A DNA stretch of 24,000 nucleotides from Massilia eurypsychrophila. GTDB lineage: Bacteria; Pseudomonadota; Gammaproteobacteria; Burkholderiales; Burkholderiaceae_D. The DNA lies in contig NZ_PDOC01000003.1 in NCBI RefSeq assembly GCF_002760655.1, positions 200,840 through 224,839 of the forward strand, given 5' to 3'. The notes beneath the pieces were generated by a model that did not search any database, was not told the DNA's origin, and saw only the letters and a list, made by a program, of their open reading frames with translations. How positions within the stretch are numbered: position 1 is the stretch's first letter; each line of letters opens with the position of its first letter. The position numbers and the translations under genes were made by a program. Of this stretch, positions 1-24,000 are shown piece by piece.

Positions 1-86
1 GATGCCGTCCAGCAGCTGGCGAAGACGGCAACGGCAAGCAGGCTGTTGCCTACCCACGACGGCGCGGAGCGCAAGGTTTTTTCCAT
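1..86 (-). CDS. 5' end of an ORF with a signal peptide, possibly a lipoprotein; continues past the left edge
   Basis: ATG at 86..84 lies 2 nt downstream of the PAAR stop (TAG, 91..89). My translation is MEKTLRSAPSWVGNSLLAVAVFASCWTA: basic n-region, hydrophobic core, FASC lipobox-like Cys. Only 28 codons are visible and there is no clear SD. Confidence 0.35.
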   Translation of the reverse strand, partial: MEKTLRSAPSWVGNSLLAVAVFASCWTA

Positions 87-88
87 GG

Positions 89-358
89 CTAGATGAGGTC
101 CTTGGTGGCTTGCTGGCTGGCGATCAACGTGGCGCCGCACGCGGTCAGGTCGCCGTGGCGGGCCACCGGCTTGCCGTCGACGATCAGGGTGGCGTCGCCG
201 GCGGCGATCGGGTTGGTGCCGTGGCCCGGCAGCGGGCAGACGGTCTTGTCGCCCATGCGCGCGACGGCAATATCGCCCGAGGTCGTGGTCGGCGATGCTT
301 CGATGACGGTACCGCCGTGGGACGTCTTGTCGCCTAAGCGAATGAATGCACCTGGCAT
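89..358 (-). CDS. PAAR-domain protein (COG4104-type T6SS spike-tip protein), minimal form without a toxin extension
   Basis: The ORF track gives 89..400. I prefer the internal ATG at 358 because GGAG sits about 8 nt upstream and the product then starts MPGAFIRLGDKTSHGGTVIEAS. The three PAAR-type repeats are visible: GDKTSHGG, ARMGDKTVCPLPGHG and ARHGDLTACGATLI. Confidence 0.85.
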   Translation of the reverse strand: MPGAFIRLGDKTSHGGTVIEASPTTTSGDIAVARMGDKTVCPLPGHGTNPIAAGDATLIVDGKPVARHGDLTACGATLIASQQATKDLI

Positions 359-470
359 GGCCGGCTCCGATGAAGTTTCCGACCTGGAATGGTCGAACAT
401 CGTCTATCGTAGCCGTCTCATCGTGCGCGGACTTGAAGATGAGCAATAACTTGATGCGGCGTCGCCGCTG

Positions 471-1118
471 TTAAATACGCGCTTTCAGGCGGTTCAGTTG
501 TTCCAGGAAGCGGTCGCGCGCGAGCCCGGGCGGCCATGGCTCCCACGCCTGGCCGCCGTACACTTCGGTCAGCGGATCATGGTTCAGCGGCGGTACCGTG
601 ATCTTTAGTGTGTGCAACACCTCATGCGCGGACCATCCGACCACATGCACCGCTTCGCTCGCCGCGGCGAGCCGGTCGGCGCGCTTGTGGATGGCGTGCT
701 CCTCGGGCGTCCAGGCCGGCAGGCCATAGCGCAAAAACACTGCCCGGTCGAGCCGGGTCGTCAGGTCGCGAAAGCCGTCGCCAAGGAAAGGCTTGAGCAC
801 CGAGATGCAGTCGAACCCGAGCAGGCCTTCCTCGGCGTCGTGCAGCAGCTCGCGCAGGTCGGCCAGCGGGCCCAGCGGCGTGGCCGAGGCGGCCCGGCGC
901 AGCAGCATCACCGTGATCGAGTGTTGCGCCACCGACAGCGGCAGCGGCCACGCCGAGTGCCCGCCCCAGCGGTAGGTGCGCGCCAGCCCGAGCGCCAGAT
1001 CCTCGTCTTCCCAGTCATCCGGGGTTGGATTGAGCAGGTCGAGCCGCTTGCCCGAAGGCATGCGCACCCAGGCACGGGTCTGGGCGGGGGAGCCGGGGGC
1101 GTTTGGCAGGCTGGTCAT
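471..1118 (-). CDS. HD-domain metal-dependent phosphohydrolase (YfbR-like H..HD..D pattern)
   Basis: 215-aa ORF with SVAQHS (His), LLHDAEE (HD) and HKRADRLAA (Asp) in the order expected for the HD superfamily. The N-terminal SGKRLDLLNP...RWGGH is typical of small stand-alone HD hydrolases. Substrate is unknown. Confidence 0.75.
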   Translation of the reverse strand: MTSLPNAPGSPAQTRAWVRMPSGKRLDLLNPTPDDWEDEDLALGLARTYRWGGHSAWPLPLSVAQHSITVMLLRRAASATPLGPLADLRELLHDAEEGLLGFDCISVLKPFLGDGFRDLTTRLDRAVFLRYGLPAWTPEEHAIHKRADRLAAASEAVHVVGWSAHEVLHTLKITVPPLNHDPLTEVYGGQAWEPWPPGLARDRFLEQLNRLKARI

Positions 1119-1271
1119 GGCGTAATTTTACACATTGCCGGGCCCGGCGCGATTGGCGGCGCGAATTGAGGCCGACCTTTGCGAAAGCTCGGCGTTGGCC
1201 CGGAAGAATGTCATCACGCGCGCCGCTTTTTGGACCACAATGACAGGCGTCGCGGCAAACTGGAGTGGCTG

Positions 1272-2837
1272 ATGGGGGAAACGATGGAACGGATCGATTG
1301 CGATGTGCTGGTCGTTGGCGGCGGCATCAACGGCGCCGGCATCGCGCGCGACGCCGCCGGGCGCGGCCTGCGCGTGGTGCTGTGCGAAAAAGACGACCTG
1401 GCCGGGCACACCTCGTCGGCCTCCAGCAAGCTCATTCACGGCGGCCTGCGCTACCTCGAACACCGCGAGTTCGGCCTGGTGCGCAAGGCGCTGATCGAGC
1501 GCGAACTGCTGCTGCGCAGCGCGCCGCACATCATGTGGCCGCTGCGCTTCGTCATGCCGCACGACGCCCACCAGCGCCCGGCGCTGCTGATCCGCGCCGG
1601 CCTGTTCCTCTACGACCGGCTGGCGCGGCGCGAATTTTTGCCCGCCTCGCGCGGCGTTGCGCTGGCGCGCCATGCGGCCGGCCAGGTCCTAAAGGCCGAC
1701 TTCACGCGCGGCTTCGAATACTCCGACGGCTGGGTCGACGATGCCCGCCTGGTCGTGCTGGCCGCGCTCGACGCGCGCGAGCGCGGCGCCACGGTGCTGA
1801 CCCAGACCTTGTGCAGCGGCCTGCAGCGCCACCCGCTGCACTGGAGCGCGACCCTGACCGCTATCGACGGCCGCAAGACGAAGGTCAGCGCGCGCTGCCT
1901 GGTCAACGCGACCGGGCCGTGGGCCGACCGCTTCATGCAGGACGCCGCCGGCGCCGCGCCTGGCCAGCATCTGCGCCTGGTCAAGGGCAGCCATATCGTG
2001 GTGCGCCGCCTGTTCCACCACGCGTACGCCTACATCTTCCAGCATCCGGACGGGCGCATCGTGTTCGCCATTCCGTACGAGCGCGAGTTCACCCTGATCG
2101 GCACCACCGACCTAGAATTTACCGGCAGCCTCGATGACGTGGCCATCAGCGCGGGCGAGGTCAAGTACCTGTGCCAGCTGGCCAATCACTACTTCCGCCA
2201 GCAGATCAGCGCCGCCGACGTGGTGTGGTCGTACTCGGGCGTGCGGCCGCTGGTGGAAGATGCCGGCGCCAGCGCGCAGTCGGCCAGCCGCGACTTCCGC
2301 CTGGCGCACGACAGCAACGGCGCGCCGATGCTGACCGTCCAGGGCGGCAAGATCACCACTTTCCGCAAGCTGGCCGAGGAAGCGGTCGACTGGATCGGGC
2401 CTTTGCTGGGCAACCGCAGCGCCGGCTGGACCGCGCGCGCCTGTCTGCCGGGCGGCGATTTGTTCGGCGAGCGGCCGTCCAACCGCGGCGTGCTCGAATT
2501 CGACCAGTGGTCAGCGGCCATGCAGCAGCGCTACGGCTGGCTGTCGCCGGCGCTGGTGCGGCGCTACGCGCGCGCCTACGGCACCCGCATCAAGACAATG
2601 CTCGACGGCTGCCGCAGCCTGGCCGACCTCGGCCCGGAAATCGTGCCAGGCCTGTACGCGGTCGAAGCCGATTACCTCATCACGCACGAGTGGGCGTGCA
2701 GCGCGGCAGACATCCTGTGGCGCCGTTCGAAGCTGGGACTGCACCTGCCGTCGGGCAGTGCGGAAAAGCTCGACGCCTGGATCGCCGGGCGCAAGGCTGA
2801 CGCGCCGGCAGGACAGCCGGGCGCGCAGGCTAACTAG
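1272..2837 (+). CDS. glpD: FAD-dependent aerobic glycerol-3-phosphate dehydrogenase
   Basis: Dinucleotide-binding N-terminus DVLVVGGGINGAGIARDAAGRGLRVVLCEKDDLAGHTSSASSKLIHGGLRYLE and full-length GlpD-like body. The ORF track opens at a TTG (1179). ATG 1272 has GGAG 6 nt upstream; ATG 1284 is an alternative. Confidence 0.9.
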   Translation: MGETMERIDCDVLVVGGGINGAGIARDAAGRGLRVVLCEKDDLAGHTSSASSKLIHGGLRYLEHREFGLVRKALIERELLLRSAPHIMWPLRFVMPHDAHQRPALLIRAGLFLYDRLARREFLPASRGVALARHAAGQVLKADFTRGFEYSDGWVDDARLVVLAALDARERGATVLTQTLCSGLQRHPLHWSATLTAIDGRKTKVSARCLVNATGPWADRFMQDAAGAAPGQHLRLVKGSHIVVRRLFHHAYAYIFQHPDGRIVFAIPYEREFTLIGTTDLEFTGSLDDVAISAGEVKYLCQLANHYFRQQISAADVVWSYSGVRPLVEDAGASAQSASRDFRLAHDSNGAPMLTVQGGKITTFRKLAEEAVDWIGPLLGNRSAGWTARACLPGGDLFGERPSNRGVLEFDQWSAAMQQRYGWLSPALVRRYARAYGTRIKTMLDGCRSLADLGPEIVPGLYAVEADYLITHEWACSAADILWRRSKLGLHLPSGSAEKLDAWIAGRKADAPAGQPGAQAN

Positions 2838-3493
2838 CGCGCCACGATGCGGTAGCGCAGTTCCAGCGCGTCGTGCACAGTCAGCGCGCCGCCCATCACC
2901 GACATCGGCACGATGCCGAAATCGCTCTGGCGCAGCTGCAGCGTGCCGCTGGCGGTGACGGCGCCATTGCCTTCTTCTACAAGCGCTGCCGCATCGACCG
3001 TGCGCGTCACACCATGCAGCGTGATCGCCAGCCGCACAGGCTTCCCCACGACAGCGTCGGCGCGCAGCGCCACCAGCGGAAAGCGTTCGGCGTCGAGGAC
3101 CTTGGCCAGCATGTTGGCGCGGGTGCCTTCGATCGCCGCCGGCGACGGGGTGGTATCGAGGCCGGCTTCCTTGCGCAGCGCCGGCTCGTCCACGCTCATC
3201 TGGTCGAGCCGGAAGCTGAAGTCGGCCCGCCCCGCCGCCGGCGCGACGAAGCCCGTCACGTTGCGGCTGGCCACCACGTGATCGTGACCGAGGCGCGCCA
3301 GCGGGCCGCCGCGCCGCACCGTGACGGCAATCAGCGACTGCGCCGCATCGATCGCCAGCACCTTCGTGCCTGCCGCTGCGGCGACGCGGTACCAGGATGC
3401 GGCGTTGTCGGTGGCCGCCGGCGGCGGGGCCACCGGTGCCCGCGCGCACCCGGCAAGCAGGACGGCCACCAGCAGCGCGCGCGTCGGCTTCAT
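2834..3493 (-). CDS. YceI-like (polyisoprenoid-binding family) lipoprotein
   Basis: 219 aa with signal peptide and lipobox MKPTRALLVAVLLAGC. The beta-barrel-like body has a YceI-style HGVTR motif (ITLHGVTRTV) and a C-terminal LELRYRIVAR. Its ATG lies 1 nt after the pepN stop. Confidence 0.75.
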   Translation of the reverse strand: MKPTRALLVAVLLAGCARAPVAPPPAATDNAASWYRVAAAAGTKVLAIDAAQSLIAVTVRRGGPLARLGHDHVVASRNVTGFVAPAAGRADFSFRLDQMSVDEPALRKEAGLDTTPSPAAIEGTRANMLAKVLDAERFPLVALRADAVVGKPVRLAITLHGVTRTVDAAALVEEGNGAVTASGTLQLRQSDFGIVPMSVMGGALTVHDALELRYRIVAR

Positions 3494-3494
3494 G

Positions 3495-6146
3495 CTATTT
3501 TGCGTTGGCCGTTACCCAAGCGTCGATCGCGGGCAAGCGTTCGGCGCGTACCTTGACGCGGTCACGGATGCCGGCAATCGCGGTGTCGGCGTCGCGCCGT
3601 GAACCGGCAGCGAGGTTGGCGCCCGCATAGGCCTCGAGCTTGGCGATGGTTGCCGGGTTCGACGAACCGGCCGCCAGACGCGGGAAAAAGCGGCTGCGCG
3701 AGGTGGCGTCGACCCGCTCGTTCACCTTGGCCGCGTTCGCCAGAGCGAAGTCGAATGCCAGCTCAGGATGGCGCTGCGATACCTGCGCCAGCATCGCCGC
3801 GCTGTTGGTCACGCCAGGTTCGTCCGTCATCGCCAGGTCCAGCGCGCGCCGCGCCAGCGCCGGGTCGGCGGGCGAAGCGAGCAGCTCGTACAAGCCGTCC
3901 TTGATCATCGGCGACTTCTCGGCCTTGGCGGCGCGGTGCAGGTCGTCCCACGCGGCGCTGTCGGCGCGCGTTGCCACCACCGCCAGCACGGTCTTGCGCA
4001 GTGCGGCCGGCAGCGCCTGCGGGTCGGACGCTTGCGCCGCATAGCGCCGGCGTGCTTCGGCGATCGTGGCGGCGTCGCCAAGTTCGCTGAGCGTCTGGAT
4101 CAGGCCCGTGCGCAAGGTGGCGACGGTGGCGTTTTCGCCGGCGCGGGCGTCCCAGCCGACCTGCTTCATGACCGGCGCCAGGCGCTTGACCGCATACGCG
4201 TCGAAGCGCTGCTGGCGCTGGCGGTCGCCCGCGTAGTGATCGTGGATGGTCCCGAACACGTCGGCGATCTTGCCCCACACCTGGGGATCGGCGCCCGGCG
4301 TGGCGGCGTTGGCCAGCGCGAGGAAGTCGGACGCCGGCTGCAGCCCGGCCACGCCAAGCGACCAGCTGTCGGCCAGCAGGCCCATTTGATCGATGGGGGC
4401 CAGGGCGCCAAAGCCGGCGGCGAGCTCGCCGAAATGTTTCGGCGCGTACAGCGTGCGATAGTAGCCGCTCTGGCCGGCGTTCACGATGACCGCGCCGCAG
4501 CCAGGCACGCTGACGCTCGCCTTGCCGTTCGATACCAGCGTGCGCACCTGGCGGCTGGTGCCGGCCGCCTGCAATGTCACCGGCACGCGCCAGCGCAGCG
4601 GCTTCTTGTCGGGCTGGTCGCGGCTGAATTCCGACTGCGTCAGTTCGACGCGCGTGCTGCTGCCGACGCAGTCGGCGCTCGCCACGCGGATCAGCGGCAC
4701 GCCCGGCTGCAGCGTGAAGTCGTGGGCGATCGCGGTGACCGGCTTGCCGGCGGCGCGTTCGATCTGGCGCCACAGGTCGCCCGAGACCGTGTTCTTGTAG
4801 GCGTGTTCTCGCATGTATGCGCGCACGCCGTTGCGCCAGGCCTGCTCGCCGACGTAGTTCTCCATCATGCGGATCACTGCTTCGCCTTTCAGGTAGGTGA
4901 TATCGTCGAACGCCTGGCTGGCCTGTTCGACCGTCTCCACGTGCTGCACCACCGGGTGGGTGGTGGCGACCGAATCGCGCTCCATCGCGGCCTCGCGCAC
5001 GCCGACCGCATTGAGCCTGGTATTCCATTCCGGATGCAGGCGCTCGGACATGCGGCTTTCCATCCATGAGGCGAAGCCCTCGTTAAGCCACAGGTCGTCC
5101 CACCACTGCATCGTCACCAGGTTGCCGAACCACTGGTGCGCCATTTCGTGCGCGGCGGTGACGAACACCGCCTGCTTGTCGCCCTGCGTTGAAATCGCCG
5201 GGTCGAGCAGGATCGCGTATTCGAACGTAAAGATCGCCCCCCAGTTCTCCATCGCGCTGAAGAACTGGCTGCGGCCCGGCGCGGCGATGTTGTCCAGCTT
5301 GGGCAGCGGGTAGTGCACGCCGAAGTAGCGGTTGAATTCGACCAGCAGCGATTTGGACGCGTCGAGCGCGAACGCGGCCTGCGCGGCGCGGCCCTTCGGC
5401 GTGACCACGCCCAGTTCTGTACCGTTCACTTTTGCCGTCACGCGGTCGAATTCGCCCAGTCCGAAGAACAGCAGATAGGTCGACATCTTCGGCGTTTGGG
5501 CGAACCTGACCAGGCTGCGGCCGTCGGCCAGCGCGGTCGTTTTCGCCACCGGCATATTACTGACCGCCATCTGGCCGGCGGGGATCGCCGCTTCCAGCGT
5601 GAAGCTGGCCTTGTAGGCCGGCTCGTCCCAGGAAGGAATCATGCGGCGCGCGTCCGAGTTCTCGAACTGCGTGTAGAGCGCGCGCTTCTTGCCGTCGGCG
5701 CCGTCGTAATCGAGCGAGAACAACCCAACGGCTTGCTGCCCGATCAGGCCCGTGTAGTCGAGCGCCAGGCGGTAGCGGCCCGGCGCGATCGGCCTGGCGA
5801 AGCGGAACGTCGCGGTCTGCGCGTCGGCATCGACGCTGGTGGTTGCCGTCATCGGCGCGCCGCCTGCGCCGGCGGCCAGCGTAACGCGGCTGAACGCCAG
5901 GTCGGCGGCGTTGAGCGTGATCGAGTCGGTCGGCGTCAGCACGTCGAGCGTGATGGTGACCTTGGCGGCGAAAGTGGAGCGGGCGGCGTCGGGCGTGATC
6001 GACACGTCGTAGTGGGCAGGGCGCGCGGTGCGCGGCAGCTGGGTGGTGGCGAGCGCGGTCGGCGCCGGCGCGGGCGCCGCCATGAGCGGCTGAGCCGACA
6101 GGCCGGCCAGTGCAAGTACTGCTGCTGAAATCAGGCTGCGATGCAT
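3495..6146 (-). CDS. pepN: M1-family zinc aminopeptidase N with N-terminal signal peptide
   Basis: 883 aa. The exopeptidase motif is SAMENWG (GAMEN-type). The zinc site is HEMAHQWFGNLVTMQWWDDLWLNEGFA (HEXXH-X18-E). The signal-like N-terminus is MHRSLISAAVLALAGLSAQPLMAAP. AAGGA SD lies upstream of ATG 6146. Confidence 0.9.
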   Translation of the reverse strand: MHRSLISAAVLALAGLSAQPLMAAPAPAPTALATTQLPRTARPAHYDVSITPDAARSTFAAKVTITLDVLTPTDSITLNAADLAFSRVTLAAGAGGAPMTATTSVDADAQTATFRFARPIAPGRYRLALDYTGLIGQQAVGLFSLDYDGADGKKRALYTQFENSDARRMIPSWDEPAYKASFTLEAAIPAGQMAVSNMPVAKTTALADGRSLVRFAQTPKMSTYLLFFGLGEFDRVTAKVNGTELGVVTPKGRAAQAAFALDASKSLLVEFNRYFGVHYPLPKLDNIAAPGRSQFFSAMENWGAIFTFEYAILLDPAISTQGDKQAVFVTAAHEMAHQWFGNLVTMQWWDDLWLNEGFASWMESRMSERLHPEWNTRLNAVGVREAAMERDSVATTHPVVQHVETVEQASQAFDDITYLKGEAVIRMMENYVGEQAWRNGVRAYMREHAYKNTVSGDLWRQIERAAGKPVTAIAHDFTLQPGVPLIRVASADCVGSSTRVELTQSEFSRDQPDKKPLRWRVPVTLQAAGTSRQVRTLVSNGKASVSVPGCGAVIVNAGQSGYYRTLYAPKHFGELAAGFGALAPIDQMGLLADSWSLGVAGLQPASDFLALANAATPGADPQVWGKIADVFGTIHDHYAGDRQRQQRFDAYAVKRLAPVMKQVGWDARAGENATVATLRTGLIQTLSELGDAATIAEARRRYAAQASDPQALPAALRKTVLAVVATRADSAAWDDLHRAAKAEKSPMIKDGLYELLASPADPALARRALDLAMTDEPGVTNSAAMLAQVSQRHPELAFDFALANAAKVNERVDATSRSRFFPRLAAGSSNPATIAKLEAYAGANLAAGSRRDADTAIAGIRDRVKVRAERLPAIDAWVTANAK

Positions 6147-6319
6147 GAAGATCCTTTTGCGTATATTGGCCCGGCGCGCCGGGACTCTTATGGAACACTA
6201 AGGTGAAACGGCAGGCCTGTCAACGCACGCATGTCGGGCGGGCGGCGCCGGATCGGCTATCATCATGCTCAGCGAAACCGGCCAGTCCCGCGGCGCCTGA
6301 ACCCCATCCTGGAGAACGC

Positions 6320-6946
6320 ATGAAACTGTACATCAGCACCTTCGCGCCGAACCCGCGCCGCGTCACCATGTTCATCGCCGAGAAGGGCATCGGCGACATC
6401 GAGACCGTCATGATCGACCTCAACGCCGGCGAGCACCGCAGCGCTGCGTTTGTCGCCAAGAACCCGCTGGCGCGGGTGCCGGCGCTGGAACTGGACGACG
6501 GCCGCGTGCTGTGCGAAACGCGCGCGATCTGTACCTACATCGAGGGGATGCATCCTGAACCGAACCTGATGGGCGAGGGCTTCGAGGAACGCGCCTTCAT
6601 CGAGATGGCCGACCGCCGCGCCGAGCTGCACCTGTTTGCCGTTATCGCCAACTGCGTGCGGCATTCGCATCCCGGCCTGGCGGTGCTCGAGCAGCCGCAG
6701 TTTCCCGAGTTCGGCGCATCGCAAGGCGAGAAGATGCGCGAGGCCGCGCGCTGGCTCGACAGCGAACTGGGCAAGCAACCGTATGTGGCAGGGCAGCGAT
6801 TCACGGTGGCCGACATTACCGCGTTTTGCGCGCTTGAATTCGCGCGCGGACTGATGAAGTTCAGGCCGGGCGCGGAGGGAATGAACAACTTGCAGGAGTG
6901 GCGCGACCGCATCGCGGCGCGGCCGTCGGCGGCCACCAGGGTCTGA
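6320..6946 (+). CDS. Glutathione S-transferase family protein
   Basis: Thioredoxin-like N-domain MKLYISTFAPNPRRVTMFIAEKGI...ARVPALELDDGRVLCETRAICTYIE followed by a helical C-domain. GGAGA SD at 6311-6315 precedes ATG 6320. The 39-aa upstream extension in the ORF track looks spurious. Confidence 0.85.
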   Translation: MKLYISTFAPNPRRVTMFIAEKGIGDIETVMIDLNAGEHRSAAFVAKNPLARVPALELDDGRVLCETRAICTYIEGMHPEPNLMGEGFEERAFIEMADRRAELHLFAVIANCVRHSHPGLAVLEQPQFPEFGASQGEKMREAARWLDSELGKQPYVAGQRFTVADITAFCALEFARGLMKFRPGAEGMNNLQEWRDRIAARPSAATRV

Positions 6947-6991
6947 CCCGTTTCCTCGGACTCGGCGTCCCCGCCAGACCCCAGACGGGGT

Positions 6992-7816
6992 TTACCCGAT
7001 GCGCTTGTACCAGTGCTGGTGCGGGAAAACAGGCTGGTAGCTGGCGGCGAGTTCGTCGCCGTCGGCGATCTCGCGGTCCAGTCCCAGCACGCCGAACAGC
7101 GACAGGCTGTCGTGGAACAGCCGCATCACGCGCTGGCGCAGCATCGGCCCGAAATCGGGAAGGGCGCGCTGGCAGATGATTAGCTGGAATTCGTTGAACG
7201 ACGCATCGGTCACCAGGTTGTACTGCGCCCACGTGATGCGGTTGCGCAGCGATGCACGCAAGGTCGCGCGGCCATCCTGGACGTCGAAATAATCGGCCAG
7301 CTGCGCCGTGCCGCCGCTTCTGAAATAACTCTCCTGATACTGTTCCATGCGTTCGGCCGGAAAACTGGCCAGGCTGGCGGCCGCCAGCATCTCCTCGTTG
7401 GCGACGGTGGCGTAGATTTCGGTGCGAAGGTGCAGCTGCTCTTCGGCCAGCAGAATCGCCAGCGACCACGCCTGCTCCGGCCCTGCGCATTCGGCCAGCC
7501 ACACCTTCGGTACCGCCGACGCGCGCAGGCTCGCTGCCAGCACGATGCGCAGCTGGCGCGCCTGCTCCGGATCGTCGAACAACGCGGCCGGCTGTACCGA
7601 CAAGGCGCGCAGCAGCGCGGCGCCGGCGCCGGGGTCGTGCAGCACCCGGTCCTGCAGCGACGAGACGGTGTTCAGTGCCCGCGCCTGCATCACCTGGTGC
7701 AGCTTGCGCCGCAGCGTCGGCCGGTCGTAGGACCTGAAATCGTGACCGAAGCGTTGAAACAGCGCTTCGAGCAGCAACTCGATTTCAAGTTCTTCCGTCG
7801 CCAGTCCACCTTCCAT
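6992..7816 (-). CDS. CheR-like protein-glutamate methyltransferase fold with degenerate SAM-binding motifs
   Basis: CheR_N-like helices (LEIELLLEALFQRFGHDFRSYDRPTLRRKLHQVMQARAL) are followed by a Rossmann part colinear with CheR. Start is taken at MEGGLATEE (ATG 7816), 14 nt after the kinase stop; the longer track ORF overlaps the kinase. Confidence 0.7.
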   Translation of the reverse strand: MEGGLATEELEIELLLEALFQRFGHDFRSYDRPTLRRKLHQVMQARALNTVSSLQDRVLHDPGAGAALLRALSVQPAALFDDPEQARQLRIVLAASLRASAVPKVWLAECAGPEQAWSLAILLAEEQLHLRTEIYATVANEEMLAAASLASFPAERMEQYQESYFRSGGTAQLADYFDVQDGRATLRASLRNRITWAQYNLVTDASFNEFQLIICQRALPDFGPMLRQRVMRLFHDSLSLFGVLGLDREIADGDELAASYQPVFPHQHWYKRIG

Positions 7817-7830
7817 TGTCAGGTAGCCGG

Positions 7831-12721
<4,891 letters not shown>

Positions 12722-12735
<14 letters not shown>

Positions 12736-14740
12736 TATCCTCGTTTTTTGGGAGTGGAAAAGGTGGCCGGATGGTGCTTCCGGCTCGTGCGATAGGGGTG
12801 TTCTGTAGTGATGCGAACAGCAATGCGGACATCGCCTGCGCCGGCTCCGGCTCGCCCAGCAGCGCGCCCTGGAACTGATCGCAGCCGGCCGCGGCGAGCA
12901 CCTCGAGCTGCGCTTCGGTGTCGACGCCGAGCGCGCGCACCGACAGGCCGAGCGCGCGCGCCAGGTGGATGATCGCCGCGACCATGTCGGCGCCGCCATC
13001 GGCGCCGATGTCGCGCACGAAAGCGCCATCGATCTTGAGGGCGTCGAAAGGCAGGTCGCGCAAGATGGTCAGGGACGCGCCGGCGCTGCCGAAATCGTCG
13101 ACCGCCAGGCGCACGCCGGCCGCGCGCACCGCGTCGAGCGCCGGCTTGACGTCGCCGGCGCCGACCAGCAGGCGTTCGGCAATCTCAAGTTCGAGCAGTC
13201 CAGCATCGATGCGGCATGTGGCCAGGTGCGCGGCGACCCGTTCGGGCAAGTTCGAGTGAATATGCATGGACCCCAGGTTGACCGACATGACCAGCGCCGG
13301 CAGCCCCGCCTTGTGCCATAGCGCGGCCTGGGCGCAGGCCGCGCCGATGGTCCAGTCGCCGACCTCGTCGAGCAGCTTGCGGTCGGTCACCCGGTGCAGG
13401 AACTGCGGCGCGGCCAGCAGGCCCTCGCGCGGATGGCGCCAGTACAGCAGCGCCTCGACGCCGGACAGCGCGCGGGTGCGCACGTCGGCGTGCGACTGGT
13501 ACTGCAGCGCCAGTTCACCGTTGTCGAGCGCCTGCCGCAGCTCGGCCGCCCAGCGCGCGTGTTCGACTTCGCGCGCGTTGAGCTCCTCGCGGAAGTATTC
13601 GATGCTGCCGCGGCGGTGCTGCTTGGCGTGGTACATGGCCGTGTTTGCATTGCGCAGCACGATGGCGGCGCTGGCGCCGTCCTGCGGATACAGGCCGATG
13701 CCGATCGACGACGAGGTGAAGATATGCTGGCCGGCGATCTCGAACGGCTGCGCGTTGGCCTGCTCGATCTTGCGCGCCACCAGGGCCGCGTTGGCGGAGG
13801 CGCCGGCGCCCTCGAGCAGCACGACGAATTCGTCGCCGCCGGGCCGCGCCGCCACGTCAGACACCCGCACTGCGGCCTGCAGGCGCCCGGCGAACAGGCG
13901 CAGCAGCGCGTCGCCGGCTTCGTGGCCGAGCAGGTCGTTGATGCGCTTGAAGCGGTCGAGGTCGAGGAACAGCACGGCGAACTCGCTGTGATGGCGCTCG
14001 GCGTAGGCGACGGCGTGTTCGAGCTGCTGGATCAGCGCGCGGCGGTTGAGCAGGCCGGTGAGGGCGTCGCGGATCGACAGCTCGTGGGCGCGCGTTTCGG
14101 CCAGCTTGCGCTCGGCCACCTCGAGCTCGAGTTCGGCGTTGATGCGTTCGAGGTCCTGCAGGCGCTGCACCCGCAGGTCCTGGTACAGCGCCGACAGTTC
14201 TTCGGTCTTTGCGACCAGCTCGAGGTTGTTGCGGGTCAGGGCGACGAACACGGCGACCTTGGTTTGCAGGATCTGCGGGATCACCGGGGTAAACAAGTAG
14301 TCGACTGCGCCTTTCTGGTAAGCCTGCAGGCGGTGCATTTCGTCGGCGTAGTGGGCGGTGATGAAGATGATCGGCACGGCCGCCGAGCGCGGATGCGAGT
14401 GGATCGCGTCGGCGGTTTCAAAACCGTCCATGCCCGGCATGTTCACGTCGAGCAGAATGACGGCGAATTCGTGCATCAGCACCTGGCGCAGCGCCTCGTG
14501 GCCTGAAGTGGCGGTGATGAGCTCGTACTGGCCGTCGGGCGCCGGTTGATTCAGCAGGCTCTCTAGCGCGAACAGGCTGGCCGGATCATCGTTGACTAGT
14601 AGGACTTTAGGGATCTGCACGTCGGGACAGGTCGGTTGGGGAAATCGTGTGGCGTTAATCGTTATATCGCGGACGACAGAAAAATAATCTTGCTGCCCGT
14701 TAGGGTAAGCATTATATTGTCGTTCGGAAACTAAGTGCAA
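12722..14740 (-). CDS. Response regulator with REC, coiled coil, GGDEF and EAL domains
   Basis: REC (KVLLVNDD...[14 protein letters not shown]...[10 protein letters not shown]). GGDEF with RVSD I-site five residues upstream ([18 protein letters not shown]). EAL domain ([41 protein letters not shown]). The track start is a TTG at 14740 inside AT-rich DNA; the in-frame GTG at 14620 (VQIPKVLLV) is an equally plausible start. Neither has a clear SD. Confidence 0.88.
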
Positions 14741-15055
14741 TTCTTATGCTAACAAAATAGCAACCCGGGAGCAAAGTTGGGGAAGGTTATCCGAAAAAAA
14801 CTTTCCCCGGCGCACGGCAGAAACGCGCCCGCCGTCAATTTTTGTGGCATTTAGCGCACAGTCAGACGACCTACCAATTGTCTCATTTTCGAGGCAACCC
14901 ATGGTAGTTACCGGCGCGATTCCTGCTACTTGGAAAATGGCAAAAAAATAATTTTTCGTTGAAGCATTTGTCGATTGAGTTTTGGTAATTAGTCAACTAC
15001 GATCACGTATTGATTCAAATTTGCGATGTCGCAGTGAGCGGGCGGGAGCAGCGAA

Positions 15056-15793
15056 ATGATTGAGTTAAGTCAGTTGATGAGGTTGGTCGATGCAACTTCC
15101 GAAGTGGCCTGGAGCGGTGCGCTTTTCGATATCGCGCATCAAATGGGCTTTGGCGGTGTCATGTACGCCGCATTGTTGTCAAAGCACGCGAACCTCGAGC
15201 ATCCATTTCTGTATAGCAATTATCCGAAAGCTTGGCGCGATCACTATGATGCGGCCAAGCTGCACAGCGTCGACCCGACCATTCGCCATTGCATGAACAG
15301 CGTGCTGCCGCTGATCTGGGAGCCCGACACCTTCCGCCACGCTGACAATCATAATTTGTACGATGAGTCGCGCCAGTTCGTCAAACGGTCGGGCATCACG
15401 TTCCCGATGCACGGTTGCAATGGCGAGATCGGCATGATCAGCTTTGCCACCGAGGAAATGGATGCGGAAGAGTTCAGCGCCCACCTGACCCACTACATGG
15501 CCGATTTGTCGCTGGTGCGCGATTACGCGTTCGACTCGTCCCTCAAGTTCATCAAGGCGCGCAGCCACGCTGAACCGGTGCCGCACCTGACCAAGCGCGA
15601 ACTGGAAGTGATTAAATGGGTGATGGCCGGCAAATCCTCGTGGGAAATCTCACGCATTACCGACTGTGCCGAAGCGACCATCAATTTTCACATTTCGAAT
15701 ATCCGCCAGAAGTTCAACGTCAATACCCGTCAGCAGGCGCTCGTCAAGGCGATCGCCCTCGGCATCATCACTCCAGAAGATCCACATCGCTGA
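15056..15793 (+). CDS. LuxR-family AHL-binding transcriptional regulator, LasR-like
   Basis: The autoinducer-binding domain carries SNYPKAWRDHYDAAKLHSVDPTIRHCMNSVLPLIWEP. I recall this as close to LasR [37 protein letters not shown]. The C-terminal LuxR HTH is LTKRELEVIKWVMAGKSSWEISRITDCAEATINFHISNIRQKFNV. GGGAG SD lies 9 nt before ATG 15056. Confidence 0.9.
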   Translation: MIELSQLMRLVDATSEVAWSGALFDIAHQMGFGGVMYAALLSKHANLEHPFLYSNYPKAWRDHYDAAKLHSVDPTIRHCMNSVLPLIWEPDTFRHADNHNLYDESRQFVKRSGITFPMHGCNGEIGMISFATEEMDAEEFSAHLTHYMADLSLVRDYAFDSSLKFIKARSHAEPVPHLTKRELEVIKWVMAGKSSWEISRITDCAEATINFHISNIRQKFNVNTRQQALVKAIALGIITPEDPHR

Positions 15794-16049
15794 CCTTGCC
15801 GTTGACGTACAGCTTGACCAGCAGCGCGACCGGAGGGGGAACCCCGAGGCCGGTCTCGAAGCGGCTGCCGCTCGACTGGGTCACGCCGAAGCGGGCCCAG
15901 AATGTGGCCTGGCTCTCGCGCTTGCTGATGCGAAATTGCCGCAATCCCATCTGACCCGGCCCGCGCAGCGGTTGGTTGGCCGCATCGTTGGCGGCGAACG
16001 ACACCGCGTCGCTGACAGCCGGCGCCTGCAGATTAAAGTCCTGGTCCAT
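15768..16049 (-). CDS. rsaL: RsaL-like small HTH repressor, convergent with the LuxR-family gene
   Basis: 93 aa with a strong GGAGGGG SD before ATG 16049. The core KRESQATFWARFGVTQSSGSRFETGLGVPPPVALLVKLYVNGKVSDVDL matches my recollection of the RsaL signature (RESQ.TFW.RFG..QS.GSRFE.G..P.P.ALL..Y..G). The position and orientation relative to luxR are canonical for rsaL. Its 3' end overlaps the luxR 3' end by 26 nt. Confidence 0.7.
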   Translation of the reverse strand: MDQDFNLQAPAVSDAVSFAANDAANQPLRGPGQMGLRQFRISKRESQATFWARFGVTQSSGSRFETGLGVPPPVALLVKLYVNGKVSDVDLLE

Positions 16050-16104
16050 GTCATCCCCTCCGCAAATCGATGGGTCCAGTATTCCACCTCGCGCCTTGCT
16101 TTTG

Positions 16105-16124
16105 AGCTATCACATCTACTAGTT
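16105..16124. promoter_or_regulatory. lux/las-box-like 20-mer (CT-N12-AG) in the rsaL-divergent promoter
   Basis: AGCTATCACATCTACTAGTT has the NNCT-N12-AGNN frame. By my count it shares 16/20 positions with the P. aeruginosa lasI box as I remember it (ATCTATCTCATTTGCTAGTT). It lies 56 nt upstream of the rsaL-like ATG. Confidence 0.45.
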
Positions 16125-16138
16125 ATGCAGATCACATA
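16124..16138. promoter_or_regulatory. RsaL-operator-like palindrome TATG-N7-CATA
   Basis: TATGCAGATCACATA directly abuts the lux-box-like element. It has the same half-sites and spacing as the RsaL site I recall in the lasI promoter (TATGAAATTTGCATA). The arms are short, so chance occurrence is not excluded. Confidence 0.4.
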
Positions 16139-16319
16139 AGTAAAGCTCCTGCGGTCATCGGCCGTCTTTTTCGCGCTGTTGATCTTGATTGTCGGACGCT
16201 ACGGGGTTTTCCGTCGGAAAAAATTGCCGCACGAGATGTGTTTGCCGTCGTCATTAATAGTATATTGACAGCACGGCGGCGCTGCAGTGCCAGTCCGCTT
16301 CGGGACAAGGTTTTCGACG

Positions 16320-19295
16320 ATGACGCAAGCGATTTCGGGCAGCATGGGCAGCACGGTGACCGGCGGCGGACCGGCGTGGCTGCGGTTGCGAGCGGCCGGC
16401 CTGATTTTCTCGGCGCTGGTCGGTGCCGGGCTGTATACAGTCGCTGCCAACACCGTCGAGGGCGATGCGCGCCAGCGTTTCAACGGCATCGCGCGCATCG
16501 CCCAGTCGGCCCTGGCGGCGCGCCTGGCCACCTTCAATGACCTGGTGCGCGGCACCACCGCCTTGTTCGAGGCGTCCGACGATCCGGTCACGCGGCTGCA
16601 GTTTCACCGCTACGTCGCCGCGCTCGACGTGCCGCGCAATTTCCCCGAGGTCGACCTGCTGTCGTACGCCGCCAGCGTCGACGACGCCGGGCGCGACGCC
16701 TTCGTCGCCCGGGTGCGGGCCGACCGCAGCCTGGCGCCGGGCGGCTATCCGGCGTTCGACATCCTGCCTGCCGGCCGGCGCGAGCGCTACGAAGTGCTCA
16801 CCTTCGTCGAGCCGGCGCGCCACTTCAGCCGCTACTTCGGCGCCGACATCGCGCAAAACCCGGCGATCGCCGAGGCGCTGGCGCAGTCGCGCGACACCGG
16901 GCAGCTCAGTTCCGGCGTGCCGATCATGTTCGACGCGCCGTCGCCGCACATCGGCCTTGGCATCGGCCGGCCGGTGTACCGCAAAGGCGTGCCGCTGACC
17001 GATGCCGCGGCCAGGCGCGCCGCCTTCCTCGGCATGGTCGGCGTCGAGTTCAGCGTGCCAGGCCTGGCGCAGGGCGTACTGGGGCAGGTCGGCATGCCCG
17101 GCCTGCGCGTGGCGCTGTACGCCGCCGGCAGCGCCGCGGCGGACCAGCGCGCGCTGGCAATTGGCCGCGGCGACCGGCTGCTGTTCGGCGCAGGTCCGCT
17201 GCGCGACGCCAGTTTCGAGGCGGTGCTGCCGGTCGACTTCAACGGCAGTCTGTGGAAGGCGCGCTTCACGCTGCCGCGCTCCGACCTGTACAGCCAGTTC
17301 GACCGCGCCTTTCCCTTTCTCGCGCTGGCCATCGGGGTGGTGGTGGGCCTGCTGGTGTATGCATTCTTCTTCACCCTGTTCTGGTCGCGTCGGGTGGCGA
17401 TCGCCCAGCGGCTGCTGCTCGACACGGTGCTCGACAGCGTCGAGGCGCATGTCTACATGAAGGATCGCGAGCGGCGCTTCACCTACATCAACGCGCGCAC
17501 CGCCGAAGCGATGGGGAAAGCGCCGCAGGAGGTGATCGGCAAGTTCGATCGCGACGTGCTGCCGGCGGCGCTGGCCGACGCCTACTGGGAGCAGGACCGC
17601 AGCGTGTTCGACAACGGCGTATCCAGCGCCGGGCAGCACCAGTTCACCCGGCTCGATGGCCAGGTGCGCCAGTTCTGGACTGTGAAAGTGCCGGTGATGG
17701 AAGCGGGCGAAGTGGCCGCGGTGATCGGCCTGTCGACCGACGTCACCGAGCTGCATGAACTGAAGGCGCAGGCCGATGCCGCCAGCCTGGCCAAGAGTAA
17801 CTTCCTGTCGAACATGAGCCATGAGATCCGCACGCCGATGAACAGCATCATCGGCATGACGCACCTGGCGCTCAAGTCGGCCGCCACGCCGAAGCAGCGC
17901 GACTACCTCGAAAAGATCTACCACTCCAGCCAGCACCTGCTCGGCATCATCAACGACATCCTCGATTTTTCCAAGATCGAAGCCGGCAAGCTGGATCTGG
18001 AAGTGATCGACTTCAGCGTCGCCACGCTGATGGAAAACATTGCGCACCAGCTGGGCGAAGCGGCCAGCTGCCGCCGCCTGGCGCTTGAATTCGAGCTGGC
18101 GCCCGGCCTGCCGCGCCAACTGCGCGGCGACCCGCTGCGGCTCGAGCAGGTGCTGCTCAACTTTACCGGCAACGCCATCAAGTTCTCGGAGGATGGCGTG
18201 GTGCGCATCCACGCCGTCGCGCTCGAGGACACCGAGCACGATGCGCTGGTGCGCTTCGAGGTGCGCGACAACGGCATCGGCATGACCGGCGCCGAAGTGG
18301 GCGAGTTGTTCAAGTCGTTCCACCAGGCCGACCCGTCGACCACCCGCAAGTACGGCGGCACCGGGCTGGGACTGGTGATCAGCAAGCAGCTGGTCGAACT
18401 GATGGGCGGCAGCGTCGGCGTCGACAGCGCGCCCGGCGTCGGCAGCACCTTCTGGTTCACCGCGCGCCTTGGCAAGGGCGTCAGGTTCATGCGCGCCGGG
18501 CCGGCGCCGGCGCCGCGCGAAGTGCTCGACCAGATCGCCGGCGCGGCCATCCTGCTGGTCGAGGACAACGTCTTCAGCCAGCAGGTCGGCCAGGAGCTGC
18601 TGGAAGAAGCCAGCGCCACCGTCGTCGTCGCCTGCAACGGCAAGGAAGCGGTCGACCTGATGCTGCGGCGCTGCTTCGACTGCGTGCTGATGGACCTGCA
18701 GATGCCGGTGATGGACGGCTTCGAGACGACCCGCATGATCCGCTCCGATCCGCGCCTGCGCGAGGCGGTGGTGATCGCCCTGACGGCCAACGCCGGCCGC
18801 GACGACCGGGCGCGGGCGCTGGCGGCCGGCATGGACGAATTTGTCAGCAAGCCGACTTCGCCGAACCAGCTGTTCGAGGTGATCGCCCGCTGCCTGCGCG
18901 CGCACGCTGCGCCGGCCGCCGCGCCCCTTGCGTGCGAGGCGGCGCCGCCGCTGTTCGACATGGCGGCGCTGGCGCTGACCTTCGGCGCCAACCCGCAGAA
19001 GATGCGCAAGTACGCCTTCATGTTCCTCGATTCTGCCGGCGACGGCCTGGCCGTCGTCGGCGAGGCGCTGGCGCGCGCCGACATCGAGCGCGCCGCCGAT
19101 ACCGGGCACCGGATGAAATCGGCCGCGCGCGCGGTCGGCGCGATGGAGTTTGCCCAGCTGTGCCAGCAGCTCGAACAGCTGCGCATCGGCGGCTCGGTGG
19201 CCGAAGCGAGTCTGTTGCTGGGGCGCATGGTGGCACTGCGCGCGCTGCTCGCCGAGCACATGGCCAGCGAACTGGCCGAACCGGCGTCCGGATGA
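16320..19295 (+). CDS. Unorthodox hybrid sensor kinase: TM, periplasmic CHASE, TM, PAS, HisKA, HATPase_c, REC, Hpt
   Basis: CHASE-like periplasmic region (VTRLQFHRYVAALDV...ERYEVLTFVEPARHF...GADIAQNPAIAEALAQSRDTGQ). TM segment FPFLALAIGVVVGLLVYAFFFTLFW. PAS (VEAHVYMKDRERRFTYINARTAEAMG). H-box SNFLSNMSHEIRTPMNS. G2 box GGTGLGLVISKQLVELMGG. REC (ILLVEDN...VLMDLQMPVMDGF). Hpt (GHRMKSAARAVGA). The start is uncertain: GTG 16287, ATG 16320 or ATG 16344. Confidence 0.9.
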   Translation: MTQAISGSMGSTVTGGGPAWLRLRAAGLIFSALVGAGLYTVAANTVEGDARQRFNGIARIAQSALAARLATFNDLVRGTTALFEASDDPVTRLQFHRYVAALDVPRNFPEVDLLSYAASVDDAGRDAFVARVRADRSLAPGGYPAFDILPAGRRERYEVLTFVEPARHFSRYFGADIAQNPAIAEALAQSRDTGQLSSGVPIMFDAPSPHIGLGIGRPVYRKGVPLTDAAARRAAFLGMVGVEFSVPGLAQGVLGQVGMPGLRVALYAAGSAAADQRALAIGRGDRLLFGAGPLRDASFEAVLPVDFNGSLWKARFTLPRSDLYSQFDRAFPFLALAIGVVVGLLVYAFFFTLFWSRRVAIAQRLLLDTVLDSVEAHVYMKDRERRFTYINARTAEAMGKAPQEVIGKFDRDVLPAALADAYWEQDRSVFDNGVSSAGQHQFTRLDGQVRQFWTVKVPVMEAGEVAAVIGLSTDVTELHELKAQADAASLAKSNFLSNMSHEIRTPMNSIIGMTHLALKSAATPKQRDYLEKIYHSSQHLLGIINDILDFSKIEAGKLDLEVIDFSVATLMENIAHQLGEAASCRRLALEFELAPGLPRQLRGDPLRLEQVLLNFTGNAIKFSEDGVVRIHAVALEDTEHDALVRFEVRDNGIGMTGAEVGELFKSFHQADPSTTRKYGGTGLGLVISKQLVELMGGSVGVDSAPGVGSTFWFTARLGKGVRFMRAGPAPAPREVLDQIAGAAILLVEDNVFSQQVGQELLEEASATVVVACNGKEAVDLMLRRCFDCVLMDLQMPVMDGFETTRMIRSDPRLREAVVIALTANAGRDDRARALAAGMDEFVSKPTSPNQLFEVIARCLRAHAAPAAAPLACEAAPPLFDMAALALTFGANPQKMRKYAFMFLDSAGDGLAVVGEALARADIERAADTGHRMKSAARAVGAMEFAQLCQQLEQLRIGGSVAEASLLLGRMVALRALLAEHMASELAEPASG

Positions 19296-19368
19296 GCGCG
19301 GCCCTACCGCCGGCGCCGTAAAAATAGTATGCTGTGGCGCTGCCGACTCGGCCATTTAACGGAACACC

Positions 19369-22300
19369 ATGGCATCTCCCGTCTCGCCCGGACTCCTGAT
19401 CCTGCACGGTAACCAGCTCGAACAATTGCGCGCCGCGCTGTTCGGCTGGCTGCGCAATCATCCGCTCGCGCCGCTCGAGTCGGAGATCATCCTGGTGCAG
19501 TCGAACGGCGTGGCCGAATGGCTGAAGATCGCGCTGGCCGAGGAAACGGGCGTGTGCGCCGCCACCCGCGTGGCGCTGCCGGCGCGCTTTCTGTGGGAAG
19601 CCTACCGCGGCATGCTCGGCGCCGAGCGGGTGCCGAAACGCTCGCCGTTCGACAAGGCGCCCCTGACGTGGCGCCTGATGCGCCTGTTGCCGGCGCTGCT
19701 GTCAAACGACGGCTTCGCGCCGCTGCGCCACTTTCTCGGCGACGGCGACCCGGAACGCCGGCTGCAGCTGGCCGAACGCCTGTCCGACCTGTTCGACCAG
19801 TACCAGGTGTACCGCGCCGACTGGCTCGACGACTGGGCGGCGGGGCGCGACGTGCTGCGCAACGCGCGCGGTGAGGCGGCGCCGCTGCCGGTCGAACAAT
19901 TGTGGCAGGCGCAGCTCTGGCGCGCCGTCAACGACAGCCTGCCGGCGCAGCTGCGCCAGTCCGGGCGCGCCACCATCCACAGCGAATTCGTACACGCCAG
20001 CGAGAACGGCGCGCTGCCTGCGGCCAGGCTGCCGCGCCGCGTCGTCGTGTTCGGCATCTCGGCGCTGCCGTACCAGACCTTGCAGGCGGTGGCGGCGCTA
20101 TCGCGCCACTGCCAGGTGCTGCTGGCGGTGCCCAATCCGTGCCAGTTCTACTGGGGCGACATCATCGAAGGGCACGAGCTGCTCAAGGCGCGCCACCGGC
20201 GCCAGCAGCCGCGTGGCGGCATCGACCTGTCGCACGTGCCGATCGAAGACATGCACTCGCACAGCCATCCGCTGCTGGCGAGCTGGGGCCGGCAAGGGCG
20301 CGACTTTGTCCGCATGCTCGACGAATTCGACAGCGCCGCCGAGGGCCGCTTCGAGAACATGCGGGTCGACCTGTTCAGCGAAGGTGAGGGCGACACCTTG
20401 CTCGGCCAGGTGCAGGCCGCGGTGCGCGACCTGCTGCCGCTGGCGGAGCATGCGCGCCTGGCGCCCGATCCAAGCGATCGCTCGATCGAATTTCATGTCA
20501 CCCACAGCGTGCAGCGCGAAGTCGAGGTGCTGCACGACCAGCTGCTGTCGTGGTTTGCCGCCGGCGACGCGGACGGCGCGCCGGCATTGCGCCCGCGCGA
20601 CGTGGTCGTGATGGTGCCCGACATCGATACGTTTTCGGCGGCGATCCATGCCGTCTTCGAGCAGCACAAGCGCAGCGACGCGCGCTTCATCCCGTTCGAG
20701 ATCGGCGACGTCAAGGATCGCAGCGTCAACCCGCTGCTGGTGGCGCTCGAGTGGCTGCTGCGCCTGCCGCAGCAGCGTTGCCGCCAGAGCGAGGTGCGCG
20801 ACCTGCTCGACGTGCCGGCGCTGGCGGCCCGCTTCGGCCTCGAGGACGAAGACCTGGCCACCCTCGGCCAGTGGATCGAGGGCGCCAGCGTGCGCTGGGG
20901 ACTGGACCAGCAGCACCGCGATGGCCTGGGCCTCGGTTCGGCCGGCGAGCAGAATGCCTGGATCTTCGGGGTGCGGCGCATGCTGCTCGGTTACGCCAGC
21001 GGCGCCGGCGCCAGCTTCGCCGGCATCGAGCCGTACGCCGAAGTGGGCGGGCTCGATGCCGCGCTGGCCGGCTCGCTGGCGCAGCTGATCGAGACGCTGC
21101 TGGCGTGGCGCGCCAGCCTGGCGCAGTCGCGCACCCCGACCGAATGGGGCGAGCAGGCGCGCGCTCTGCTGGCGGCGTTTTTCGACGGTTCGGCAGAGGG
21201 CGACCGCCTCACGCTGGCGCAACTGCGCGAAGCGCTGCAGAACTGGCTCGAGACGTGCGACAACGCCGAATTTGCCGAACCGGTGCCGCTGGCGGTGCTG
21301 CGCGAAGCGTGGCTTGGCGCGCTCGACGAGCCGACCTTGAATCACCAGTTCGTCTCCGGCGGCGTGACCTTCTGCAGCCTGATGCCGATGCGCGCGGTGC
21401 CGTTTCGCGTGGTGTGCCTGCTTGGCATGAACGACGGCGACTTTCCGCGCCGCGCGCGCCAGGCCGATTTCGACCTGCTCGCGCTGCCCGGCATGGCGCG
21501 ACCGGGCGACCGCTCGCGCCGCGACGACGACCGCTACCTGATGCTCGAAGCGCTGCTGGCCGCGCGCGACAAGCTGTACGTCAGCTGGGTCGGGCGCAAC
21601 GTGCGCGACAACAGCGAGCAGCCGGCCTCGGTGCTGGTGTCGCAGCTGCGCGACTACCTGAAGGCCGGCTGGCAGCTCGACCTCGATGCAATGACCACCG
21701 AGCACGCGCTGCAGCCGTTCAGCCGCCGCTATTTTGAACAGGGCGGCTTGCCGACCTACGCCGGCGAATGGCGCGCCGCCCACGCCGCCGCCGCCGCCGG
21801 CGACGACGCGCCGTTGCCGCCGTTCGAACTCGATGGCGAATACCGCCTGAAGCTTGCTGAACTGGCCAAGTTCCTCAAGCAGCCGGCGCGCTACTTTTTC
21901 CAGCGCCGGCTTGGCGTCTGGTTCGCCGACGCCGATGCGCTGGGACAGGACGAGGAGCCGTTCTCGTTCAATGCGCTGGAGCGCTACCTGCTCGAAGACA
22001 GCCTGCTCGACGACGGCGGCGCGCCGGAAGCACTAAGCGAAGTGCGCGCCAGCCTGGCTGCCCGCGCCGAACGGCTCGGACGCGAAGGCGTGCTGCCGAT
22101 CGGCCTGATCGGCCGCAAGTGGGAAGAGCAGCTGATCGAAGGCCTGGTGCCGGTGCGCACCGCCTGGCTGACCCTGGGCGCGCGTTTTCCGGAGCAGGCG
22201 CCCAAGCTCCCCATCAGCCTGCGCTTCGGCGGCATCGAGCTCGATGACTGGATCGACAAGCTGCGCACCAGCGAAGTCGGCGCCGCGTGGCTGATGCAGA

Positions 22301-22764
22301 TCTCCTCGAAGGTGCTCGACAAGAAGGGCGCGGCGCGCGGCGACAAACTGATCGGCGCCTGGCTGCGCCAGCTGGCCGCCGCCGCCGCCGGCCATCCGGT
22401 GACCGGCTACCTGGTCGCGCGCGACGCGATCGTCACGATGGCGCCGCTCGATACGGACCACTCGCGCGCGGTGCTGGCCGGCCTGGTTGCGCTGTGGCGC
22501 CAGAACCTCGACCAGCCCTTGCCGGTCGCCTGCAAGACGGCGCTGGCCTTGCTGCGCAATGGCGACGCGCGCGCCACCTACGACGGCAGCTTCGAGATCG
22601 GCGGCGAAGTGCAGGACCTGTGCCTGGCGCGCCTGTGGCCCGACTTTGCCGCCCTCACTGCTGGCGGCGCGTGGCTGCATACGGCGCAGTCGCTGTATGG
22701 CCCGCTGGCCGACTGGCTCGATGCGCACGTCGTCATCGCCCCGCTCGACAAGGAGCAGGCATGA
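19369..22764 (+). CDS. recC: Exodeoxyribonuclease V gamma subunit
   Basis: 1131 aa with a RecC-typical N-terminus (LLILHGNQLEQLRAALFGWL...ILVQSNGVAEWLKIALAEE). Length is appropriate. It sits immediately upstream of recB with an ATGA stop/start overlap. Confidence 0.92.
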   Translation: MASPVSPGLLILHGNQLEQLRAALFGWLRNHPLAPLESEIILVQSNGVAEWLKIALAEETGVCAATRVALPARFLWEAYRGMLGAERVPKRSPFDKAPLTWRLMRLLPALLSNDGFAPLRHFLGDGDPERRLQLAERLSDLFDQYQVYRADWLDDWAAGRDVLRNARGEAAPLPVEQLWQAQLWRAVNDSLPAQLRQSGRATIHSEFVHASENGALPAARLPRRVVVFGISALPYQTLQAVAALSRHCQVLLAVPNPCQFYWGDIIEGHELLKARHRRQQPRGGIDLSHVPIEDMHSHSHPLLASWGRQGRDFVRMLDEFDSAAEGRFENMRVDLFSEGEGDTLLGQVQAAVRDLLPLAEHARLAPDPSDRSIEFHVTHSVQREVEVLHDQLLSWFAAGDADGAPALRPRDVVVMVPDIDTFSAAIHAVFEQHKRSDARFIPFEIGDVKDRSVNPLLVALEWLLRLPQQRCRQSEVRDLLDVPALAARFGLEDEDLATLGQWIEGASVRWGLDQQHRDGLGLGSAGEQNAWIFGVRRMLLGYASGAGASFAGIEPYAEVGGLDAALAGSLAQLIETLLAWRASLAQSRTPTEWGEQARALLAAFFDGSAEGDRLTLAQLREALQNWLETCDNAEFAEPVPLAVLREAWLGALDEPTLNHQFVSGGVTFCSLMPMRAVPFRVVCLLGMNDGDFPRRARQADFDLLALPGMARPGDRSRRDDDRYLMLEALLAARDKLYVSWVGRNVRDNSEQPASVLVSQLRDYLKAGWQLDLDAMTTEHALQPFSRRYFEQGGLPTYAGEWRAAHAAAAAGDDAPLPPFELDGEYRLKLAELAKFLKQPARYFFQRRLGVWFADADALGQDEEPFSFNALERYLLEDSLLDDGGAPEALSEVRASLAARAERLGREGVLPIGLIGRKWEEQLIEGLVPVRTAWLTLGARFPEQAPKLPISLRFGGIELDDWIDKLRTSEVGAAWLMQISSKVLDKKGAARGDKLIGAWLRQLAAAAAGHPVTGYLVARDAIVTMAPLDTDHSRAVLAGLVALWRQNLDQPLPVACKTALALLRNGDARATYDGSFEIGGEVQDLCLARLWPDFAALTAGGAWLHTAQSLYGPLADWLDAHVVIAPLDKEQA

Positions 22765-24000
22765 GCGAACTGCTGAAACCCATCGATTTTCCGCTGCACG
22801 GCTCGCGCCTGATCGAGGCCAGTGCCGGCACCGGCAAGACCTGGACCATCGCCGCGCTGTACGTGCGCCTGGTGCTGGGGCACGGCGGCGAGAACGGCTT
22901 CGGCCGCGCGTTGATGCCGAACGAAATCCTGGTCATGACTTTCACCCGCGCCGCCACGCGCGAACTGTCGAACCGGGTGCGCGAGCGCCTGGTGGAGGCG
23001 GCCGCCTTCTTCCGCGCGGAGGAGCCGGGCAAGGATCCCTACCTGGCCGCGCTGGCGGCATCGTATCCCGGCCACGCCGAACGGCAGCAGGCGGCGCACC
23101 GCCTGATCATGGCCGCCGAGACGATGGACGAAGCGGCCATCTTCACCATCGACGCCTGGTGCCAGCGCATGCTGCGCGAGCACGCGTTCGACAGCGGCAG
23201 CCTGTTCGACGAGGAACTGGTCAGCGACGAACACGCGCTGTTCGAAGACGCGGCGCACGACTACTGGCGCCAGAACGTCTATCCGCTGAACAGCCGCGCG
23301 CTGGCCGCGCTGATGGCCTGCTGGCAGGATGTCGGGGTGCTGAAGCAATCGGTGCGCGAACTGGTGCGCCGCGTGCATCTGCTCGGCGCGGTGCAGGACG
23401 AGACGCTGGCTGGCCTGATCGCCCGCGTCGAACGGGCGCAGCTGGCCGAACTGGCGCGGCTGAAGGCCGGCTGGGCCGATCGCGCCAACCAGATGGAGCA
23501 GTGGATCGCCGGCCAGCGCGCGGTGGTGCCGAAGTGCTTCAACGGCAGCAAGCTGCGCGCCGATTCGCTCGTCAAGTGGTTCGACGCGCTGCGCGCGTGG
23601 GCCGACGATCCGGCGCTGGTGTTGCCGGCGATGACCGACACCGCGTGGCACCGGCTAACTCCGGACGGCATCACGGATGCATGCAGCAAGGACTTCAGCG
23701 TCGCCGCGCCCGAGTGCTTCGAGCACACTACCGAACTGTGGGAAGCGCTGAAGGCGATCGCGCCGCTGTCGCATGCGCTGTACAGCCACGCCGCGACCAG
23801 CATCGCGCAGCGCATGGCGGAGCTGAAAAAGCGCAGCCGCCAGTTCGGCTTTGCCGACATGCTGGACCGGCTGAAGGCCGCACTGGAGGGCGACAACGGC
23901 GAGCAGCTGCAAAAGCGCATCGCCGCGCAGTATCCGGTGGCGATGGTCGACGAATTTCAGGACACGTCACCCGACCAGTATGCGATTTTCAACCTGCTGT
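22761..24000 (+). CDS. recB: Exodeoxyribonuclease V beta subunit, 5' part (runs off the right edge)
   Basis: Absent from the ORF track because no stop lies in the window. My translation from ATG 22761 is MSELLKPIDFPLHGSRLIEASAGTGKTWTIAALYVRLVLGH (Walker A). The frame stays open to 24000, where VDEFQDTSPDQY (helicase motif II) is read. Confidence 0.92.
   Translation, partial: MSELLKPIDFPLHGSRLIEASAGTGKTWTIAALYVRLVLGHGGENGFGRALMPNEILVMTFTRAATRELSNRVRERLVEAAAFFRAEEPGKDPYLAALAASYPGHAERQQAAHRLIMAAETMDEAAIFTIDAWCQRMLREHAFDSGSLFDEELVSDEHALFEDAAHDYWRQNVYPLNSRALAALMACWQDVGVLKQSVRELVRRVHLLGAVQDETLAGLIARVERAQLAELARLKAGWADRANQMEQWIAGQRAVVPKCFNGSKLRADSLVKWFDALRAWADDPALVLPAMTDTAWHRLTPDGITDACSKDFSVAAPECFEHTTELWEALKAIAPLSHALYSHAATSIAQRMAELKKRSRQFGFADMLDRLKAALEGDNGEQLQKRIAAQYPVAMVDEFQDTSPDQYAIFNLL

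Follow-up and report, generated by a model that had tools for sequence, protein, structure and literature searches.

Loss of the AHL synthase gene from a Massilia quorum-sensing locus leaves a luxR-rsaL pair with a probable eavesdropping role

Results

The window (the whole 24-kb stretch of Massilia eurypsychrophila DNA that was analysed) contains a two-gene set, luxR with a convergent rsaL, in which the luxI slot is empty. The genes and features of the locus are as follows:

12722..14622, minus strand: response-regulator/GGDEF/EAL gene (Pfam Response_reg, GGDEF and EAL); conserved left boundary, outside the cassette
14623..15055, no strand: AT-rich spacer (46% G+C) upstream of luxR, with blocks kept in luxI+ and luxI- relatives
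15056..15793, plus strand: luxR, encoding a LasR-like AHL receptor of 245 aa (Autoind_bind domain and GerE HTH)
15768..16049, minus strand: rsaL, encoding an RsaL-family tetrahelical HTH repressor of 93 aa; convergent with luxR
16078..16083, minus strand: candidate rsaL -10 hexamer AATACT, inside the invariant block GCAGTATT
16105..16124, no strand: predicted lux/las-type box AGCTATCACATCTACTAGTT, presumably bound by LuxR, in what was once the bidirectional promoter of rsaL and luxI
16124..16138, no strand: RsaL-box-like palindrome TATGCAGATCACATA (TATG-N7-CATA), adjoining the lux box
16139..16217, no strand: deletion scar, replacing about 0.75-0.8 kb present in relatives
16218..16267, plus strand: conserved block AAAAAATTGCC...GATGTGTTTGCC...GTCATTAATAGTATATTG upstream of the kinase gene, found in luxI+ and luxI- loci
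16320..19295, plus strand: hybrid histidine kinase gene (CHASE-PAS-HisKA-HATPase-receiver-Hpt, from Pfam); right flank

The start of the GGDEF-EAL gene was taken as the GTG at 14622, following the gene calls in relatives, and for the kinase the gene calls at the related loci L001, L003 and L023 begin at the ATG equivalent to 16320. The left-flank protein has 91% amino acid identity to that of L011 and 95% to that of L023, with a nucleotide identity to L011 of 1.00 up to position 14635. The kinase protein is 92.6% identical to that of L011, and its gene now adjoins rsaL, in the place that luxI occupies in relatives.

Pfam profiles for Autoind_bind (PF03472, E=1.1e-33) and the GerE/LuxR HTH (PF00196, E=1.5e-19) both match LuxR with scores above their gathering cut-offs, and full-length LasR structures match it colinearly (E=6e-55). 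The LuxR/LasR alignment is free of gaps across residues 9-190, confirming the proposal of the initial annotation that the LasR ligand-contact residues are retained at identical numbering: Y56, W60, R61, Y64, D73, P74, T75, W88, G126 and S129 are all as in LasR, and the sole changed contact residue is LasR Y93, which is F in all Massilia LuxR proteins. The polar AHL-contact residues are invariant across the LuxR proteins compared, and we infer that this LuxR binds an AHL. Within the spacer upstream of luxR, the block GAAAAAAACTTTCCCCGGCGCACGG (14793-14817) is conserved across luxI+ and luxI- relatives in a multi-locus alignment, as is a TTGAGT-17-TACGAT block (14975-15003). The latter may be a weak promoter; it agrees with the consensus at 8 of 12 positions, which is below the threshold of the automatic scan.

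The 3′ ends of rsaL and luxR overlap by 26 nt, an overlap typical of R-L-I loci (PMC3386692). That the small ORF is a genuine member of the RsaL family, as first supposed, is borne out by its match to the ‘RsaL-like HTH’ profile PF22495 (E=5.9e-21; 73.9 bits against a gathering cut-off of 27) and by the match of residues 37-91 to the P. aeruginosa RsaL structure 5J2Y (E=1.1e-14). The DNA contacts essential in P. aeruginosa RsaL are R20, Q27, G35, S37, Q38, S42 and R43 (PMC5314801); six of these seven are identical in the Massilia protein, S37 being replaced by T, and E45 is identical too. Over its whole length this RsaL shows 100% identity to a protein which NCBI assigns to M. eurypsychrophila.

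Upstream of rsaL, the predicted lux/las-type box is identical to lasO (ATCTATCTCATTTGCTAGTT) at 16 of 20 positions. Its core has a single match in the window, against 0.06 expected, and the box is kept in all luxI+ and luxI- loci compared. The adjoining TATG-N7-CATA palindrome, for which the published RsaL consensus is TATGnAAnTTnCATA (PMC5314801), also has a single match (0.04 expected) and is conserved across loci, except that its right half is degenerate (AATA or GATA) in the L025/L009 subclade; thus RsaL autoregulation may not be universal. A second lux box or RsaL box, which could mark a further local target, was not found within the 24 kb. The candidate rsaL -10 hexamer lies in a block that is invariant in 11 loci and is separated from the lux box by 21 nt, a spacing which suggests that this is the rsaL promoter and which would put the box centre at about -43, as in class II promoters. 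In an automatic promoter and terminator scan no match exceeded chance expectation, and the conserved promoter-like blocks were not among its calls; an Rfam scan of 14500-16400 gave two sub-threshold chance matches only.

The empty luxI slot described in the initial annotation was upheld throughout the window: tblastn with the LuxI of a relative gave no match in the 24 kb, and neither an Autoind_synth (PF00765) nor an acyltransferase domain was found in a Pfam scan of all of its other large ORFs. No luxI was found, then, in the neighbourhood of luxR-rsaL, which was covered for about 15 kb on the upstream side and 8 kb on the downstream side. Independent metagenome assemblies from three samples (L001-L005) all show an identical junction between rsaL and the kinase gene, and the absence of an adjacent luxI is therefore no assembly artefact.

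By comparison, luxR, rsaL and luxI are found together at the same chromosomal site in 24 related loci. The luxI-bearing loci at this site include those of Massilia sp. R2A-15 and TWR1-2-2, Telluria and several MAGs, with the same GGDEF-EAL and kinase/recC neighbours, and the cassette was seen at this site in every relative examined (Massilia, Telluria). The luxI-less loci with the architecture seen here are the window, L023, L024, L025/L026 and L009, representing five lineages (M. eurypsychrophila, two close metagenomic relatives and two MAG lineages). An operator-pattern census of a metagenome contig collection, evidently one without samples holding luxI-less alleles, returned 13 further quorum-sensing loci, all of them luxI+, and three chance matches.

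What the scar has replaced in the relatives is a second palindrome (ATGCACGTTGCAT), the luxI RBS, luxI itself (195 codons) and its 3′ hairpins. The left edge of the deletion is common to all five luxI-less loci, lying just after a GATTCTG-like motif, and the scar sequences of the two luxI-less subclades are not alignable with each other. Where the luxI promoter -10 is expected, luxI+ loci and L025/L009 have the hexamer GATTCT, and the window and L023 have GCTCCT. A remnant of luxI was sought in the 77-nt scar (16139-16215) by local alignment with the region between rsaL and the kinase gene in six luxI+ loci, and scores were no higher than those of shuffled sequences; by the same measure an apparent MAFFT match of the scar to the 3′ end of luxI was not significant. 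The LuxR proteins of the five luxI-less loci are 78-100% identical among lineages, form a monophyletic group (99% bootstrap) and have five diagnostic substitutions in common, of which two fall in the ligand pocket, at LasR positions 76 and 127. A tree of RsaL alone does not resolve this clade, owing to the shortness of the protein. The LuxR tree and the one breakpoint that the loci share suggest that luxI was most likely deleted once, in the ancestor of a luxI-less LuxR clade known today from at least five lineages.

The position of the kinase gene raises the question of whether the former luxI promoter could now read into it, such that exogenous AHL would control a two-component pathway through the CHASE-PAS hybrid kinase, with RsaL as the brake. 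From the lux and RsaL boxes it is about 180-200 nt downstream, on the same strand, to the start codon of the kinase gene, there is only a weak terminator-like hairpin in between (16151-16165, in the scar, within chance expectation), and the kinase is a conserved neighbour in nearly all loci. However, the kinase gene retains a block of its own upstream (16218-16267), presumably its promoter or operator, which is equally conserved in luxI+ and luxI- loci; the luxI promoter -10 has decayed from GATTCT to GCTCCT in the window and L023; and the scar shows no sequence conservation from one luxI-less subclade to the other. We consider such a rewiring distinctly unlikely.

Both luxR and rsaL are under purifying selection in the luxI-less clade, over a dS of up to about 1. 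For luxR, dN/dS is 0.06-0.20 (0.06-0.24 for the ligand-binding domain alone and up to 0.05 for the DNA-binding domain), and for rsaL it is 0.10-0.37; these ranges match those of luxI+ loci. One dN/dS comparison of the kinase gene, that of L009, contained a frame error and was disregarded. This bears on whether the pair might be a decaying, functionless remnant left after the loss of signalling, a reading with which the loss of luxI, the degenerate right half of the RsaL box in two lineages and the decayed luxI promoter -10 in the window would be consistent. It is hard to reconcile, however, with both ORFs being intact in five lineages that are separated by a dS of about 0.5-1.3, with an omega (0.06-0.37 overall) the same as in luxI+ loci, with a LuxR DNA-binding domain that is 96-100% identical over these lineages, or with the invariance of the lux box and the rsaL upstream block. 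Decay is thus, in our opinion, very improbable.

The initial annotation had also described 14630-16320 as an AT-richer islet. The dip is there when computed, the span having a G+C content of 0.54 and the sequence outside it 0.68 (738-nt windows there have a mean of 67.7%, sd 2.9, minimum 61%), but hand counts that were too low had overstated its size: the spacer at 14741-15055 has 46% G+C (33-60% in single 60-nt lines) and not about 30%, and luxR has 55% (GC3 0.72) and not about 50%. At 65% G+C, rsaL is not atypical. The extent of the span was well chosen: it agrees with the stretch over which the sequence departs from the nearest genome, that of the luxI+ Massilia sp. TWR1-2-2. Identity to that genome is 93-98% in the flanks and only 40-84% in the cassette, collapsing between a sharp left edge at 14636 and about 16316, which indicates that the cassette has a recombinational history of its own; the trees built from LuxR and from the flanks are discordant. 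The cassette is probably swapped as a unit between Massilia lineages by homologous recombination, which would give it a history unlike that of its flanks.

It is in this difference of history that the earlier suggestion of a foreign segment holds; the foreignness itself does not. The lower G+C and the sharp identity breaks at 14636 and about 16316 might be expected of a recent import from outside the genus, but across Massilia and Telluria this site is taken up by orthologous cassettes whose G+C is reduced in the same way, the closest LuxR and RsaL homologues are all from Massilia, and cassette divergence among the luxI-less loci tracks flank divergence. Nor was any tRNA or mobility gene found at the segment, or any repeat at its edges. 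Since the reduced G+C of luxR (0.54-0.63) and its spacers is common to all orthologous cassettes, it is an old, genus-wide trait of the Massilia cassette and no mark of recent import, for which we see almost no likelihood.

Discussion

Our finding that luxR and rsaL persist at a site where relatives carry luxI leads us to favour, as the probable explanation, a native Massilia R-L-I locus from which luxI has been deleted and in which luxR-rsaL has been left as an eavesdropping module with RsaL feedback. The comparison with relatives shows that the AHL synthase gene has been cleanly lost from a LasR/RsaL/LasI-type locus, the same deletion (about 0.75-0.8 kb in total) having removed the luxI-proximal operator, RBS and terminator, and what remains would be a working two-gene module. 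That this remnant is intact in several related lineages suggests that it serves for listening to the signals of neighbours, and its most likely function, as far as the sequence can indicate, is that of an AHL eavesdropping receptor coupled to negative feedback by RsaL. LuxR, together with AHL from other cells, would bind at the las-type box (16105-16124) and switch on rsaL through a class-II promoter; it would presumably act on further genomic targets as well. RsaL would in turn bind the TATG-N7-CATA site (16124-16138), damping its own LuxR-driven expression, and may repress additional genes, as it does in P. aeruginosa. The receptor would then eavesdrop under negative feedback of its own, and the circuit would amount to an incoherent feed-forward loop. 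Both luxI+ and luxI- Massilia are found in one metagenome sample (3300064183) and among its sister samples (3300060281-289), and the co-occurring luxI+ Massilia would be the obvious candidate source of the AHL.

The retention of RsaL without a synthase had been thought unusual, and in the literature searched we found no description of luxR-rsaL without luxI, or of quorum sensing in M. eurypsychrophila. The retention is nevertheless less paradoxical than was claimed, because RsaL of P. aeruginosa is a global regulator with targets beyond lasI, and not merely a brake upon that gene (PMC5314801).

The signal need not come from other cells if M. eurypsychrophila has a synthase gene elsewhere in its genome, either a relocated cognate luxI or the gene of a second system, such as one of the rsaM type. 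The receptor, in that case no true solo, could answer to AHL from the organism itself, much as QscR of P. aeruginosa answers to the product of LasI. Our search of the organism's own genome for a synthase covered the 24 kb of the window; Massilia is among the genera with rsaM-linked luxI/luxR loci, rsaM-type systems being reported in its species (PMC10710839), and unlinked cognate pairs do occur, if rarely (PMC10134790). Against a relocated cognate luxI, M. eurypsychrophila contributes none of the best 120 LuxI relatives, all at least 70% identical, which include several named Massilia isolates and come from a database that also holds the M. eurypsychrophila RsaL; this bears on a cognate-type gene only, and not on a more distant paralogue. 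We consider an endogenous signal rather unlikely.

Returning to the eavesdropping module that we favour, its closest counterparts are the loci of ‘L1’ R-L-I topology: LasR-RsaL-LasI of P. aeruginosa, PpuR/RsaL/PpuI and BraR/RsaL/BraI, and the Massilia relatives that have the full arrangement at the same site. As in the LasR-RsaL-LasI system, rsaL converges on luxR and overlaps its 3′ end, a las-type operator neighbours a TATG-N7-CATA site, and the essential RsaL DNA contacts are conserved; the receptor aligns colinearly with LasR and shares its AHL-contact residues. M. eurypsychrophila differs from that system in being without luxI and the luxI-proximal operator, and in having an RsaL box that shares 1 nt with the lux box, the two being 7 nt apart there; its RsaL has an N-terminus 20 residues longer than that of P. 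aeruginosa RsaL (93 aa versus 80 aa). Unlike the hosts of the three named systems, it is an oxalobacteraceal betaproteobacterium.

The LuxR solos QscR, SdiA, PpoR and CepR2 likewise have an intact AHL pocket, no adjacent synthase and an expected role in sensing the signals of other systems or species. They have, however, no dedicated RsaL partner and no visible R-L-I origin at a syntenic site, whereas here an origin by deletion of luxI can be read from the Massilia relatives. The rsaM-luxR solos (topology type 6, PMC10710839) resemble the Massilia locus in that a negative regulator of quorum sensing is kept beside a luxI-less LuxR; they occur in other genera and in a divergent arrangement, and RsaM (DUF4902) is unrelated to RsaL in both sequence and fold.

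A broader proposal, which we make tentatively and regard as possible without expecting it, is that the luxI+ and luxI- cassettes form a long-lived, recombination-shuffled polymorphism of producers and eavesdroppers, with RsaL in the eavesdroppers having ceased to be a brake for signal homeostasis and having turned into the output-shaping arm of an incoherent LuxR/RsaL feed-forward circuit. The ligand pocket of the eavesdroppers has possibly been retuned by V76I and L127M. There are parallels in the pherotype or allele replacement known at other quorum-sensing loci, such as comQXP in Bacillus and the agr groups of Staphylococcus. As in those cases, the Massilia cassette has diverged much further than its flanks and is discordant with them in phylogeny, and it is the ligand-binding part of the receptor that evolves fastest (the LuxR ligand-binding domain shows 52-71% identity, and the DNA-binding domain 82-96%). 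Unlike comQXP and agr, one of the segregating Massilia cassette types is without a signal synthase. If such a polymorphism exists, it would represent a stable signal-negative, signal-responsive social strategy, and not a transient cheater mutation.

Common as LuxR solos are, it is seldom possible to trace where they came from or what became of their accessory regulators; in the Massilia locus the ancestry is explicit. The luxI-less locus offers a natural test of the role of RsaL in the absence of a synthase, that is, of whether it is a global or feed-forward regulator or a homeostat only. It also provides a natural system in which signal-negative, signal-responsive strains live beside producers in cold-environment Massilia communities, and the sharp mosaic of cassette and flanks shows the quorum-sensing alleles of Massilia to be exchanged as units.

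A native LuxR-RsaL-LuxI locus lacking luxI

The initial annotation, made from sequence alone, described a LasR-like receptor and an RsaL-like repressor beside an empty luxI slot, and this is what we find. The two genes are convergent with a 26-nt overlap, as previously recorded for loci of the luxR, rsaL, luxI (R-L-I) order (PMC3386692), and candidate operators lie upstream of rsaL:

15056-15793, + strand: luxR, LasR-like receptor, 245 aa (Autoind_bind E=1e-33; GerE E=1.5e-19)
15768-16049, - strand: rsaL, RsaL-family repressor, 93 aa (PF22495 'RsaL-like HTH', E=6e-21)
upstream of rsaL: candidate rsaL -10, invariant block GCAGTATT (complement AATACT)
16105-16124: las-type box AGCTATCACATCTACTAGTT, 16/20 identical to lasO
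16124-16138: RsaL-box-like site TATGCAGATCACATA, abutting the las-type box and fitting the RsaL consensus, published as TATGnAAnTTnCATA (PMC5314801)

The receptor shares the numbering of full-length LasR structures, to which it aligns at E=6e-55, so that the LasR ligand-contact residues do fall at the same positions, as had been counted by hand for most of these: Y56, W60, R61, Y64, D73, P74, T75, W88 and S129 are identical, and Y93 is replaced by F. Membership of the small ORF in the RsaL family is upheld both by PF22495 and by its match to the solved P. aeruginosa RsaL structure 5J2Y (E=1e-14). It keeps R20, Q27, G35, Q38, S42 and R43, which together with S37 (here T) are essential for DNA binding in P. 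aeruginosa RsaL (PMC5314801), and also E45. An NCBI protein named from M. eurypsychrophila matches it at 100% identity.

No AHL synthase is encoded in the 24-kb window, by tblastn with a relative's LuxI or Pfam scans of large ORFs. This absence is no assembly artefact, because independent metagenome assemblies from 3 samples show the same rsaL-to-kinase junction; no adjacent luxI was found in correctly assembled sequence. The other genes encode a glycerol-3-phosphate-oxidase-like FAD enzyme, a YceI-like protein, an M1 peptidase, a GST, CheR, a 1732-aa HAMP-repeat kinase, an RR-GGDEF-EAL protein, a CHASE-PAS hybrid kinase, RecC and RecB.

In Massilia sp. R2A-15 the gene order here is RecB-RecC-kinase-LuxI-RsaL-LuxR-GGDEF/EAL-HAMP kinase-CheR, with luxI exactly at the position of the window's 270-nt spacer. 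The same site holds luxR, rsaL and luxI in Massilia sp. TWR1-2-2 (L011, the nearest luxI-carrying genome), Telluria, and several MAGs and metagenome contigs; an operator-pattern search gave 13 further loci with all three genes, and the trio is also found in Methylophilaceae and Undibacterium. Since luxI occupies this site in relatives, what the window carries is a native R-L-I locus that lacks luxI rather than an inserted islet. The luxI-less form recurs in four more loci: L023 and L024 (LuxR 97% and 89% identical to the window's), a Massilia MAG (L025/L026, 79%) and a Burkholderiales MAG (L009, 78%).

The drop in G+C that had suggested a foreign islet is real, but the initial hand counts overstate it: the spacer at 14623-15055 has 46%, luxR 55% (GC3 0.72), rsaL 65% and the whole span 54%, against a mean of 67.7% (sd 3) and a minimum of 61% in gene-size windows outside. 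Lower G+C in luxR (0.54-0.63) and the spacers is common to all Massilia cassettes (luxR-rsaL, with or without luxI, between the RR-GGDEF-EAL gene and the hybrid kinase), and no tRNA genes, repeats or mobility genes were found bounding the segment. Import from outside the genus is contradicted by synteny, the relatives having R-L-I cassettes at the same site.

The RR-GGDEF-EAL gene (12722-14622, -) is gone from this site in L025, L009, L027 and L028, luxI-carrying and luxI-less loci among them, leaving only short unannotated ORFs; the cassette's left side is therefore variable too. Kinase orthologues in L006 (6340-9057) and L030 (1338-4046) are ~90 aa shorter than that of the window (16320-19295) and have no Pfam CHASE domain, although 123 aa at the N-terminus retain 54% identity; this quorum-sensing-adjacent kinase has a rapidly evolving sensor domain.

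Operators and the deletion

Some 95 nt directly upstream of rsaL are kept in luxI-carrying and luxI-less loci alike, and AATACT, the complement of the invariant block, is a plausible rsaL -10. By chance, 0.06 copies of the lux-box core and 0.04 of the RsaL box would be expected in the window, and one of each is present. With 21 nt separating box and -10, the predicted lux box would be centred near -43, in class-II geometry.

Where luxI is present, a GATTCTG motif is followed by a perfect palindrome ATGCACGTTGCAT, the RBS, luxI and GC-rich hairpins. In 5/5 luxI-less loci divergence begins right after the GATTCTG-like motif, and similarity returns ~100 nt upstream of the kinase start codon, in a block (16218-16267) kept with and without luxI; the 77 nt between breakpoint and block have no significant similarity to luxI. 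That a relic luxI promoter drives the adjacent kinase is a weakened reading, as the kinase has its own conserved upstream block and the -10-like motif is decayed in the window.

The palindrome, a second RsaL-box-like site, is exactly what the deletion took out. All luxI-carrying relatives have this 13-bp element, ATGC(A/G)CG(T/C)TGCAT (form ATG-N7-CAT), between lux box and luxI RBS (L011 about 7100-7115; equivalents in L006, L010, L012, L013 and L036-L049); we know of no second site of this kind in P. aeruginosa. In the AT-rich luxR upstream spacer a block GAAAAAAACTTTCCCCGGCGCACGG (14793-14817), possibly a binding site for a regulator of luxR, is kept across Massilia loci of both types, and the rest evolves fast (80% identity even to L023, whose LuxR is 97% identical).

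Selection and cassette history

Among luxI-less loci dS reaches about 1 and dN/dS is low throughout: 0.06-0.20 for luxR (ligand-binding domain alone 0.06-0.24, DNA-binding domain 0.05 or less) and 0.10-0.37 for rsaL, ranges indistinguishable from those of luxI-carrying loci. The polar ligand contacts of LuxR are invariant. The luxI-less clade has five fixed substitutions that none of the luxI-carrying proteins shows, of which V76I and L127M fall at LasR pocket positions. Both genes are thus under selection with no synthase beside them, and a decaying luxR-rsaL remnant is contradicted by these selection data.

Between the window and L023 or L024, dS of luxR is 2-3 times that of rsaL and the kinase (0.20 vs 0.07-0.08; 0.84 vs 0.38-0.41), accompanied by lower GC3 (0.72 vs 0.83-0.90), a pattern that weaker constraint on codon usage, or a distinct mutational or recombinational history, may explain.

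In the LuxR tree all five luxI-less loci fall into one clade (99% bootstrap), but the flanks disagree: in the RecC tree luxI-carrying TWR1-2-2 joins the window and L023 (92%). Its kinase and GGDEF-EAL protein are 91-93% identical to the window's, those of luxI-less L024 only about 84%. Nucleotide identity to TWR1-2-2 is 93-98% over 5 kb either side of the cassette, falls from 1.00 to 0.43 at 14636 and is back only from about 16316, nearly exactly the limits (14630-16320) first drawn for the islet. The nearest LuxR to that of L011 is in L010, and to that of L012 in L006. We favour a single old loss of luxI, followed in some lineages by luxI-carrying alleles replacing the cassette, because among luxI-less loci cassette divergence follows that of the flanks; the alternative is that the luxI-less cassette spread between lineages. 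Under either history the cassette recombines as a unit.

The HAMP-repeat hybrid histidine kinase (1732 aa; 7831-13029, -), especially 9056-12456, has 90-98% nucleotide identity to Massilia orthologues whose neighbours are only 73-85% identical, and its C-terminal part 96-98% amino acid identity even to R2A-15. Either the constraint on this gene is unusually strong or recombination has homogenised it; it also holds many near-identical ~92-aa HAMP units.

A predicted eavesdropping receptor

The R-L-I topology and LuxR solos are both well known. RsaM adjoining LuxR solos is already catalogued (PMC10710839); in the searchable literature we saw neither a luxR-rsaL pair described as conserved in the absence of luxI nor any work on quorum sensing in M. 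eurypsychrophila. An unlinked synthase elsewhere in the genome may provide an endogenous signal: no M. eurypsychrophila LuxI is among the 120 best cognate-type matches, but distant paralogues, such as those of the rsaM-linked systems that occur in Massilia (PMC10710839), would escape such a search.

Sample 3300064183 holds luxI-less L025 together with luxI-carrying Massilia L031/L034, and the sister JGI samples 3300060281-3300060289 the same mix of Massilia cassettes, so that potential signal producers and non-producers share habitats. In P. aeruginosa, hundreds of genes other than lasI are under RsaL control (PMC5314801). We propose, as a predicted mechanism, an eavesdropping LuxR: the AHL-responsive receptor would sense signals from other cells and, signal-bound, switch on rsaL and other targets, and RsaL, sitting beside the lux box, would limit the LuxR response and may control further genes.

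Follow-up and report, generated by a model that had tools for sequence, protein, structure and literature searches.

The stretch of DNA analysed here (24,000 nucleotides; hereafter the window) comes from an Oxalobacteraceae (Massilia/Telluria-like) bacterium, and the same allele occurs in two independent JGI metagenomes, on contigs that are 99.5-99.7% identical and share an identical intergenic region (273 nt). It contains an intact, LasR-like luxR-family receptor gene on the plus strand (15056..15793; 245 aa; Pfam Autoind_bind and GerE) and, overlapping it by 26 nt, an rsaL-like repressor gene on the minus strand (15768..16049; 93 aa; Pfam PF22495, RsaL-like HTH, 5.9e-21), whose start codon reads CAT on the plus strand at 16047-16049; both genes are intact and convergent, as in a las-type circuit. 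After a spacing of 271 nt from rsaL follows, on the plus strand, the gene of a hybrid histidine kinase with CHASE, PAS, HisKA, HATPase, REC and Hpt domains in Pfam (16320..19295). The domain search thus agrees with the flanking genes named in a first-pass annotation of this DNA (a LasR-like LuxR, a minus-strand RsaL-like HTH protein and a CHASE-PAS kinase), with the correction that the kinase starts at a conserved ATG at 16320 and not at a GTG at 16287. For comparison, a set of 65 luxI-bearing and 20 luxI-less rsaL loci was used, the latter falling into at least four luxI-less clades.

Lux box and RsaL-type palindromes

By its sequence, AGCTATCACATCTACTAGTT at 16105-16124 is a LuxR-type operator (lux or las box), with CT at 16107-16108 and AG at 16121-16122 separated by 12 nt. 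It matches the published LasR operator lasO, ATCTATCTCATTTGCTAGTT (bioRxiv 10.64898/2026.05.13.724834), at 16/20 positions, in line with the likeness to the lasI box noted for this CT-N12-AG 20-mer in the first-pass annotation. No other 20-mer on either strand of the 24-kb window reaches 14/20 identity to lasO, 16/20 was attained in 0/60 shuffles, and a search across the window for a second lux box, with up to 3 mismatches allowed, gave none. A lux box is found at a distance of 48-92 nt upstream of the rsaL ATG in nearly all related loci, whether luxI is present or absent, the outliers being L072 (29 nt) and L075 and L086 (~175 nt). It has been kept upstream of rsaL in at least four luxI-less clades that are separate from one another. 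One of these clades, made up of luxR-rsaL pairs that have a lux box but no luxI, is large and diversified and was seen in many metagenomes.

Directly abutting the lux box, with a gap of 0 nt and one T common to both, is a palindrome of the RsaL type (box A, TATGCAGATCACATA, 16124-16138) with both TATG and CATA arms intact. The published RsaL site is TATGAAATTTGCATA and its consensus TATGnAAnTTnCATA, in which Q38 and R43 of RsaL make base-specific contacts with A and G of TATG (PMC5314801). Direct reading of box A against this consensus gives 10/12 matches at the specified positions, which bears out the RsaL-operator geometry (TATG-N7-CATA) previously ascribed to this 15-mer, and comparison with the published site itself gives 10/15 on the top and 12/15 on the bottom strand (TATGCAAATTTCATA). 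The motif TATG-N7-CATA is found once in the 24 kb (0.02 expected), so lux box and palindrome are each unique in the window, and both are kept in relatives. In 19 luxI-bearing loci of the same sub-clade box A has conserved arms and a variable centre and is flanked by the lux box and the luxI start, whereas in the window no luxI follows it. The sub-clade carries a second RsaL-type palindrome, box B (ATGCACGTTGCATAAC), at about +29, which, like the luxI-side hexamer described below, is kept throughout the 65 luxI-bearing loci, absent from the window and degenerate in L001 (GGCTAGCCTTGAATAAC), a second luxI-less allele.

Candidate core promoters

On the rsaL side of the lux box, the hexamer AGTATT (16078..16083; AATACT on the rsaL strand) is invariant in 21/21 sub-clade loci, as CAGTATT in 20 and AAGTATT in L030. 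Counted directly in the window and in L002, its distance from the edge of the lux box is exactly 21 nt, and the other 19 loci show the same register. This spacing would place the centre of the lux box near -43.5 of an rsaL promoter, and class II lux boxes are located at about -40 to -45 upstream of the promoter that they regulate. AGTATT/AATACT is therefore a candidate -10 of a LuxR-dependent rsaL promoter; here as on the luxI side, the assignment of a -10 draws on conservation and geometry only and is to be read as putative.

On the luxI side the hexamer GATTCT mirrors AGTATT, being likewise 21 nt from the lux box and occupying 22-27 nt after it, and every luxI-bearing locus listed shows the lux box, ~16 nt, TTGCATGAtTCT and then (T/C)ATGC-N5-GCATA. 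The window can be aligned to the luxI-bearing loci only through box A; in place of GATTCT it has GCTCCT, in which the key A at position 2 is lost, and the -35-like TTGCAT is gone, whereas L001 keeps GATTCT. A class I arrangement of the luxI promoter, with TTGCAT as -35 and the right arm of box B supplying the -10, was also considered, but it gives a spacing of 18-20 nt and leaves the strong conservation of GATTCT unexplained; we prefer the symmetric class II reading. Which of the two is chosen is immaterial to what follows, the window having neither candidate core promoter. The hexamers CATAAG and TAAGTA, formerly proposed as -10-like, are not the promoter elements conserved among the relatives, and no sigma-70-like promoter site was found on the plus strand in 16050-16320, from the boxes to the kinase.

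Absence of luxI and origin of the kinase adjacency

In 65/92 related rsaL loci luxI is located directly downstream of the lux box (the luxI ORF of L003, from Massilia sp. TWR1-2-2, matches PF00765 with 2.5e-36). A tblastn search of the 24-kb window with L003 LuxI as query (E up to 10) detected no luxI, and consequently none is divergent from rsaL as it would be in a complete las-type R-rsaL-I circuit. Likewise, no luxI pseudogene or fragment was found in 16139-16319 by tblastn at the same E limit, by six-frame reading, by blastn-short or by global and local alignment against shuffles. Gone from the window are GATTCT, box B, the ribosome-binding site, the 195-aa luxI ORF and the luxI terminator hairpin, and the two near-identical metagenome contigs lack the same remainder of the luxI promoter, ribosome-binding site, ORF and terminator. 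Where relatives carry ~650-740 bp, the window has a filler of ~68 nt (16139..16207), which we regard as a deletion scar. It is unalignable to relatives, with no significant similarity to their promoter, luxI or spacer, and when compared with the L001 relic for a shared deletion junction it was indistinguishable from shuffled sequence. It holds only a weak 6-bp hairpin with a T-run (16151-16175), the folding z-score being 0.08 in the window compared to -3.4 for the strong post-luxI hairpin in L005, and no Rfam family matched 15900-16450. Insertion of luxI in the relatives instead of its deletion here was rejected, since luxI and this promoter architecture occur throughout the clade, even in the distant loci of Undibacterium and Methylophilaceae.

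Of the 65 luxI-bearing loci, 23 have the same CHASE kinase after luxI, which makes the kinase's position next to the module inherited synteny. The kinase also has a conserved upstream block of its own (16218..16267, plus strand), AAAAAATTGCC...GATGTGTTTGCC...GTCATTAATAGTATATTG with -10-like TAGTAT/TATATT, which lies ~55-100 nt upstream of the kinase ATG and is kept in 14/14 aligned loci regardless of luxI; the kinase itself is 91% identical (aa) to that of L003, with a conserved start ATGACGCAAGC. Taken together, the kinase downstream of luxI in 23 relatives and its own upstream block indicate that the adjacency is ancestral and was only exposed by the luxI deletion. The centre of the lux box is ~160 nt upstream of the -10-like element of the kinase, which is too far for direct activation. 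In some relatives, for example L076, an S9 peptidase gene in opposite orientation separates rsaL from the kinase, which must be transcribed independently there. On this comparison, the kinase is best described as a syntenic neighbour outside the quorum-sensing module.

LuxR and RsaL

Among proteins of solved structure, LasR is the best relative of the window LuxR (E 5.7e-55), and the LasR ligand-contact positions Y56, W60, D73, T75, W88 and S129 are conserved, with Y93 replaced by F. The window RsaL matches P. aeruginosa RsaL (5j2y, PA1431) with E 1e-14. Residues R20, Q27, G35, Q38, S42 and R43, essential for DNA binding by RsaL (PMC5314801), align to R40, Q47, G55, Q58, S62 and R63, and S37 corresponds to T57, so a cognate repressor with DNA-contact residues is encoded next to the predicted operator. 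Between the window and L001, both luxI-less, dN/dS is 0.16 for luxR, 0.23 for rsaL and 0.09 for the HTH part of RsaL, although part of the underlying divergence may predate the loss of luxI; the values for luxR and the RsaL HTH are in the same range as those of luxI-bearing pairs. Both genes are thus intact and under purifying selection. With no luxI adjacent to it, this luxR is a LuxR solo, a term that, given the 24-kb window as search scope, holds for this locus only.

Discussion

From the conserved motifs, the synteny and the state of the two genes, the intergenic element is probably the upstream half, the only one to survive, of a bidirectional rsaL/luxI promoter-operator of the las type. 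It would now serve an rsaL that is induced by AHL and represses itself, in a LuxR-RsaL pair without a local synthase. The ancestral order would have been luxR(+) rsaL(-) luxI(+), between a REC-GGDEF-EAL gene and the CHASE hybrid kinase/recC, with one lux box activating rsaL leftward and luxI rightward and with RsaL palindromes repressing both. In the cassette of the window, luxI would have been lost together with its core promoter, box B as the main RsaL operator, the ribosome-binding site and the terminator, leaving the lux box, box A as an auxiliary RsaL operator and the rsaL-side -10. These would be exactly the parts needed for AHL-LuxR-activated, RsaL-autorepressed transcription of rsaL, and as they would suffice for rsaL control, the locus can be understood as a receptor with a brake but no local synthase, and the pair probably listens to AHL from elsewhere. 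LuxR and RsaL would be expected to bind the predicted boxes, which most likely serve rsaL only by now; box A could owe its retention to chance or to a rightward function. The kinase, with a promoter region of its own, would have come to lie less than 180 nt from the lux box through the deletion alone.

The first-pass annotation had seen a preserved bidirectional promoter rewired to the kinase. Of this, the lux box and the RsaL-type operator are genuine and belong to an architecture that drives luxI in relatives; a preserved promoter is not supported with GATTCT and box B missing, nor is a rewiring, given the ancestral adjacency, the kinase's own upstream block, the lack of a plus-strand sigma-70-like site between boxes and kinase and the distance of ~160 nt. 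The same evidence makes it unlikely that the lux-box promoter still fires rightward and, with luxI and its terminator gone, places the CHASE kinase under AHL/LuxR activation and RsaL repression. Such a model would draw on the intact lux box and palindrome, on the replacement of the strong post-luxI hairpin by a weak one and on L001, in which the promoter region is likewise joined to the kinase upstream block and GATTCT is kept. In the window, however, GATTCT has become GCTCCT and TTGCAT is lost along with box B, the kinase retains its upstream block just as in luxI-bearing relatives, and L076-type loci point to independent transcription of the kinase. Simple read-through into the kinase is unlikely. 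As the strong luxI terminator hairpin was lost as well, any residual rightward transcription would reach the kinase. Equally improbable is a wider scenario in which deletion of luxI and terminator fused an AHL/LuxR-responsive, RsaL-braked region to the kinase leader, eavesdropped AHL thereby tuning an extracellular-ligand sensor, and in which a synthase-less receptor with RsaL brake is a recurrent, selected architecture of Oxalobacteraceae whose cassette spreads between species by allele replacement.

We consider it still less probable that the whole module is a decaying relic, in which the boxes, luxR and rsaL became functionless after the loss of luxI and merely await erosion. The luxI-side promoter is indeed already lost or eroded here and degenerate in L001 (box B), and the window LuxR is located on a long branch of the tree. 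Decay is nevertheless hard to reconcile with two full-length ORFs that keep ligand- and DNA-contact residues and show the low dN/dS values of luxI-bearing pairs (luxR and the RsaL HTH part), with an unchanged lux box and rsaL-side AGTATT, or with the large, diversified clade of luxI-less pairs mentioned above.

A surviving rsaL promoter in a receptor-plus-brake pair would illustrate the dismantling of a canonical quorum-sensing circuit, in which the synthase and its core promoter are lost while receptor, repressor and shared operator stay under selection, the outcome being a listener that carries its own brake. The loci compared here are a ready system for asking what role RsaL has once signal synthesis, the process that it restrains, is gone. 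For annotation the case calls for caution, as a well-preserved operator with a new gene after it can be the scar of a deletion and not regulatory rewiring. Some LuxR solos, such as SdiA, are known to have arisen when the cognate synthase was lost (Sabag-Daigle and Ahmer, 2012, cited in PMC10134790), and the present receptor resembles them in being of the AHL type, with conserved ligand-binding residues, purifying selection and no adjacent luxI, and differs in that RsaL and the lux box/RsaL operator are also retained and that a deletion scar and luxI-bearing sister alleles are visible. LuxR solos can also be accompanied by rsaM (topology type 6; PMC10710839), again an intergenic-type quorum-sensing repressor gene beside a luxR without neighbouring luxI. 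RsaM is, however, unrelated to RsaL and not a DNA-binding HTH protein, and an analysis of relic promoters is not described in that study.

The closest known system is that of P. aeruginosa, where lasI and rsaL are both activated from one lux box and both repressed by RsaL (PMC10746200). The present locus shares its gene order and orientation with lasR-rsaL-lasI (R(+), rsaL(-), I(+)), with the I gene present in relatives only and luxI absent from the window. Further likenesses are a LuxR nearest to LasR, an RsaL homologous to PA1431, the 16/20 match to lasO, a TATG-N7-CATA palindrome on the luxI side and one lux box placed for two divergent promoters. The gap between palindrome and lux box is 0 nt here, with the shared T, compared to 7 nt in P. 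aeruginosa lasI, and where P. aeruginosa has a single RsaL-type site, the sub-clade has two (A and B), of which the window keeps box A.

Architecture of the locus

Pfam assignments place a REC-GGDEF-EAL protein (12722-14740, minus strand), a LuxR-family receptor (15056-15793, plus), an RsaL-like HTH protein (PF22495; 15768-16049, minus, start codon at 16047-16049), a CHASE-PAS-HisKA-HATPase-REC-Hpt hybrid kinase (16320-19295, plus) and recC (19369-22764, plus) in the window. LasR is the best solved relative of the receptor (E 5.7e-55), which keeps the LasR positions Y56, W60, D73, T75, W88 and S129. The RsaL-like protein is similar to P. aeruginosa RsaL (5j2y; E 1e-14) and retains R20, Q27, G35, Q38, S42 and R43, which are essential for DNA binding, with S37 replaced by T. 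The convergent luxR and rsaL share 26 nt at their 3' ends (15768-15793), as in relatives. No luxI, even as a fragment, was found in the 24-kb window by tblastn (E up to 10).

Read directly from the rsaL side onward, the rsaL-kinase intergenic sequence runs ...TTTTG AGCTATCACATCTACTAGTT ATGCAGATCACATA AGTAAAGCTCC... and contains a lux/las box and an RsaL-type palindrome. The former, a 20-mer of CT-N12-AG geometry (16105-16124), shares 16 of 20 positions with the printed LasR operator ATCTATCTCATTTGCTAGTT (bioRxiv 10.64898/2026.05.13.724834); no other 20-mer in the 24-kb window reaches 14/20, and none of 60 shuffles gave a 16/20 match. The latter, box A (TATGCAGATCACATA, 16124-16138), is the single TATG-N7-CATA occurrence in 24 kb (0.02 expected). 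Compared with the RsaL site TATGAAATTTGCATA and the consensus TATGnAAnTTnCATA (PMC5314801), it is identical to the bottom strand of the operator at 12 of 15 positions and, by direct reading, agrees with 10 of the 12 specified consensus positions. Both its TATG and CATA arms, where RsaL Gln38 and Arg43 make base-specific contacts, are intact. The lasI-box and RsaL-box motifs given in the first-pass annotation were thus correct, and the two elements it described are real members of the named family.

The ancestral rsaL/luxI promoter

Related loci, numbered with the prefix L, came from a LuxR-protein scan of species-representative genomes (14 loci) and from metagenomes searched with an RsaL alignment (80 further loci). 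Massilia sp. TWR1-2-2 (L003) has the closest backbone, with RecC 97% and the kinase 91% identical. In L002-L006 and most other loci the interval from rsaL to the same CHASE kinase encodes a 195-aa LuxI (PF00765, 2.5e-36), directly 3' of the same lux box. Among 92 rsaL loci, 65 carry luxI, 20 have none although at least 900 nt is available for it, and 7 lie on contigs too short for a call. As the kinase stands beyond luxI in 23 luxI-bearing loci, its adjacency is inherited synteny and no new connection. In a Burkholderiaceae MAG (L009, 5190-5758) the luxI homologue matches as two pieces, with the junction at residue 101/102 and an overlap at nt 5489; the pieces are seemingly in different frames, a possible frameshift (pseudogene or assembly error).

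The promoter order is constant across luxI-bearing loci: AGTATT, 21 nt, the 20-nt lux box, about 16 nt, TTGCATGAtTCT, a second RsaL-type palindrome (box B), about 25 nt holding the ribosome-binding site, and the luxI ATG. AGTATT is invariant and reads AATACT on the rsaL strand; its mirror, 21 nt off on the other side of the lux box, is a conserved GATTCT hexamer at nt 22-27 past that box. From this geometry and conservation we infer that GATTCT and AATACT would serve as -10 elements for a divergent pair of class II promoters dependent on LuxR, which places the lux box centre near -43.5. Box B, (T/C)ATGC-N5-GCATA(A/C), occurs in every luxI-bearing locus of the promoter listing. In the window's sub-clade (L001-L005, L017-L031) the 16-nt spacer also forms an RsaL-type palindrome (box A, TATGCA-N5-(C)ATA), which in L018 fits the consensus perfectly; the conserved arms and variable centre of box A are as expected of a dimeric HTH operator. 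In P. aeruginosa a single lux box activates lasI and rsaL, and RsaL bound beside it represses both (PMC10746200), a regulatory logic matching that of the relatives' promoter. Whereas P. aeruginosa has a single RsaL site, L002-L005 and L017-L031 carry two tandem palindromes within 70 nt past the lux box (e.g. L003 11064-11110), box A abutting it and box B (ATGCACGTTGCATAAC) beginning about 29 nt past it, both with conserved arms and variable centres. Bases by the right arm of box A covary as a short inverted repeat (e.g. GCC-ATATTT-GGC, TCCA-ATATT-TGGA).

Loss of luxI and its core promoter

Alignment of the window to its relatives extends from rsaL across box A and perhaps as far as about 16151 (GCTCCT versus GATTCT), and resumes at about 16208. 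The intervening filler (16139-16207, 68 nt) has no match to the relatives' promoters, luxI, post-luxI spacers or the L001 relic. Absent relative to L003 and L004 are a -35-like TTGCAT, GATTCT, box B, the ribosome-binding site, the entire luxI ORF and the post-luxI GC-rich hairpin, which has a 14-bp stem in L005 (z -3.4) and 8-9-bp GC stems in L002-L004. A scan of 16050-16320 found no sigma-70-like site on the plus strand, and the sole hairpin-type signal is a weak 6-bp hairpin with a T-run (16151-16175). The window sequence recurs at 99.5-99.7% identity in two JGI metagenome contigs (L015, L016), with an identical 273-nt intergenic region, so this allele is a natural one and no product of misassembly.

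A non-coding block at 16218-16267 (AAAAAATTGCC...GATGTGTTTGCC...GTCATTAATAGTATATTG, with -10-like TAGTAT/TATATT) is conserved in 14/14 aligned loci, with or without luxI, and is presumably the kinase promoter or an operator for a regulator. The lux box centre (about 16114.5) lies some 160 nt upstream of the start implied by this block, a distance beyond the established reach of class I and class II activators acting directly. In L076 a 706-aa S9 peptidase-like gene stands in opposite orientation between rsaL and the kinase, so that in such loci the kinase has to form a unit of its own. Other kinase-linked members of the large luxI-less clade show the same rsaL-kinase gap of about 2.3 kb.

The preserved promoter rewired to the kinase, as proposed in the first-pass annotation, is therefore unsupported: the core promoter is lost, the kinase has always been the downstream neighbour, and it keeps its own upstream element. 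Read-through from the lux-box promoter into the kinase is unlikely, if still conceivable because the luxI terminator has also been lost. The boxes are instead quite probably a relic serving rsaL. Most simply, the lux box would be retained for AHL-LuxR activation of rsaL, and box A would be the site of RsaL autorepression. A fully decaying relic seems even less likely than read-through. The luxR and rsaL ORFs are intact. Between the window and L001, both luxI-less, dN/dS is 0.16 (luxR), 0.23 (rsaL) and 0.09 (HTH part of RsaL), comparable to the range of luxI-bearing pairs (0.11-0.17).

LuxI-less loci occupy at least four places on the LuxR neighbour-joining tree, namely the window, L015 and L016 together with L001; L033; L089 and L093; and a large diversified clade (L044, L067, L076, L080-L085, L088, L090, L095, L096). 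All of these loci retain the lux box, 48-71 nt upstream of rsaL. A las-type lux box with RsaL operator and a LuxR left without an adjacent synthase are known kinds. Two aspects are modestly new: several lineages keep RsaL and the shared operator along with the receptor, and the window's sub-clade has tandem RsaL-type palindromes.

Further luxI-less alleles

The members of the large clade, L074 included, are luxI-less luxR-rsaL pairs that occur in many metagenomes and have the lux box 48-71 nt upstream of rsaL. In L089 (3760-3916) and L093 a relic luxI promoter is intact (lux box, TTGCATGA, TCATGCGCCGCGCATA) with no luxI behind it; it is directed into the 3' end of a DUF488-like ORF of convergent orientation, beside an S9 prolyl-oligopeptidase-like gene. 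L001, whose LuxR is sister to that of the window on the tree, lacks luxI and keeps the promoter up to the luxI ATG position, with a degenerate box B (GGCTAGCCTTGAATAAC). The rsaL-proximal intergenic sequences of the two are about 90% identical by direct reading, and no homology was detectable between the L001 junction and the window filler; the data fit either one ancestral luxI loss, with the window lineage eroding further, or two independent deletions.

The luxR-rsaL region (14500-16300) is a sharply bounded divergent island, with 92-98% nucleotide identity to L003 in both flanks and 49-87% inside, where the window is nearer L001; luxR dS between window and L003 is 1.47. Such a pattern points to recombination that replaced the allele, or else to ancient alleles of a pherotype-like kind. 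A 1732-aa multi-HAMP, GAF, HisKA-HATPase hybrid kinase with three receiver domains (7831-13029, minus strand) is 97-98% identical to relatives, far above the conservation of the adjoining quorum-sensing module.
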